Numbered from the stretch's first letter, positions 1 to 64,000 are shown. The stretch: 64,000 nt of DNA from an uncultured Gammaproteobacteria bacterium (GCA_963764725.1 CAVXTM010000018.1:576001-640000); one strand, 5' to 3'. Notes: generated from the sequence alone by a model not told the origin. Numbers and translations: made by a program.

Positions 1-1518
1 TCGGACAAGACCGGCACGATCACCGAAGGAAGGCTGCGTCTGACCCATTCTTACCCTGCACCTGTCTTGGACCGCGAACGGTTGCTGGCGATCGCGGCCT
101 ACGCGTCTCGATTCGAAAGCGGAGACCCTCTCGACCTCGCTATCCTCGAGGCGGCAGCCCCTGCGACAGACCTGCTGGAACGGCTCGCGACCTTCCCTTT
201 CACAGAGGATCGCGGATGCGAAACCGCCATCGTGCGTAGCAAGAACGGACAGCTCGTGGCCGCGGTTAAAGGCGTCCCCGAGAAACTTCTGTCGATGTCG
301 TCTTTGACACCTGGCCAACACGACGCATGGGTAGGGCTCGTCGAGAAGCTCGCCGCGAGCGGCCATAAGGTCATCGCTTGCGCATGGCGGGACCTGGAGC
401 CCAGTGCCCGAGTTGAGGAGGAACCGGATGGAGGGTTCATCTTCGCGGGGCTGCTCGCCTGCGAAGATCCGCCACGCGAGGGGGTGGCAGAGGCCGTCGC
501 TGATTGTCGCAGAGCGGGCATCCGTATTTTTATGGTCACCGGTGATCATCCCGCGACGGCGCGCGCTATTGCGCGGGAGGTAGGTTTGGGGGGCCGCGCC
601 CCTAAGGTCGTACGCGCCGACGACTTCTGCCGACAGCTCACGGCGGGTAGCGAGGCGCTGAAAGGCATCGACGTGATCGCTCGTGCCCTGCCCTCGCAAA
701 AGCTGGCGCTCATTCGCGCCTTGCAGTCGCAGGGGGAGATCGTGGCGGTGACGGGGGACGGCGTCAACGATGTCCCCGCGCTGCAGGCCGCGGACGTCGG
801 TATCGCGATGGGCGAGCGCGGCACGCGCAGCGCGCGCGAGGTATCGGCGATCGTGCTGCTCGACGACAATTTTCGCACGATCGTGCAGGCGATCGGAGAG
901 GGGCGTCAGCTCTTTGCCAATCTGCGCCTGAGCTTCGCCTATCTCCTCATGATCCATATTCCGCTCGTGCTTACCGCGGCGCTCATCCCGTTCGCTGGTT
1001 TCCCGCTCCTGTACCTGCCTTTGCACATCGTGTGGCTTGAGCTCATCATCCACCCAACCGCCCTCCTCGTATTCCAGGGGCTGCCGGGTAGAGACCGGCT
1101 CTGGGCTATTCGGGAGCGACACCGCTTGCGTTTTTTCGGTCCTAAGGAATGGTGCATCATCGGAGCGGTCGGCGTGCTCCTCACCTTTATGGTGGCAGGA
1201 GGATATGAGCGCAGCCTCGGCATGGGGCGCGATGTCGAGCATGCACGGGCGATGGCGCTCGCCGTCCTCACGGTGGCGAGCGCGATGCTGACCGCAAGCC
1301 TGAGCCGACTGCAAAGCGCTACCGCGTGGCTTACGGTGGCGATAACGCTCGCGATCTCGATCCTTCTGGTCCAGACGCCAGCATTTGCGACGCGCTTGCA
1401 CCTCGTCCCGCTGCATCTCGACGATTGGGCCACTGCCATGCTCGGCGGCCTGCTTGCCGCTGCGCTACCCTTTTTCGCCTGGGATCGATCACCACGCAAG
1501 CGGTCGCCTTGTGATTAG
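1..1518 (+). CDS. Cation-transporting P-type ATPase, 5' end outside window
   Basis: Frame 1 opens SDKTGTITEG (phosphorylation motif); TGDHP, GDGVNDVPAL and C-terminal TM helices follow. Confidence 0.93.
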   Translation, partial: SDKTGTITEGRLRLTHSYPAPVLDRERLLAIAAYASRFESGDPLDLAILEAAAPATDLLERLATFPFTEDRGCETAIVRSKNGQLVAAVKGVPEKLLSMSSLTPGQHDAWVGLVEKLAASGHKVIACAWRDLEPSARVEEEPDGGFIFAGLLACEDPPREGVAEAVADCRRAGIRIFMVTGDHPATARAIAREVGLGGRAPKVVRADDFCRQLTAGSEALKGIDVIARALPSQKLALIRALQSQGEIVAVTGDGVNDVPALQAADVGIAMGERGTRSAREVSAIVLLDDNFRTIVQAIGEGRQLFANLRLSFAYLLMIHIPLVLTAALIPFAGFPLLYLPLHIVWLELIIHPTALLVFQGLPGRDRLWAIRERHRLRFFGPKEWCIIGAVGVLLTFMVAGGYERSLGMGRDVEHARAMALAVLTVASAMLTASLSRLQSATAWLTVAITLAISILLVQTPAFATRLHLVPLHLDDWATAMLGGLLAAALPFFAWDRSPRKRSPCD

Positions 1519-2171
1519 AGAGGTTGCCGGGGGCCTCGGGTGGATCTTCCTCTATGAAGGACAGCGAAGATTCAGCATAACACCTTGAATGTTTGAGCAC
1601 TAATCGCGGGTTGACGGAAACGGTTTACTGCCTAGGCCGCACGATTGAGAAGGAGATCCCGCGACGTGAGCCAGGATTAATTTAGAACGCATCGCGGCAC
1701 TGCGTTGGCGGCCTAGACCGAGCAGCAAAGCTGTAAGGGCTCCAGCGTTTTGAAATCAACTCATGCACGGGATGATCTGCGACGACTTCCATCGACATGT
1801 TTCCTTCCCCTTCCCCTGTTTATAGTTCAATCTGAGGCCGCGGCCATAAGGACCGCGCCAGACGGCGAAGCGGTTGGTGTCGGCTGCAGCAAGCGCTAGC
1901 TCCGCGGGCCGCGCGCACAATACTCCGGTTACGCGCCGTCTTCAAACCAAATACTTCCCCCCGCGTCGATATCGGGGATCAGCCTCAGATCGTCTGGAGT
2001 GGTGTCTGGCCGCCCCTCCGGCACGTTCGCCACGATGATGCCGATGAACGGCTTACGCGGCCCGAATGGTGAAACGGAGAAACCTAACGGTAATGGCCAG
2101 AAGACCCGAAGAACCAGCAAGCGGCCGCCGGAGTCTCTGAGGCCCCAGGCTCATACCAGCAGCTTCACCCC

Positions 2172-2957
2172 CTAAATGTCCTTCCAGAACCTAAAATCGT
2201 TGGTCTCGATGTCGTGCAACGTCGGCATAGGAAAGTAACGGTACTTGTCCTGGCTCGTGAACATGAACCCATGCCGGATCATCTTGAACGAAATCTGATC
2301 CAACGGGCAGAACAACGCCAACCCCTTTGTCTTCTGCTCGGGCTTGCTCTTCATGTGCAGGATCGCGTCGCGCAGCTTTGAAGGATGCAGGAACGGGAAT
2401 GGCGCCTGTCTGAAGGGATTCTTCTCGAAGTTGTCGATGAACTCATCCACGTTGAGATCGATCTGGGTGTAGAACAGCTTGGGGCAGCCCTTGGGATTGC
2501 CGGGCTGGGTGATGAACTTGCCGAACTCGACCATGTCGTAGGGACTCATGACGAGCATGGACAGGGGCGCGATCTCGGCGAAGGTTCGCAGGAAGCCGGT
2601 ATGGAGGACCTTGTCGTATTCCTTGGGTTTGATCTCGAGGACATGGGCTTCCGCGGTCGAGAGATAGAGGGCCTTGATGCAGTCGAAATCCATATGCTCC
2701 GTCACGCGGTAGGAGCAGATGAACTTGGTATGCTTGGGCGTGCCGTCCTCGTGGGGAATCAGGCGCTCCAGGCTGCCGTCGATGTCAAAATAGGGATGGC
2801 GGAAATTGATGTCGATATCGGCAAACACCAGCTTACCCGAATAATGCCGGATAGAGCCGATCAGGTAGTGGCGCGCGAAGGCCTCCGGCGCCAATTGGGA
2901 GGCGACGAGGGCCTCGTTGGGATATAGGATCTGGTAGAGCCGGTTTTCGTATTGCAT
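2172..2957 (-). CDS. Hypothetical protein (261 aa)
   Basis: Long ORF with coding-like codon use; starts right after the stop of the hppA fragment. Confidence 0.8.
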
Positions 2958-2958
2958 G

Positions 2959-3190
2959 ATCAGAGACCCCAGAAGAGTTTCAGCGTGGGGGCGATGACCA
3001 CCGACATAACGCCCATCAGCTTGATCAGGATGTTCAAGGAAGGCCCGGCGGTGTCCTTGAAGAGATCGCCCACCGTGTCTCCGACAACCGCGGCCTTGTG
3101 GGCGTCCGAGCCCTTACCCCGCCGACTCCGCTTTCGATGGTCTTCTTAGCGTTGTCCCAGGCACCGCCGGTGTTGCTCATGAATATAGCG
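2959..3190 (-). pseudogene. hppA: C-terminal fragment of membrane H+/Na+-translocating pyrophosphatase, one frameshift
   Basis: Reads [13 protein letters not shown]...[34 protein letters not shown]; frameshift in a G-run. Confidence 0.88.
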
Positions 3191-3267
3191 AATGCCACGC
3201 CGGACGGAGAATACGAATTTTAATAGCCCTCCTCGGGAGCGAAAGATACGACTGAACCTGTCAGGTG

Positions 3268-3660
3268 TCAAACACGTGTATTCGGCCAATACATTCTGCA
3301 CTGTGTATGTGGAAGAGATGATGCCACAACCGATGCGGGAGTGTTCAGTCCCAGGGCATGATGAGGGCGTTGGGTGTTGTACCAGAGCAGCCAGTCAAAG
3401 AGTTTGTCGTTGAATGCCTTGAGATCGGTGAACAGGAGCTCTTCGTGGTAGTCGAGAAACTCATCTTGCAGCGTGCGATTGAAGCGCTCACAGCGCGCGT
3501 TCATTTTGGGTGTTCTCGGGAACGTATGCCATTGGGGGATCCCTGCGGCGTGGGCGGCCTTGGCGAACTGTCCGGCGAACTACGAGCCGTTATCATGAAG
3601 TGCGTGCTCGATACGCATCGGCAACACCGCAATGGTCTTGCTCATGTGGCGGCCAGGTAC
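3268..3660 (-). mobile_element. Integrase-core (IS481-like) transposase remnant
   Basis: HDNGS*F...TPKMNARCERFNRTLQDEF...YNTQRPHHAL with an in-frame stop. Confidence 0.8.
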
Positions 3661-3756
3661 AAAGCCGCCCTGCGCATCTTCGCCGAGACTTGCAGTTCCT
3701 TTCCGACGGCTACGCTGAGCCTGTGTGCCCGCCAAACCAGCGGTCGTCGTCAACGG

Positions 3757-4896
3757 CTAGGCTGATGCCAGCTCACGGCGAAACCCCACTGACTCAGCAA
3801 CTCGGCTCATGGGAAGGGCGGCGCTCCAGACTGTAGACGGGAGCGGCAATTGTGCCGTCGTGGCGCCGTCTGCAGACAAGAGGCGAGCGTAGGCCTCCTC
3901 GTACGCGTCCGTCATGGCCTCGGCGGAGAAATAGCGTTCCACCCTGAAGCGACAGTCTGCGCGGTTCAGGCGAGCGACGTCCTGAACGGCCCTCACCATC
4001 TCATCCACATTGTCGCAAACGAACCCCGTCAAGCCGTGCTCGATGACCTCGGGAACTGACCCAGCGCGCAATGCTATGACGGGCGTCCCGGTCGCCATTG
4101 CTTCGACCATGGTCAACCCGAAGGGCTCCGGCCAATCTATGGGAAACAGGTAGGCGTAGGCGTGTCCGAGCAGTTCATCCTTCTGCTTCTCATCTACTTC
4201 ACCGACGTATTCGACCCAGGGCGAGCGACGAATCAGCGGCTCGATTTCCGTCATGTAGTAGTCGCGGTCAACCGGGTCGACCTTCGCGGCGATAACGAGT
4301 CTCATTCCGGCGCGGCCAGCGACCTCGATTGCTCGGTCTGGGCGCTTCTCCGGGTTAATTCGTCCGAGGAAGACGAGGTAGTCTCCAGGCCGCTCACGGA
4401 ACCGGAAGTGATCCAGCGCGATGCCGTTATAGACGGTGGAAAGCCAGTGAGCGACGGGAAAATAGGCCTGCTGAGCCGCGCTGATCGAGATGAGCGGCTG
4501 TTCGGGGAAACGCGTGTAGGTGGCGCGAATCTCGGCCAAGTCCAGGCGCCCATGAGTCGTAGAAAGGGTCGGGGTGGACGAAATGCGGGCAAACGGAAAG
4601 GCGAGCCAGTCGACGTGGTTGTGGATGAGATCGAAATCATCGGCCTTCTCATAGACCTGGGCCAGCTCGAGCAGTACCGATGCCGTCGGCAGGAGGTCAT
4701 CTCCATGAAGTCGCAACGATTTCGGAGTGCAGGCCACAAGCTCAGCGCTGGTCTGTGAGTCGCCGCTCGCGAAGAGAGTCACCAGGTGACCTCTCTTAAC
4801 CAGCTCCTCCGTCAAGACTGAGACAACTCGTTCCGTGCCGCCGTAGCGCTGCGGCGGAACCGCCTCGACCAATGGTGCAATCATCGCAATCTTCAT
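3757..4896 (-). CDS. Glycosyltransferase family 4
   Basis: VPPQRYGGTERVV, FLGRINPEK, EPFGLTMVEAMATGTPV. Confidence 0.92.
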   Translation of the reverse strand: MKIAMIAPLVEAVPPQRYGGTERVVSVLTEELVKRGHLVTLFASGDSQTSAELVACTPKSLRLHGDDLLPTASVLLELAQVYEKADDFDLIHNHVDWLAFPFARISSTPTLSTTHGRLDLAEIRATYTRFPEQPLISISAAQQAYFPVAHWLSTVYNGIALDHFRFRERPGDYLVFLGRINPEKRPDRAIEVAGRAGMRLVIAAKVDPVDRDYYMTEIEPLIRRSPWVEYVGEVDEKQKDELLGHAYAYLFPIDWPEPFGLTMVEAMATGTPVIALRAGSVPEVIEHGLTGFVCDNVDEMVRAVQDVARLNRADCRFRVERYFSAEAMTDAYEEAYARLLSADGATTAQLPLPSTVWSAALPMSRVAESVGFRRELASA

Positions 4897-5110
4897 TAAC
4901 CTCTCTGCCTCCCTGCGCCTCTAACGCGCACTCTACGAACCGAATTTTGCTGGACCACACAGTCCTCGTCAGGTCTCTTCTCGAGTGGTGCAAGGCTGGA
5001 TTGCCAATTGTGTGATAAGCCCAAACCCAACGACCGAAATTCAATTCTCGGCGTTCCCCGCCCGGAATTGGGCAGGGAACACCCTAAGCTCGCCTACCCT
5101 CGAACCCAAA

Positions 5111-5764
5111 TCATGCCTCGACGCGAATATTATCGACAACCTTTATGACGCCAGGAGCCGACCACGCCGCCTCTTCAACTGCGTCGCGCTCGTACCACGT
5201 ATGTACTCGCCCGGATAGCGTAACTGTGGTGTCGCTTGACGTGACCTCGATGTGGGATGCTTCGAGTTCGGCGTTGCGTTTCAGTGCCTGCTCTATCTTC
5301 TGTTTCACTTCGAACGGCTTGACGCTGGGCTTGATCGCGATGTTGTTAAGCACCGAGCGGACACCCAGGATCGCGCGGGCGTTCCGTTCGGCCAGATCCT
5401 TCTGATATTGCCAGTCAACGTCGCCGTATACGGCCACCTGTCCCTTCTCGACTTCGACCTTGAGACGGTCAAACGGCAGCCCCGCAGTCCATCGAAAGGT
5501 ATTCAGAATGCTCGCTGCAATATCTGCGTCTGACCGTTCAGCCGATGACGGAAGCTTGACCTCAACCTCCTGAACAATTGCGTGCACGCCCTTCACCCGC
5601 CGCGTTGCCACCTCGGCAGCATGCTTCTCCATAAAACTGCTTACGTGCCCGCTGAGAGTCACAATGCCATTCTCAACTGCGACGCCGATGTGCGCGGCTT
5701 TTACGCTTGGTGCCCACTCGAGTTCGGCAAGGACATCTTTCTGGAGCTGCTTGTCGTCTTTCAT
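5111..5764 (-). CDS. Three-BON-domain (OsmY-like) protein
   Basis: Repeated GIVTLSGHV / VTLSGRV...AWSAPGV units; GGAGG RBS. Confidence 0.92.
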   Translation of the reverse strand: MKDDKQLQKDVLAELEWAPSVKAAHIGVAVENGIVTLSGHVSSFMEKHAAEVATRRVKGVHAIVQEVEVKLPSSAERSDADIAASILNTFRWTAGLPFDRLKVEVEKGQVAVYGDVDWQYQKDLAERNARAILGVRSVLNNIAIKPSVKPFEVKQKIEQALKRNAELEASHIEVTSSDTTVTLSGRVHTWYERDAVEEAAWSAPGVIKVVDNIRVEA

Positions 5765-5819
5765 AAAAACCTCCTAATTATCAATTCGCAAAGAATGGCA
5801 CTCGGGGCGGTACGACATA

Positions 5820-5833
5820 TTGATCTAGATCAA
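5820..5833. promoter_or_regulatory. FNR/FixK-type binding site
   Basis: Perfect TTGAT-CTAG-ATCAA upstream of the BON gene. Confidence 0.8.
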
Positions 5834-6059
5834 ACAACAAGCGCATGACTGTGTGGAAGCACACGCATGCACCTCTAACTCGTGTAGAGTGCAAGAAGTC
5901 TCCGATGCGCCTCTTGCCCGGGTTCAAATCCTTGTTGCTCTGCCGCAAAATAGGCCGCCCCAGCTCGCACCGTACGCGTATGACTAAGGGGCACACAAAA
6001 ATCAGACCGCCGGCCCTAATCGAAGTTTGACGCATCGCCCCTGCGCCGCTCATGCGAAC

Positions 6060-9000
6060 TCATTTTCCGGAAGTACCGAGCTTGAAAACACGCGTGCTGC
6101 CGCCGGCGAATTCGTGCACCTCGTCGCTCAATCCCAGACGGATTGGCGCGGCCGCGCGTTCGCGTCCGCGCACCGTGAGCGTGTCGCGCGTGAGCCGCAG
6201 CTCGAGAGAGTGCCCGCGATAGCGGATGCGCATGTCGAGGCGCTTCATCTCCTCCGGCAATTGCGGATTGAGCCGCAGGACATCCCCGGTTACTTCGATA
6301 CCCGTCGATACCCGCTTCACCAGATCGACCGTTCCCGCCATTGCGCCGAGATGCACGCCCTCGGCAGTGGTGCCCTGCTGAATGTCGCTCACATCGCTTT
6401 GCAGCGCCTCGGCGAAGAATTTCATCGAGCGCGGCCGATCCGAGCGTGCCAATACCCACGCATGTACCACACGTGACAGCGTGGATCCGTGCGACGAGCG
6501 GCCGTCGTAGTAGGCAACGTTCCGCGAAATGGTCTCGGGTTCGAATGGATATTCCAGATGCTTGAACAATTCGCCGAGCTCCTCGGCGGAAAACAGATAG
6601 AACAGCATCAGCACGTCGGCCTGCTTCGTCAGCTTGTAGCGGTTCGCGCTATCGTTCTCCGCTTCGAGTATGAGGTCCAGGCGCTGGATGTTGCCGTAGC
6701 GCATCCGGTAATCCTCCCAATTCAGCTCGGCGAGCTTCTCGAAGCCCTCGAACTGGCTGATGATCCCGTCGCAATGAAACGGCACGAACATTCTGCGGCT
6801 GATATCGTCCCAGCGCGCGGTCTCTTCCGCCGACAATCGAAGCCGCGTCATGAGGTCGGCGCGGCGTATATCGGGGAGCACGTCCAGCACCTCCAGCGCC
6901 CGGCGCAGCACCCAAACGGCCATGATGTTGGTGTAGGCGTTGTTATCGAGGCCGGGCGCCGGTGCATCGGGATAGCGCTCGTGAAACTCGTCGGGGCCCA
7001 TCACTCCGCGGATCTCGTAGCGCCCCCGTTCGTCATTGAAGCTAGCGATGCTCGACCAGAAGCGGGCGATATCGAGGATCAGCTCGGCACCGTAGAACTG
7101 CATGAATTCGACGTCGTTGGTGACCTGGAAGTATTGCCAAACGTTGTAGGCGACGGCGCTGCCTACGTGACGCTGCAGGTAAGAATTGTCGGGCACCCAG
7201 CGCTGCGAGCGATCGTTCAGGTTGAGCTCCTGCGTTTCCTCCTGTCCATCACTGCCGCTTTGCCACGGAAACATGGCGCCCTGGAACCCGGCGCTGCGTG
7301 CTGCGGCGCGCGCCTCGCCGAGGCGCCGGTAGCGATACATGAGCAGCGACCGGGTGATCTCGGGCATCCGATAATTGAGAAACGGAAAGATGAAAAGCTC
7401 ATCCCAGAAGATATGGCCCTGGTAGGCCTCCCCGGTCCAACCGCGCGCGGGCACGCCGATATCGAGCCCGATCGAATTGGGCGATACCGCCTGCAGCAGA
7501 TGAAACATGTTTAACCGGAGCAGCATGGGCACATTCAGCTCGAATCCGGGACCTGCAGGCTGCATGTGCACGTCGAAGCGGCGCCACAGGTGCTTCCAGG
7601 CAAGGACATGTTCCGCCATCACGGCTTCGAAGGATCGTACGCTCGCGATCGCCTTGCGCGCCGCGAGCCCGCATTCGGAGATTGCGCGATCGCGCGAGGT
7701 ATGGAAAGAGGCTACTCTTCTCCAGCACCAGCGTTTCGCCTTGCGCGAGCTCGACGCCGAGCTCCTGCCCGATGTATCCCGGTTCGTCGATAATCCGGCG
7801 CGAAGTCTCGCGCAACTCGCCTTTGACGAACACTTGCGTTCGCGCCGCTTGCGCGACATGAACATTCGATTGGCAGGTGCGCACCAGCAGATACACGCCG
7901 TCCTCGCCGACCGCCTCGCCCGCAAGCGGCACCAGGTGCTCATTGTTGAATTTCCGATAGAGCTTCGCGCCCGCGTTGACGATGCGCCCATCGATTGCCG
8001 AGCGGACCGTGACGGGTGCGGACCAGTTTTCGGCGCTCAGCGTCAATTCCAGCGCGCAAAGGTGCATGTCGGCCATCGAGACCAGCCGCCGCTCCCGGAG
8101 CGTACTACGCCGCCCCTTGCCGTCTTCGAATCCGACCATCCGCAACAGCAGGCCGCGGCGCAGATCGAGCTCCTGGCGGTAGGACAGGATCCTGACCGCA
8201 CGTTCATCGAACCAGTCCTCGTCCGCGATGCGAAACGCGAGCGCGAGCCAGTTCGGAAAGTTCACGAGGTCTTCGTTCTCAACCATCCGGCCGGCAATAT
8301 CGGTGCGCAGCCGGTTGTAACCACCGGCTAGGTAGGTGCCGGGATAGTGGATGTCGTCGGCCCGCGCCCAGGCGGCTGCCCCGCGCGTTTCGAAATAACC
8401 GTTTCCGAGCGCGCAGAGCGCTTCGCGCATGCCTTCGCGCGCGCAGTCGAAGTTCTCGTACACCAATGACCATGCGGACGGCGGCTCCGCTGCCAAGCGG
8501 ACCTGCGCGAGGCTGGTCACCACCACATCGGCGCCGGCCTCGCGCAAGGCCTGCGATTGACCGCCGCGATCGACACCGATGACGCAGCCAAACCGGCCCG
8601 CGCGTCCTGCTTCGACACCGGCGATCGCGTCCTCCACGACCACCGCGCGCGACGGCTCTGCATTGACGCGCCGCGCACCCTCGAGGAACGCATCCGGCGC
8701 AGGCTTTCCCTCAAGACCCAGGCGGGTGATGTCCTTGCCGTCCACACGCGCGTCGAACAGATGGGAAATGCCGGCCGCCTCGAGCACCGCTGCGCAGTTG
8801 TTGCTGGAGGACACGACCGCAGTCCGGATCTCCTGCTCCTTGAGCGTACGGACCAGCGCGATCGAAGCTTCATAAGGCTCGATGCCATGCTGCTCAAGGT
8901 GTTGCCGGAAATACCCGTCCTTTAGCTTGCCCAGCGCATGCACACTCTGCGCGTCCGGACCGTCTTCAGGTGTGCCGAGCGGCAATGCAATCCCGCGCGC

Positions 9001-9250
9001 TTCGAGGAAGGCTGCCACGCCATCGTAGCGAGGCTTGCCGTCGAACATAGCGCCGGTAGTCAACATCGATGTCGAAGGGGATGAACGGTTCGCCGGTGTC
9101 GCTCGCGCGCTGCTCGAGGAAAGCGTCGAAGAGCTTCTTCCAGGCGGCCGCATGCACGCTCGCGGTTTTGGTCAATACGCCGTCGAGGTCGAACAACACT
9201 GCGTCGTAATCCCGCGGCGAGAGCGTGACGACCGCGCCTGTGCCGCTCAT
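6060..9250 (-). pseudogene. Beta-phosphoglucomutase-family HAD hydrolase fused to glycoside hydrolase family 65, two frameshifts
   Basis: [19 protein letters not shown], then ALGNGY, GEAYQGHIFWDE, GPDEFHE, KQADV across three overlapping ORFs; may be sequencing error. Confidence 0.87.
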
Positions 9251-9734
9251 GGCCGACCGGTAGCCTGCTCTGCGCCGATCAGGTGCATCTTTCGCAACGT
9301 TAGCTCGCCGAATGGCAGCATGCGACATGCCTCAAATGGGATGATCGGAAAAATGCGAGGGCTGCACAGCCTTACCATAACATCTACCCTCCTGATCGTC
9401 AGCGATCCGAGGGTATAAATTCTTTCACCGTGGACTTCTTTGCATTTAGCAAAGAAGTTTCGTCTGCCATTTGGTTGCGGCCGGAGGGCGCGCTAGGAAA
9501 AATAAGAGCCCTTTTTCGCCGACAAGAAAAGTACTGCTGGGCTAGGGAGGTGTCAAAGAGGCAAGTCCTCGGTGTCTTTCCCGAATATCCGTATCCAGAC
9601 GAGCAATCGATCGTTAAATACATCGTGAAGGGCAAAGTAAACAAGCTGTTTTTCGACGGATCTGGCCTCCGAAGAGAATGCAGTGTGTTTTATCGAAGCC
9701 TTTGTCGAGCGGTTGCCATTAGGCACAGTCGGAT

Positions 9735-10010
9735 TGATTCGCGGGGGCTGGCAGCGACGGAGCGTCCCGGTTATCATCCGGGGATGCTACTGAAGCGGTA
9801 CATCTATGGATATCTCAATCGGGTGTGTTCCAGTCGACTATTGGAGCGAGAGAGTTACTGAAACGGCTGGCCCCCGACTTTAAGACCATTGCGGAGTTCC
9901 GGTGGGCGAATAGCACTGCGATCGTGGGAGCACGTCGGGGGTTCATGCTGTTGTGTCGTGAGCTTGACCCATTTGGCGGTGAGTTAGCCGTCATTGACGG
10001 CAGCAAGTAA
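9735..10010 (+). mobile_element. IS1182-family transposase N-terminal remnant
   Basis: RPGYHPGMLLKRYIYGYLNRVCSSRLLERE...LAPDFKTIAEFR...AVIDGSK. Confidence 0.8.
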
Positions 10011-10021
10011 TAAGGCACGGA

Positions 10022-11203
10022 ATGGCAGAAAAAAATAACACGCTAGCATTGGCCGCCAGCGGTGGAGGCGCTAGGGCCGCGTATCAAGTAGGATTTCTGC
10101 GGTGGCTCGGGGAACATTACCCCGATCTCGATATACCGATCTTGACTGGGGTCTCGGCCGGGGCTATCAACACGGCCTATCTGGCCAATCACCAAGGGAC
10201 GTTCGGAGAGAAGGTCAAACACCTAGCGGCGGTCTGGGAGGCGCTTACCATAGATCACGTTTTTCGAGTCAACGCCGGGTCTATTGCAGGTCACGTCGCC
10301 CGTTGGAGCATGCGCCTGCTGATGGGGAAGGCTTCGCAACTCATGGAGACCCGTAGCCTGGTCAACGCGTCTCCGTTGCAGGCTTTATTGGAGCAGGTAT
10401 TGAAGCCGGTGTCGGGTGTGATGGTGGGCATTCGCGAGAATCTTTTAGAGGGCCGCCTGCGTGCGGTTGCCATTACGGCATCGAATTATTCTACCGGCCA
10501 GGCAGTAACTTGGGTGCAGGGGATAAATTTAGTGCCCTGGACACGCGCCCACCGTAAGGGCATCCCCTGCACGCTATGCTTAGATCATGTGTTAGCCTCT
10601 GCCTCGGCACCGCTTTTCTTCCCGGCCGTGAATATCGGCGGATGCTGGTACGGTGATGGGGGCATCAGAATGACTGCACCGCTGTCGCCGGCGGTGCACC
10701 TGGGTGCCGATCGCATTTTGGCAATTTCGACAAAATATGCGCCGTCCAGCGAGGAAGCCGATTGTCCCACTATCAACGGCTATCCACCTCCCGTGCAAGT
10801 GATCGGTGCCCTGTATAATGCGCTCTTCCTCGATGTTTTTGATTACGATGCCTTGCGTATCGAACGTATCAACTCGCTGGTGAAGCAGGTACCCCTCGAC
10901 AAGCGGGGTGGTTTGCGTTGTGTGGACCTGTTGCTACTGAGGCCCTCACACGATCTGGGTAAGCTTGCGAATACCTACGAGTCCGAGCTTCCAAGGGCCT
11001 TCCGTTTCATGACCCGAGGTTTGGGCACGCAAAAGACCCGATCGAACGATATCTTAAGCGTATTGATGTTTCAGCCAGATTACCTGAGACGGTTACTGGA
11101 CTTGGGATATGCGGATGCGGAGACGCGCCGCGAGGAAATCGCCGCGTTCTTTGCGAAAAGCTCGTTGTGCCCAGATCCGGCAACTAATCATGAGAGGATC
11201 TAG
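10022..11203 (+). CDS. Patatin-like phospholipase
   Basis: SGGGARAAYQ, GVSAG, DGG motifs. Confidence 0.92.
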   Translation: MAEKNNTLALAASGGGARAAYQVGFLRWLGEHYPDLDIPILTGVSAGAINTAYLANHQGTFGEKVKHLAAVWEALTIDHVFRVNAGSIAGHVARWSMRLLMGKASQLMETRSLVNASPLQALLEQVLKPVSGVMVGIRENLLEGRLRAVAITASNYSTGQAVTWVQGINLVPWTRAHRKGIPCTLCLDHVLASASAPLFFPAVNIGGCWYGDGGIRMTAPLSPAVHLGADRILAISTKYAPSSEEADCPTINGYPPPVQVIGALYNALFLDVFDYDALRIERINSLVKQVPLDKRGGLRCVDLLLLRPSHDLGKLANTYESELPRAFRFMTRGLGTQKTRSNDILSVLMFQPDYLRRLLDLGYADAETRREEIAAFFAKSSLCPDPATNHERI

Positions 11204-11235
11204 TCTATTCGTGACCTAACCATGGAGTAATCCTC

Positions 11236-13668
11236 GTGCCCCACCACTTCAAGTACGTCCGATTCTTCAGTGAGCTTGACCTTGACGACGTGCCACTGGT
11301 CGGCGGGAAGAATGCCTCGCTCGCGGAGTTGTATCGCGCGCTGAGGCCGCAGGGCTTTCGGGTACCGAACGGCTTCGCGATCACCGCCGAAGCCTACCGC
11401 TACGTGCTGGATCGAGCCAATGCCTGGGGCCCGCTGCGCGAGGCGCTGGATGGCCTAAGCCCAAACGATGTGACCGATCTCGCCCGCCGCGGGGCGCGTG
11501 CGCGCGAGATCGTATACGGCGCGTCGCTACCCGCAGACTTAGAGGGGGAACTACTTCACGCGTACGCCCTGTTGCGAGAGGAATACGGGCCCGAGCTCAG
11601 CGTCGCGGTGCGCAGCTCCGCGACGGCGGAAGACCTGCCGGGCGCGAGTTTCGCCGGGCAGCACGATACCTACCTCAATATCCATGGCCAAAGCCGCTTG
11701 GTGGACGCCTGTAAGCGCTGCTTTGCCAGTTTGTTTACCGATCGCGCGATTCACTATCGCATCGACCAGGGCTTCGACCACTTCAAGGTCTTGCTTTCGG
11801 TGGGAATCATGAAGATGGTGCGTTCCGATCTCGGTGCGGCGGGCGTGATGTTTTCTTTGGACACGGAAACGGGTTTCCGTGACGTTGTGTTCGTCACCGG
11901 CGCTTACGGGCTGGGGGAGAATGTCGTGCAAGGGACGGTAGACCCCGATGAGTTCTATGTATTTAAACCGACCTTCACGATCGGAAAACGTGTGGTCTTG
12001 CGCCGCGCGCTCGGCAGCAAGAAAATAAAGATGGTGTATGCCGCTGGCGGCACGCGCGAGGCGACGCGCAACATACCCACGTCTTTGAACGAGCGCGACC
12101 GTTTTTGCATTACCGATCAGGACGTGCTCACCCTCGCCGATGGCGCCATCAAGATCGAGGAGCATTACAGCGCCAAAGCCGGTGTGCCGCGTCCCATGGA
12201 CATGGAATGGGCGAAAGACGGCATTGACGGTGAGATCTATATGGTGCAAGCACGCCCGGAAACGGTCGCTTCCCAAAAGAAGCCCGGGATCTTGGAGGAG
12301 TACACGCTCAAGGGTTCCGGCAAGGTGCTCGCAAAAGGCCGCGCGGTCGGGGCCAAGATCGGTTCGGGAAAGGCCCGCGTGATCCATAACCTCGCACAAC
12401 TCTCCGAGTTCCGGCCGGACGAGGTCTTAGTGGCCGACATTACAACCCCCGATTGGGGCACGGTTATGAAAACAGCCGCCGCCATCGTCACCAATCGTGG
12501 CGGGCGCACCTGTCACGCCGCCATCGTCGCGCGCGAACTAGGGATCCCTGCCATCGTCGGCAGCGACTCGGCCACGCAGGTAATCGCCTCGGGGGCGGAG
12601 ATTACCGTCTCCTGCGGGCAGGGCGATGTGGGGATCGTCTACGACGGCGCCGTGCCGTTCGAAGTTCGGCAAACCGATCTCGACACCCTGGCCCGGCCCC
12701 AGACCCGCATCATGATCAACGTCGGCAATCCCGACATCGCTTTTCGCACCAGTTTCCTTCCCAACGATGGGGTCGGTCTGGCGCGCATGGAATTCATCAT
12801 CACCGAATCGATTAAGGCGCACCCGATGGCCCTGCTGCACCCGGACAAGGTCGAAGATCCGAGCGAGCGGGAAGCGCTGGAGAGACTCGCAGCTCAGCAC
12901 ACGAGCCCCGCCGAGTTTTTTATCCAGCGGCTCGCCGAAGGCGTGGGCACGATCGCTGCGGCCTTCTATCCCAAGCCAGTCGTGGTACGCATGTCCGACT
13001 TCAAGACTAACGAGTATGCGAGCCTCCTGGGTGGCCGCTGGTTCGAGCCGGTCGAGGCTAATCCAATGCTCGGTTTCCGCGGCGCGTCGCGCTATACGCA
13101 CCCGGCCTACGCCGAAGGTTTTGCGTTGGAATGCGCGGCGATGAAACGGGTGCGTGACGACATGGGGTTCACCAACGTGACGCTCATGATCCCGTTTTGC
13201 CGGCGCGTCGAGGAAGGCGAAAAAGTGGTGCAACGCATGGCTGAGCTCGGATTGAGACGCGGCGAGAACGGGCTTGAAATCTATGTCATGTGCGAGATCC
13301 CGAACAATGTACTGCTCATCGATCAATTCAGCCGGCACTTCGACGGCTTCTCGATCGGTTCCAACGATCTCACCCAGCTCACTCTAGGCGTGGATCGGGA
13401 CTCGGAGCTGGTCGCGTTTGACTATGAGGAACGCGATGAGGGCGTGAAGGAGATGATCCGTCTCGCGATAGAAGGCTGTAAGCGCAATGGCCGCCACTCG
13501 GGGATCTGCGGTCAGGCGCCCAGCGACTACCCGGAAATGGCGGAATACCTGGTACGTTTGGGGATCGACTCGATGAGCCTCAACCCCGATACCGTGTTCC
13601 AGACCACGCTTCGCGTGTTGGATTTGGAAAAACAATTGGGACGCGAGCCGGAGAAGAAAAATGCGTAA
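11236..13668 (+). CDS. ppsA: Phosphoenolpyruvate synthase
   Basis: VGGKNASL, AVRSSATAEDL, GGRTCHAAIVAREL, FSIGSNDLTQ. Confidence 0.96.
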   Translation: MPHHFKYVRFFSELDLDDVPLVGGKNASLAELYRALRPQGFRVPNGFAITAEAYRYVLDRANAWGPLREALDGLSPNDVTDLARRGARAREIVYGASLPADLEGELLHAYALLREEYGPELSVAVRSSATAEDLPGASFAGQHDTYLNIHGQSRLVDACKRCFASLFTDRAIHYRIDQGFDHFKVLLSVGIMKMVRSDLGAAGVMFSLDTETGFRDVVFVTGAYGLGENVVQGTVDPDEFYVFKPTFTIGKRVVLRRALGSKKIKMVYAAGGTREATRNIPTSLNERDRFCITDQDVLTLADGAIKIEEHYSAKAGVPRPMDMEWAKDGIDGEIYMVQARPETVASQKKPGILEEYTLKGSGKVLAKGRAVGAKIGSGKARVIHNLAQLSEFRPDEVLVADITTPDWGTVMKTAAAIVTNRGGRTCHAAIVARELGIPAIVGSDSATQVIASGAEITVSCGQGDVGIVYDGAVPFEVRQTDLDTLARPQTRIMINVGNPDIAFRTSFLPNDGVGLARMEFIITESIKAHPMALLHPDKVEDPSEREALERLAAQHTSPAEFFIQRLAEGVGTIAAAFYPKPVVVRMSDFKTNEYASLLGGRWFEPVEANPMLGFRGASRYTHPAYAEGFALECAAMKRVRDDMGFTNVTLMIPFCRRVEEGEKVVQRMAELGLRRGENGLEIYVMCEIPNNVLLIDQFSRHFDGFSIGSNDLTQLTLGVDRDSELVAFDYEERDEGVKEMIRLAIEGCKRNGRHSGICGQAPSDYPEMAEYLVRLGIDSMSLNPDTVFQTTLRVLDLEKQLGREPEKKNA

Positions 13669-13771
13669 CCGAGAAGAAAACAGGATTAGATAGAAATAAA
13701 CTGAGCAGAGCCTTCAGCGCCTGTTTATAAGCCGTGCACCGTACTTACATCTGTAGAGGGGGACGATCATT

Positions 13772-14200
13772 GTGTCAAGACTTTGGGTAGTGGCCGCAGA
13801 CAGCCGTCGGGCCAGGATTTTTGAAACGGATACTCCCATGGGGAGCTTGCAGGAGATCGAGGATCTCCTTCATCCGGCCGCGCGCACCCATGCGCGAGAT
13901 CTGACCTCCGACCGGCCGGGTCGCAGCTTCGACAGCGCCGGCCAAGGCCGCCATGCGATGGAGCCCGAGACAGATGCGAAGCGCCATGAGGCCGAGGTCT
14001 TTGCTAGGCAGGTTGCCGAACGGATCGAGCGTGCACGCATGGAGGGTGAGTTCGATAAGCTTGTCCTCATTGCAGCTCCTGAGTTCCTCGGGCTGCTGCG
14101 CAAGAGCTTGAGCCCGACGACGAGCGGGCTCGTTGCTAAGGCGGTGGATAAAAGCGTCGCTGGTCTTAACGCAACGGCGATCCGAGAGTACCTTTTGTGA
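13772..14200 (+). CDS. Host attachment (AtsE/baeRF-like) protein
   Basis: WVVAADSRRARIF, DRPGRSF, LIAAPEFLGLLR. Confidence 0.88.
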   Translation: MSRLWVVAADSRRARIFETDTPMGSLQEIEDLLHPAARTHARDLTSDRPGRSFDSAGQGRHAMEPETDAKRHEAEVFARQVAERIERARMEGEFDKLVLIAAPEFLGLLRKSLSPTTSGLVAKAVDKSVAGLNATAIREYLL

Positions 14201-14833
14201 GAACAGTGGTGCTGGAGCGATAAATTCACGTGCCCCCGCGCGTATTGAGGCCGGCAAAGCCAAGGCACGGGAGGCTCGACTTGCGGGAAATCGAGCAGCC
14301 TACCAATTAACCCTCAACCAGCCATCCACCGCACGCACAGAGTTGCAGCGCGTAGAGGACTATCTTAACAAGGCGATGGCTCAAACGAGTGGACCCGATA
14401 AGAGAATGCACGATCTGAATCCGTAGACGGTATGATGGCCGACATTGATAAGAAGCAATCAAAGACGGATCGGCCTGCCACCGAAGCGCGTTATCAAGCG
14501 TTGGAAACCGAATAGAGAATTTGCTCAAATAGGCTATAGACGACGGTTAAGGTATAAAAAAGCCTCGTCTCGCTCCTGCAGGCGGGGAGTCCAGGAGCTG
14601 CGAACCGCTCGCTAAATGTTGATGTTCACTATGGCTTCGGCTATACATATCAACTGGGAGAATTAATCGCCCTTCTGTTCTCAGTGACGCCGTAGCAATA
14701 TGGCCCAGCAAGTATGGGCCCCGCCGATGCCAGGTATAGTGCGTCCATCGCTGGTCACACACTGCCATCGGGTCTTACAGAAGGCGATGTGGACCACGCC
14801 TGGTTTGACCGTACAGTTACCAGGAGGAAAAAG

Positions 14834-15235
14834 ATGAATCGAGAGGTTTCTGCTTGGAGCTTGGTGCTCGCACTCGCGTTGGCCTTTCTGATGGGAGGCT
14901 GTGCGGCGATGCGGCAGGACGAGGCGCGGAATACAGACGCTCTGCTCGCCGAGGCGGGATTCAAGGTGCGGCCGGCCGACACCCCTGAAAAGCTAGCTCA
15001 TCTCAAGGCCATGCAGCCGCTCAAGGTGTCAGTGCGGACGAAGGACGGCCAGGTTATCTACAGCTATGCCGATCCCTATAACTGCCAATGTGTCTATGTC
15101 GGTGGGCCTGAAGAGTTCGCACAGTTCAAACGCCTTGCCCTAAGGCAACAGGTGGCAGCCGAGAGGCTATACGATGCGGAGATGGCGAACGATGCGGCGA
15201 TGGACTGGGGCATGTGGGGGCCGTACTGGTGGTAA
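14834..15235 (+). CDS. Lipoprotein of unknown function
   Basis: AGGAGG RBS, hydrophobic signal ending MGGC, CQC motif. Confidence 0.82.
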   Translation: MNREVSAWSLVLALALAFLMGGCAAMRQDEARNTDALLAEAGFKVRPADTPEKLAHLKAMQPLKVSVRTKDGQVIYSYADPYNCQCVYVGGPEEFAQFKRLALRQQVAAERLYDAEMANDAAMDWGMWGPYWW

Positions 15236-15734
15236 ACGCAATCGCCTGACTCGGCTAATACCACCCGCGCATGCGGAGCCGTCCGCGGCGCCGAGGTACC
15301 GAGCCGTCGTCTCGCTCGCCCTCGCGCTGACGGCATGCAAGCACGGTGGTTGACAAAATACCTCGAGCAGAGTTGTGCGCTGCCGCAGCTGTTGGGTAGT
15401 GTCCTAATTTGCCGTGGATAAGTTATTATGCTGACCGACCGGATTTATAATCAGCAACGATAGCTGCGCGGACCGCAGCTTGGGCGGAATCTTCAAGACC
15501 GCATAGAAACGCTTCTTGTCTGAGCCTTCAATCGTGGAGGACCAGGAATAGCATGTAGAAGCTTGTTTATCGCCTTCAATCCCCGAGGACGTGGACAACA
15601 CCATCCCAGACAACCTGACCGCCGTATTCTTCTCTAACTTGGACAGTATCGCGAAATATAGCGGAGCAGTTATGGAGATTTTCCGTAGCTAATCGAAGCT
15701 CTTCAGCTTGGGCGGAAAACACGATAGTCTAATT

Positions 15735-16493
15735 TTAAAAATCCTTAGCAGTCTTGGATGGATCTAGAATCATCATGCGCAGACGTATATATGCTTCAAG
15801 GAACTTGTATTGATCATACGACGGCGTATCACTAAACTGCAATAGTATAGCTCCATCTGGACCAGTGATACGCTCAACTAGCGGCCTCCTATCAGGAAAT
15901 GTTTTTCTATCTTCTTGATCTTTAAAAGATCCGCTTTCAGGTTCCACGAATAACTCACCCTCTTCTTCCGCTTCTTCTAGGGCTCCTATTTTAGCAGAAT
16001 TGTCAAGGTTTGCAAATTTAAGGGTGCTCTTATAATCGTCTAAAAATCCCTTAACCGCGCCTTCATTAAATCCACGTTCCAAGACCATATACGCGCACAC
16101 CTCTTTGTCTGGCGGCATATTTGGCCCCCACTTTTCCCACAGTTCTTTGTATATCTTTGGGTTTAGTGCCGAGTCTTTGATGGCCTTTTTCCATTCAGGC
16201 GAGTCTTCATGATCAACAAGGATTCGCATGGCGCGCTGACTCAATCGAATTTTCCGGTCGTCTCCGCTACCTATGGCATCGACAAGGCCGAAGCTGGAAA
16301 GCGCGGCCACCATTTTCATACCGTTGCTGCTGGAAGACTTATAACCCCAATGTTCCAAAACAAACTTTATTGTAACTGGGTGCTGCCCCCCGAATTCCTT
16401 AAACTGTTTTGCTCGTCCGATCGCTTCTTTGAGATCGGCCGCCGGGTATGAAGGACTCCGTATGCGAGCCTTCTTGTGATTATCTGATCCCAT
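15735..16493 (-). CDS. Hypothetical low-GC protein, possible winged-helix N-terminus
   Basis: 252-aa ORF; RSPSYP...AALSSFGLV...IRLSQRA pattern. Confidence 0.75.
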   Translation of the reverse strand: MGSDNHKKARIRSPSYPAADLKEAIGRAKQFKEFGGQHPVTIKFVLEHWGYKSSSSNGMKMVAALSSFGLVDAIGSGDDRKIRLSQRAMRILVDHEDSPEWKKAIKDSALNPKIYKELWEKWGPNMPPDKEVCAYMVLERGFNEGAVKGFLDDYKSTLKFANLDNSAKIGALEEAEEEGELFVEPESGSFKDQEDRKTFPDRRPLVERITGPDGAILLQFSDTPSYDQYKFLEAYIRLRMMILDPSKTAKDF

Positions 16494-16524
16494 ATATCAC
16501 CGCTAGCAATGATTAGTGTCATTT

Positions 16525-16553
16525 ATACTAGCCTAGATGGCGTCTACGGTCAA
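16525..16553 (-). promoter_or_regulatory. Sigma70-like promoter
   Basis: TTGACC-N17-TAGTAT about 30 nt upstream of the 16493 start. Confidence 0.5.
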
Positions 16554-16763
16554 GCGAATAGAGACGCTAGCAGTGAAGCTATAATGTGACAGACTAGCAC
16601 ACGTACGATAAAATGGGCATACTAGAGGAAGACGAGGTGATCTATGACCAGAAGAGTAGTGGCCCCTAGTGCTCTAGCCTACCGAGGCTAGGGGCCAAAA
16701 TGACAAGGCCCATCAAGTGTTTGCAGCGGTTCGACCTTCACTTGATGAGCCGTGGTAGACGAT

Positions 16764-16834
16764 GGGGCGGGCTTGGTGCGGTCCGGGCCTTTACATTCCG
16801 AAGACCAAGGGTTCAATTCCCTTCCGCTCCACCA
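16764..16834 (+). ncRNA. tRNA-like RNA / atypical tRNA (71 nt)
   Basis: Acceptor stem GGGGCGG/CCGCTCC with G3:U70, ACCA end, T arm AAGGG-TTCAATT-CCCTT; D stem degenerate. Confidence 0.65.
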
Positions 16835-17124
16835 CTTTACGTTTGCAGTATAGCAAAATAGGAAAGATTAATCTATGAATAACTTAAGGACAGAAAAGCA
16901 GGCGGCGCGAGCCCTTTAAGAAGCTCCAAGAGCAGCAAGCTCTTGCAGTAGCGTTGGATCCTCAGTGCTAGCTTAGACATGACCTACCCTCTGCGTCGAT
17001 GGTGCTCGTGAACCGCCGACATTTTTGCGGGATCCTAAACGCCTTGACCCGACCGAGATCAGCGCAACTTCCGAAACACCCGCAATCGCTCACGGCCACG
17101 ACCCGTTTGGCAACCGGGATCATT

Positions 17125-17343
17125 TTATTTACCCGGCCGAATCAGCCCGCCGAGGCCCGCCTGTTCGAGCTCGCTGTTCAGCATCTGGCGGATATCCCGG
17201 GCGTTGTCCATCTGCAGCGCCTCCCGGAGAACCGCTTTCGCCTGCCTGCGGGTAATACTGCGGATCGCCCATTTAATCCGTGGGATACTCCCTGCGCTCA
17301 TACTGAACGTATCAATGCCCATCCCGAGCAGCAAGATCATGAT
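17125..17343 (-). pseudogene. ptsP: C-terminal fragment of PEP-protein phosphotransferase (Enzyme I-Ntr)
   Basis: LLLGMGIDTFSMSAGSIPRIKWAIR...AGLGGLIRPGK*. Confidence 0.75.
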
Positions 17344-17437
17344 AATTAGAATTCGCGACAGACACCTCGCCCGGCGAGGTCCTCGATATCGCTTGAAGCT
17401 GAGCGTGCACGAATGCCTGCCAATTTGCAGAGTCCCC

Positions 17438-17737
17438 TTAGCTACCAATGCGCTTATCCCAATAACCTGGACGTCGCTTCTGATGAGCCACGGCTACGAT
17501 CAGAATTCCATCGGGTTCTTCGGAATAGATCAGCGAGAACGGAAATCGACGAAGTAACGCTCGTCTTATCCCAGGGCCTATTGCTTGACCAAGCTTTGGG
17601 TACTCCCGCAAAGCGTCAACAACGCGCTGTACGTCGTCGAGGAACTCGAAACCCAGACCCGCTGACTCTAACTCGTAAAAAAGGGATGCCTCGGCCATTT
17701 CTTCCTCCGCCGGAGGAAGATACCGATACCCGATCAT
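17438..17737 (-). CDS. RelE/ParE-family toxin
   Basis: GLGFEFLDDV...RRALLRRFPFSLIY...VAVAHQKRRPGYW. Confidence 0.9.
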   Translation of the reverse strand: MIGYRYLPPAEEEMAEASLFYELESAGLGFEFLDDVQRVVDALREYPKLGQAIGPGIRRALLRRFPFSLIYSEEPDGILIVAVAHQKRRPGYWDKRIGS

Positions 17738-17964
17738 CTGAGGCGGCTACGAACCCTATGCATTACCTCGTCACCGGGGAGGGCCTGAAGTTCACCCCTT
17801 ATGAAGGCGTTGTAACGCCGTTGAGCTTCTTCAATCCACAGTTCTTCGGCGTCGGCGTCAACCGAGGTATCTAGCTCATCAATGAGAATGCGTGCAAGTG
17901 CCGCTTTCTCTTTCGGGCTCAACGCTCGGGCTTGCTTTTCCAGCTCTTCAAAGGTAGTACCCAT
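17734..17964 (-). CDS. Addiction-module antitoxin
   Basis: LSPKEKAALA...WIEEAQRR; ATGA overlap with the toxin. Confidence 0.88.
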   Translation of the reverse strand: MGTTFEELEKQARALSPKEKAALARILIDELDTSVDADAEELWIEEAQRRYNAFIRGELQALPGDEVMHRVRSRLR

Positions 17965-17974
17965 GATTCAAATT

Positions 17975-18264
17975 ATATCCGTAGCCCTCTGGTCCGCAAA
18001 ACCGATGTGGTACGAGCCGAAACAAGGCGTTACGAGGCGATATTTAACGATATTGCGGACCGGTCTTCGATAGATAAGGCGCCTCGCCGCCCAAACACCT
18101 ACATCATCAGACGTGGCGATACGTTGAGCGCCATCGCCACTCGCGTTTACGGGGACGGATCTCAGTGGTCGATCATCGGCGAGGCGAACCCGGACCTGGA
18201 TCCCAAGCGCTTACCGGTCGGCCACGCGCTCATGCTGCCCAATCGCCCCGCCCGCTCGCCATAG
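17975..18264 (+). pseudogene. LysM-domain protein C-terminal fragment
   Basis: YIIRRGDTLSAIATRVYGDGSQWSIIGEANP; no credible start. Confidence 0.7.
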
Positions 18265-18308
18265 GTCGCTCACGAGTTAAGCCCTCGGTAAAGCGTTTCC
18301 GCCACACC

Positions 18309-19466
18309 TCAGCGCACCACGAGCACCGGGCAGTGCGCGTGGGTCAGGACCTGCTTAGACACCGAGCCTACCAACAGGCGTTCGAAGAAACTCCTGCCGC
18401 GGTGACCCACCACGATGAGATCCACACCATTTTGCTCGGCCCGGTAAACGATCTGGTTGGCCGGGTGACCGGCGACGATCTCAAAGCGCGGGATTAGTCC
18501 CTGGGAGGCGGCTTGCGTTTTGAGGGCGTCGAAAAGCTCTTGGTAATGTGCCTCGGCGTTTTCCAGGATAGCCTCGGTCTCGACGTCTTCGGGAGGTTCG
18601 GGCGGACGCGCCACGGCGAGCACGCACCACGCGCGGCGATGACCGCCGCGACCAGAAACGAATATTGCGCCTGGTCGATGACCTGGTGACCCAAGCCGTA
18701 GAGCGCGGAAATGGTGCCGAACGTCAACCCCGCGGACATCACGAGCGTGGTAGACGTTGCCTCCTGAGCGGGGGCGCGGTAGAGATTTGCCCCGGGGCGT
18801 CTCGATCCTCTGCGCGTGCCCGTAGGACAGTGCGCTGTGGCGCGAGGCATTGGCGTGGATCTTCGTCCCATCCAGCGCAATCGTCCCGAGCTTCAGCAGC
18901 TTCATTTGCTTGGCGATGCGCAGGACCTCGACGAACAGCCGCTCGATTTCGGGCAGGAACCGCTTGCGGAATGCGCACAGCGTGTCGTGATCGGGATGGG
19001 TATTGGCGGCGATGTAGCGAAACGCGACCGAGTCATGGGAGGCCTGCTCGATGCGCCGGCTACCGAAGGTGCCGGTGGCATAGCCGTAGATCAGCAGCGC
19101 CAACAACACCCCCGGGTGATACGCCGCCGAGCCTGCGCCGCGATACTGGCGGATCAGCGCCGACAGGTCCAACTGCTCGACAATGTCCACCACAAAGCGC
19201 GCCAGATGGTCCTTGGGCAACCATTCATCCATCGATGGCGGCAGAAGATACTGGGTATCGCGATCACTTTGACGGAAGTGGCTCATCGATTTTCGCTCAT
19301 CGAGACGTTTGTCGATCTGATCGATCCGAATATCAAAAGTTCAACGTTAAGTCCGACAGGCTGCTAGGAGATCGGCGCCGTATCGCTTTGCCAAGTCCAG
19401 GGCGAAGCGGTAGGCCTTGTCCGCTGGCGCCGAACCGTCGTAGGCGGCGAGGATTTTGTTGATCAT
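18309..19466 (-). pseudogene. Universal stress protein gene interrupted by an IS
   Basis: N-terminus MINKILAAYDGS...YGADLL stops at CTAG (19364-19367); C-terminus VLAVARPPEPP...GSVSKQVLTHAHCPVLVVR resumes near 18625. Confidence 0.82.
18800..19367 (-). mobile_element. IS1182-family element, one end plus truncated transposase
   Basis: ORF from 19286: LLPPSMDEWLPKDHLARF...PDHDTL...LDGTKIHANAS; terminal CTAGCAGCCTGTCGGACTT. Confidence 0.87.
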
Positions 19467-19479
19467 GGAATTACTCCTC

Positions 19480-19719
19480 TCAGCTCGATTTTGAAGAAGA
19501 ATTGACCTTAGGGTCTGTCATCGAGGGCTGCTCGGTGGGCGGTGCTGGGGATGCGGCAGGCTGCGCTAAGAGGTGGTAGGGCAAGAAAAAGGCGTTGGCG
19601 ATGAGCGTCGGCACCACCGCGGAAAGCGCTGTGGCAATGCGCAGCCACACCGAGAACAGCGCGGCGATCAACGCCAAGCCCAACCACACGGCAGCAAGCA
19701 TCCAAGTTTCGGTCATCAC
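19480..19719 (-). pseudogene. Cation:proton antiporter with large internal deletion
   Basis: N-terminal helix joined directly to C-terminal AVVPTLIANAFFLP; a missing piece (GLTFGTISALYGL...FLVAAVIA) sits near 18635-18755. Confidence 0.65.
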
Positions 19720-20015
19720 TGCCTTCCTACGGGTAAGCGTGCGGACCAGTGGAACCGATAGACAGAAAGAAACGTATTTTCATCGTCACCTTCAAGAGGT
19801 CGCTTGGCGCCCAGCTGGGCCCTGCGGCCGAAAAAAGAATCGCAATCACGTTTTCTAATACGGCCGCGGTCCGGACATGACGAAACGAAGGCCTCCTTTG
19901 AATCTCTACCAACGGTAATCCATCGGGCCCGGTAAGCAGGGAGTGGGCTAGGCGCTAGCTCGAATGTGTGAGGAGGCTTTTCGTCTGCCCACACCTTCCC
20001 TGCTTCCGGGAACAT

Positions 20016-20068
20016 GTAGGCATCATCAGCCGTAACGGCGGTTATTTTTCAGGAGGCATGCCATCTCC
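20016..20068 (-). promoter_or_regulatory. Fluoride (crcB) riboswitch
   Basis: GGAGATGGCATGCCTCC...AACCGCC-GTTAC-GGCTGATGATGCCTAC fits the fluoride aptamer consensus; upstream of antiporter/USP genes. Confidence 0.88.
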
Positions 20069-20306
20069 TGTAATGCTTTCGCACGGAAAGTATAGGAGCA
20101 CCCAAGAAAGCGCGCAATGAAAAATCCCGAAAGCCTACGCCGGCCGGGTGTTCATCGCGCCCCGTCCATGGTCTAAATCTCCAATCCGCTCGATCCGTTG
20201 CTGGTCTGAGGCAACGAAGCCTTGGCCAGCAGAAAACGCCGGCGCGCGGTCCGGCGTTTGGTACGATATGAGGGATTCCAGCAGTACGTAGGATGAAATT
20301 CGACCC

Positions 20307-20573
20307 TCACGTCTCATCGGTTCTTGGATTGCAATCGAGATGTTGGCGAGGCGTAAGCGGCGCGCCACATCCAAAACCGTCACCACCGCTTGATGTGTGG
20401 ATCGCCTTCTCGCGATTACTCTCCTCGTTGGTCGGTGCCTCGGGTAAGGTTAACGACAGTTGAGATTTCGCCACAAAGGTCGTCAACGCCATGAAGAAGA
20501 TGACGAGAAACAGCAGTACATCAATTAACGAGATGAGATTGATTTCAACGCCATCTTGGCGCAGACGTTTCAA
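20307..20573 (-). pseudogene. exbD: ExbD/TolR biopolymer transporter, internally deleted
   Basis: EINLISLIDVLLFLVIFFM...LPEA then, in another frame, HQAVVTVLDVARRL. Confidence 0.75.
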
Positions 20574-20632
20574 CTGCCCACTTGAGTGCGCATCGCCTTC
20601 GGCTTCGGTGGGCCGGTGAGGCCGCCCTTCGT

Positions 20633-20646
20633 TTGACCCAGATCAA
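20633..20646. promoter_or_regulatory. FNR-like site
   Basis: TTGAC-CCAG-ATCAA, one mismatch. Confidence 0.5.
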
Positions 20647-20700
20647 CTTCGCGTGCGGCGTTTTGAGTATGATTTGAAATAATGCTGAGGCCGACTATGC

Positions 20701-20829
20701 CAGGTCCTCGACCGCTGCGCAAAGGCATTGCTCGTCAAGGAAACGCTTGACGAGGCGGCCATCGCCGAGCTGACCCGCGATCTCGGCCGATCGCCCGCCG
20801 CGGCGGTGCGGGAGGCGCGACTGGGGTAG
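20701..20829 (+). pseudogene. FtsH-like extreme C-terminal fragment
   Basis: QVLDRCAKALLVKETLDEAAI. Confidence 0.5.
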
Positions 20830-20883
20830 ACCTTTGGCGATTTCCTGGAAATTGTTCGAGACGAGGTAAACGGGAGGATATAC

Positions 20884-22038
20884 ATGCATAAATGTTATCG
20901 AGGGGCAGCCGTCGTTCTGCTCAGCGTACTGACTTTCCCTGCCGGTGCCGCCGAGACGAGTACCCGAGAGATCATGCACGATGTCTTTCAGTCGCTGCGC
21001 TATCTGCTCGGTTTTACCCTAGCCGAGGAGCGCTTCAACCGCCCGTCTGAGCGCCAGAGCGCTCGCGCGAAGCTGGATACCCTGCAGCGAGCAGCCGACC
21101 AGCTCCAAGCGCATGCGAGCGGCAAGGATGTCGGCTTCCAACTTCTGAGCGGCTCTCTTGTGGCTTCCGTCAACGAATTCAGTTACTTCTTCGACGAAAG
21201 CCATCAGGACGAGGCCCAGTATTTCTTGGTCGATATGATCCAAAATTGCGTGGCGTGTCACTCGCGGTTGCCGCGAGCGCGAGACTTTCCTCTGGGACAA
21301 CGGCTTTTCGATGGGTTGGACACGGGTTCCTTCTCCTTGCAGGACCGGGCGCTGCTCGAGGTCGCGGCGCGCCGATTCGATGATGCGCTGAGTACCTGGG
21401 AACAGCTGTTCCGGGATCCGGAGGTCGATCCCGTCGATCTGGATGTGGAAGGTAACCTCTTGGATTATCTGGTGACCGCCGTTCGCATATCGGATGACCT
21501 GGAACGCCCGCGCAACACCTTGGAGAGACTGATCTCGAGGCCCGACGTCCCATTCTTCATGCGCCATTACCTCCGTGCCTGGGCCGATGATCTGCGCAGC
21601 TTGGCGCCCGATCTCAAGGGCGAGGCCAGGTTGGAGAAGGCCCTGAGGCTGTTTCGGCGGGCGGGCCTCAAGGCCATCTTCCCAGGGAGCCGCGAGCAAA
21701 CAATCTACGACCTCGTCGCCTCGGCATTACTTTATCGATACCTCGGGGATTCGGGCCAACGCGCCGGTCCGGATCTCGCACAGGCGTATTACACGCTGGG
21801 CGTCATCGAGGCACGGAGCCTGGAGCGCGCCTGGCCAGCGCCGAAGGTCGAGCTGCACTTCGAAGCGGCGGTCCGCAGCGCGCCCTCGGGTCCGCTTGCG
21901 TTGAAGTCCTACGCGAATGTCGAGGAATACGTCCTCGAGGGCTTCGGATCGCCGGAGACACTCAAACGCCTGGAGGAACTCCGCCGGCTCCTCCACATAG
22001 GCGCGGATAAGAAGGATGCGTCCCGCCTGCAGATCTAG
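20884..22038 (+). CDS. Exported c-type cytochrome-like protein with helical C-terminal region
   Basis: Signal peptide ending AGA, single CVACH after a four-helix-like stretch; GGAGG RBS. Confidence 0.75.
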   Translation: MHKCYRGAAVVLLSVLTFPAGAAETSTREIMHDVFQSLRYLLGFTLAEERFNRPSERQSARAKLDTLQRAADQLQAHASGKDVGFQLLSGSLVASVNEFSYFFDESHQDEAQYFLVDMIQNCVACHSRLPRARDFPLGQRLFDGLDTGSFSLQDRALLEVAARRFDDALSTWEQLFRDPEVDPVDLDVEGNLLDYLVTAVRISDDLERPRNTLERLISRPDVPFFMRHYLRAWADDLRSLAPDLKGEARLEKALRLFRRAGLKAIFPGSREQTIYDLVASALLYRYLGDSGQRAGPDLAQAYYTLGVIEARSLERAWPAPKVELHFEAAVRSAPSGPLALKSYANVEEYVLEGFGSPETLKRLEELRRLLHIGADKKDASRLQI

Positions 22039-22386
22039 TGAACGACAGAGTGGCCGCGTCTCCACTTAAAGATAATCCACATGGGTCCATCGTCCGCTCG
22101 CAATCGCAATGCCGGCAGACTTAAATTGCGCCTGATCGCGATCGACGTCCCCCGCGGACGGGGTCGTGGAATTATGATACTGATCGGATGTGACGGCTCC
22201 GTCCGCCCCGGCCCTCTTATGCCACGAGATAGAAGGAGTAGCCGCGCGCCGAACCCGATAGTTAATGCGTTGCCCTAAGCGGGCGCGATGGCGGGCCTCT
22301 TTCGATACATCATGAAGTAGTAATAGCCGGCCGCCGCCAAGAAAACCGCGACCAGAAATATCACTAGCCAGTTGGTTTCCGCTGGA

Positions 22387-23979
22387 ATGCCACGGTCTGA
22401 GAACACGAAGGTCTACCTGGTCGGCAGCGGCGTCGGGAGTCTGGCCGCAGCCGTGTTTCTGGTCCGCGATGCTGGTGTACGCGGGGAAAACATCCACGTG
22501 CTGGAGCAGATGTCGATCGCCGGCGGTTCAATGGACGGTGCACCCGCGCCGACACCCGAGGGCGGCTACGTGACCCGCGGCGGCCGGATGTTCGAGGAGC
22601 TTCACTACGTCTGCCTGTGGGACCTGTTGGCGACGATCCCCAGCCTGGAGAATCCTGCCGTCTCGGTGCTCGACGAGATCCGCGCATTCAACAAGGCACA
22701 CGCGACCTACTCCAAGGCGCGGATCATTCTGAAGGACCGGTCCATCCCGGACGCCTCGAAGCTCGGCCTCGACGCGCGTGACGGGGCCGACATGACCCGG
22801 CTACTTGTTCTCCCGGAACGCATCATCGGTGCGCGCCGCATCGACGACTTCTTCCAGCCGCACTTTTTCGAGACCAACTTTTGGTGTATGTGGCGCACGA
22901 CTTTCGCGTTTCAGACCTGGCACTCTGCGATCGAGCTCAAGCGCTACTTCCGGTGCTTCATCCACATGTTCGACCAGATCCACACCCTTTCCCCCGTGCG
23001 CCGCAGCAAGTACAACCAATACGATTCGGTGATCCGGCCCATCCAGGCATGGCTGGAAAGCCACGGGGTGCATACCGAGTTCGGGGTGACCGTCACGGAC
23101 ATTCACTTCACGGGCTCGGGGGCGCGGCGGGTGTCGCGACTCCACCTAGACCGCGGCGACGACCGGTCCGAGGTCGTCAACCTCGGCACCGACGACTACG
23201 CGTTCATCACCATCGGGTCGATGACTGCCGACACGACCTATGGCGACAGCCGCATCGTCCCGCCGATCATCCGCGACAAGCGCGACGGTTCGTGGCGGCT
23301 GTGGGAGTCGATCGCCAAAAAAGCCGACGACTTCGGGCGCCCATACGCCTTCTGCGGAAACATCGAGGAAACGAAGTGGGAGTCGTTCACTCTCACGATG
23401 ACCGGCCGGACCCTCCTGGACCGCATCCAAGCGTACACCGGCAATGTCCCCGGCGAGGGCGCGCTTATGACCTGGAAGGACTCGCGATGGTTGCTGTCGA
23501 TCGTGGTCCCGGCGCAGCCGCACTTCGCGCACCAGCAGGACAACACCTACACCCTGTGGGGCTACGCGCTGTTCGGTGACGTGCCGGGCGACTACGTCGC
23601 TAAGAAGATGGACGATTGCACCGGCGCGGAGGTCCTGGACGAACTGCTCGGCCACCTCGGCTTCGACGACATTGCCGTCGAGGTCCGCCGGACCACGAAG
23701 GTCACCACCGTACAGATGCCGTACATCGACTCCCAGTTCCAGCGCCGGATCGTCACCGACCGCCCGCTCGTCGTACCCCAGGGCGCCGAAAACTTCGCCT
23801 TCCTCGGGCAGTTTGTCGAGATCCCCGCTGGCGTCGTCTTCACCGTCGAGTACTCGGTCCGCGGCGCGATGATGGCCGTCTACCACCACTTCGGCGTTGA
23901 CCGGAAGATCCCGCCGATCTACCACGGGCTTGCCGATCCGAAGATCGCCTGGTCGGCCCTGAAGACCGTCTTCGCCTGA
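22387..23979 (+). CDS. Oleate hydratase (myosin-cross-reactive antigen family)
   Basis: GSGVGSL, GGSMDG, RGGRM, FFETNFW, YNQYDS, VFTVEYSVR. Confidence 0.93.
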   Translation: MPRSENTKVYLVGSGVGSLAAAVFLVRDAGVRGENIHVLEQMSIAGGSMDGAPAPTPEGGYVTRGGRMFEELHYVCLWDLLATIPSLENPAVSVLDEIRAFNKAHATYSKARIILKDRSIPDASKLGLDARDGADMTRLLVLPERIIGARRIDDFFQPHFFETNFWCMWRTTFAFQTWHSAIELKRYFRCFIHMFDQIHTLSPVRRSKYNQYDSVIRPIQAWLESHGVHTEFGVTVTDIHFTGSGARRVSRLHLDRGDDRSEVVNLGTDDYAFITIGSMTADTTYGDSRIVPPIIRDKRDGSWRLWESIAKKADDFGRPYAFCGNIEETKWESFTLTMTGRTLLDRIQAYTGNVPGEGALMTWKDSRWLLSIVVPAQPHFAHQQDNTYTLWGYALFGDVPGDYVAKKMDDCTGAEVLDELLGHLGFDDIAVEVRRTTKVTTVQMPYIDSQFQRRIVTDRPLVVPQGAENFAFLGQFVEIPAGVVFTVEYSVRGAMMAVYHHFGVDRKIPPIYHGLADPKIAWSALKTVFA

Positions 23980-24202
23980 AGGACAGCCGGTCCCGATGAT
24001 GTCGAAATTCTGATACACGGCATCCGCGGTGCATACCAAGAGGAAGTCTCGCTGCTGTGCGGGGAAAAGTTCGATGAACTCGCCGAATTCGGGACGGCCC
24101 AACCCCGCTCAATGTGCCGGGTCAAGGAGTGCGAGACCCGGCATGGCCTCTGCGCGTGATAGCCGTCCCGCCACCTCAGGACGAAAAGGCGCGCTAGGCC
24201 GG

Positions 24203-25522
24203 CTAGAAACCCGTGACTCCGGCAGCTTCCCGCCCGCGGCGCTCGTTGACGGTAGCAAGCAAGGCGAGGCCCGCAATAAAAAAGAACGTTGTTGCGAGAA
24301 GCGCGAGCCGGTGATTCCCGCGGGAGGCGTGCGTGATCACACCGTAGGTGAGAGGGCCAATGATCGCCGCGAGCTTCCCGGCAAGGCCCCATAAGCCAAA
24401 GAACTCCGCAGCGCGCGCGGGAGGCGAGAACTGTCCGATGAGCGCGCGGCCGGCCGATTGACTCGATCCCAATGCGATGCCGATGAGATTCGCCACCACC
24501 CAAAAACCCGTGCGCTCCTCGATCCAAAAAGCAAGCACCAACGCGGCGATCCACACGAGCAAGGTCACCGCGAGCGTCCGTACCGATCCAAACCGATCTT
24601 GCACGAGACCGAAACCGAATGCGCCGACCGCCGCCGTGATATTGACCACCAGCACCATCACAATCGTTTCCTGAACGCCAAAGCCCATGACCTCTTGTGC
24701 GTATATCGCGGCCAGGACGACCACCGTGTTGATTCCACAATAGTAGACAGAGAGTGTCGCGAGAAAGCGGAAGAGATCGCGAAAGTGGTGAGCTTGCGAA
24801 AGCGTGAGCCGCACGCGCTTGAAGCCGGTACGCATATAGCTTTCAGAGGGCAAACGGGTCTGGGGCCGTGCGCGCTCATGTAACCAAAGAAACGTCGGGA
24901 TGGCGGCCGCGGCGAATGCTCCGGCCGTGATCCACATGCATACCGGGACGTACTGCGCCGGCATTTGGCCTTGGGCTTCCGCCCAACCAACGTAAAGCAG
25001 GCATAACCCGAGGACCAAGAGCCCCCCGAGGTAACCGAGCGCCCAACTGTAGCCTGAGATCTTTCCCATGATATCCTGGCGGGCGATCTCCGGGAGAAAG
25101 GCGGAGATCAAATTCTCACCCGTCGCGAACATGAAGCCCGAGAGGATCACAAGACCCATCCCGAGCTCCACCTCGCCCTTGCCGACGAGTCCTAGCATCG
25201 CGGTGAAAAGCGCGCAACCCACCGTGCTCAGCGCGAGGAAGCGCTTCTTACAGGCTCTGAAATCGGCCACGGCGCCGAGCACGGGTGCGCTCAGGAGCAC
25301 GAGGAGATTGGTCACACCCATAGCGATCGTCCAGAGCAGCGTCCCCTCCCCGGGAGCGTAACCTGCTCTCGTGGCCACTGTCGAGACAAAGTAGGCGTTG
25401 AAGATCGCGGTGAGCACCACGGTCGTATATCCCGAATTGGCGAAGTCATACATCGCCCAGGCGAAAATCTCGCGTCGACTGGCGGTAGGCGCCGGATCAA
25501 CCAATGGCAATTCTCGCATCAT
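24203..25522 (-). CDS. MFS transporter, Atg22/UMF1-like
   Basis: WAMYDFANSGYTTVV, ALGYLGG, QSAGRAL, EFFGLW. Confidence 0.9.
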   Translation of the reverse strand: MMRELPLVDPAPTASRREIFAWAMYDFANSGYTTVVLTAIFNAYFVSTVATRAGYAPGEGTLLWTIAMGVTNLLVLLSAPVLGAVADFRACKKRFLALSTVGCALFTAMLGLVGKGEVELGMGLVILSGFMFATGENLISAFLPEIARQDIMGKISGYSWALGYLGGLLVLGLCLLYVGWAEAQGQMPAQYVPVCMWITAGAFAAAAIPTFLWLHERARPQTRLPSESYMRTGFKRVRLTLSQAHHFRDLFRFLATLSVYYCGINTVVVLAAIYAQEVMGFGVQETIVMVLVVNITAAVGAFGFGLVQDRFGSVRTLAVTLLVWIAALVLAFWIEERTGFWVVANLIGIALGSSQSAGRALIGQFSPPARAAEFFGLWGLAGKLAAIIGPLTYGVITHASRGNHRLALLATTFFFIAGLALLATVNERRGREAAGVTGF

Positions 25523-25801
25523 CAGACCGTTGGGTGCGGCCGGTGAAATCGCATTTCGAGCAGTGGGGCCAGAGTCGCAACGACCAAGGCACAAGCCAAT
25601 GATCGGCGACGACGCCGGCGGCGATCAAGACTGTGAACATAAAATCAGCGAATTGCCCCGGGTAACGGGTTGTACCTATTGCTCATAGCATCCATCAAGC
25701 TGTTGGAGATTCCGGAACGATCTCAAAATCGCCATGCTAAAGTAAACGCTTCAGTAGTTCGGTCGCATTGCTTTAACGTAATCAATAAAGCCAGTCGAGC
25801 C

Positions 25802-27544
25802 ATGCCCGAGTACACCCATGTTCCGCACTTAAGGGAGATCATCCTCTTCCTGGCATTATCCGGGATCCTCATACCGCTGCTACAGAGATACCGCTTCAGT
25901 CAATCACTCGGTTTTCTTACAGCAGGGGTGTTGTTTGGCCCCTTTGGCCTCGGACTTTTCACCCAGGAGATCCCATGGCTGCAATATCTTACTTTTCCGC
26001 GGGTTGAGGAAGTACGTGTCCTCGCCGATCTGGGAGTGGTTTTCCTGCTTTTCACCATCGGGCTCGAGCTCTCCACTGAACGGTTGTGGGCATTGCGCCG
26101 CTGGGTGTTCGGCGCCGGATTGCTGCAGGTGTCTTTTACCGCCGCGCTGATCGGCGGCATCGCTTATGGTTTTGGCAACTCTTGGGAAGCGGCGCTAATC
26201 CTTGGCCTTGTCTTCTCGCTCTCGTCAACGGCGATGGTCACGCAATTGCTCGTGGAGCGCAAGGAAATGGGGTCTCCCCTCGGCCGGGCAAGCCTCGCGA
26301 TCCTGCTGCTTCAGGACTTGGCGGTGGTTCCCTTGTTGGTCCTGCTCAACATCCTTGGTACCCGAGAGGACGGGAGTTTTCTGGCGCTGCTAGGCCTGGC
26401 CCTGTTCAAGACCACACTGGCAATGACGGGGATTGTCTTACTAGGGCGCCTGCTTTTACGCCCTCTGTTCCATCACGTCTCGGCGACGCGCCAGCCGGAC
26501 ACCTTCATGGCGGTGACCATGCTGGCTACGCTCGGCACAGCCAGCTTGACCTCGGCGGCAGGACTTTCGATGGGGTTAGGTGCGTTCCTGGCCGGGCTGT
26601 TGCTCGCCGAAACCGAGTATCGCCATGAGGTTCAAGTCACGATCGAGCCCTTCAAGGGGCTGTTCATGGGGCTTTTCTTCATGTCGGTCGGCATGGGCGT
26701 CAACCTGCGCGCGCTGCTCGCCGCGCCGGTGCTTATTCCGCTGTCCGTGCTCGGCATGTTTTTGGTCAAAGCGCCTGTGATTGCATTTCTTTGTAGTCGC
26801 TTTGGTCTTTCGCCGGGTCGATCGGTGGAGGCCGCCCTATTGCTCGGGCAAGGCGGCGAGTTTGGTTTTATCGCGCTCGGCATGGCCATGAGCTACGATC
26901 TGCTCGCGCCGGACGTGGGGCAATTCATGCTATTGGTAATAGCGTTCAGCATGATAGCCACGCCCCTGTTTGCGAAGGTCGGACGGATACTCGGGCAACG
27001 TATAGACGCCAGACGAGCGTCTCAGACCACATTGCCCGGGGAAGAAGCGCCTGCGGAGCTGGAGGGCCACATCGTTCTTGCCGGCTTTGGCCGGGTCGGG
27101 CAATTGCTGGGACAATTGTTCGAGCAGCAGAACATCCCTCATCTCGCGTTTGAACGGGACGCCAAGGTGGTTGCGGAGATGCGCGCACAGCGCCTGCCAG
27201 TGTATTACGGTGATGCAAGCCGCCCGGACCTGTGGCGGCGCGTCGCGCTAGAGCGCGCGCAAGCCGTAGTCATTACCATGGACCAAGCGGCCCCCGCCTT
27301 ACATGCCGTATCCGCCATCCGTAGAGAGTATCCTGACATCAAGATCTACGCCCGGGCACGGGATGAAAAACATGCGTTAATCCTCAAACAAGCCGGGGCC
27401 ACCGCCGTGATTCCGGAGACACTCGAATCGGGTCTGCAACTCGCCTCTTTCGTGCTCTCCGGGCTTGGAATACCCGAAGAAGCCTGCACCCTCGTGATCC
27501 AACAGGAGCGGGAAAGGCGTATCCTTTCATTCCGCAACGAGTGA
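25802..27544 (+). CDS. CPA2/Kef-type cation:proton antiporter with TrkA-N domain
   Basis: LGVVFLLFTIGLE, LLLQDLAVVP, GFGRVGQ, YYGDAS. Confidence 0.93.
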   Translation: MPEYTHVPHLREIILFLALSGILIPLLQRYRFSQSLGFLTAGVLFGPFGLGLFTQEIPWLQYLTFPRVEEVRVLADLGVVFLLFTIGLELSTERLWALRRWVFGAGLLQVSFTAALIGGIAYGFGNSWEAALILGLVFSLSSTAMVTQLLVERKEMGSPLGRASLAILLLQDLAVVPLLVLLNILGTREDGSFLALLGLALFKTTLAMTGIVLLGRLLLRPLFHHVSATRQPDTFMAVTMLATLGTASLTSAAGLSMGLGAFLAGLLLAETEYRHEVQVTIEPFKGLFMGLFFMSVGMGVNLRALLAAPVLIPLSVLGMFLVKAPVIAFLCSRFGLSPGRSVEAALLLGQGGEFGFIALGMAMSYDLLAPDVGQFMLLVIAFSMIATPLFAKVGRILGQRIDARRASQTTLPGEEAPAELEGHIVLAGFGRVGQLLGQLFEQQNIPHLAFERDAKVVAEMRAQRLPVYYGDASRPDLWRRVALERAQAVVITMDQAAPALHAVSAIRREYPDIKIYARARDEKHALILKQAGATAVIPETLESGLQLASFVLSGLGIPEEACTLVIQQERERRILSFRNE

Positions 27545-27768
27545 GCCGGTAATCGACACCTCAAGGTCGCCCTTGGCGACCTTTCGCCATTTCATGGCGG
27601 AACACAACCATCAAAGGCATCGAAAACAGAATAATCCAGCTTTCCAACATTGTTGCCTTTACCGATACGTCGATTAGTGTCGCGATGGGCTCGGCGGCAT
27701 GTTGAAGTATTACTATCGGGAGGCAGCTTGAATTAGCAAGCACGATCCTGAATTTGGACCATACGGGT

Positions 27769-27839
27769 TTGACACCCCTCAGGTTCAGCAGTACTTTCAC
27801 TTCTTAAAAAAAAGAGCGTTTTAAAAAATCCTATACGTC
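27769..27839 (+). mobile_element. Orphan IS91/ISCR oriIS-like end with outward promoter
   Basis: TTGACA-N17-TACTTT then GCGTTTTAAAAAATCCTATACGTC. Confidence 0.55.
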
Positions 27840-27939
27840 GCGCCGTCGTCGTTTGTGACGTACGACGTGACAGCTTTCGTCACGCCTGGCGAAACGTCGA
27901 AACGTGCGGCGAGGACAGGCACAGCGGCAATAGACCCTG

Positions 27940-28983
27940 ATGACAGAACAGAAGAGCAATTCCGCGGAAGCACGTTGTCTGGCTCTTATTGTGGCGTTTC
28001 TCAGCGCCCTGGTGTTGGATGTCGCCATGGCGCAGGAGGACGAGGGGCAGGTCCCCGGAAAACCGCGACAGGAGGGTCCTAACCCACCCGTCACTGTTAA
28101 GCTTCGGGGGAACCTCTTAAGCGTCAGGCTGCGTAATGCGGCCTGGGAAACTGTACTAATGAAGCTTCAGCGCCAGACGGGGATTGTAATCGAGACGAAT
28201 GGCAAGCTGAGCGGAGCAATGACTGCCGAGTTTGAGAATCGGCCTTTGGAGGAAGCGATCGAAGGTCTTTTCCGTGATTTCAATCGGGTGTCGTTCTATG
28301 CGGAAGGAGCGGCAGGAGAGGCCTTCCGGGGAAGGTTGACTCATGTGCTGTTACTTCCTAAAACCGGAGCCTCAGCCACAACACAAGCGTCTAACCCGTC
28401 TGCAGAAGTGGCTCCGGTGAAATCGCCGTGGGATCCTGAGATGGACCGCGCGGCTCGGCTCCAGCGTCTGGATGAGCCCTCGATCGCAGGGGATAGCGAA
28501 GCATTACAGGAAGCCCTCGCTGATCCCGACCGAGACGTTCAGGCGAAGGCCCTGGAGATTCTGCTCGCCCGGGAGGGGCCGGGCGCGCTCGATCGGCTGG
28601 TCGCGCTCACCAAGAGTGACGATAGCGCAATCCAACTCCAGGCGCTTACTCTCTTGAACGAGAGCGGCCACGTTGACGAGGTGACAGCCTTGTCGGCTCT
28701 GGGTAACGCAGTGAGCAACACCGAGCGGAACGTCAAGGAATATGCAATCGAGTCCCTCGCGCGGCGTTCGGACTCCCAGGCGCTAGAATATCTCAGCCAA
28801 GTGTCTTTTGACCCGGATCCGAATGTCCGCATGACTGTTCTTGAGAATGTTGCTCAATACGGCGGGCGGACAGCTCTCCTTCAACAGGCGCTCTCGGATG
28901 AGGACGAAAAAGTGCGCACCTTAGCTGCTTTCTTGCTGAAACAGCTCACAAAAGCAAGGCAATCTCCGTTTAACAACCCATGA
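27940..28983 (+). CDS. Exported protein, N0/STN-like N-domain plus HEAT repeats
   Basis: Signal ending AMA; LSVRLRNAAWETVLMKLQRQTGI...PLEEAIEGLF; ALADPDRDVQ, DPDPNVR, DEDEKVR repeats. Confidence 0.8.
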   Translation: MTEQKSNSAEARCLALIVAFLSALVLDVAMAQEDEGQVPGKPRQEGPNPPVTVKLRGNLLSVRLRNAAWETVLMKLQRQTGIVIETNGKLSGAMTAEFENRPLEEAIEGLFRDFNRVSFYAEGAAGEAFRGRLTHVLLLPKTGASATTQASNPSAEVAPVKSPWDPEMDRAARLQRLDEPSIAGDSEALQEALADPDRDVQAKALEILLAREGPGALDRLVALTKSDDSAIQLQALTLLNESGHVDEVTALSALGNAVSNTERNVKEYAIESLARRSDSQALEYLSQVSFDPDPNVRMTVLENVAQYGGRTALLQQALSDEDEKVRTLAAFLLKQLTKARQSPFNNP

Positions 28984-29025
28984 TAGTGGTGATTTAACCC
29001 TAACCCAAATAAGGAAGGAGAGCTC

Positions 29026-29499
29026 ATGAGAAGCAGATCCAAGATTTGGCTTATGAACGTTGTAGCGACATGTGTGTCGTTGTTGCTAGGCACGACACCT
29101 GTTGTGTTGGCCGCCGTAGTACACGAGTCTGTGGGAATGTCGATCAATGCCGTGGACGTGTGGTTCCTTACCTGCACCGATGCAACCATCGGCACCACGG
29201 TGAGGGCAAGCGTCACTGACACTGGGGGAGTCGATGGAACGCGTATTTATCTACACATGGCCAATACCGCCACCAGCAGTGCCCTTCACCAAACACGCAA
29301 AACGACTGCTCCTGACGGGGGGACGTCAACTACGGTCATCGTTAAAACCGTTGAAACGGGGTCTTTTCGTCCAGCCCACATTAGCGTTAGCAGGCACGTT
29401 GGCAGCTCAACATCTGAGGCTTATACCCTCAATGCCCGTTGTACGAATTTTTCGGGAGCAACTGCCCCGCACACTCTAACCCTGATCCGGGACCAGTAG
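29026..29499 (+). CDS. Small secreted Thr/Ser-rich protein with two Cys
   Basis: Signal ending VLA, beta-rich, ends RDQ; strong RBS. Confidence 0.8.
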   Translation: MRSRSKIWLMNVVATCVSLLLGTTPVVLAAVVHESVGMSINAVDVWFLTCTDATIGTTVRASVTDTGGVDGTRIYLHMANTATSSALHQTRKTTAPDGGTSTTVIVKTVETGSFRPAHISVSRHVGSSTSEAYTLNARCTNFSGATAPHTLTLIRDQ

Positions 29500-29680
29500 T
29501 TTTAGGAGGTCTCCAGTCCTTTCGTCTGCCGCTAACCTCAAACGCTTAAAGATCCCCACAAATTTCATGTGTCATTTGCGGTAGAAATGAGGGTATTAAC
29601 AGCAGTTAAAGTCGCGACGGTATCGTAGCGGCTGCAGACACTCGCGACGGCGTGGTCGCGAACTGCGACGAGACAGATAA

Positions 29681-30241
29681 GTGGAAATGAATGACATGCA
29701 AAAAAAATGGGCCGATTTGAAACGGACAATTGTCCACGAACTAATCGAGTACTGGATCAATTTCGGGTATCTGGCTTTTTTCCTGGTTGCGTTTATCTGG
29801 TATCGCCGCTTGGTCCTGGCCGAATATCAGGTCCAATACACGGATTACTGGTTTCCCCTGATCGAGGCGGCAGTCTTGGCCAAAGTGATCATGATAGGAG
29901 ATTACCTGCGAGTAGGTCGGGGGCTGGAGCAAAAGCCGCTGATCCTGCCCACACTTTACCGGACGGTTATGTTCAGCGTGTGGGTGGGGATTTTTAGCGT
30001 GCTGGAGGAAACCGTCCGAGGGCTGCTCCACGGGAACGGACTAGCGAGCGGCGTTGAGGAGATAGCGAGCAGAGGCTGGTACGAATTACTCTCGCGATGC
30101 ATTGTGATTTTTGTGGCCTTCATTCCCTTCTTCTCGTTCAAGGAATTGGAACGGGTGCTGGGCCCGGAACAACTCCGAGCGCTTTTCTGGAGGCGAGGAG
30201 CGCCAGGTATTGTCCCGAAGACACCGTCCTTTACCAAGTAG
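29681..30241 (+). CDS. Hypothetical membrane protein
   Basis: Four hydrophobic segments; 3' end runs into IS91-type sequence. Confidence 0.75.
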   Translation: MEMNDMQKKWADLKRTIVHELIEYWINFGYLAFFLVAFIWYRRLVLAEYQVQYTDYWFPLIEAAVLAKVIMIGDYLRVGRGLEQKPLILPTLYRTVMFSVWVGIFSVLEETVRGLLHGNGLASGVEEIASRGWYELLSRCIVIFVAFIPFFSFKELERVLGPEQLRALFWRRGAPGIVPKTPSFTK

Positions 30242-31000
30242 TCCAAGAGCACCTCGACAGCTTTTGGCCCAAGTCGAAGCCGAGACCGGATCGAGCCTAC
30301 CCGAGTTTGTCGCGGCGGAATTCGATGCCTTTCTGGAATGCGGCATCCTTGCCCATGGCTTTCTACGCCTACGCTGCGCCGACTGTGCCCATGAAAAGCT
30401 CGTCGCTTTTTCGTGTAAGGAGCGGGGCTTCTGCCCGAGCTGTGGCGCCCCGGCGTATGGTGGAAACCGTCGCCCACCTGGTCGATCACATCATCCCCCC
30501 GGGTACCGGTGCGGCAATGGGTGCTCTCGTTTCCCATCCCGCTGCACTTGCTGTTCGCTGCTCACCCCGAGCTGCTCACACCGGTCTTGCAGATAGTCCA
30601 CCGGGTGATTTCCACGTTTCTGATCCAACAAGCGGGACTCAAGCGCGCCGAAGCCCAGAGCGGCGCCGTCACGCTGATACAACGCTTCGGATCGACGGCC
30701 AATTTAAACATACATTCACACTGCCTAGTCCTTGATGGAGTTTATTGCACCCCGTGCGTGCTACCCCACGACCGGAAAACTGCAGAGCTTACTCAATCAG
30801 ATCATACGGCGCCTCATGCGCTTACTGACCCGCCAAGGCTATCTCGTAGAAGAGCAGGGAATACCGACCTAGCCGACCCCGATCCCGATAGCGCCTTGAC
30901 GCCCCTGCAAGCGGCGGCCTGCACCTACCGTATCGCCTTCGGGCTGCGCGCGGGGCAAAAAGTACTGACCTTGCAGAGCGTTCCGAACCGAATGACGCCG
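30205..31000 (+). mobile_element. IS91/ISCR-type transposase, N-terminal part, frameshifted
   Basis: FLECGILAHGF, FSCKERGFCPSCG, RQWVLSFP, IQRFGS.NLNIH.HCLVLDGVY (HUH). Confidence 0.88.
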
Positions 31001-31147
31001 GTCGGACCGCGCGGCTCGCTACCTGGCGCAGTGGCACCTCACGGGTTTTGGTATTGACACTCACTCGCAGAAGAATTACCGTGTGATTCGTGCCAGTTTG
31101 GTGTACGGAGAGCGGGAGGGGAGAACATTGCAATAAGGAGAGTAAAA

Positions 31148-31495
31148 ATGAAACGACCGCTATTCCCTATCGCTCTCAGCCTCAGCCTCGCTACTGTCCC
31201 CACCTTTGCTCAGAGGAAGCCGTGGCGGCCAACGCCGCCGGCAAAACTGTTCACTTGCATGGTTTTGCTCCTTTTACTATTCTCCTCTGAAACTGTGCTA
31301 GCAGATAGCTTCGTATGTGGCACGAAGATCATTCAGAGTGGGTTGAGGGTCGCACTTACCGAGTTTGAGGTGACCAGAGATTGTGGGGGCCCTGTTGCTG
31401 TGAGAGGGAATCAATGGATTTACGTGCAACCTGACAAGAGTTTAGTCATACTTGTGTTTAATGATGCGGGACTGACGGCCATTTTCAAGCGCTAA
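31148..31495 (+). CDS. Small exported protein, DUF2845-like
   Basis: ADSFVCGTKII...CGGP...WIY; N-terminus seems to carry two signal-like segments. Confidence 0.55.
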   Translation: MKRPLFPIALSLSLATVPTFAQRKPWRPTPPAKLFTCMVLLLLLFSSETVLADSFVCGTKIIQSGLRVALTEFEVTRDCGGPVAVRGNQWIYVQPDKSLVILVFNDAGLTAIFKR

Positions 31496-31590
31496 CTGTG
31501 GGTGCGGTTTTGGGGGACACCGCGCGTCAGGGTGAAAGGTGGACGTGATCGACCGGTATCGAGCTTGCGCGCCTAGATCGTTTCGTCCGC

Positions 31591-33594
31591 TTATCGATAT
31601 TTCGCTCGCCAACAGAAAGTGGAACCCAGCGACACAGCAATCATCCGGACCGTGACGTTTCGCTCTTGGGGTCCGCAATGAGCGCACTCCTCGCAGCTGC
31701 TCCAGCTTGGCTCATTCCGGCCTTTGGTGGCCACTCCGGCACACGGAGAGCTTGCTTGCCCACCGGTTCCGCGAAGTCCTGCTAGGCCAAGCCCTTGGCG
31801 CGTCGTTCGGGGAAGCACGTTGGGCAGAACTCCGAAGGTTTCTCCCCGTGGCGCGGCTCGATGTATTCGCCGCCACCGCACCGACCGCAAATGAAGTCTG
31901 TTAGCCACCCCCAGCCTCGATCGCTTGACCTTCTCCCACCAATGGCTGAAGCTATGGGGCCGGCCCGCTGCGCTGAGATGTTCCGGCAGGTAGGTGAGTT
32001 CGCCGCGCATCTCCGTCTTGCCCCGCACGTAGAGAGCCCAACCGAAATCCGCCAAGCGCTTGTGCCCTCGGATAGGATCCACGAAGTACCTCAAGTCGGT
32101 AGTTTCGTCCGTCAACCAGTCCCGAAAGGATAGATGAAAGAACGAGAGCCGTCCGTCTCTCGAGGTTATCAGAGAGCCGAGCGGTTCCAGAGTTCGCTTT
32201 CGCGCGTAGTTGTCCCAACCGAGTATCTCCGAGAGCGTTTCCACCGGCAGCGGCTCATAGGCTGCCGTAAGGATCTCAAGCAAGGGCCGCACGTACTCTT
32301 CGAACTGCCGCCACTGCTCATGGGCTCCGGACGAGAAGTGACGATCGAAGTAGAGCCTGTAGACAGATTTGAGGCCGCCCGGCAGCGTGCTCAGATCCTC
32401 CGGCGCCATTCTCCCGCTCTTGAGTTCATCAACGACCACGGAAGCGTAGAGAAAAACGCCTTCCGAGTTCCTGACCAATCGGTCGACGAGTACTGTGTTG
32501 CCGACGAGCGACTTCAGCTCTCGTTTGAAGTAGGTCCTGATATCTTGGACGTTGTCGGGGTGGCCGGTGTCGAGAGAAAAGGGAGTCAGGCGCGCTAGCA
32601 TGTTCAGCACAGCGGTCTCGGGGCGACTCGTTACGAACAGCCTGAACCAGCTCGGAACGAGAGACCAGGATTGCCCCAGGAGTTCGGCGAGCTCGCTCCG
32701 CCCCTCACGGAGGGTTTCATCTAGCGCGTCGACGACGACGAAGATCGTCGCTTCGGGCCGAGCAACGTGCCTCAGTGGTTGAACGATCAGCTGGTCGAAA
32801 GCGGTCGCCGCATTCCACGTCTTGTACCCCTCCATTCGGTGGTTTGCCAATAGCCCTCGGTACTCGGGAAGCTGTGTCGAGAGCTGATAGCTGATCGAGC
32901 CTATGGCTCGACGCGCATCGGATTTCACGACATCGGAGTAGTTGCACAGATGGACGGCACCCACCGCGGGATGTCGCTGGCTCAGATGGGCGCACAGGGC
33001 CGTCTTGCCGGTTCCCGGCCCGCCGGTCAGAAAGAATGCTCTGGACGCGTCCGGCGCCGCAAGCCAACCCTCCAGGGCGTCGAGCAACCATCGCCGGCCG
33101 AGGAAGCCCCGTGACTTCTGCTCGATCTCCGCGTCGAAGTCGAGAGGTGCCAGCAGGTCGATAAGTCGCGCCTGCGTACCTTCGAATTCGCCACCGTCCA
33201 TCGCCATCGCCGACCGAACGAGATCCAGCTTTTCGACAGTTCGGTCGGGAGCCTCTTCGTAGCCCCTGAGATCCAGCCACTGCAGCCGGCTGATGCAGAG
33301 CGGCGGACGAGAGTCCTCCACCATCAACGGCAGAATGCGCTTTCCGGAGAAACGAGCGAAGCTCAACTCATCGAGGCAGACGCCGTCGGGCCTGCGGACG
33401 GCATGGGGCGTCATCATTGCGATGACTACGTCACTCGCGGCGAGGCCTTCTTCGATAGACATTTCCCAGGCGCTTCCGTGCCTGATGTTGGTCTCGTCGA
33501 ACCACACCTGATGACCTGCTGCCGTCAGTGTCTCCTTCAGTTGCCTTGCCAGCGCGGCGTGCCGATCGTGGCCGTAGCTGATGAACACCCGCAT
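31591..33594 (-). CDS. TIR domain + NACHT-like P-loop NTPase, probably C-terminally truncated
   Basis: VFISYGH...WFD...CLDEL (TIR); GGPGTGKT, VVVDALDE, FVTSRP, FFHLSFRDWL. Confidence 0.85.
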   Translation of the reverse strand: MRVFISYGHDRHAALARQLKETLTAAGHQVWFDETNIRHGSAWEMSIEEGLAASDVVIAMMTPHAVRRPDGVCLDELSFARFSGKRILPLMVEDSRPPLCISRLQWLDLRGYEEAPDRTVEKLDLVRSAMAMDGGEFEGTQARLIDLLAPLDFDAEIEQKSRGFLGRRWLLDALEGWLAAPDASRAFFLTGGPGTGKTALCAHLSQRHPAVGAVHLCNYSDVVKSDARRAIGSISYQLSTQLPEYRGLLANHRMEGYKTWNAATAFDQLIVQPLRHVARPEATIFVVVDALDETLREGRSELAELLGQSWSLVPSWFRLFVTSRPETAVLNMLARLTPFSLDTGHPDNVQDIRTYFKRELKSLVGNTVLVDRLVRNSEGVFLYASVVVDELKSGRMAPEDLSTLPGGLKSVYRLYFDRHFSSGAHEQWRQFEEYVRPLLEILTAAYEPLPVETLSEILGWDNYARKRTLEPLGSLITSRDGRLSFFHLSFRDWLTDETTDLRYFVDPIRGHKRLADFGWALYVRGKTEMRGELTYLPEHLSAAGRPHSFSHWWEKVKRSRLGVANRLHLRSVRWRRIHRAAPRGETFGVLPNVLPRTTRQGLGLAGLRGTGGQASSPCAGVATKGRNEPSWSSCEECAHCGPQERNVTVRMIAVSLGSTFCWRAKYR

Positions 33595-33870
33595 CTCGTT
33601 CCGCAACGCCCTCTCGCCAAGAGTCCTCAGGTAAGTTGCCGCAGTATAGTCGCAACAAAGCCTCTTCCCCAAGTAGACCGAGTCATCCCAGATCACCAGA
33701 CACTGTCTAGTAGCCGTCAACTTGCTCTCCAACTAGAAACAGTTCTTGGTGAGACCGCTCGCCAAATAGTCACGGTTCTTTGGTAGCCACCTAAACTGTA
33801 CCCACGTCATCGATGACTGGCGCTGGCGAAGACCGCATGCTCGACGAGCGAATGCGTGAACGATAGGCTT

Positions 33871-33997
33871 CCGTTCATCCAGATTTTGATAGACGGAAGC
33901 GCCCGAGGTAATATCTTGTCCGGAAAGAGCATCCTCGGTACGACCAGACCTATTGCGGGAAGAGGTAGACGGAATGGATGCTCTGTTCACATAACAG
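33871..33997 (+). repeat. attI-like element, copy 1 (about 125 bp)
   Basis: Clearly homologous to 44280-44405; ends CTGTTCACATAACAG/TCGGGC. Confidence 0.7.
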
Positions 33998-34097
33998 TCG
34001 GGCGTCCAAAAGATCTAGGAGGTTTTGCGTCGGAGTTGATCTAAGCGAAGCTGTGCTCTGGTCCCTGTCGTCGTGCAATTCACCAAGGAGATACGTC

Positions 34098-34532
34098 ATG
34101 AGCAACGGAAAAACTTACACGGGTAGTTGCTTTTGTGGCGACGTGCAGTTCACCGTCAACGGTGAGCCGGTCGCGATGGGCTATTGCCATTGCGAGTCAT
34201 GTCGGCGCTGGTCGGCAGGGCCTGTCAACGCCTTCACTTTATGGAAACCCGAAGCGGTGCAGATCACGCGGGGAGCAGACAACATCGGCACTTACAACAA
34301 GACGCCGCACAGTTATCGCAAATGGTGCAAGACGTGTGGAGGCCACATCTTCACTGAGCATCCCGGCATGGGACTCACCGACGTGTATGCAGCGGTCATT
34401 CCGAACTTCCCGTACCACGCCGGCGTCCATGTCCACTATCAGGAGACGAAGCTGCGAATTAAGGACGGGTTGCCGAAGATGAAGGACGTCCCGAAGGAAA
34501 TGGGTGGCTCGGGCATCAGCGTAGCGGAATAA
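34098..34532 (+). CDS. GFA/CENP-V family protein
   Basis: GSCFCG, CHCESCRR, WCKTCG; AAGGAG RBS. Confidence 0.92.
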   Translation: MSNGKTYTGSCFCGDVQFTVNGEPVAMGYCHCESCRRWSAGPVNAFTLWKPEAVQITRGADNIGTYNKTPHSYRKWCKTCGGHIFTEHPGMGLTDVYAAVIPNFPYHAGVHVHYQETKLRIKDGLPKMKDVPKEMGGSGISVAE

Positions 34533-34746
34533 CAGGCCGAAACGACCCCGACGCGGCGCTCCTATGCGGAGATCCCCCAAGATCCCCCATCCCAGGAGGG
34601 CGCATCGCATCGTTGACAAGCCGTTGGTCCATCGATACATTTCCTCGCGCCGAAAAAAACCATCGATATCCCCATAACCAAGAGGGTCGCGTGTTCCAGG
34701 CGGCTATGGCCGAGCGAGGTTTCAAAGTTCGAGGGCCACGCAGCGC

Positions 34747-35283
34747 ATGACCGGGCATTCCCACAGATCCGCGCGTGCTTTCCTGCTCGCGGTTGCGTTC
34801 GCATTCGCCGGGCTGAACCCGGGCGCTTCCTGGGCTCAAGATGGCGGGGGCGGCGCCTTGGATGAGATCTTGTCCCGGTTCCAGGATCGGATCGCTGCGT
34901 GCACCGCCCGTTACGGATACAGCCGGGCGAAAGGGGATGTCCTCGGAGCCCGTGAGCTTGGAGAGAACGAGGTGCCCTGGAGGCACTGCGTCTACCGCGG
35001 CGTTCGAGAGGTGCTGATGCCGCAGGCGCGGGTGCCGCGGCTGTATCAGCAGGCGATCGAGGAAGACCAGGCCATGACGGCGCGCATCGCGAAGGGCGAG
35101 CTGACCCGCGCGGAGCGCCGCCAGCGCCTGGAAGACCTCGCGGAGAACATACGGCTGACGGAGCTTCTGAACCCACCGCATACCCGAGAGCAGAGCGCGG
35201 ACCGGGAGTTACTAGACCCGGTCAAGCTGGAGCACCTCAAGCAGATGTATCGCTATTCGGTGCTCGACTCACTCGGCCGCTGA
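34747..35283 (+). CDS. Hypothetical exported protein
   Basis: Signal ending SWA; two Cys; helical. Confidence 0.7.
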   Translation: MTGHSHRSARAFLLAVAFAFAGLNPGASWAQDGGGGALDEILSRFQDRIAACTARYGYSRAKGDVLGARELGENEVPWRHCVYRGVREVLMPQARVPRLYQQAIEEDQAMTARIAKGELTRAERRQRLEDLAENIRLTELLNPPHTREQSADRELLDPVKLEHLKQMYRYSVLDSLGR

Positions 35284-35379
35284 CCGCGATACGCCATCGG
35301 CGGCGTTCCGGCGCGGTTCCCGGATCTCACGATCGCCGGATTACGAACGCGGCCACGCCAGATCAGGCCGAGATACCCC

Positions 35380-35819
35380 AGCCCTCAGCCTCGGCGCGTA
35401 TCAGCTGGGCTCGGTTGCTCAAGCGTGTATTCGATATCGACCTGGAGCATTGCCCCAACTGCGGCGGCGCCTTAACGATCATCGCCGCCATCCTCGACCC
35501 CACCGTGATTACCCAGATCCTCGCGCATCTCGGCTTGTCCGCCCGAGCACCGCCGCGCGCACCCGCGCGCCGACGCGATCTTTTCGAAGCCGCCTAACCG
35601 ACAACGTTTCTTCCACCGCCCCGGATTCTCGTTCGGCCTCAATTCACGCCCTTCGCCCCTTCGACCGAAACCACCGCCTCCCGAGGCCATTTCACTGCCC
35701 CGACCATGCCTCAGCGCACAGTTTCTGACTCCCTGACTCACTATCCCGTGTGATTGAACACGCACACCCACCGCTATAAACTCTCACCAACCCAAAAAGG
35801 CGGTTTGAAAATACTATTC
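35380..35819 (+). mobile_element. IS91/ISCR-type transposase C-terminus and oriIS-like end
   Basis: WARLLKRVFDIDLEHCPNCGG...ILAHLGL..RAPP; TTGAAC-N17-TAAACT; GCGGTTTGAAAATACTATTC. Confidence 0.82.
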
Positions 35820-35848
35820 ACCAGCAGAACACCCTGTGGAGGTTAGTA

Positions 35849-36310
35849 ATGTTACGCAATCTCGCATTCGTCGTCGGTTATGCCGTGATCCAGGTGCTTT
35901 CCACTACCGCCTCAGTTGCGGCAGCTGACTTCGGCACTGCAGAGGAAGCCAAAGCTATGCTTGAGAGAGCAGTGGCCGCAGTGAAAGAGGACAAGGCGAA
36001 GGCGCTTGATATGTTCAACAAGGCCGAAGGCGGCTTCAAGGATCGAGACCTTTATGTGTGGTGCGCTAACGCCTCGGACGGCATCATAACGGCGACACCT
36101 TACTGGAATAGGGGAAAACAGGTGAGAGACATTGAGGGCAAGCACGGTGCTCCGTTCGGTGAAACGATTATGCAGAATGCCACCGAGGGAACGATAAAAG
36201 AGACCACCTATTGGTGGCCGCGCCCTGGCACAGACAAGCCGCTGGAGAAGACTATCTTCTATACTAAGGTCAGTGACCAGATTTGCGCTGTCGGCTACTA
36301 CAAGGAATAA
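35849..36310 (+). CDS. Stand-alone single Cache (type 2) domain exported protein
   Basis: GTAEEAKAMLERA...FKDRDLYV...YWWPRPG...VGYY. Confidence 0.87.
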   Translation: MLRNLAFVVGYAVIQVLSTTASVAAADFGTAEEAKAMLERAVAAVKEDKAKALDMFNKAEGGFKDRDLYVWCANASDGIITATPYWNRGKQVRDIEGKHGAPFGETIMQNATEGTIKETTYWWPRPGTDKPLEKTIFYTKVSDQICAVGYYKE

Positions 36311-36643
36311 CTCGCCAAGCAATTATATCCGCTTATCTACGTCTGGCGTTAGCACGAACGCCGTCAGGCCGATCGTCCCGTTTCAGGGGACGAGTCCAAT
36401 CAGCACTGCACGGAATAACATTCGTGTCACAAGGGTATTGCAGTCCCTCGTCATGCCGCTCGCCGTGCGTTTGGGTTGACCCCATGGGCGCATGCCCCGC
36501 TTCCCGTTGCATTCTTTCTTTCAATAATGGCAGCTGCCGGCCCAGAAGCGGACGGTCACCCCTATCTGTGCCTTGACAGGTGCGCGCCACACCTATTGAA
36601 ATTCATACGCATTGCGGGTCGTACCCATGCGTGTAGTTTTGAA

Positions 36644-38969
36644 ATGGGTAAGAAGAGTCGTTTAAAAAAGACTCGCCGAGAGGCGAGAAAGCGTCTTCCG
36701 CTAGGACTTGAGCTGTCACAATTCCAGGATCCTTTCGCAGGAATTCCGGTTCAACTACCTCACGCAATGATTGACTGAGGTCGGACGAAAACAAGCGCAG
36801 GAATTTGTCACGACCACCGCTAAGATTCAGGACCTCATCGATGCCACCAACCCTCTGTGCCTGATGGCATCCATGGCCTTCTACGGGCTTATCGTAGGCA
36901 TTCGCGACGATGGATCGATCGTTTCGATCGTTGGGTCGAACAAACGGGAAATCCTTCCTGCGCACGTCGAATTAGCACAGGCTCTATGCCTTCGTGTGCC
37001 GGCGCATTCGCATTCGCACATGCCTGTCTTGGGCAAAAGTATGCAATCCGTGTTTGATACCGTCGGCGATTGGTCGGATCAATTCCACTGGAAGCGCCTT
37101 GTCCAACTTGACACCGCTCTGAGCGAAGCGGAGCGCGATCGCTTGCTAGTCCAAGAGCACATCCGTTTAGACACGCAGATTGTTCGAAACTGGGGCTACT
37201 ACGATCATGTCAAACGCATCGCACAGGAGATCATGGCGCCGCTCGATGCGCGCTTCGAGGCCCTCTACGGATTCAAGGCTACCGAACTGCTTGCGATGTT
37301 CGATCATCTCGTTCACGAATGTGAGATTCGACTCAACGCTCACTGGGAGCGCCTGCGCGGCATGATAAAAGCGACAACGCTTCGCCATGCGGTCGTCGCG
37401 TACTACACCGCGTTTCCCGACCTCAAGAATAACGTGCAGGATTTTCACGCGCACCTACGCGCTCGCCGTGTCAATCTCATGCAGGCCAAGACGATGATGT
37501 TATCCCACTCGGATTTGCGGCTGCCCGCGATCTTCACTTTTTCACCTGCACATATCGCGGCAGCGATTGGACGAACGGCAGACACGGTTATCAGAGCGCT
37601 TGGAAAACTCAGCCTTAGCTTTGGTGATTTGCAGGGCACCAACGTCGAGCACTTCTTCATGAACAATCCGGTTTGGACAAAACCCGTAGTCAAGCTGGAG
37701 GACCGCTCCTATTTTTGCATCATGCCCCGATCGTTCTTTGCATTCCCGTTCGAAACGTTTACCACACTGGTTCGAGAAGACGAGGCGTTGCGCAAAGCGT
37801 ACGAAAATCGACGCTCGGACTATCTGGAGCAAACGAGCGCAAAGGTGTTTGAGGCCGCTTTCCCGGGCGCGAAGCTCATAAAGAACTTCAAAGGGTATAC
37901 GCCAGACAAAAAACAAATCGAAAGCGACCTCATCGTGCAGGTCGATTCTTTCTTGATCCTCATGGAAGCCAAATCCGGGCGCATTTCACCAGCAGCTCGC
38001 CGCGGCGCTCCAGAGAGCTTGGGAGAGGATATCGATAAATTACTGATCGAACCGTCTCGTCAATCACAACGGCTCCAAAAGGCCATAGAGTCGGCCCAGA
38101 GAGGCGAGGCAGAAACGGAGGCTTTTGCTGAGGCGTTCCCCGTTAACCTTTCGACGATCCATCAAGTGCTGCGTTTGTCCGTGACACTCGAATATATGGG
38201 CGTTCTTCAAACCAACATTAATGGCCTAAGAACGGCGGGCTATGTACCGCCCGACATAAAGGTAGCGCCTGCACTGACTCTCGCAGATCTGGAAATTGTC
38301 TTTGATATACTAAGGACTTCACCCGAACGCATACATTATTTGATCCGACGCGGCGAGTGGGAAGGCAGCGCAGACTACACCGCGAATGAAATCGACCTGC
38401 TCGGAACGTACCTCAAGACTGGCCTCAACGTAGGCGATCTAGAGTTCGCGCACGCTCATCTCATGCTAGTTGGCCAATCGAAATCGATCGACGATTATTA
38501 CGAAGCTAGGCAGCTAGGTATCTCCAAAGAAAGACCACAGTACCAAGCAACGCCCTGGTGGCGCGATATGCTTCAGCGCCTTCGGACGAAGAGGCCGCAC
38601 CGCTGGATCGAGGCCGCAGCCGTCTTGCTGTGTGCCGGACTTGAACAGCAGATGGAAATCGAGAATCGGACAAAGGGCGTTATCGCCGATGTCAAGAAAC
38701 GCCGTGAGCGTGCGGCTTCGCGCAACGGATTGATATTCAGACCGGCCAAAGGCCGCAGCGAAGCAATCGCCGTGCTTGCATTAATGCGTACGGAGATACC
38801 GGATCGGCGTCAATTGATGGAGAATCTTACCGCACAGGCTTTCTCCGAAAATGCAGCCCTGCGCCAATGTGTGGCGATCACGCTCAACGTTGACGAACCG
38901 ACGTATCCGTACAGGTCGCTGGCATGGTTCACTAAGCCGGCAAAGAAAAACGTACCGACGTTGACATAA
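36644..38969 (+). CDS. Large hypothetical protein with PD-(D/E)XK/NERD-like motif; frameshift near 36775
   Basis: 732-aa ORF with YLE...ESDLIV...MEAKSG; probable true start MGKKSR in a neighbouring frame. Confidence 0.7.
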
Positions 38970-39218
38970 TGATCTCCGAAAAACCCAGCGACTGTGTAGC
39001 GGATGACAAGCTTACTTAGCCGATCCCCGGTTGGATTCTACGACGGGTTCTACCAAAAAGAGCAACCGCAACCACTTTTGCATCGTTCGGAACCCGGTTC
39101 GTGAAAGTCCGCTCAGGGTCGAACTGGGACACTACCAAAAATATAAAAATTTTAGAGATTTCTGATTCTCCGAGGCCGGGGGGCTGAAGCGAGAACGGCG
39201 CACGACACTACTGAGGGG

Positions 39219-39590
39219 ATGGATACGAAGTGGTTCCGGCTCGACCTGCCGCCACAAGACCGGCTTATCGGAGCAGCCTTTGTGTTCGTGATCTTCGCCG
39301 TCGCTCACCGAGAGTTGACCGGGTTGCCGGTGGCCGGTGTGTCTGCGGCGAACCTAGCCCTGTTCTACATGGGATTCACTATTCCCGGTACTCGGTTCGC
39401 TCCTACCGCCGCCCTGCTCTGGCTCGCGGTGTATGCGGGCTGCCTCTGGGCTGGCGTACCGCACCGCGCTTTCAGCTTCACGGCGATGGCTGTTAGCCAC
39501 GTCGATCGTGGTGTGCGGCGCTCTGTTCTACGGCGCGTACTGTCTCGAGGGCGGGCAGTACTGCTCGGCTATCTCCCAGACAAAAAACAA
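39219..39590 (+). pseudogene. Membrane protein fragment
   Basis: RBS+ATG and three hydrophobic helices before the reading loses protein-like character. Confidence 0.4.
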
Positions 39591-39719
39591 CCCGGAATTT
39601 CTATAAAACTTTTTAGGTTTGTGTTTCGGAGACGGGGGGCAGGGGCCCCTACAAAAGCGCATCGTCGAGGCATTGCAAACGCTGGCGTGAGCCATAGGCG
39701 CGCTATTGTCCGCGGACCG

Positions 39720-40589
39720 TTAGAGGTGCGCTTGCCGCATTTGCTCCACGGCCTGGGAAGCTGAGCGACGCACGTCATCGTCCTGATCGGACGCCAGCCC
39801 TTGCAGTACCGTCACCGTATTCGGATCGTCGAACTGGCTTTGCGACGCGATACGCGCTAAGGCCTCCGTAGCCAGGTAGCGCCCCGGCCCTTGCTGAGCC
39901 ATTTTGATGAGCATGTCGGTAGCGCGCTGATCATTGAGCATACCCAATTGATCGATGGCATACGCATACAACTGGCGATGGGGAGACTTCAGCACATCCA
40001 ACGCCCGCTGTAGCATCTCCTCGCGTGTTTGCGCTTCATCGGTCAACGCTGCCGGGTCGTCGCCGGAGTGGCCAATCGTCTCGCCGTTGGCGACCGAGAC
40101 CAATGATCGGAAATCGTCAAGCGTTTGCGGTCCCTTAGCGGGCGGCTCCGCGGTTGGAATGTCGTTGCGGCCGGACACCGCAATAGTGTCTGTGCCCTTG
40201 CGCTTTGGGGGTGTCGATAGCACCACTGCCGTACAACCTCGCGCCGAGCAATGCAGCGCGTAGGAGAATCCGCTGAGTACTATCTTTATGCCTTGCTCAA
40301 TGGAGCGACTGCGGATACTCGCCGAGATGGGTTTCTCGGCGATAGCCGGGTCGTTGAACAGCATCTGGACTCCGGCCTTCGTTCGCAGGGATTTGGCGAC
40401 AGCACCCAGCGGCGCTGTTCTAATCTCAGCATCGAGCAGCCACCCCTCATAGCGGATCTCGATAGCGCCGCCTGCGAGCTCTTCTGCAATCCGTCGATCC
40501 TGAGCGGCACTACCGTTCGCGGAGCAGGCTAACGCGCAACAAGCACTCAGCGCGGACCGCCACTTTCGCTTCGTAACGAAGATCTTCAT
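39720..40589 (-). CDS. Exported protein, N0/STN-like N-domain plus HEAT repeats (second copy of architecture)
   Basis: LDAEIRTAPLGAVAKSLRTKAGV...SIEQGIKIVL; LASDQDDDVRRSA. Confidence 0.8.
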   Translation of the reverse strand: MKIFVTKRKWRSALSACCALACSANGSAAQDRRIAEELAGGAIEIRYEGWLLDAEIRTAPLGAVAKSLRTKAGVQMLFNDPAIAEKPISASIRSRSIEQGIKIVLSGFSYALHCSARGCTAVVLSTPPKRKGTDTIAVSGRNDIPTAEPPAKGPQTLDDFRSLVSVANGETIGHSGDDPAALTDEAQTREEMLQRALDVLKSPHRQLYAYAIDQLGMLNDQRATDMLIKMAQQGPGRYLATEALARIASQSQFDDPNTVTVLQGLASDQDDDVRRSASQAVEQMRQAHL

Positions 40590-40621
40590 ACAGCTCGCGC
40601 AATTATAGCGGTTCAGGCAAA

Positions 40622-40652
40622 GCCGCCTCTCCGCGAGCGACGGAGAGGCGGC
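40622..40652 (-). terminator. Intergenic hairpin / probable intrinsic terminator
   Basis: 12-bp perfect stem GCCGCCTCTCCG/CGGAGAGGCGGC, short T tract on minus strand. Confidence 0.65.
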
Positions 40653-40684
40653 AACTGTACCAGTGTCGGATTAGTGTGCGGTCG

Positions 40685-41278
40685 TCACTTTGTCGACACT
40701 GGGTCAAAAATAATCAGAGGTGGGACGAGCCGATTATCCGTGCAGGTCACCGTCAGCGACGCATCGATTACCGTCAGATTCGGTGTGGCCGCGGCGGCTT
40801 TGCGCGCCAGAAAATATAGGGTGCGGCTTCCGAATATGAAGGGATTGGCCGCGACGGTGAAATAGCCCGGATCGGCATTGGCCGGCGACATCCAACCGCC
40901 CGTCGTGGTGATTTCCTTGATGCGGTTATCCCATATTCCCGCTTGGTTCCAGAACGTCAGGGTGCGTTCCTGCCCTTGGTCGAATATGGGATTAGGCGTG
41001 TTGCTCACCGTAAAGTAATAAACACTTTCGCCATTGGCAAGCGTGGGCCGTACCGCATCCGCGCTACCGGTCGCAGTACAGTAGCGCTGCGCTGGATTAG
41101 AGAAGTTGACCGATCGAAGGATGGTCCAGCCCGCGCCAGGGACTACGACATTGATATTGCTCGCACTACCGCCAACCGCATCGACGGCCAGCGCAGGGCT
41201 TGACACTATGGTAGCGCAAAGTGGCAGTGCGGCTACCAAGCAGGTACGGCCTGTCTTACTGAATAAACGAATTTTCAT
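40685..41278 (-). CDS. Secreted beta-rich protein with two mature-region Cys
   Basis: Signal ending ALA; GGAGG RBS. Confidence 0.82.
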   Translation of the reverse strand: MKIRLFSKTGRTCLVAALPLCATIVSSPALAVDAVGGSASNINVVVPGAGWTILRSVNFSNPAQRYCTATGSADAVRPTLANGESVYYFTVSNTPNPIFDQGQERTLTFWNQAGIWDNRIKEITTTGGWMSPANADPGYFTVAANPFIFGSRTLYFLARKAAAATPNLTVIDASLTVTCTDNRLVPPLIIFDPVSTK

Positions 41279-41625
41279 GGAAATTCCTCCATTGCTGTTG
41301 ATTGAGAACCAAGTGCTAACACAAACGAGGTATTAGCTGGTTTTAGGATAGGAGGATGGTGTTTCCGAAACAGTGGCATTCGCTACACCGACCATGTTAG
41401 ATTCGCCACTCGATCCGAGATGAAGTTAAATGACCACCGGCAAAGCGATGGCATACGTAAAGGTCAAACTTTTGGGAGTCCCGGGCTTACCGAATTTAAT
41501 TAGAGGACGTGCTCGACAAGGCCGTGGACACATTTCGGTCCAAAGGCTATAGAGCAAGCTCGACCCTCGATCTGGTTGACAACTGAGGATCCATCGCGGC
41601 AGCCTCTGTGACGCATTTGGCGACG

Positions 41626-42456
41626 CTAAAAGCGCTGCGGCAAGGGCCTTTGTAAAACAATACATTCTCTTTCACATTTGACGAAACCACCGCGCTTTAA
41701 TTCCATCATAAATTTAGCGACCGTTTCTCTAGCGCAACCGGCCAGCTCCGCCAAGTGCTGCTGGGTCCACGGCCCGCGAATGACGAGCTCACCGTCCACT
41801 TCGCACGCTAAGCGGTAGAGGAAGAAACGCAGGCGTCTATAGGCATCGACCGCGAGCATCGCGCGTGTTTCAGTGAGTTCGTTGACCAAGTGGGCCAGTT
41901 GACGCACCATCGCATGCCATAATGTCGGTCTGTCGGCGAGACATTCGAAAAACCGGCTCTTATGTAAGACCGCGAATTGCGAGTCCTCGATTGTGGCCAC
42001 GGAAGCCGTACGCGGTCCGCCCGTGAGCAATGAAAGCTCGCCGAAGAATTCGGCCGGCCCCTTGCGGCGAAGCAAGGTCCGAGAACCGTCATTCTCTAGG
42101 AAGATCTCGACCTGGCCCGCGAGGATGAAGAAAAAGCGATTATCTTCGTCGCCCTTCTCGAAAACATGACGAAACTTCTTATAGGACTTAACCGTGGCAT
42201 GGTCACGTAAGAATAAATGGTCTTCGGGTGACAACGCGGTCCGTAGGCCAGACCCCTGCGAGCCTGGGTCCTCGTCTATCGAAACTGCCGCTGAACCAGC
42301 CAAGTCTAAGATTGAGACGCGCCGCCTCAGGTCATTCACAGAATGAAGCAGTGTGGTCACGGTATTATTTTCACTACTGAGACTTTTTCCGAATAGCTCA
42401 GGCTCTACCGATGCTCTACCGGTCCTGTTCATACTTATATTACACGTCGATTCCAA
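41626..42456 (-). CDS. Crp/Fnr-family transcriptional regulator (start uncertain)
   Basis: FFGELSLL...PRTASV (cNMP binding); TQQHLAELAGCARETV (HTH). Confidence 0.9.
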   Translation of the reverse strand: MESTCNISMNRTGRASVEPELFGKSLSSENNTVTTLLHSVNDLRRRVSILDLAGSAAVSIDEDPGSQGSGLRTALSPEDHLFLRDHATVKSYKKFRHVFEKGDEDNRFFFILAGQVEIFLENDGSRTLLRRKGPAEFFGELSLLTGGPRTASVATIEDSQFAVLHKSRFFECLADRPTLWHAMVRQLAHLVNELTETRAMLAVDAYRRLRFFLYRLACEVDGELVIRGPWTQQHLAELAGCARETVAKFMMELKRGGFVKCERECIVLQRPLPQRF

Positions 42457-42463
42457 TATAGTT

Positions 42464-42479
42464 AGTGAGATATCTCACA
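42464..42479. promoter_or_regulatory. CRP-type binding site
   Basis: AGTGA-GATATC-TCACA, one mismatch to TGTGA-N6-TCACA. Confidence 0.6.
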
Positions 42480-42679
42480 TCCGGATTGTGACTTTTGACG
42501 ACAAGCGTGGTATTGCGAAGCGCCGTCGTCAGGGTCCCGCAGCAGCGCGTGGGGTCCCGCGCCCGCGCAGTCGCTATTAAGCGTAAAGCCGACCTTGATG
42601 CCGCGGGCCATTGCCGCGTGGATGAAGGCATCCGTCAAAAGCTGGAGCAAAGAGTTGCCTTCGGCCGTGGCCTGTTTTG

Positions 42680-43013
42680 AGGATGATTTCGCTTATCGCC
42701 CATCTGCGGCTCCCGATCGCACACCGGCGGGTGACGCGAACAACAAATCTATTAGAGCGCTTGTTCCTTGAAGAACGCCGGCGAACAAAAACCATTCCTC
42801 ATGCGTTCGGTAAACGCGCCGTCTTGAAACTTATGTTCGCCGCTATCCTACGGGCTTCCCAACCCTGGCTCAGGATCGGTATGAACGACTTCGAACGGCG
42901 GCAGCTTCAGGCACTGCGCCAGGAACTCGAACAACAGTTTCATGAACGAAATACTGTATCCATAAAACCCGCATCCCGCTCAGAAATTTACAGCAACCGG
43001 GGGGGACTTGGCC
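42680..43013 (+). mobile_element. IS256-family transposase C-terminal remnant
   Basis: RTTNLLERLFLEERRRTK. Confidence 0.78.
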
Positions 43014-43328
43014 TGACAGTCGCCGGCTTAACTAGCGTCAATTCCTCGCGCCAGCCTGGCCAGATCCGAGAGACCCAGGCCCTGAGAAAGCGGTCCATAC
43101 GGCGAAGCTTCGGCCGGGGGTTGACGGCGCTGATACACGTTAAGCTGGTGCCGAAGCATTGTGTTCTCCATCTGTAGTGCTGCGCGAGAGCGAAAGAAGG
43201 TGCACACAAGGGTAGACATCATGGAACACGCGAGGGTGTCGAGGGTTCCCTGTCACCCTACATCCAAATGCTTTCCCCAAGCTAGATCTGCAGCCTTTCA
43301 ACTACATATGGATTTTCGGGAAGACAGG
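43014..43328 (-). mobile_element. Integrase-core-type IS, N-terminal remnant and end
   Basis: RSRAALQMENTMLRHQL...WPGWRE..LVKPATV; terminal CCTGTCTTCCCGAAAATCC. Confidence 0.7.
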
Positions 43329-43376
43329 TGTTCTTGCTTGCCGGCAACGTGCCCGCGCGCACCGACGCTTTTCGTT
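43329..43376 (+). repeat. Right half of an attC site
   Basis: Aligns closely with the right half of attC 44920-45009; ends TTC-GTT. Confidence 0.7.
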
Positions 43377-43497
43377 CAGCGTCCGCTTTGAGGTGAATCA
43401 CGATGTCGGTGTGAATGACTCCTCCGGGTCAACAAGCGTCCCATATTTGTGATGAGCCAGACTTGTGCTTCCCCACTGAGAATGGAGGAAACACACC

Positions 43498-44132
43498 ATG
43501 TACAGCAACGCAAATAGCGCCGACATCGGCGCCAACCACAATCCGTGGAACAAGGGCCGACTGATCGGGCCGAAACCCCCATTGAAACTCCGAGATCTGG
43601 GCGATTCGGATTCGACTGCAACTGGCCAAGCGCGCCAGAGACCTTGCCCTTTTCAACCTCTCCATCGACAGCAAGCTTCGGGGCTGTGATCTCGTCAAAC
43701 TCCAGGTACGCGATGTCGCGCATAGCGGCCGGGTCATTCCCCGGGCAACGGTCATGCAGCAGAAAACGGGGCAGCCCGTCAAGTTTGAATTGACCGAGCA
43801 AACGCGAGAAGCGGTCGAGGCCTGGATCGCCAAGGCGCAACTTTGCTCCAGTCAATTTCTATTTCCAAGCCGCATGACCCGCTCACCGCATATTTCGACC
43901 CGGCAGTATGCGCGGATCGTGAAATCGTGGGTCGCTCGCATCGGATTGAACCCGGGAGATTACGGAACCCACTCGATGCGCCGCACCAAGGCGACACTGA
44001 TTCTACCGGCGAACGAAAAACCTCCGAGCGGTGCAGCTATTGCTCGGGCACACCAAGCTGGAAAGCACGGTCAGATACCTCGGCATCGAGGTCGATGATG
44101 CCTTAGAGATGTCGGAGCAAACCGAAGTCTGA
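43498..44132 (+). pseudogene. Small tyrosine recombinase (about 210 aa, not IntI), two frameshifts
   Basis: PWNKGRLIGPKPPL, DSKLRGCDL, HSMRRT, LLGH, VRYLG. Confidence 0.88.
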
Positions 44133-44279
44133 AACCATTTAAAACCGGCAGCGTCCGCCCAGTGCGGTCGCTTGCCGGCCAGAAACAGTCAGTGGCGCGT
44201 AGCCCAAGACACCGCGGTAGCGGACACTCGGGGAAGCACCGTGCTCGCCCGCGAAGTGCAGCTGGCCGAGCTGCCGGAC

Positions 44280-44411
44280 CCGTTCATCCAGATTTGGATA
44301 GACGGAAGCGTCAGAGGTAGTATGTTGTTCGGAAAAGGCTTCCTGGCTACGACCAGACCTATTGCGGGAAGAGATAGACGGAATGATGTTCTGTTCACAT
44401 AACAGTTAGAT
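44280..44411 (+). repeat. attI-like element, copy 2
   Basis: Internal repeat TAGACGGAA twice; ends CACATAACAG/TTAGAT 9 nt before a cassette ORF. Confidence 0.7.
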
Positions 44412-44420
44412 TCCTCGACC

Positions 44421-44912
44421 ATGCCAACGGTCCATCCATTGCGTGCGGTTTGGCTTCTCATTGCGAGACCTCGTCGGTTTGTCGAACTGGCGACTCGCCA
44501 TGACATCGACCAGGAGTTCCAACGGAACCCCCAACTGCTTGCTGCTTACCCCTCCCGCGAGCTCCCACCCGAAAGGGTGAAGAATTTCGAGGACAACGCA
44601 CAAGATCGTACCCGGAAGATGCGGAGTGCATTTGGGTCTGCGCTGTGGTCAACGGGTACCGCCGTTCTGCTTGGTTACCTTGTGGGGTGGGGCGTCGCCG
44701 CATACTGTGGGAAACCACCTCTCTGGGTGGTCTCTGTTCTCGCGGTCTCCGGGGCGGCCGTCATTCTCGTCGCCACGCTCGCGCTTCTGGGCTGGGAAAT
44801 CCAATCGTACAAGGGCGTCTCCCTGCCGGAGAAGGTCAACCGATGGTTGTTTCGCTCGCAGTATTGGTTCGGCACCTTTCTCATTGTGCTTTCTCTATCG
44901 TGCAGCACCTGA
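44421..44912 (+). CDS. Integron cassette gene, membrane protein
   Basis: Between GTTAGAT and an attC; three hydrophobic segments. Confidence 0.82.
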   Translation: MPTVHPLRAVWLLIARPRRFVELATRHDIDQEFQRNPQLLAAYPSRELPPERVKNFEDNAQDRTRKMRSAFGSALWSTGTAVLLGYLVGWGVAAYCGKPPLWVVSVLAVSGAAVILVATLALLGWEIQSYKGVSLPEKVNRWLFRSQYWFGTFLIVLSLSCST

Positions 44913-44919
44913 TGAGCGA

Positions 44920-45009
44920 AGCTAATTTTTGCGTGCAGCGGACGCGCCGGAAGCAGCGTTCTTCTTTGCCAGCAAAGTGCCGGCGCGCCGCTGACGCAAT
45001 TCGTTAGCC
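44920..45009 (+). repeat. attC site
   Basis: AGCTAAT...GCGTGCAGCGGACGCGCCGG / CCGGCGCGCCGCTGACGC...GTTAGCC imperfect palindrome with extrahelical bases. Confidence 0.87.
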
Positions 45010-45030
45010 CTGATATCTCGAAAGTGTGGA

Positions 45031-45879
45031 ATGCCTATGAGCGAAGTCGAGGATCGCTACAAGACGATTTGCACCGATTTCGACACGCTCGTCACCTACG
45101 GGATTCGAGTATCTACATCGCTCGGAGGAAAAAACGCTCCGCACGATCGCGAATACTACGCTGATCGGATCTTTAGCAAGCTGCTTTGCCATGCAATCAC
45201 GCTCAAGCATATTGTCCCAACGGGATTGTCCCCCGTGGCTGCCGGCTACTCCGAACTTTGGGATGTCTCATCGGCGTGCGCTGTCTCGCGAGCGTTGCTT
45301 GAAGCATATGACACGCTGGCCTACGTCGCCATTGAGGATGTTCAGGTTGGCGAACGAGAGTTCCGAATCTTATTGTGGAAGTTGCATTCCGCAGAACGGA
45401 GACAGAAGATGCTTAGGCTCATTGGCTCGACCGCGCCGGCCGTCTTGGAAGTGGACAAGAACGTCACTGAGTTGCGCCAGAAACTAACCACGCATGATTT
45501 CTTCGACAGCGTAGAAGCAGGGCTGAAAAGAAAGGCTCGGAATGGCAACGTTCCACCTTTTCACCTGAGTCAGGCGGGGCGGAACAAGCGTGCCGGTGTG
45601 AATCACGAGTACTACAACGCCGCCCTAATGTTTCTTTCATCCTATGTCCACACCCACCCGTTTTCCGTTCACCAACTAATGGAATTTCGGGCCGGTGACC
45701 CGGAGAGTTTGAGGCTAATGTCCTCGCCTGTTCAATACGCGTCGGGCTTTCTCGCCAAAGGAATCGAGGGTACGAGTCTAGTCTTCGGGGATATTGTGCC
45801 GCTCCCATCGGAGGCAGAATCCGAAATCCAGAGCACTTGGATCGAGATTATTAGAAATGGCTTCGCAAGAGTCGGCTAA
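45031..45879 (+). CDS. Integron cassette gene, DUF5677-like helical protein
   Basis: SRALLE and FLSSYVH motifs; stop codon inside the attC R'' box. Confidence 0.78.
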   Translation: MPMSEVEDRYKTICTDFDTLVTYGIRVSTSLGGKNAPHDREYYADRIFSKLLCHAITLKHIVPTGLSPVAAGYSELWDVSSACAVSRALLEAYDTLAYVAIEDVQVGEREFRILLWKLHSAERRQKMLRLIGSTAPAVLEVDKNVTELRQKLTTHDFFDSVEAGLKRKARNGNVPPFHLSQAGRNKRAGVNHEYYNAALMFLSSYVHTHPFSVHQLMEFRAGDPESLRLMSSPVQYASGFLAKGIEGTSLVFGDIVPLPSEAESEIQSTWIEIIRNGFARVG

Positions 45880-45941
45880 CCCATCAATCAACCGGACCGC
45901 CAAAAAGCTACGCTTCTTGTCGTCCGGTTATCTCAAGCGTT
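45874..45941 (+). repeat. attC site
   Basis: GGCTAAC (complement of cassette-start GTTAGCC)...AACCGGAC / GTCCGGTT...CAAGC-GTT. Confidence 0.88.
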
Positions 45942-46210
45942 CAGCGTCCGCTTTGAGGTGAATCACGATGTTGGAGTGAATGACTCCTCCGGGTCGGCAA
46001 GCGCCTCATATTGTGACGAGCCAGACTTGTGTTTCCCCACTGAGTATGGAGAAAACACACCATGTACAGCAACGCAAATAGCACAGATGTCCAGTGCCAT
46101 TCACAATCCGTGGAACAAAGGCCGACTGATCGGACCGAAGCCCCCATTGAAACCGCAAGAGATCTGTGCGATTCGGATCCGACTGCAACTGGCCAAGCGC
46201 GCCAGAGACC
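45939..46210 (+). mobile_element. Second, truncated copy of the recombinase unit
   Basis: Homologous to sequence from 43374; encodes HNPWNKGRLIGPKPPLKPQEICAIRIRL. Confidence 0.87.
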
Positions 46211-46283
46211 GTTTATTTACTCTATGGGCCGCAGCTCACCGGGAGCGTTATGTGGCAAAACCTTCCCGAAGGAGGCTAGGAGA

Positions 46284-47099
46284 ATGATTCCGAACAGCGG
46301 CGCCATCAACTGGGTGATTGACCCTGTCACGCGGGCGATTGGATACGTCCTCGAAGAAACGAAGATTGTAGGTACTCTCCACAGGAGCCTTGCCGTGTTG
46401 GAAGGTCATGAGATTTTCCTGCGGTTGGCTCGAGAGAAGTTCGTGGAGGCAGAAACGAAAGAGGGCCTACCTTACATCGACCAGCTTATCGCGCAGGCAC
46501 CAGGTTTAAGTAAGGAAGCTGCCGAACTCCGGCAGAACGACTACTCGGTGGTGAATAGCCACAGTCTCATCGGAATGTGGGGTGCCGTAGAGATCGCGGT
46601 TGAGGATACGGTAGTGCTCGTACTCTCCAAGGAAACCTCCGCCCTCGGCGTGGTAGCCAATGCTGGTGTCAAGATAGCGAAGTTCGAGGGGCCAGTATCG
46701 GAAGACGATGCCCGAATTCTATTCTCTCGGCTTGAGCGGAAGCTTCGGGAAAGCCTAAAAGGAAAAGTGGGAGAGTTCTATGTCCAACTCCTCGGTCTCT
46801 TTGGAGTAAAGTTTAGCTGCAGCCGCCACACCCTTTCCAAACTGGATGAAATAAATTGCGTGAGGAACTGCATCCTGCACCGCGGCGGTATCATCGACGA
46901 TCGAGCAGCCCAGATTGACGGATTAAGGCCATTTCTGGGGACGCAGTTCCCGACCACGCAAGCTCGTTACCTTGAATACTATGATGCAATCGGTGATTTT
47001 TTGAAGGAGATGCTGAACGCGGTACTTGCAAGCAGCTACATTCAAACCGTGCCGAGCGGGACAAGTGGTTCTTCCAATGCCACATTACGCACGCCCTGA
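46284..47099 (+). CDS. Integron cassette gene with HEPN-like RxxxxH motif
   Basis: Follows attC right end GTTATGT (46247-46253); RNCILH; ends at ACATTAC (degenerate R''). Confidence 0.72.
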   Translation: MIPNSGAINWVIDPVTRAIGYVLEETKIVGTLHRSLAVLEGHEIFLRLAREKFVEAETKEGLPYIDQLIAQAPGLSKEAAELRQNDYSVVNSHSLIGMWGAVEIAVEDTVVLVLSKETSALGVVANAGVKIAKFEGPVSEDDARILFSRLERKLRESLKGKVGEFYVQLLGLFGVKFSCSRHTLSKLDEINCVRNCILHRGGIIDDRAAQIDGLRPFLGTQFPTTQARYLEYYDAIGDFLKEMLNAVLASSYIQTVPSGTSGSSNATLRTP

Positions 47100-47165
47100 G
47101 CTGGGCACGTTCAGCGTCCGCTTTGAGGTGAATCACGATGTCGGTGTGAATGACTCCTCCGGGTC
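47082..47165 (+). repeat. Internally deleted attC plus third short copy of the recombinase-unit leader
   Basis: ACATTAC...CTGAGCTGGGCAC-GTTCAGCGTCCGCTTTGAGGTGAATCACG. Confidence 0.75.
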
Positions 47166-47423
47166 GTTACTGCGCCCATCGGGAAAGCACCGCCTGGGGT
47201 GAAGAAGCTTACGACGGACAGCAACAATTCCGAATCCGAAGCGGGCCACACCCTTGACCACTGCTGAACAGAAGGAAATCTGGCGATCCTAATTCGCCTA
47301 CAGCCCGCTCAGCGGACCCGAGATCTTCCTCTGTTCAATCGTGCTACCGACATTACGCGGCCCAGCGAGAGATTTGAGTTTCCTAGAAGCACGAGTAACA
47401 TATGATGCAAAGGAGCCTATTCG

Positions 47424-47648
47424 ATGAGCACCAGCATCCTTTCTCCTGAGCAAATCGCCAAACTTACAGCCGAGCAGCGTCTCGCGCTGATCGAAGCGCT
47501 GTGGGATAGCCTGGAGCAAGATGACTTACCGATTACACCTGCGCAAGCGGCAGAACTTGATCGTCGCATGGAGACCTACGAGCAGGATGCTGTCAACGCG
47601 CAGCCGTGGGAGGCGGTGAGGAAGCGCATTGAGCGCAACTTGCTTTGA
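47424..47648 (+). CDS. Addiction-module antitoxin
   Basis: LTAEQRLALIEALWDSL...AELDRR...PWEAV. Confidence 0.87.
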   Translation: MSTSILSPEQIAKLTAEQRLALIEALWDSLEQDDLPITPAQAAELDRRMETYEQDAVNAQPWEAVRKRIERNLL

Positions 47649-47863
47649 AAATGGACGCGTTGATCCTGTACCGAAGGGGCCGAGCGTGACATGGACAACC
47701 CACAGCAATTTCCCGTCGTACACCGCGACAAGCGTCGCGCGCTACTGAAGCGCTTTCCGTACGGGTTATATTTCTTATATTTCCGGATCGAGTTGACGTC
47801 TGCGGTGGTGGTCGGCTGTTTCCACGGGCATCGAAACCCAACGGCGTGGAAATCTCGCCAATA
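47645..47863 (+). pseudogene. RelE/ParE toxin remnant
   Basis: NPQQFPVVHRDKRRALLKRFPYGLYF...GCFHGHRNP across frames. Confidence 0.7.
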
Positions 47864-47976
47864 GTGTCAAGCGAAGCTGTCAGTTCGTCAGTTTGGGCGG
47901 ATGGTCGTTAGCCCGCGAGCTCCTCCCAAAAGCGAAGGCTGTTGCACTGCCTCCGGAGGCAGTCCCTCAAACCGAA

Positions 47977-49056
47977 TTATCTCCGAAAAATAAAGCGGAA
48001 GATTACCGATCCGGAAAGTGCCGCGGCAAAGCTAGATCCGGTGCGTTTATGCAAAGCGGGTAGGACCACCTGAAGTATAAAATCGTGTAGCCCGCGTAGC
48101 TCGGGATATTCCGCGCTCACCTCTGTGATATATCCAAGCGTTCTCGGGATATATTCCAAGAAGCCGTTCTTTTCGTCGCGATGCCATAAACGCGCAAAGA
48201 TTCCGCCGGCCATCAGATGGCGCTGCATACCCATCCAATCGAACCAGCGTAGAAATGTGGCAAGGTTCAATCCGCCTAAGATACCGAATTCGACCGCTTG
48301 CTCAAAATAACGCGTGGCCCAAGCAATCACTTGCGGACGCGGCCAGCATACATAACAATCCCTTAACAGCGAAACCAAGTCGTAGCTGACCGGACCAATG
48401 ACCGCATCCTGGAAATCGAGGATCCCCGGATTGTTGCTGCCGATGACCATCAGATTGCGCGAATGATAGTCCCGATGCACGAAGGTCTGCGGCTGTGACA
48501 AGGCGGAATCGGCTAGCAGCTCGAAACTATCCGTAAGCATGTCATGTTCGTTTAGGGTGAGGTTGATACCGAGATGCCACCGCAGTAACCATTCCCTAAA
48601 GAGCTCCATCTCTCGCATGAGCAATTCGCGCCCGTAGGGCGGTAATCCGTGTCCCTCGACCCGCGCCTGCATGGCGAGGATCGCATTGATTGCATCGCCG
48701 TACAAGCGCGCAACTTTGTCCCCGTAGAGTTCCTGGAGATATATTCGGTTACCGAGATCTGTCAGCAGGAGGAAGCCGTGTTCTACGTCCCGGCTGACGA
48801 TTCGTGGCGCTGTAAGTCCCGCAGCGATTAAGCGTTGGGCGATCGCAATGTACGACCGGCAGTCCTCTTTCTCGGGTGGCGCGTCCATCACGATTAAGGA
48901 CTCGCCTTGATGGCTGACGCGCCAATAGCGCCGGAAGCTCGCGTCGCCAGACGCCGGGGTGAGATCGGCGCAGTGCGTCGCCAGTACGTTTTGTAGCCAA
49001 TGCTTAAGCAACTCGCCGCGGTTACTAAGGTTCCGATCACCGCATTCCATGTCCAT
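47977..49056 (-). CDS. amgK: AmgK-like anomeric sugar kinase (APH-family phosphotransferase)
   Basis: ASGDASFRRY, VMDAPP, HRDYHSRNLM, LDFQDAV. Confidence 0.8.
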   Translation of the reverse strand: MDMECGDRNLSNRGELLKHWLQNVLATHCADLTPASGDASFRRYWRVSHQGESLIVMDAPPEKEDCRSYIAIAQRLIAAGLTAPRIVSRDVEHGFLLLTDLGNRIYLQELYGDKVARLYGDAINAILAMQARVEGHGLPPYGRELLMREMELFREWLLRWHLGINLTLNEHDMLTDSFELLADSALSQPQTFVHRDYHSRNLMVIGSNNPGILDFQDAVIGPVSYDLVSLLRDCYVCWPRPQVIAWATRYFEQAVEFGILGGLNLATFLRWFDWMGMQRHLMAGGIFARLWHRDEKNGFLEYIPRTLGYITEVSAEYPELRGLHDFILQVVLPALHKRTGSSFAAALSGSVIFRFIFRR

Positions 49057-49429
49057 TTCATTCCACCCTCGGGGCGCGACGCGAGCGCGCCCCCTGGTCC
49101 CGGCATTCGCGAAACTTTGTTGCAGCGCGCTACGGAGTACCGTCCCTTGGCCCGACTGTCTTTACGTACTCCCCGCCAACCTGACGGTAGATCTCGTCGA
49201 TTGCTCCTTAGGTTCGCATTATACTTGAATAAGCAGAAGGGCGTTACGCGGACTGTGTGGGAGCCGTTTCACCCGGTAGCGTGTCGAGCTAACGCTGTTT
49301 GCCATGTCGGCTTCGGGACGGACATGGCACGAAACTGCGAGGCAGTGTTCAATATCCCGTAGCAAAAATGGCGTAAGACACCGATAGTTACGCGGGTTGA
49401 CACCTTAGATTCCATGTCTGATTTGAGCG

Positions 49430-49550
49430 ATGGCCTATATCGACGGTTTTGTGATCCCGTGCCGAACGGCAACCGGGACGCCTATCTTGCGCTGGCCAAG
49501 AGGGCCGCGCCCGTCTTTCTCGAACACGGCGCGACGCGCGTGTTTCACAT
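49430..49550 (+). pseudogene. DUF1428 (YbaA-like) N-terminal fragment
   Basis: MAYIDGFVI/PVP..NRDAYLALA...FLEHGATRV with a frameshift. Confidence 0.65.
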
Positions 49551-49583
49551 GACCTAGTGCTGTTCAAGACGAGGTGACCGAAG

Positions 49584-50697
49584 ATGCGGATCGGTGTACC
49601 GAAGGAGATCAAGGACAAAGAGGGCCGCGTGGCATTGACGCCGGCCGGCGCGAAGCAACTGTGCGAGGCGGGGCATGCCGTCCTGGTCGAGGAAAGGGCG
49701 GGCGTGGGCTCAGGTTTTTCGGACGAGAGTTACCGGGCATGCGGGGCGGCGATCGTCTCCGCGGATCTCGCCTGGGATGCCGGGCTCGTGCTCAAGGTCA
49801 AGGAGCCGCTCGAGTCCCGAGTATCGCTTTCTCAAGGACCAGATCCTCTTTACCTTCCTGCATCTCGCCGGTGTGCCCCGCAGGCTGACCGAGGCCTTGC
49901 TCGCGAACAAGACCGCGGCCTTGGCGTATGAGACTCTGGAGGATAAGAACGGAAGGTTGCCGCTGCTGGCGCCTATGAGCGCTGTTGCCGGCGATGTGGC
50001 GATCACGGTAGGCAGTTACCATCTCGCCAAGGTCCATGGGGGTCGAGGGACGCTGCTCGGAGAAGTGCTAGGAACGCGTCATGGGAAGGTCGTGGTCCTC
50101 GGCGATGGTGTGGTCGGGCGCCATGCCGCTCGCACCGCCGACGCCCTCGGGGCCGCGACCTTTATCGCCGGGCGCCACCCGGAGCGGGTCGAAGGACTTC
50201 AGCATGATACCTCGGAGAGGGTAAGTTTCTTTTTATCGAGCCCCGAGGCCATCGTCGCACATCTACAGGATGCGGACCTCGTCGTTGGGGCGGTTCTCCT
50301 GCGCGCGGCACGCGCGCCGTGGGTGGTGAGCGAGAGCATGGTAAAAGCCATGCAGCCGGGTGCCGTCATCGTCGATGTCAGCATCGATCAAGGAGGATGC
50401 ATCGAGACCTCGCGCCCAACCTCGCATTCCGACCCCGTGTACGAGAAGCACGGCGTTATCCACTATTGCGTGCCCAATATGCCAGGGGCTTATCCGCGGA
50501 CCTCGACCTTGGCACTCACCGCCGCGACCTTGCCCTACGTGTGTCGCCTTGCGGATCGAGGCATGGAAGCCGTGAGCGGCGATCCGGGTTTTGCGAAGGC
50601 CGTGAACACCTGCAATGGCTACCTCACCTGCAAGCCCGTGGCGGAGGCCTTGGACCTCCTCGACCGTTATCGCGGGATCGAAGATCTAGGTCTTTGA
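49584..50697 (+). pseudogene. ald: Alanine dehydrogenase, one frameshift near 49815
   Basis: MRIGVPKEIK..EGRVALTP, KVKEP, LPLLAPMSAVAG, IDQGGCIET, NMPGAYP. Confidence 0.9.
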
Positions 50698-50764
50698 GCG
50701 GCGGGCGGTGGGCGTCGCCATCGTAGCCACGGACGTCTATCGAGCCCACGCTTCGATAGATCGC

Positions 50765-51235
50765 TTATCGGGTCCGGTTGCGGCCAGGTACCTCGATAGG
50801 GCCGTTGAGCACACCTCGGCGTTCTTGGAGCTCCGATCGAGGTATTTGCTCCTTGGGACTCAGGAACGGGGCCGCGGCGACGGCGAGGAGGCCCAGGAGA
50901 CCCACGACGCCGAGTCCCACACGCCACGCGCCATCCTCGCCGGGCCGTCCACGAATTGCGTTTACGATCCAACGCCAGTGCAGGATAAGATGCAGGGCCA
51001 GGATCGCCATGAGGCATACCGCGATCCAAAAGTGCACCTCCCCCCATTCGTGACGGGTGAGCCCCCAGATGAGTGTAATCGGTTTAAGCGCCGATCTCGG
51101 GCCGATGCCGAGGCCGTAGAGCGCACCGCTGCCGGCGGGGAAGGCATAACGGATGAGAAACCCGGTCGCCATCAATGCGACCAAGCCGATCAAAGCCGCT
51201 GCGTCGACGAGCGCGGAGAGTGTGCTGCGTTTCAT
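50765..51235 (-). CDS. DUF4405-like membrane protein
   Basis: WGLTRHEWGEVHFW...LHLILHWRWI. Confidence 0.72.
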   Translation of the reverse strand: MKRSTLSALVDAAALIGLVALMATGFLIRYAFPAGSGALYGLGIGPRSALKPITLIWGLTRHEWGEVHFWIAVCLMAILALHLILHWRWIVNAIRGRPGEDGAWRVGLGVVGLLGLLAVAAAPFLSPKEQIPRSELQERRGVLNGPIEVPGRNRTR

Positions 51236-51276
51236 TGCGTTAGTTCGGCGTTGGACCAAAAACTACCACAAGACTT

Positions 51277-51816
51277 TCACCAAGTACGGAAGCGGCCCGT
51301 ATCTAGGTGCACGAAATCCGAACTGGGGTAATAACCAACCCCGCCGTGAGCAAGCGAGATCGCCGCCTTGCGGACCAGGCGGGTGGGCACATCGCTGAGG
51401 CGGATGTCGATGGCCCGACCCTTGAGATGCAGACTGCCTTGCGAGACACTGCTGCTGTGCCGGCGTAGCATCTCGTTGGTTTTGGGCGAGCGGTAGCCCG
51501 AGATGACCTCGAACCGGCCACGGCTCTCTGTTCGGATCCGCACGGTGTGCAGGATGTCCAGCAGCCGAGGGTCGATCGCGTGCACATCGCCGGTGCGGAA
51601 GTCGCGCAGCAACTGATTGATCTCGATGAGCGCTTCGGGAACGTACCGGCCGTCCTCGCAATAGACGATGCTTAATTTTTCGCTCGTATGCATGTGAGTA
51701 AATGTCAGGTGTCGCGCGCTGCGCAACCTGGCGAAGCCGGCTACCGGGACGAGCGCTACGGGCAGCAGTAGGCCCGCCGCTTGGAGCAGACGGCGACGCT
51801 TACGGGTAAACTGCAT
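51277..51816 (-). CDS. YcbK/MepK-like peptidase M15A (DUF882) with Tat signal
   Basis: RRRLL, LLRDFR, ISGYRSP, SLHLKGRAID, FVHLDTG. Confidence 0.9.
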   Translation of the reverse strand: MQFTRKRRRLLQAAGLLLPVALVPVAGFARLRSARHLTFTHMHTSEKLSIVYCEDGRYVPEALIEINQLLRDFRTGDVHAIDPRLLDILHTVRIRTESRGRFEVISGYRSPKTNEMLRRHSSSVSQGSLHLKGRAIDIRLSDVPTRLVRKAAISLAHGGVGYYPSSDFVHLDTGRFRTW

Positions 51817-51931
51817 GCTGAACCTCCCAAGCTATGCTATGAATCAACGAACCCCTCGGCATTTTCCCAGACTCGATGCGGGTCCGCAACGACCGCCGCT
51901 GCCGTGCAGCCCGGAGCGCTCCAGCTCGCAG

Positions 51932-53755
51932 ATGGATCGGCCCACGACGTTGATTAAGGCAAGCCTCCGGCTCGTGTGTACGGGGCTCTTCGCCGTATCG
52001 GCTGCCGTCGCTCAATCTCCATCCGAGGACAGGGTATCGGAACAGTTGCGCCAGCGCATGGAGACTGGCTCTCTGGTGGTGCAGGGCGCGAACATCGGGG
52101 TCGAGGATCCGCTGCCCGAGTTCTATACCCGCCGCGATTTCCGCCGGGTCTGGACGCGCGCGGAGCAGGTGCAAGAGCTCCTGCGACTGCTTGCGACGTC
52201 CGGGGACCATGGGCTGAACCCGGAGGATTACTTTCTCAGCAAGCTGCAAGACCAAGTGAAAAACACCAGGCGCGATGGATCGCGACCGGTGACGGACCCG
52301 GCGGTTGCGGGAACGGGCATTGAGGATCAGGCGATACCGGACGAGGCGAGCCGGCTGGCAGAGCTGGACATACTGCTCACCGAAGCCCTGATCCGCTACG
52401 GTTACCACCGGCGTTTCGGCAAGGTGACTCCGACGACAGTAGAGCCCAATTGGAATTTCAAGCGGGCATTTGCGCCGGGTGTAGACCCGGTAGGCCTCCT
52501 CGAGGAGGCGGTCCATGCGAAGTCGCTCGCTGACTTCGTCGAGGAGCGGATCCCACACGGCCCCTGGTACAAAAGGCTTCAGGCAGCTTTGAAGCACTAC
52601 CGGTCTATCGCGGCGTCCGGCGGCTGGGCTGCGGTGCCGACCGGTCGGGCGCTTAAGCCCGGCGGTGCTGATCCGAGGGTAGCGGCGTTGCGGGAGCGGC
52701 TCGGGATCACGGGCGATCTCCGTGCGCGCGGAGCCGGCTCCGGAAATTTATACGATGACGAACTGGAGCGGGCAGTGCGGCGTTTCCAGGACCGCCATGC
52801 ACTGAGCGTCGATGGCATAGTAGGTCGCCAGACATTGGCGGCGCTGAACGTGCCGCTGCAGGCCCGGATCGACCAGTTGCGCCTCTCCCTGGAGCGGGCG
52901 CGATGGGTACTCGAGAGTGTCGTCCCGCGCTATGTTGCGGTCAACACTGCCGGTTTTCGCGCAGCCATGGTCCGCGAGGGCAACGTCGTCTGGACAGCTC
53001 GGGTAGTCGTCGGACGGGCGTACCGGCAGACTCCGGTGTTCCGCGGCGAGATGCAATACTTGGTGCTCAACCCCACCTGGACGGTGCCGCCCGGGATCCT
53101 GCGCAACGACACGCTACCAAAGGTGAAGGAGGATCCCGATTACCTGCGGCGGGAAAACTTCCGGGTAATCGATCGCAATGGCCGCCGGGTCGATCCGTCA
53201 TCGGTCAACTGGCGGGCCTATGGCGGCAGCGTCCCGTATACGCTGCGTCAAGATCCGGGAGCGGACAATGCGCTCGGCCGAATCAAGTTCGTGTTCCCGA
53301 ACCCGCACGCCGTGTACCTGCATGATACGCCTGCCCGAAACCTCTTTGAGCAGCCGGAGCGTACCTTCAGTTCCGGCTGCATCCGGGTGGAAGATCCGTT
53401 TCGGCTGGCGGAGCTATTGCTCGACGATCCGAAATGGACGCGGCAAGCTCTGCAACGCGCGGTCGACGCGGGGAATACGCAGGTCGTGCGGCTGGGGGAG
53501 CCCGTGCCGGTATTCATCCTCTACTTCACCGCGACCGTGGATCCCGACGGGACGCTGCGGTTCTACAAGGATGTCTACGAGCGGGATGCCAGGCTGCTGG
53601 CCGCGCTGAACGGGGAAGTCCGGATCGATCTACCTCCGCTGCCCATTCCCCTCGAATCGAATTTCCGGGCGGCATCTACTATGTCACTTCACGCGGTGGC
53701 CGGGACAGACGCCGCTCCCCGTCGAAGGGGCGCATCCACCAGGGTCGCGCAGTAA
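51932..53755 (+). CDS. L,D-transpeptidase, YcbB/LdtD-like
   Basis: DGIVG PG-binding motif, LNPTWTVP, YLHDTP...SSGCIRV. Confidence 0.92.
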   Translation: MDRPTTLIKASLRLVCTGLFAVSAAVAQSPSEDRVSEQLRQRMETGSLVVQGANIGVEDPLPEFYTRRDFRRVWTRAEQVQELLRLLATSGDHGLNPEDYFLSKLQDQVKNTRRDGSRPVTDPAVAGTGIEDQAIPDEASRLAELDILLTEALIRYGYHRRFGKVTPTTVEPNWNFKRAFAPGVDPVGLLEEAVHAKSLADFVEERIPHGPWYKRLQAALKHYRSIAASGGWAAVPTGRALKPGGADPRVAALRERLGITGDLRARGAGSGNLYDDELERAVRRFQDRHALSVDGIVGRQTLAALNVPLQARIDQLRLSLERARWVLESVVPRYVAVNTAGFRAAMVREGNVVWTARVVVGRAYRQTPVFRGEMQYLVLNPTWTVPPGILRNDTLPKVKEDPDYLRRENFRVIDRNGRRVDPSSVNWRAYGGSVPYTLRQDPGADNALGRIKFVFPNPHAVYLHDTPARNLFEQPERTFSSGCIRVEDPFRLAELLLDDPKWTRQALQRAVDAGNTQVVRLGEPVPVFILYFTATVDPDGTLRFYKDVYERDARLLAALNGEVRIDLPPLPIPLESNFRAASTMSLHAVAGTDAAPRRRGASTRVAQ

Positions 53756-53852
53756 AAGGGCCGCCTTGCAGCGACACGTCCGCTCATCCAAATGTGAACG
53801 CGGGCCGCGGCTCGCTCCAATCGTCATGCCCGTCGTTAACGCTACCGTCGCA

Positions 53853-54158
53853 ATGATGCAACGCGTTATCCGTAAAGCCAAGGCACGCGGCGTCGCCTTG
53901 GAGGTGAATGCCCATACGCAGCGGCTTGACATGCTCGACATTTACTGTCAGATGGCTAAGGAGGAAGGGGCGCGCGTGGCGATCAATTCCGATGCCCACA
54001 ATACTTTCGAGCTCGATGGCCTGCGCTTTGGTGTCGGGCAGGCGCGGCGCGGATGGCTGGAAAAGCAGGACATCCTCAACACCCGGAGTTTAAAGGAGCT
54101 CAGCGTTCTGCTTCACAGGACTTCGAAACAGGACACTTGTCGGTATGTCAGTTCATAA
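53853..54158 (+). pseudogene. PHP-domain C-terminal fragment of PolX-like protein
   Basis: LEVNAH..RLD...INSDAH...GVGQARRGW. Confidence 0.78.
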
Positions 54159-54252
54159 TGCGCGGCAAGAGCACCTTCCGTCCTTCTTCCGAAAGCTGGA
54201 GCACGGCTAGTCCGCTCGCGGGCGTCGTCCACGGCTGCACGACGGGCGAGCG

Positions 54253-56250
54253 TCAGAGCCCGAACGGGTAGGTGTCGGGCAGCTCCTCCGATGTGGGCCG
54301 CCGAACCGCCTCCAGCGGCTGCACCGCGCGCGTCTCGTCGAACCAGAGATACTCGTCGAACTGCTGCGGTAGGCTCGCCAGGAAGTAGTGGCTGGCGAGT
54401 TCCGTCTCGGGCCGATACACGACGCCGATGGCCCGCTCGAGGCGCGGCGGCGCCAACTCTTCGCGGACGGCCGCGCGCGCGGGCTCCCGTAGGTGCAACG
54501 CGCACGCGCGCACACCGGTGTCGTGGAAGATGCGTTCGTAGCTGGCCTCGTGGGCGGGGCGCACGGACATCCTCTCCATGGGCTCGTCCCAGTCGGAAGC
54601 CGCCGCGACGGTCCCTCGATCGGTGCCGAAGCCGACGATGTACGCGGCTTCGCCGTAGGCGACGCGGCACAGCTGCCCGACGTTGTGCTCGCCACGAACG
54701 CTCATCTCGGTAGCGCTGGCGTCGCCCACGTGCGAGTTGTGCTCCCAGACGATCCCCTTCGAACCGGGGCCGTAGAAGGCGAGCAGCGACTGCAGCGTGT
54801 CGAACATGTGCGCGTCTCGCAGGTTCCAGGACGCGACCGAACCGTAGTACAGGGCGCGGTAGTAACGCTCCGCGTCCGCGACCAGGCGCGCATTCTGCGC
54901 GGCATCGAAGAAGCGCTCGCCGTCCTTCTGCGCGTACTCGATCCTGCGCGCCAGCATGTCGCGGAGCATGGCGACCACGGCCTGCTCCGCGCTCTCGTAG
55001 CGCCCCGCCAGCACGGCCCGGCCATAGGCCCCCGGGTCCTGTTGCCACGGCGTCAATGTGCCGTACCTCTGCCGCGCGACGCGCGACGCGGTGGGATCGA
55101 CCTCGTCGAGGTAGGCGAGGACCGCCGCGATGGACGTGAACAGGCTGTAGAGGTCGAGCCCGTGGAAGCCGACCCTGGCCGCGCCGACATCGAGCGCCGC
55201 GTTGTGCACGCGCAGCCACTCGACCAGCTCGTGGACTTCCTCGTTCCTCCACATCCAGGTGGGAAAGCGCGAGAAGGGGGTGAACCCGGGCGTCGAGCGC
55301 GGCCTCTCCCCGCGCACGTAGTCGTCGATGCGCGCCGCGTCGGGCCAGTCGGCCTCGACGGCTACGAACTGGAAGCCCCGCCGGCTCACCAGCTCCTTCG
55401 TGATCCGTGCCCGCATGCGGTAGAACTCGCTCGTCCCGTGCGTCGACTCGCCGAGCAGGACCAGGCGAGCGTCGGCGATCCGCTCAAGCAGCGCGTCGAG
55501 GGCGGTGGTCTCGATGTCGTCGATCGGCTCGGCCGCCTCGCGGAGGAGGGTCGGGAGCCCGGTCGATCTCGTCGGGAAACGGGCGCCGCGCAGGCGAGCC
55601 GGCTCCTCGCCCCACCCTTGCTCCCCGACCAGCGGCACGAAGCGCACTTCGGCGATCGGCTCTTGCCGGTAGTCCGTTTCGCCGTCTCGGGTAACACGGA
55701 CCAACGTCTGCAGCGCCTCGTCGGGACCGACAGGCAGGACCAGCCGACCGCCGACGGCTAGCTGCTCGAGCAGCGCGCGAGGCACCCGGGGGGCGCCCGC
55801 CGAAACTACGATTGCGTCGTACGGCGCGTGCTCCGCCCACCCGACGGAGCCGTCCGCGCAGAGTATGTGGATATTCTCATAGCCGAGGCGCGCGAGGCGC
55901 TTGCGCGCCTCTTCGAAGAGGGAGCGCACGCGCTCGACCGTGTACACCTCGGAGGTCAGCCGACTCAGGATCGCTGCGGCGTACCCGGAGCCGGTGCCGA
56001 TCTCCAGTACGCGTTCCCCTCCGCGGAGCCCGAGCGCCTCGACGGTCATCGCCACCACGTGCGGCTGCGAGATCGTCTGCCCTTCGCCTATGGGCAGCGG
56101 CGTGTCCTCGTATGCGAACTCGGCGAGCCGTGGCGGCAGGAACACCTCTCGCGGCACGCTACGGAACGCCTCGAGGATGCGCCGGTCCGTGATGCCTCGC
56201 CGCGCGAGGACCTCGGTCATCCGCTCGCGCAGACCTTCGAATTCGATCAT
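54253..56250 (-). CDS. Protein-L-isoaspartate O-methyltransferase fused to erythromycin-esterase-like domain
   Basis: QTISQP, VLEIGTGSGY; LGESTHGTSEFY, EADWPD, WEHNSH, ERAIGVVY. Confidence 0.92.
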   Translation of the reverse strand: MIEFEGLRERMTEVLARRGITDRRILEAFRSVPREVFLPPRLAEFAYEDTPLPIGEGQTISQPHVVAMTVEALGLRGGERVLEIGTGSGYAAAILSRLTSEVYTVERVRSLFEEARKRLARLGYENIHILCADGSVGWAEHAPYDAIVVSAGAPRVPRALLEQLAVGGRLVLPVGPDEALQTLVRVTRDGETDYRQEPIAEVRFVPLVGEQGWGEEPARLRGARFPTRSTGLPTLLREAAEPIDDIETTALDALLERIADARLVLLGESTHGTSEFYRMRARITKELVSRRGFQFVAVEADWPDAARIDDYVRGERPRSTPGFTPFSRFPTWMWRNEEVHELVEWLRVHNAALDVGAARVGFHGLDLYSLFTSIAAVLAYLDEVDPTASRVARQRYGTLTPWQQDPGAYGRAVLAGRYESAEQAVVAMLRDMLARRIEYAQKDGERFFDAAQNARLVADAERYYRALYYGSVASWNLRDAHMFDTLQSLLAFYGPGSKGIVWEHNSHVGDASATEMSVRGEHNVGQLCRVAYGEAAYIVGFGTDRGTVAAASDWDEPMERMSVRPAHEASYERIFHDTGVRACALHLREPARAAVREELAPPRLERAIGVVYRPETELASHYFLASLPQQFDEYLWFDETRAVQPLEAVRRPTSEELPDTYPFGL

Positions 56251-56298
56251 GCTTGCCCTGCGTCGCTCACCGACCCGTCGGGTTCATCCTGCGATCGG

Positions 56299-56312
56299 CT
56301 GATCCAGATCAA
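56299..56312. promoter_or_regulatory. FNR-like site
   Basis: CTGAT-CCAG-ATCAA between divergent Pcm-fusion and BON genes. Confidence 0.55.
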
Positions 56313-56390
56313 GAAAGCCGTACGGGATCTTCTTATCCTAGCTTTTAACGGAGTTAAAATACAGTTTAATTTCATTTGAAGGGTAAGGGT

Positions 56391-57038
56391 ATGAAAACAG
56401 ACCGTCAGATTCAAAAAGATGTCATGGATGAGCTGGCTTTTGATCCGAGTGTAACATCCGAGAACATTGGAGTGTCAGTAAAGGGCGGCGTGGTCACGCT
56501 CAGTGGGTTTGTGCCAAGTTACGGCGAGAAATATGCGGCTGAGAGAGCGGCATTTCGCGTAGCCGGCGTTAAAGCCGTGGCTGAGGAGATCGATGTAAAA
56601 TTACCGGGGTCAAGTATTAAAACAGATGTCGATATTGCAAAGGCAGCTGCCAATGCATTGGAATGGCGTAGCAATATTCCTTCTACTGTGCGAGTTTCGG
56701 TCGAAGATGGGCAAGTCATTCTACGGGGCGAAGTAGATTGGGCTTACCAGCGCGAGGCTGCCGCTGCCGCCGTACGCTTTTTGAACGGAGTTGTGGGCGT
56801 AACGAATCACATTGCGGTTCGCGCACGAGTGCGCCCTGATGACATCAAGGAGAGGATTGAAAAAGCCTTGGTGCGCTCAGCAGAAAAAGACGCGAAAAAG
56901 ATTCGTGTCGAGGCATGGGACGGCAAGGTTGTTCTTTCGGGAACAGTTCATTCTCGTTCTGAGTTTAACGATGCAATGCGGGCTGCTTGGGCGGTACCAG
57001 GCGTAACGAGCGTCGACAATCGCCTGTCGATTGGGTAA
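56391..57038 (+). CDS. Three-BON-domain protein (lower-GC homologue of 5111-5764)
   Basis: GVVTLSGFV, VILRGEVDW, AWAVPGV. Confidence 0.92.
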   Translation: MKTDRQIQKDVMDELAFDPSVTSENIGVSVKGGVVTLSGFVPSYGEKYAAERAAFRVAGVKAVAEEIDVKLPGSSIKTDVDIAKAAANALEWRSNIPSTVRVSVEDGQVILRGEVDWAYQREAAAAAVRFLNGVVGVTNHIAVRARVRPDDIKERIEKALVRSAEKDAKKIRVEAWDGKVVLSGTVHSRSEFNDAMRAAWAVPGVTSVDNRLSIG

Positions 57039-57039
57039 G

Positions 57040-57185
57040 GCCGCTGGCGCGGACGCCCGGGTCCGCGCTTGTCAGTGTGGGGTCCCACTTCATCGCAATG
57101 AGCTTTCGGTGCCAGGCCATCAGCGTATCAGGCGTCCCGGCGAGGCTTAACTGCAGCGCCACGGCCAAGGGGCTGGGATCATCTT
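57040..57185 (-). mobile_element. Integrase-core-type transposase remnant
   Basis: LAV...TPDTLMAWHRKLIAMKWD. Confidence 0.6.
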
Positions 57186-57338
57186 CAGCGTGGCACGTTT
57201 CCGAGACCGGCCATTCCTGCATCGCGGCTTCTTCGATATGCCGGACGGACCTCCGGCATCAGCGCACCATGTCCCTTTGTTAAATCGGGTTGAAAGTCCT
57301 ATCCTGTTCCGCTTGAATTCTCGCGAGAGGAAACAACC

Positions 57339-57818
57339 ATGAGACGAATTCTCTGCACTGTAGTAGTGGTCTGTGCCGCGCTGGCCCTGGCCGCGCAGCC
57401 GATGGAGCCGATGAAGTCCTCCCCGGTGGCCAAACCGGCCGCAACTGCTGACGTGAAGCAGACATTGAAAGACCGGTTCCGCGAGTACACCGAAGCGCTG
57501 ACCAAGCGCGATCTGGCGGCGCTGGACAAAATCTGGGCCGAGGGCTACACCTTCACCAACGGCCGTGGCGAATTCCTCACCAAGAAGGACCGCATGGAGA
57601 ACATCAAGAGCGGCGCAACCCAATTCGACTCCATCAGCCGCGAGGACGAAGAGATCCAGGTCTTCGGAGACACAGCAGTGGTCACGGGCCGTGTCGTGCT
57701 GAAGGTCATCTATAGCGGCAAGGAAAGCAGCGGGCCATACCGTTTCACCAATGTCTGGGTGAAGATGCATGGGCGCTGGCAGATGGTTGCCAACCAGATC
57801 ACGCCCCTCGCGCAATAG
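57339..57818 (+). CDS. Exported NTF2-like (DUF4440) protein
   Basis: Signal peptide; DLAALDKI, VFGDTAVVTG, FTNVWVK..GRWQMV. Confidence 0.87.
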   Translation: MRRILCTVVVVCAALALAAQPMEPMKSSPVAKPAATADVKQTLKDRFREYTEALTKRDLAALDKIWAEGYTFTNGRGEFLTKKDRMENIKSGATQFDSISREDEEIQVFGDTAVVTGRVVLKVIYSGKESSGPYRFTNVWVKMHGRWQMVANQITPLAQ

Positions 57819-57866
57819 CGAAGAGACAATTGTGGGTCGTAGTCGAGGGCAGTGGGTAAGAGCACT

Positions 57867-57935
57867 CGATACGATTCTTCAACCAGCTGGGCCTTGAAGC
57901 CGCCCCAGAACATGCGCTTGCCGTCGAAAGGCAGC
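57867..57935 (-). pseudogene. DUF1428 C-terminal fragment
   Basis: LPFDGKRMFWGGF. Confidence 0.6.
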
Positions 57936-57936
57936 G

Positions 57937-58434
57937 CTACCCCGCGTACGCCCGCTTCAGTCCGTCGATGTCGAGCTTTTTCATTTGCAGCATCGCCGCC
58001 ATCACCCTTTCCGATTTTACGTAATCGGGGTCGGTCATCATCTCGATCAGGGCGACAGGCACCACCTGCCACGACACACCGTATTTGTCCTTGAGCCAGC
58101 CGCATTGCTGGGCCGCTTCGTCGCCGCCCTCGGACAGCTTTTGCCAATAATGGTCCACTTCTCTCTGCGTCTCGCAATTGATCTGGAACGAAATCGCTTC
58201 GTTGAACTTGAATAGCGGGCCGCCGTTGAGGGCGGTAAACGCATGTCCATCGAGCTCGAACGCGACGACCATCACCGAGCCCACCGCTCTTCCATGAATT
58301 TCATGCCCCGCTTCCCCATACCGGGAAATATTGGTGATCTTTGAATTCTCGAAAATGCTGGTGTAGAACTTTGCCGCTTCTTCGGCTTGATTGTCGAACC
58401 ACAAGCAAGGAGCGATTTTTTGCAGCTTCAGCAT
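57937..58434 (-). CDS. VOC/PhnB-like protein
   Basis: PCLWFDNQAEEA, ALNGGP, CGWLKDKYGVSWQ. Confidence 0.92.
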   Translation of the reverse strand: MLKLQKIAPCLWFDNQAEEAAKFYTSIFENSKITNISRYGEAGHEIHGRAVGSVMVVAFELDGHAFTALNGGPLFKFNEAISFQINCETQREVDHYWQKLSEGGDEAAQQCGWLKDKYGVSWQVVPVALIEMMTDPDYVKSERVMAAMLQMKKLDIDGLKRAYAG

Positions 58435-58504
58435 GATGTTTTCCTTTCAGTTTGTCTTGGTTGCACTGTGATTGACTGGATACATGGGTTTTTTGTTCGT
58501 TCAA

Positions 58505-59218
58505 TTACGTCTCGTGGCGTGGCTGCTTGCCGTACTCGTCGTGGCGGCGCCACCACTCATACGGTGGGGTTTGCGGCGTGCCAGCCGGTGAGTCCTCCCA
58601 GGTTTCCTGGCGGCCGAACGGTGTCATGTCAAGCAGGCCCCAGGTGGCTCCGATCGCTTCGGTGCCACGCGCACTGGTGTAGTACGTGTAGAAAATGCCG
58701 TCACCGTCGCGGAGAAATACGTTGACCCGGTGTAATTCCTCGTCGTCTTTCGTGACACCGATGTCGACGTTGAAGTCGTTCTTGGCCGAGGAGTACCACG
58801 GCAAGGTCCAACCCATGCGCTTCCTGTATCGCTCGATATTCTCGAGCGGTGCTCGCGACACCAGCACGAGGGACACATCGCGAGCGTGCAGGTGGTCGGT
58901 GTTTCCGATGTTATCGACGACGAACGAGCAGCCGGGGCAACCCGCCGTGGGCCAGCCGTTGACGCCGGGCGCGAACATGAAGCTGTAGAGGATGAGCTGG
59001 CGGCGTCCCTCGAACAGGTCGCGGAGACTTGCCGTGCCTTGGGGTCCCTCGAAGACGTAGTTCTTTTCGATCCTGAGCCTCGGCAGCCTGCGACGTTCCG
59101 CGGCCAGCGCGTCTCGCGCACGGGTGGCCGCTTTTTCTTTGGCGAGCAGTTTATCGTGAGCTGCTTGCCACTCGGTTTGGGATACGATTTCGGGGTGTGG
59201 AATAGTTGCTTCAGTCAT
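58505..59218 (-). CDS. DUF899 thioredoxin-like protein
   Basis: ERRRLP, LFEGRRQL, CPGCS, LDMTPFGRQE. Confidence 0.9.
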   Translation of the reverse strand: MTEATIPHPEIVSQTEWQAAHDKLLAKEKAATRARDALAAERRRLPRLRIEKNYVFEGPQGTASLRDLFEGRRQLILYSFMFAPGVNGWPTAGCPGCSFVVDNIGNTDHLHARDVSLVLVSRAPLENIERYRKRMGWTLPWYSSAKNDFNVDIGVTKDDEELHRVNVFLRDGDGIFYTYYTSARGTEAIGATWGLLDMTPFGRQETWEDSPAGTPQTPPYEWWRRHDEYGKQPRHET

Positions 59219-59396
59219 GGTCGTCTCCTTTGTCGGTGTTTCCAGTTACTTGCGAAGATTCATCTTTCCGTTCCGATCTCCCGGACTGGATGCTTGTGCT
59301 GCACCCAAACCGCGTCATAACGAGAGCGGCCAGCCCGCCCGCAGTACTGCCAGCGGTGGCCATCAACGCAATGGATGCCATGCATAGGGGACACAT
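59211..59396 (-). CDS. Small CxxC membrane peptide
   Basis: MCPLC plus hydrophobic helix; overlaps the DUF899 start. Confidence 0.55.
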   Translation of the reverse strand: MCPLCMASIALMATAGSTAGGLAALVMTRFGCSTSIQSGRSERKDESSQVTGNTDKGDDHD

Positions 59397-59418
59397 CGAA
59401 ATTCACATCCAATTGTGA

Positions 59419-59790
59419 TTAGCCGTAGCGCCGCTCCACTCTGAGCGCTTCCTCGACCGGACGGACTTCGATATTGCCCAGCCGTGCCGATGGCCATTTG
59501 GATGCCACCTGGATGGCCTCATTCAGGTCCCGAGCATTGATCAGGAAGAATCCGCCCAGCTGCTCCTTCGTCTCTGCGAAGGGGCCATCGGTCACCGACA
59601 GCTTGCCGTTGCGAACCCGCAGGGTCGCCGCAGTCCGGGCGCTTTGCAGGGCGTTGGTGAGGATCAGGTGACCGCTTCGCTGTAGCGCTTCGGCATAGAC
59701 CAGGGTTTCCTTCCTTAGCGCATCCCACTCGCTTCGCGACATCGCATGGAACGTTTCTTCAGCTTCGTAAGCCAGGCACAGGTATTTCAT
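59419..59790 (-). CDS. YciI family (DGPF) protein
   Basis: TDGPFAETKEQLGGF, IEVRP. Confidence 0.92.
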   Translation of the reverse strand: MKYLCLAYEAEETFHAMSRSEWDALRKETLVYAEALQRSGHLILTNALQSARTAATLRVRNGKLSVTDGPFAETKEQLGGFFLINARDLNEAIQVASKWPSARLGNIEVRPVEEALRVERRYG

Positions 59791-60266
59791 TGCATGCTCC
59801 AGGTCAGGGATTTGGCATCGAGGTCAGTACCATCCACGACACGCCGAAGCGGTCGGCCATGATGTCTCCCTTCAGGGTTTGGTTTATTGCTGACAATTAG
59901 TCGAATGCGGTTGCGCGAAATCGACATCAATCCCTGAATTCTTTCTATTGGTTGTCTATTCCTCGCAGCGTCTCCGGGACTTCTTCTGGATCACGCACGG
60001 ACCAATTAACCATGCTTAGGCGCGAGGGGGCTAAACACCGGAAGGACGGCTGTCATTCCCGAACATCCGTATGCAACTAAAACGAGCACCGGGCAAGGTC
60101 TGCCGAAATCACCATGCCCGGCGACTGTCACGAGTCGCCACGTTTCATGGAGCCCGGCCGTCGGTGTTCTGGAGAGACTCCAGCTCCTCTAACAGCAGCA
60201 AACTTTGCTGCCCAACTTGCAAGCTCCGACAATACGGATTACGAAGTGCCTGCACCTTTCACTGAT

Positions 60267-60818
60267 TCACCCTCGAACCTTTTCATAGATCGCTTCAACG
60301 GCTACCGATAAGCCCACCGAGTGCAAATGCATCGTATCGCTCTCAGTGCACGTCTCAAGCTCCCATCCATCGGAGGTGCGGCGGTAGATACGGATTTCGC
60401 AGGAGTCCTGAGCGACCATGACATACTCTTGCAAGCTGTCGAGTGTTTGGTAAGCGACGCGTTTTTCCAGATTGTCCCGTACTTCAGTCGAGGGCGACAG
60501 CACTTCGATAATAAGCACCGGATACTCGCAATAATAGTCCTGGGATTCGCGTGGGTCGCAGGTCACAACGAGATCGGGATAATAAAATGCTTCTCCTACC
60601 CGGACCTTTACATCGGACATGAATACCTGGCAGGGTTGGCTCCGAAGATGGATATTTAAGGCGGTGTGCAGATTCCCCGCGATCTGGTTGTGATTGCGGC
60701 TCGCGCCGACCATCGCGTACACCTGCCCGGCGATGTATTCATGCTTTATCGCACTGTTCTTTTCCCCTTCCAAGTAATCTTCAGGGCGTATCGGAACTAA
60801 TTTTTGAACGGTAGGCAT
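60267..60818 (-). CDS. Uma2-family endonuclease
   Basis: KHEYIAG, YYPDLVV, IIEVLSPST, LQEYVMV. Confidence 0.9.
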   Translation of the reverse strand: MPTVQKLVPIRPEDYLEGEKNSAIKHEYIAGQVYAMVGASRNHNQIAGNLHTALNIHLRSQPCQVFMSDVKVRVGEAFYYPDLVVTCDPRESQDYYCEYPVLIIEVLSPSTEVRDNLEKRVAYQTLDSLQEYVMVAQDSCEIRIYRRTSDGWELETCTESDTMHLHSVGLSVAVEAIYEKVRG

Positions 60819-60893
60819 GACGAAAATTACTCCACGCTCAGCACACAAATCATAGCAGCTTCGTTGTGCTAATAGCTTTTCTAGCTTCACTTT

Positions 60894-61361
60894 CTATCTT
60901 AGCTGTATTGTCCTTACACTTGCCTCAGGCGGTCTGCGCGCGGTCGAAGTGACCTCTCCCTCCCCCCGCGCCCCGGCGATCGCTTTATTGTGGCGCAATG
61001 GCGTGCCCGCAGGAATAGTCCAAGTCTGCCGGACCTCCGGTGTCTCGGGTAAACCATAGCGCTTCTGAGCCTGTTTCGGCGACAGGGGACGACCGGCCCT
61101 GCTTCGCGAGGTCATGTGGTTACCGACCGCTAGCCCGTGCCGGGTTTCGTGCCGCGCCTGAGCACGGGTCGTGTAACGGATACCGTTATGGGTCTCGTGA
61201 GAGGCGTAGCCGTCGTGGCTGCATCCCGCGCCAGATCGCGCTTGAGTACCTTGTTCATGGCAGAGCGGGCAAACAGCTTTGCCAATACCCCGTACAGCGG
61301 CGGCGGGCGCCATGAAAAGCCCTGTTACGATCACCATACATAGTGGTCTATGGCGAAACAT
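60894..61361 (-). CDS. Hypothetical, possibly an orphan C-terminal toxin-like fragment
   Basis: Ala/Gly linker followed by a basic domain; no clear start. Confidence 0.35.
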   Translation of the reverse strand: MFRHRPLCMVIVTGLFMAPAAAVRGIGKAVCPLCHEQGTQARSGAGCSHDGYASHETHNGIRYTTRAQARHETRHGLAVGNHMTSRSRAGRPLSPKQAQKRYGLPETPEVRQTWTIPAGTPLRHNKAIAGARGEGEVTSTARRPPEASVRTIQLR

Positions 61362-61602
61362 CAGGGACGACCTCCATCATTCAACCAAACGAAGGAATGC
61401 GCGGAAACCGCGTCGTTGCATCCGGCATTTCCTCATAGATATGCAGGGCTTCAAGCACCAACTGTGCATTGCCATGAATGGCACTGAGAGGCGTACGCAT
61501 TTCATAATATTGTCTTAAGGGCGCGCGGCGAAATGTAGTATCATCCGAGGCGTGATAAACACGCACTAGCGTCATATTTAACTAGCTGCGAGGCCTACGT
61601 CC

Positions 61603-61806
61603 ATGAAAGTCTTGCGCCGGCGGTTGGAAGGTGAAGCGACGGATACTCGAGATGAAATCAGTTCGGTCGTGAAAGATCCTGAGTTGTGGTTGGAGCTGCC
61701 TAATGACCAGTTGGGCGGTAAAATGCCTCAGGATCTGATTGGAACCCCAGAGGAAGAGAATTTACGAGATTTGATTCGCGCCATTAAGCACGGCATACCT
61801 CTATGA
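61603..61806 (+). CDS. Xre/MbcA/ParS-type antitoxin (C-terminal domain)
   Basis: WLELPNDQLGGKMPQDLI; ATGA overlap with RES gene. Confidence 0.8.
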   Translation: MKVLRRRLEGEATDTRDEISSVVKDPELWLELPNDQLGGKMPQDLIGTPEEENLRDLIRAIKHGIPL

Positions 61807-62195
61807 ATCTCTGGGCCTGTGGTCAACTGTCCACAAGCCCGGAAATCCAGACCTGGTACCGAGCCATTCAGCCGCAGTTCTGGACGACGGCACTGCAAAC
61901 GTCGCAAACAACGACGTTTCCCACCCGGTTTAACGAAGGCGCCAACGCCCACCCGCAGTTCGAGATCCTGTATTTGGCGGAAGATCACCAACTTGCACTC
62001 TTTGAGGCGCAAGCGCTTTTGGGCTCACCGTTAACCCCGGGTAGTATCGTGCCCCAACCCCGGAAAGCCTGGGTAATCCTGAACGTCCAGGTTGTGCTGC
62101 AGGCAGTCGCCGATTTAACGCAGGTGACTTCACAAAACATCGTCGGTACGACGGCGCAGGAACGCACTGGTGATTGTCGCGGCTATACGCTCCGC
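61803..62195 (+). pseudogene. RES-domain toxin, truncated
   Basis: WYRAI...TRFN...LYLAED...ALFEA...VADLT; breaks into the restriction gene fragment. Confidence 0.75.
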
Positions 62196-63045
62196 AGTCC
62201 TTCGACCTCGATATCTCAAAGCCCCTGGAGCTCAATGCCAGCCAGACCGCGAAGCTGGCCGAGCTTGCCCCGATCCTGGAGGGCAAACCGGATGTCACCA
62301 AGATCGCCGAAATTCATCTGGAGCAATTGGCACGCGACTTTCGGATGCAAAAGATCGTCTTCGAGACGGCCCGCGACGTTTACGACCAGATGCAAAAGGA
62401 CTGGAAGGGCAGCAAGGAGTTCCTGCTCGCCCAGCTCGTCCGCCTGGTCGAGCAGTTCATCGGCTCGGACAAGATCAGCATCACGCCGGCGCTCTTCCAT
62501 GAGGATGAGCTCAAGCGCCGCCTAATCATCACGCTCAACATGACCCGCGTAGTTCAGCATATCTGGGAAGCGATCCGCTTCGAGAATACGGAAAGCCTTG
62601 AGCCGGTCTTCGATCAAGATCACCCGATCCGCTCCACCGGCGACATGGGGACCTGGTACACCGGCAAGCCGTGCGAGCCCACAAAGCGCTCGCACATCAA
62701 TTTCTGCGTTTTTGATAGTACATGGGAGTCCTCGGACGCCTTCGAGCTTGACCGCAACCCAGCTGTGGCCGCCTGGGTGAAGAACGATCACCTCGGCTTC
62801 GAGGTCCTCTACATCTACAAAGGCGTAGTGCGGAAATACCGCCCGGATTTCATCATCCGTCTGGCATCAGGCACGATGCTCGTGCTGGAGACCAAGGGCA
62901 AAGACACCGAGCAGGACCAGACCAAGCGGCGGTTCCTGGATGAATGGGTGAAGGCCGTGAACGCGCACGGGGGTTCGGCCAGGGGTCCTGGGATGTTTCA
63001 AGGAATCCGGGCGACGTGAAGGATATTCTGGCGCGACACAGGAAA
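62196..63045 (+). pseudogene. Type III restriction enzyme Res subunit, C-terminal fragment
   Basis: DSTWE, WVKNDHLGF, YRPDFII...LETKG, WVKAVN. Confidence 0.82.
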
Positions 63046-63198
63046 GCTCAAGCAGCATGACAACGCATCGACGAACAGTAATGCCTGATGACGCTATAGA
63101 ACGATCTTTTAAAGGGTTTACAGCCGTTGCACGGGAAGTCGCTGCACTTGACAAGACAAAATGGTCTGAGGCGGATAAAGCTCGTGCACGCGCGTCCT

Positions 63199-63494
63199 TC
63201 ATGACGTCTCAAACAGGTCCGGGAGGTCCCGTGCGCCGTGGACCACCCGGACGATTTCGACGCCGCCGGTGATCTCACGGTAAAGAATCAGGTAGCTGCC
63301 GACCGGAAAGTACGAAGCTCGGGGCGGATGTCCGGCCGGGCGGGGCCAAGGCGAGGTTGTTCGGCAAGCATCTGGCATCTGGCCTCGATCTCATCGAGAA
63401 GACGATCAGCCGCAGCCGGATTGTCCTCGGCGATATAGAGCCAGAGTTCGATGAGGTCCTGTTCACAGCGTTCTGTCCGGGTGAAGCGGGGCAT
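63199..63494 (-). pseudogene. ParE-family toxin, frameshifted
   Basis: DLIELWLYIAEDNPAAA...G.ARPDI / YLILYR...VRVVHGARDL. Confidence 0.82.
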
Positions 63495-63504
63495 CCTCTA
63501 AGGC

Positions 63505-63786
63505 TCACTTCGCCTCGTCCTGGGCGGCCTGGTGACGGCGGCGCGCTTCGGCCTTGATCGCTTCCATCTCCCCGAGCTTGCCCGGCCCACTGGCCATGCC
63601 TGCATCCCAAAGCTGGCCCAGCTCCTCAATCCGTTGCTGGCGCAGGGAACGCTTGAGCGTCCAGTCCCGCAGGGCCTCCCGGATCACTTCGCTGCTCGAA
63701 GCATATTCGCCGTTACTCACGGCGGCGCGCACCGCCGCCGCCATCTCGGTGGTCAGGGCGATGCTGACTTTTTCGACGTTGGACAT
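63505..63786 (-). CDS. ParD-family (RHH) antitoxin
   Basis: SIALT...GEYASSSEVIREALRDW. Confidence 0.88.
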   Translation of the reverse strand: MSNVEKVSIALTTEMAAAVRAAVSNGEYASSSEVIREALRDWTLKRSLRQQRIEELGQLWDAGMASGPGKLGEMEAIKAEARRRHQAAQDEAK

Positions 63787-63889
63787 AAGAATACCTCCTT
63801 ATTCATTAGTAGCAATTCTTCCTACCAATAGCAAGGATAAAAACTGTCCGGAAAACGACCAGTTACCGGACAATTTCAGAGGATGGTTG

Positions 63890-64000
63890 CCGGGAGCGAC
63901 GAGGCTATCCTGAAACGCGCGGCGGCCGTCCTTGAGGCCCGCTGCGTACGCGAGGGCGATGTGCTCTCGAATCCCACCGATACGAGACGCGCCGAGGGTC
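63890..64000 (+). pseudogene. RadC-like N-terminal fragment at window edge
   Basis: DEAILKRAAAVLEAR...LSNPTD. Confidence 0.45.

Follow-up and report, generated by a model that had tools for sequence, protein, structure and literature searches.

Why does the same short leader begin three times in one array, on each occasion at what reads as the G|TT crossover point of an attC site? The question is raised by the DNA of an uncultured Gammaproteobacteria bacterium, of which a stretch of 64,000 nucleotides, here called the window, was analysed as a whole. An earlier note had placed the three starts at 43374, 45939, and 47109, and exact matching of a 32-nt leader query confirmed all of them (expected number 0; 0 in the 100 shuffles used as control), with no additional match in the window at up to three mismatches. 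A gene cassette starts by definition at the G|TT crossover of the attC that precedes it. We propose, as a probable though by no means secure answer, that the leader marks the 5' end of an integron cassette, one that bears the gene of a small recombinase, was spread by IntI, and then decayed; identity among the copies would then begin at G|TT because the 5' end of a cassette is set by the crossover of the preceding attC. The coordinates of the features are collected in Table 1.

Table 1. Features of the array and of the orphan attI copy, numbered from the first nucleotide of the window
Feature	Position	Strand	Basis or remark
Second, orphan attI copy	33871..33998	+	intI-proximal sequence kept, no intI
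Right arm of truncated attC before copy 1	43338..43373	+	BLAST similarity to C9 attC right arm (query 138-172)
Leader copy 1	43374..43430	+	57 nt common to all 7 genome copies
IRL, left inverted repeat	43416..43438	+	pair I1, seen through copy 2
Tyrosine recombinase pseudogene, 211-aa family	43498..44132	+	three frames, breaks near 43592 and 44002
Structured stretch, outer stem CCGGCAGC/GCTGCCGG, ends in GTTCATC	44139..44288	+	DNA fold z = -2.72, 3/200 shuffles as good
IRR, right inverted repeat	44169..44191	+	homology with relatives' units stops here
attI module, direct repeats GATAGACGGAA x2, ends ...AACAG|TTAG	44283..44409	+	homology to C9:764-897
Cassette: ORF 44421-44912 (163 aa, no family) and attC 44920-45009	44405..45009	+	attC E = 5.5e-8, R1 seed
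Cassette: ORF 45031-45879 (282 aa, no family) and attC 45879-45945	45004..45945	+	E = 1.8e-6, non-seed
Leader copy 2, IRL, and first ~55 recombinase codons, then another cassette body	45939..46220	+	
ORF of 270 aa, no family, body fused behind copy 2	46287..47099	+	
Leader copy 3	47109..47165	+	
ORF-less cassette of 224 bp: leader copy 3, IRL, body, and attC-like hairpin 47263-47339	47110..47339	+	
Antitoxin-like gene of a probable toxin-antitoxin cassette, array end	47424..47648	+	PF09720 and TIGR02574

Leader copies and their upstream flanks

The leader is present seven times in the genome: three copies lie in the window and the others at C9:1876, C10:67794 (minus strand), C12:112872 (minus strand), and C12:313589. 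All seven begin at CGTTCAGCG, each behind its own flank, with the two C12 copies sharing theirs. Identity among the window copies begins, as the earlier note had read it, at the C preceding GTT, and the flanks further 5' are unrelated (alignment A1). The reported shortening of copies 2 and 3 is also borne out: copy 1 is of full length, copy 2 follows it for ~274 bp at 89% identity (45938-46210) before being fused to another ORF, and copy 3 diverges after 57 bp. Of the shared 57 nt, the first 36 or so precede the left end of the recombinase unit, which makes up the rest. The same front of 57-70 nt is joined to four different bodies, and two units that have no recombinase (C9:1876-2086 and C5:115268-115441) have the same internal junction.

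The flanks were scored with a covariance model, R1, made from 10 attCs of this genome, none of which adjoins a leader, and with a second model, R2; the attC structure for the model was set by hand, RNAalifold on the MAFFT alignment having given the R stem only. Four home-made attC scanners and a right-arm regular expression were too noisy for an array map and served only to choose candidates for the model and fold tests, while nhmmer with two attC seeds recovered the seeds only. At three of the seven genome copies, an attC supported by R1 ends exactly 6 nt past the G of GTTCAGC, namely at 45879-45945 in the window, which was not a seed (E = 1.8e-6), at C10 (E = 0.016; 0.0012 with R2), and at C9 (E = 0.086; 0.059 with R2). 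In relatives, a model-supported attC ends on GTTCAGC at both of two copies, G007:C168 (E = 0.027 and 0.0014) and G001:C291 (E = 0.0051). The flanks of the remaining four genome copies are right-arm-only or weak; those of the two C12 copies include a right arm close to the consensus (GCCGCTGA-N7-CGTT) and give no model match.

The claim that each window copy stands behind an attC right arm therefore holds only in part. It stands for copy 2, the sole window flank with a model-supported complete attC. Copy 1 is preceded by a right arm whose left arm is missing and which has no model match, and the flank of copy 3, at the end of the body fused to copy 2, is a weak hairpin (47037-47115; z = -0.66), again with no model match. 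An IS256-family remnant lies upstream of the truncated attC at 43338..43373. GTTCAGC had been called a non-canonical core, and in this genome it is not far outside the range of cores present (GTTCGGC, GTTAGGC, and GTTGGGC).

The recombinase unit and the attI module

Copy 1 carries a frameshifted recombinase of about 210 aa, as had been noted, which keeps the R...HxxR...H...Y residues and has two frame breaks. It matches PF00589 only, and this is the sole enzyme domain in the unit. The reported lack of the IntI insertion is upheld by alignment A10 to the IntI of this genome, which has gaps at that place, and the N-terminal ~90 residues are absent too. The possibility that the recombinase is itself an IntI was rejected on these two features and on the TIGR02249 score (cut-off 265 bits), which is 28.7 bits for the intact homologue P0006 versus 496.6 for the IntI of this genome. 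A genome-wide search with TIGR02249 gave no place on C18 and three loci above the cut-off, of which that on C15 is intact, that on C7 has one stop, and that on C13 is in two pieces; a blastn-short self-comparison of the arrays gave nothing for C15 and C7.

The recombinase family is very large and uncharacterised, and no described function was found for it. At least 8000 proteins were scored, and the family has 555 genomic loci and 450 plasmid records. Literature searches brought up no paper on a tyrosine recombinase carried by a cassette, on an attI that can move, or on this family. Elsewhere the family recombinase occurs by itself, flanked by repeats of its own. Of 80 public loci, not one contains the leader's first 40 nt or the attI module; attC-like matches occur within 3 kb at four of them, none adjacent to the recombinase gene. 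An intact copy in a relative (G001:C60) lies behind a DUF899 gene without an attC, and its homology to the unit begins only at leader position ~41-44. On the Caballeronia plasmid pSBC2-1, a multi-copy check found copies only 70-76% alike and no sign of recent transposition, and a ptx-operon LysR flank found in 622 plasmid records, where homology stops ~60 bp before the recombinase start, is uninformative on mobility.

The inverted repeats of the family are conserved in position, at about -75..-50 and +30..+55 from the gene (alignments A8 and A9 agree), and in inverted-repeat scoring eight of 37 loci reached at least 24, their arms lying at -86..-46 and +30..+68. In the present unit the conserved repeats sit 40-60 nt inside the leader, away from its G|TT edge. 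The ends of truncated leaders cluster within IRL (unit positions 57, 57, 64, 64, and 65, in five of nine copies), which suggests that the recombinase once cut there. The probable target of the recombinase is its own repeats, where its activity would lead to inversion or local deletion, and it may have caused the deletions at its left repeat.

What had been described as an attI-like site after copy 1 proves to be a real attI, homologous to the C9 site that adjoins an intI remnant: the module, of 130 bp, has 95% identity with C9:764-897, and the latter lies 94 bp upstream of an intI remnant of 83 aa, itself 72% identical to the IntI of this genome. The module is present seven times in the genome, with a divergent intI beside one copy only (the C9 remnant), and at three places it lies directly behind leader sequence, inside arrays. 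Six of the seven copies end AACAG|TTAG and then diverge (TTAGAT, TTAGGG twice, TTAGGC, TTAGCC, and TTAGAC); that at 33871 in the window reads AACAGT|CGGG instead. Contigs of other samples diverge after 44407-44409. An attI at G009:C288 has, as does the orphan copy in the window, kept its intI-proximal sequence and has no intI. The module at 44283..44409 is not a hairpin (z = -1.55). The idea that the left edge of the attI module is always a crossover is not supported, since upstream of the attI at C18:505k there is no attC-like fold (z = -0.85 and -0.58). The cognate IntI of the module is absent from the assembly, which is 96.9% complete, the best match being 72% identical.

The structured stretch between the recombinase pseudogene and attI is a weak candidate for the attC that would close the recombinase cassette. 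It has no covariance-model match, its R'' and R' agree at only three of seven positions, and no canonical attC closes the copy 1 cassette; in a contig of run X4, 159 different nucleotides separate 44276 from 44280. Further along the array, the R'' of the attC at 45879-45945 (GGCTAAC) complements the start of its own cassette (GTTAGCC). The R'' of the copy 3 hairpin (GCTGAAC) likewise complements GTTCAGC at all seven positions, and this hairpin, which folds better than all 200 shuffles (z = -4.44, 0/200 as good), has no match with the genome-specific attC model. In a local alignment, the sequence behind the IRL of copy 3 and the tail of copy 1 agree at 18 of 22 positions, which is borderline by a rough estimate. 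A weak attC-like match lies at 47836-47913, near the antitoxin-like gene.

A probable cassette with a recombinase as cargo, and rival explanations

We read the locus as ordinary integron logic with an unusual cargo. Among the options that the earlier note had offered, a recombinase-bearing cassette fits best, given the left edge at G|TT and the attC-like end on copy 3. The most speculative of them, an integron-like system that uses a different recombinase, is not supported: the enzyme is not an IntI, in other taxa it has its own inverted repeats, neither the leader start nor the attI module is found at any of the 80 public loci, and the few attC-like matches at these loci are not adjacent to the gene. 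As far as the sequences can indicate, the unit was most likely spread by IntI-type recombination with the small recombinase as cargo. In the mechanism that we put forward, the ancestral cassette would have consisted, in order, of ~36 nt, a unit of ~780 bp in which the recombinase gene lies between IRL and IRR, a short tail, and an attC with the R'' GCTGAAC. Integron integrases of the host lineage would have copied this cassette into at least seven attC sites, as we infer from the boundaries, and a repeated cassette would show repeated starts at the crossover because cassettes start there. In the decay that followed, copy 1 would have suffered frame breaks, copies 2 and 3 and those on C9, C10, and C12 would have lost DNA from a point within IRL or immediately behind it, and some copies would have been fused to other cassette bodies. 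Copying of cassettes does not by itself explain four different bodies behind the same 57-70 nt, and these extra deletion or fusion events are needed. In copy 1 and in the short C9 and C5 units, attI stands in place of attC at the 3' end. The leader-to-attI unit, with G|TT at both edges, would then act like a cassette, as a pseudo-cassette: once circular it would bring attI along and might be inserted at any attC via the favoured attI x attC reaction. The small recombinase would be the cargo of cassette traffic and not its engine. In the covered parts of the contigs of four runs, the best of which has a share of 0.46 of the sampled words of the stretch, there was no clean circle junction; the contig joints that go back are interrupted by ambiguous letters and recall the order on C9, where attI, a cassette, and the leader follow one another.

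It is possible, though on balance doubtful, that the ~780-bp block, with its ~211-aa recombinase and conserved inverted repeats, is more than cargo: a self-contained recombination module, perhaps self-inverting or mobile, that has spread through Proteobacteria and their plasmids and is not known to have been studied. Such a module would have entered the cassette pool here, its left repeat serving as the breakpoint that joined one front to new bodies, and the captured attI would have made a movable attI, or pseudo-cassette, that seeds cassette-recruiting sites at any attC.

The same boundaries might have arisen with no site-specific movement, as decaying arrays underwent homologous recombination with one another, segmental duplication, and deletion, the shared start being inherited cassette sequence. 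Integron debris is certainly abundant (seven attI copies without a working intI, truncated attCs, and the IS256 remnant beside the array), the shared upstream flank of the two C12 copies marks them as a duplication, and the attI copies at C18:505k and C1:396k share a downstream flank. However, no fewer than five distinct upstream flanks stop at one and the same base, which random duplication is not expected to give, and three of these flanks (five with the relatives included) are complete attCs that end on the crossover; we regard this explanation as unlikely. A poorer prospect still, and one that no observation calls for, is an attC-targeting mobile element, a counterpart of the IS1111-attC elements, that is driven by its own small tyrosine recombinase cutting at the G|TT of IntI. 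The gene does lie inside the unit, the truncated ends do cluster in IRL, and attC-like matches do occur near four of the public loci, but none of these matches adjoins the gene, the leader start is missing from all 80 loci, the conserved repeats are set back from G|TT, the intact copy at G001:C60 has no attC and matches only from inside the leader, and the enzyme is without the IntI-specific insertion, the part of IntI that reads folded attC. That the three copies are an artefact of assembly, by repeat collapse or chimera, we hold to be very improbable. The genome appears to be metagenome-assembled, judging by its relatives and the runs that contain it, and the repeated modules draw very many contigs in run X1; nevertheless, copies 1 and 2 differ from each other, their flanks are unique, junctions of these types (attC then leader, and attI end then varied sequence) recur in contigs from three further studies, and the same modules are found in relatives.

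Most of the pattern is routine for integrons, and two points reach further. The position of the attI module inside arrays, the crossovers on both sides, and the seven copies without a working intI suggest that attachment sites can be moved as cassettes are and, if this is true, a movable attI would offer one route by which arrays are split or fused and new recruiting sites are founded. A cassette-borne copy of the recombinase whose breakpoints cluster in its own repeat also hints at the target of the enzyme.

Comparison with known systems

A cluster of attC sites lacking an integrase is termed CALIN in the IntegronFinder definition (Cury et al., 2016; PMC4889954). As far as that definition describes such clusters, the present array resembles them in that its units are bounded at G|TT, its attCs stand between small, mostly unannotatable ORFs, there is no intI beside it, and a toxin-antitoxin cassette lies at its end. 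It differs from them in having one cassette family with a tyrosine recombinase and its own inverted repeats, an attI in mid-array behind the recombinase cassette, and a 57-nt front on four bodies.

The attI sites of integrons and the attI x attC reaction catalysed by IntI are known from the integron literature. The module on C9 is like such a site in lying 94 bp from an intI start, in having two direct repeats, and in a G|TT end that is followed by varied first cassettes, and is unlike one in being present seven times in one genome, six times without intI and three times behind the leader inside arrays. We know of no report of an attI that serves as the recombination site of a movable unit.

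Repeated elements at a fixed position relative to attC have precedents in the IS1111-attC elements, which have an IS110-family transposase, and in the group IIC-attC introns, which have a reverse transcriptase, and both insert within attC. The unit described here has a PF00589 recombinase only and neither of those enzymes, so we did not assign it to either group, and its boundary is the cassette crossover.

Among tyrosine recombinases, the nearest solved relatives by sequence are XerD (1a0p and 5dcf) and XerA (5hxy), with E = 2.5e-8 to 2.7e-4, and the best NCBIfam match is XerA_Arch at 76.7 bits, all Xer scores being well below the family cut-offs (220-335). Unlike Xer, the recombinase has no N-terminal DNA-binding domain and no dif-like context. 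In size and setting it is reminiscent of the invertases FimB and FimE (NF007371 and NF007370), with ~200 aa, essentially the catalytic domain only, and short inverted repeats nearby, although the NF007371 score of 29.4 bits, far below the cut-off of 222, does not place it in the FimB/FimE type, and here it is the recombinase gene, not a promoter segment, that lies between the repeats.

Leader copies, their attC sites and the array

The 32-nt leader, which starts at the GTTCAGC core, is present three times in the window as exact matches at 43374, 45939 and 47109 (copies 1, 2 and 3), as the earlier note had stated, with no further match in the window at up to three mismatches and none in 100 shuffles. 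The shared start that it described is also seen in an alignment: copies 1-3 begin to agree at the C that precedes GTT and are identical from there on, and the sequences upstream are unrelated. Copy 1 is of full length. Over ~274 bp copy 2 is 89% identical to it and then runs into a different ORF, and copy 3 has 57 nt in common with the other leaders. The 4.2-Mb assembly of 19 contigs that holds the window (C18:576001-640000) contains four more leader copies, on C9, C10 and C12 (two, which are a duplication), with the same start base and other flanks.

The array (about 43.3-47.9 kb) has the order truncated attC, recombinase cassette, attI, 163-aa ORF cassette, 282-aa ORF cassette, copy 2 fused to a 270-aa ORF, copy 3 and a probable toxin-antitoxin cassette. 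Its left neighbor is an IS256-family remnant, which may be why the first attC lacks its left arm, and its right neighbors are housekeeping genes. A model search found no attC between the orphan attI (33.9 kb) and 43.3 kb. In a contig from X4, a sequencing run from another sample, the leader and the recombinase gene start lie behind the hairpin 47037-47108, at the place of copy 3, and in a second X4 contig 159 letters of other sequence separate 44276 from 44280; because the X4 contigs differ there, both places are real module borders.

The attCs of this genome have a clear shared consensus, and a covariance model (R1) trained on ten of them that do not adjoin leaders places complete attCs with their last seven positions exactly on GTTCAGC (Table). 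Such attCs are also found in two unpublished relatives, on C168 of G007 (E=0.027 and 0.0014) and on C291 of G001 (E=0.0051, small search), and model support is lacking at the other four leader copies of the genome. The proposal that each leader in the window follows an attC right arm stands for copy 2, which is model-supported, and for copy 1 as a right arm only; it is not supported for copy 3, which has no model match and is preceded by a weak hairpin (fold score against shuffles, z=-0.66). The two C12 flanks have only a consensus-like right arm.

Features of the array, the wider window and the source genome (plain numbers are window positions; C numbers are contigs of the source genome; R1 and R2 are genome-specific attC models)
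Feature	Position	Details
DUF772 transposase fragments	18309-19286 (-); 9430-9861 (+)	one shares a reading frame with a universal stress protein domain; probably a broken insertion sequence
Fluoride riboswitch RF01734	20010-20077 (-)	55.2 bits, gathering score 34; small ORFs downstream
TIR / NACHT-like ATPase gene	31591-33732 (-)	713 aa; directly adjoins orphan attI; looks like a defense gene
Orphan attI copy	33871-33998	sequence match to module; keeps intI-proximal sequence, without intI
IS256-family transposase C-terminal remnant	42677-43177 (+)	directly left of array
IRL, left inverted repeat	43416-43438	outer edge of conservation, recombinase unit
IRR, right inverted repeat	44169-44191	outer edge of conservation, recombinase unit
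attC before copy 2	45879-45945	R1 E=1.8e-6; training sequence in R2
attC before C10 leader		R1 E=0.016; R2 E=0.0012
attC before C9 leader		R1 E=0.086; R2 E=0.059
Protein-L-isoaspartate methyltransferase and erythromycin-esterase-family fusion	54253-56250 (-)	665 aa
Integron integrases and fragments, source genome	C15:164702-165643; C7:99992-100918; C13:52921-53691; C12:400958-401314; C9:425-670	

The attI module

The 130-bp module at 44279-44409 has seven copies genome-wide. One of them, C9:764-897, is found 94 bp upstream of where an intI remnant starts; this remnant has 83 aa and is 72% identical to the IntI of C15, the intact one. The attI-like site that had been noticed after the recombinase is homologous to the C9 copy and is thereby substantiated. 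Two direct repeats (GATAGACGGAA) lie in the module, which does not fold as a hairpin (z=-1.55) and in six of seven copies ends in AACAG/TTAG with divergent sequence beyond, the integron crossover being G/TT; contigs of other samples have varied sequence after 44407-44409, and the orphan attI ends in AACAGT/CGGGCGTCC, not G/TTAG. The module differs from the regions adjoining the other IntI loci of the genome, its cognate IntI is absent from this assembly, and there is no intI beside its copies in the unpublished relatives G007, the basis for the order attI, cassette, leader, and G009, the basis for attI without intI. In the short units on C9 and on C5 one and the same junction joins leader position 97 to the attI module, so a unit without the recombinase gene was copied. 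Of the integron integrases in the source genome one is intact, two are broken and several are fragments; the attC sites of this genome are spread over many contigs, with the densest cluster by model at C13:30-47 kb.

The small recombinase and its family

The tyrosine recombinase of copy 1 (43498-44132) is spread over three frames; the breaks lie near 43592, where contigs of other samples show none, and near 44002. PF00589 is the sole match of this recombinase. Intact relatives are typically of 211 aa and very numerous: there are at least 8000 scored candidates, none with an E above 1e-5, a relative is encoded at 555 of 600 pattern matches in contigs taken one genome per species, and the 450 matching plasmid records include pMOL30 (Cupriavidus metallidurans) and a megaplasmid of P. 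aeruginosa. Identity across classes is 67-96%, with R, HxxR, H and Y kept. The enzyme was rejected as an IntI, an intact member scoring 28.7 bits on TIGR02249 (cut-off 265) against 496.6 for this genome's IntI. Alignment with IntI confirmed that the IntI insertion is missing, as the earlier note had it, and the N-terminal ~90 residues are absent as well. The best named relatives are Xer models, with scores far under the cut-offs, and XerD is the nearest among solved structures.

At 30 public loci of the family the neighbors are unrelated to one another, and what is conserved around the gene is non-coding: a pair of inverted repeats, one about 75-50 nt ahead of the start and the other 30-55 nt past the stop, plus a hairpin that covers the ribosome-binding site and another that is terminator-like. 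Outward, conservation goes no farther than the repeats, and four loci of relatives lose their homology to the unit at 44180-44190. In Pseudomonas (L079 and L095, the latter P. aeruginosa plasmid NZ_CP129201.1, 4983-5603) the recombinase directly follows the phosphite-oxidation cluster phnCDE-ptxD-LysR; the LysR flank is common to 622 plasmid records (mostly Klebsiella, 95-99% identity), in which homology is lost ~60 bp short of where the recombinase starts, roughly at the place of the left repeat of the recombinase. An IS91-family (Y2 transposase) gene lies at most 1.5 kb downstream of the recombinase in 2 of the 30 public loci examined (L022, L074).

Origin of the unit

Homology of the leaders to the full unit stops at unit positions 57, 57, 64, 64, 65, 97, 159, ~270 and full length, the first five stops all being within IRL, and this clustering of break ends suggests that the small enzyme once cut at IRL. 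Behind one C12 leader (C12:112816-112872, L100) a second IRL-like stretch, nearer the family consensus, lies 12 nt past the IRL break and may be what is left of a further recombinase unit that has diverged. The unpublished G001 genome provides an intact copy and its left border, as well as the C291 leader copy. In the intact copy, which has a DUF899 gene in front without attC, homology begins at about leader position 41-44, and because it begins there the leader is, by this comparison, composite, with the first ~36 nt being cassette sequence and the remainder the left end of the recombinase unit.

Copy 3, the most informative copy, is a 224-bp unit (47110-47333) that contains no ORF. The hairpin at its 3' end (47263-47339; z=-4.44, 0 of 200 shuffles as good) has no match with the genome-specific attC model and starts with GCTGAAC, to which the leader core GTTCAGC is exactly complementary, as expected of a cassette's own attC.

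Neither the leader start nor the attI module is found in any of 80 loci of the recombinase family, and an attC-like match within 3 kb is found in four of the 80, none adjoining; outside this genome the family shows no tie to attC by these counts. It probably has recombination sites of its own. Judged by sequence, the unit is bounded as IntI-type recombination at attC and attI would leave it. Based on these two lines of evidence, we somewhat favor the view that the unit is a cassette with a recombinase as its cargo, which was spread by integron integrases and later eroded, and the recombinase-bearing cassette put forward earlier is in this sense upheld. A survey of titles and abstract openings found no published report of a pseudo-cassette with attI as its site, which is what the form running from leader to attI, with a crossover boundary on both sides, would be.
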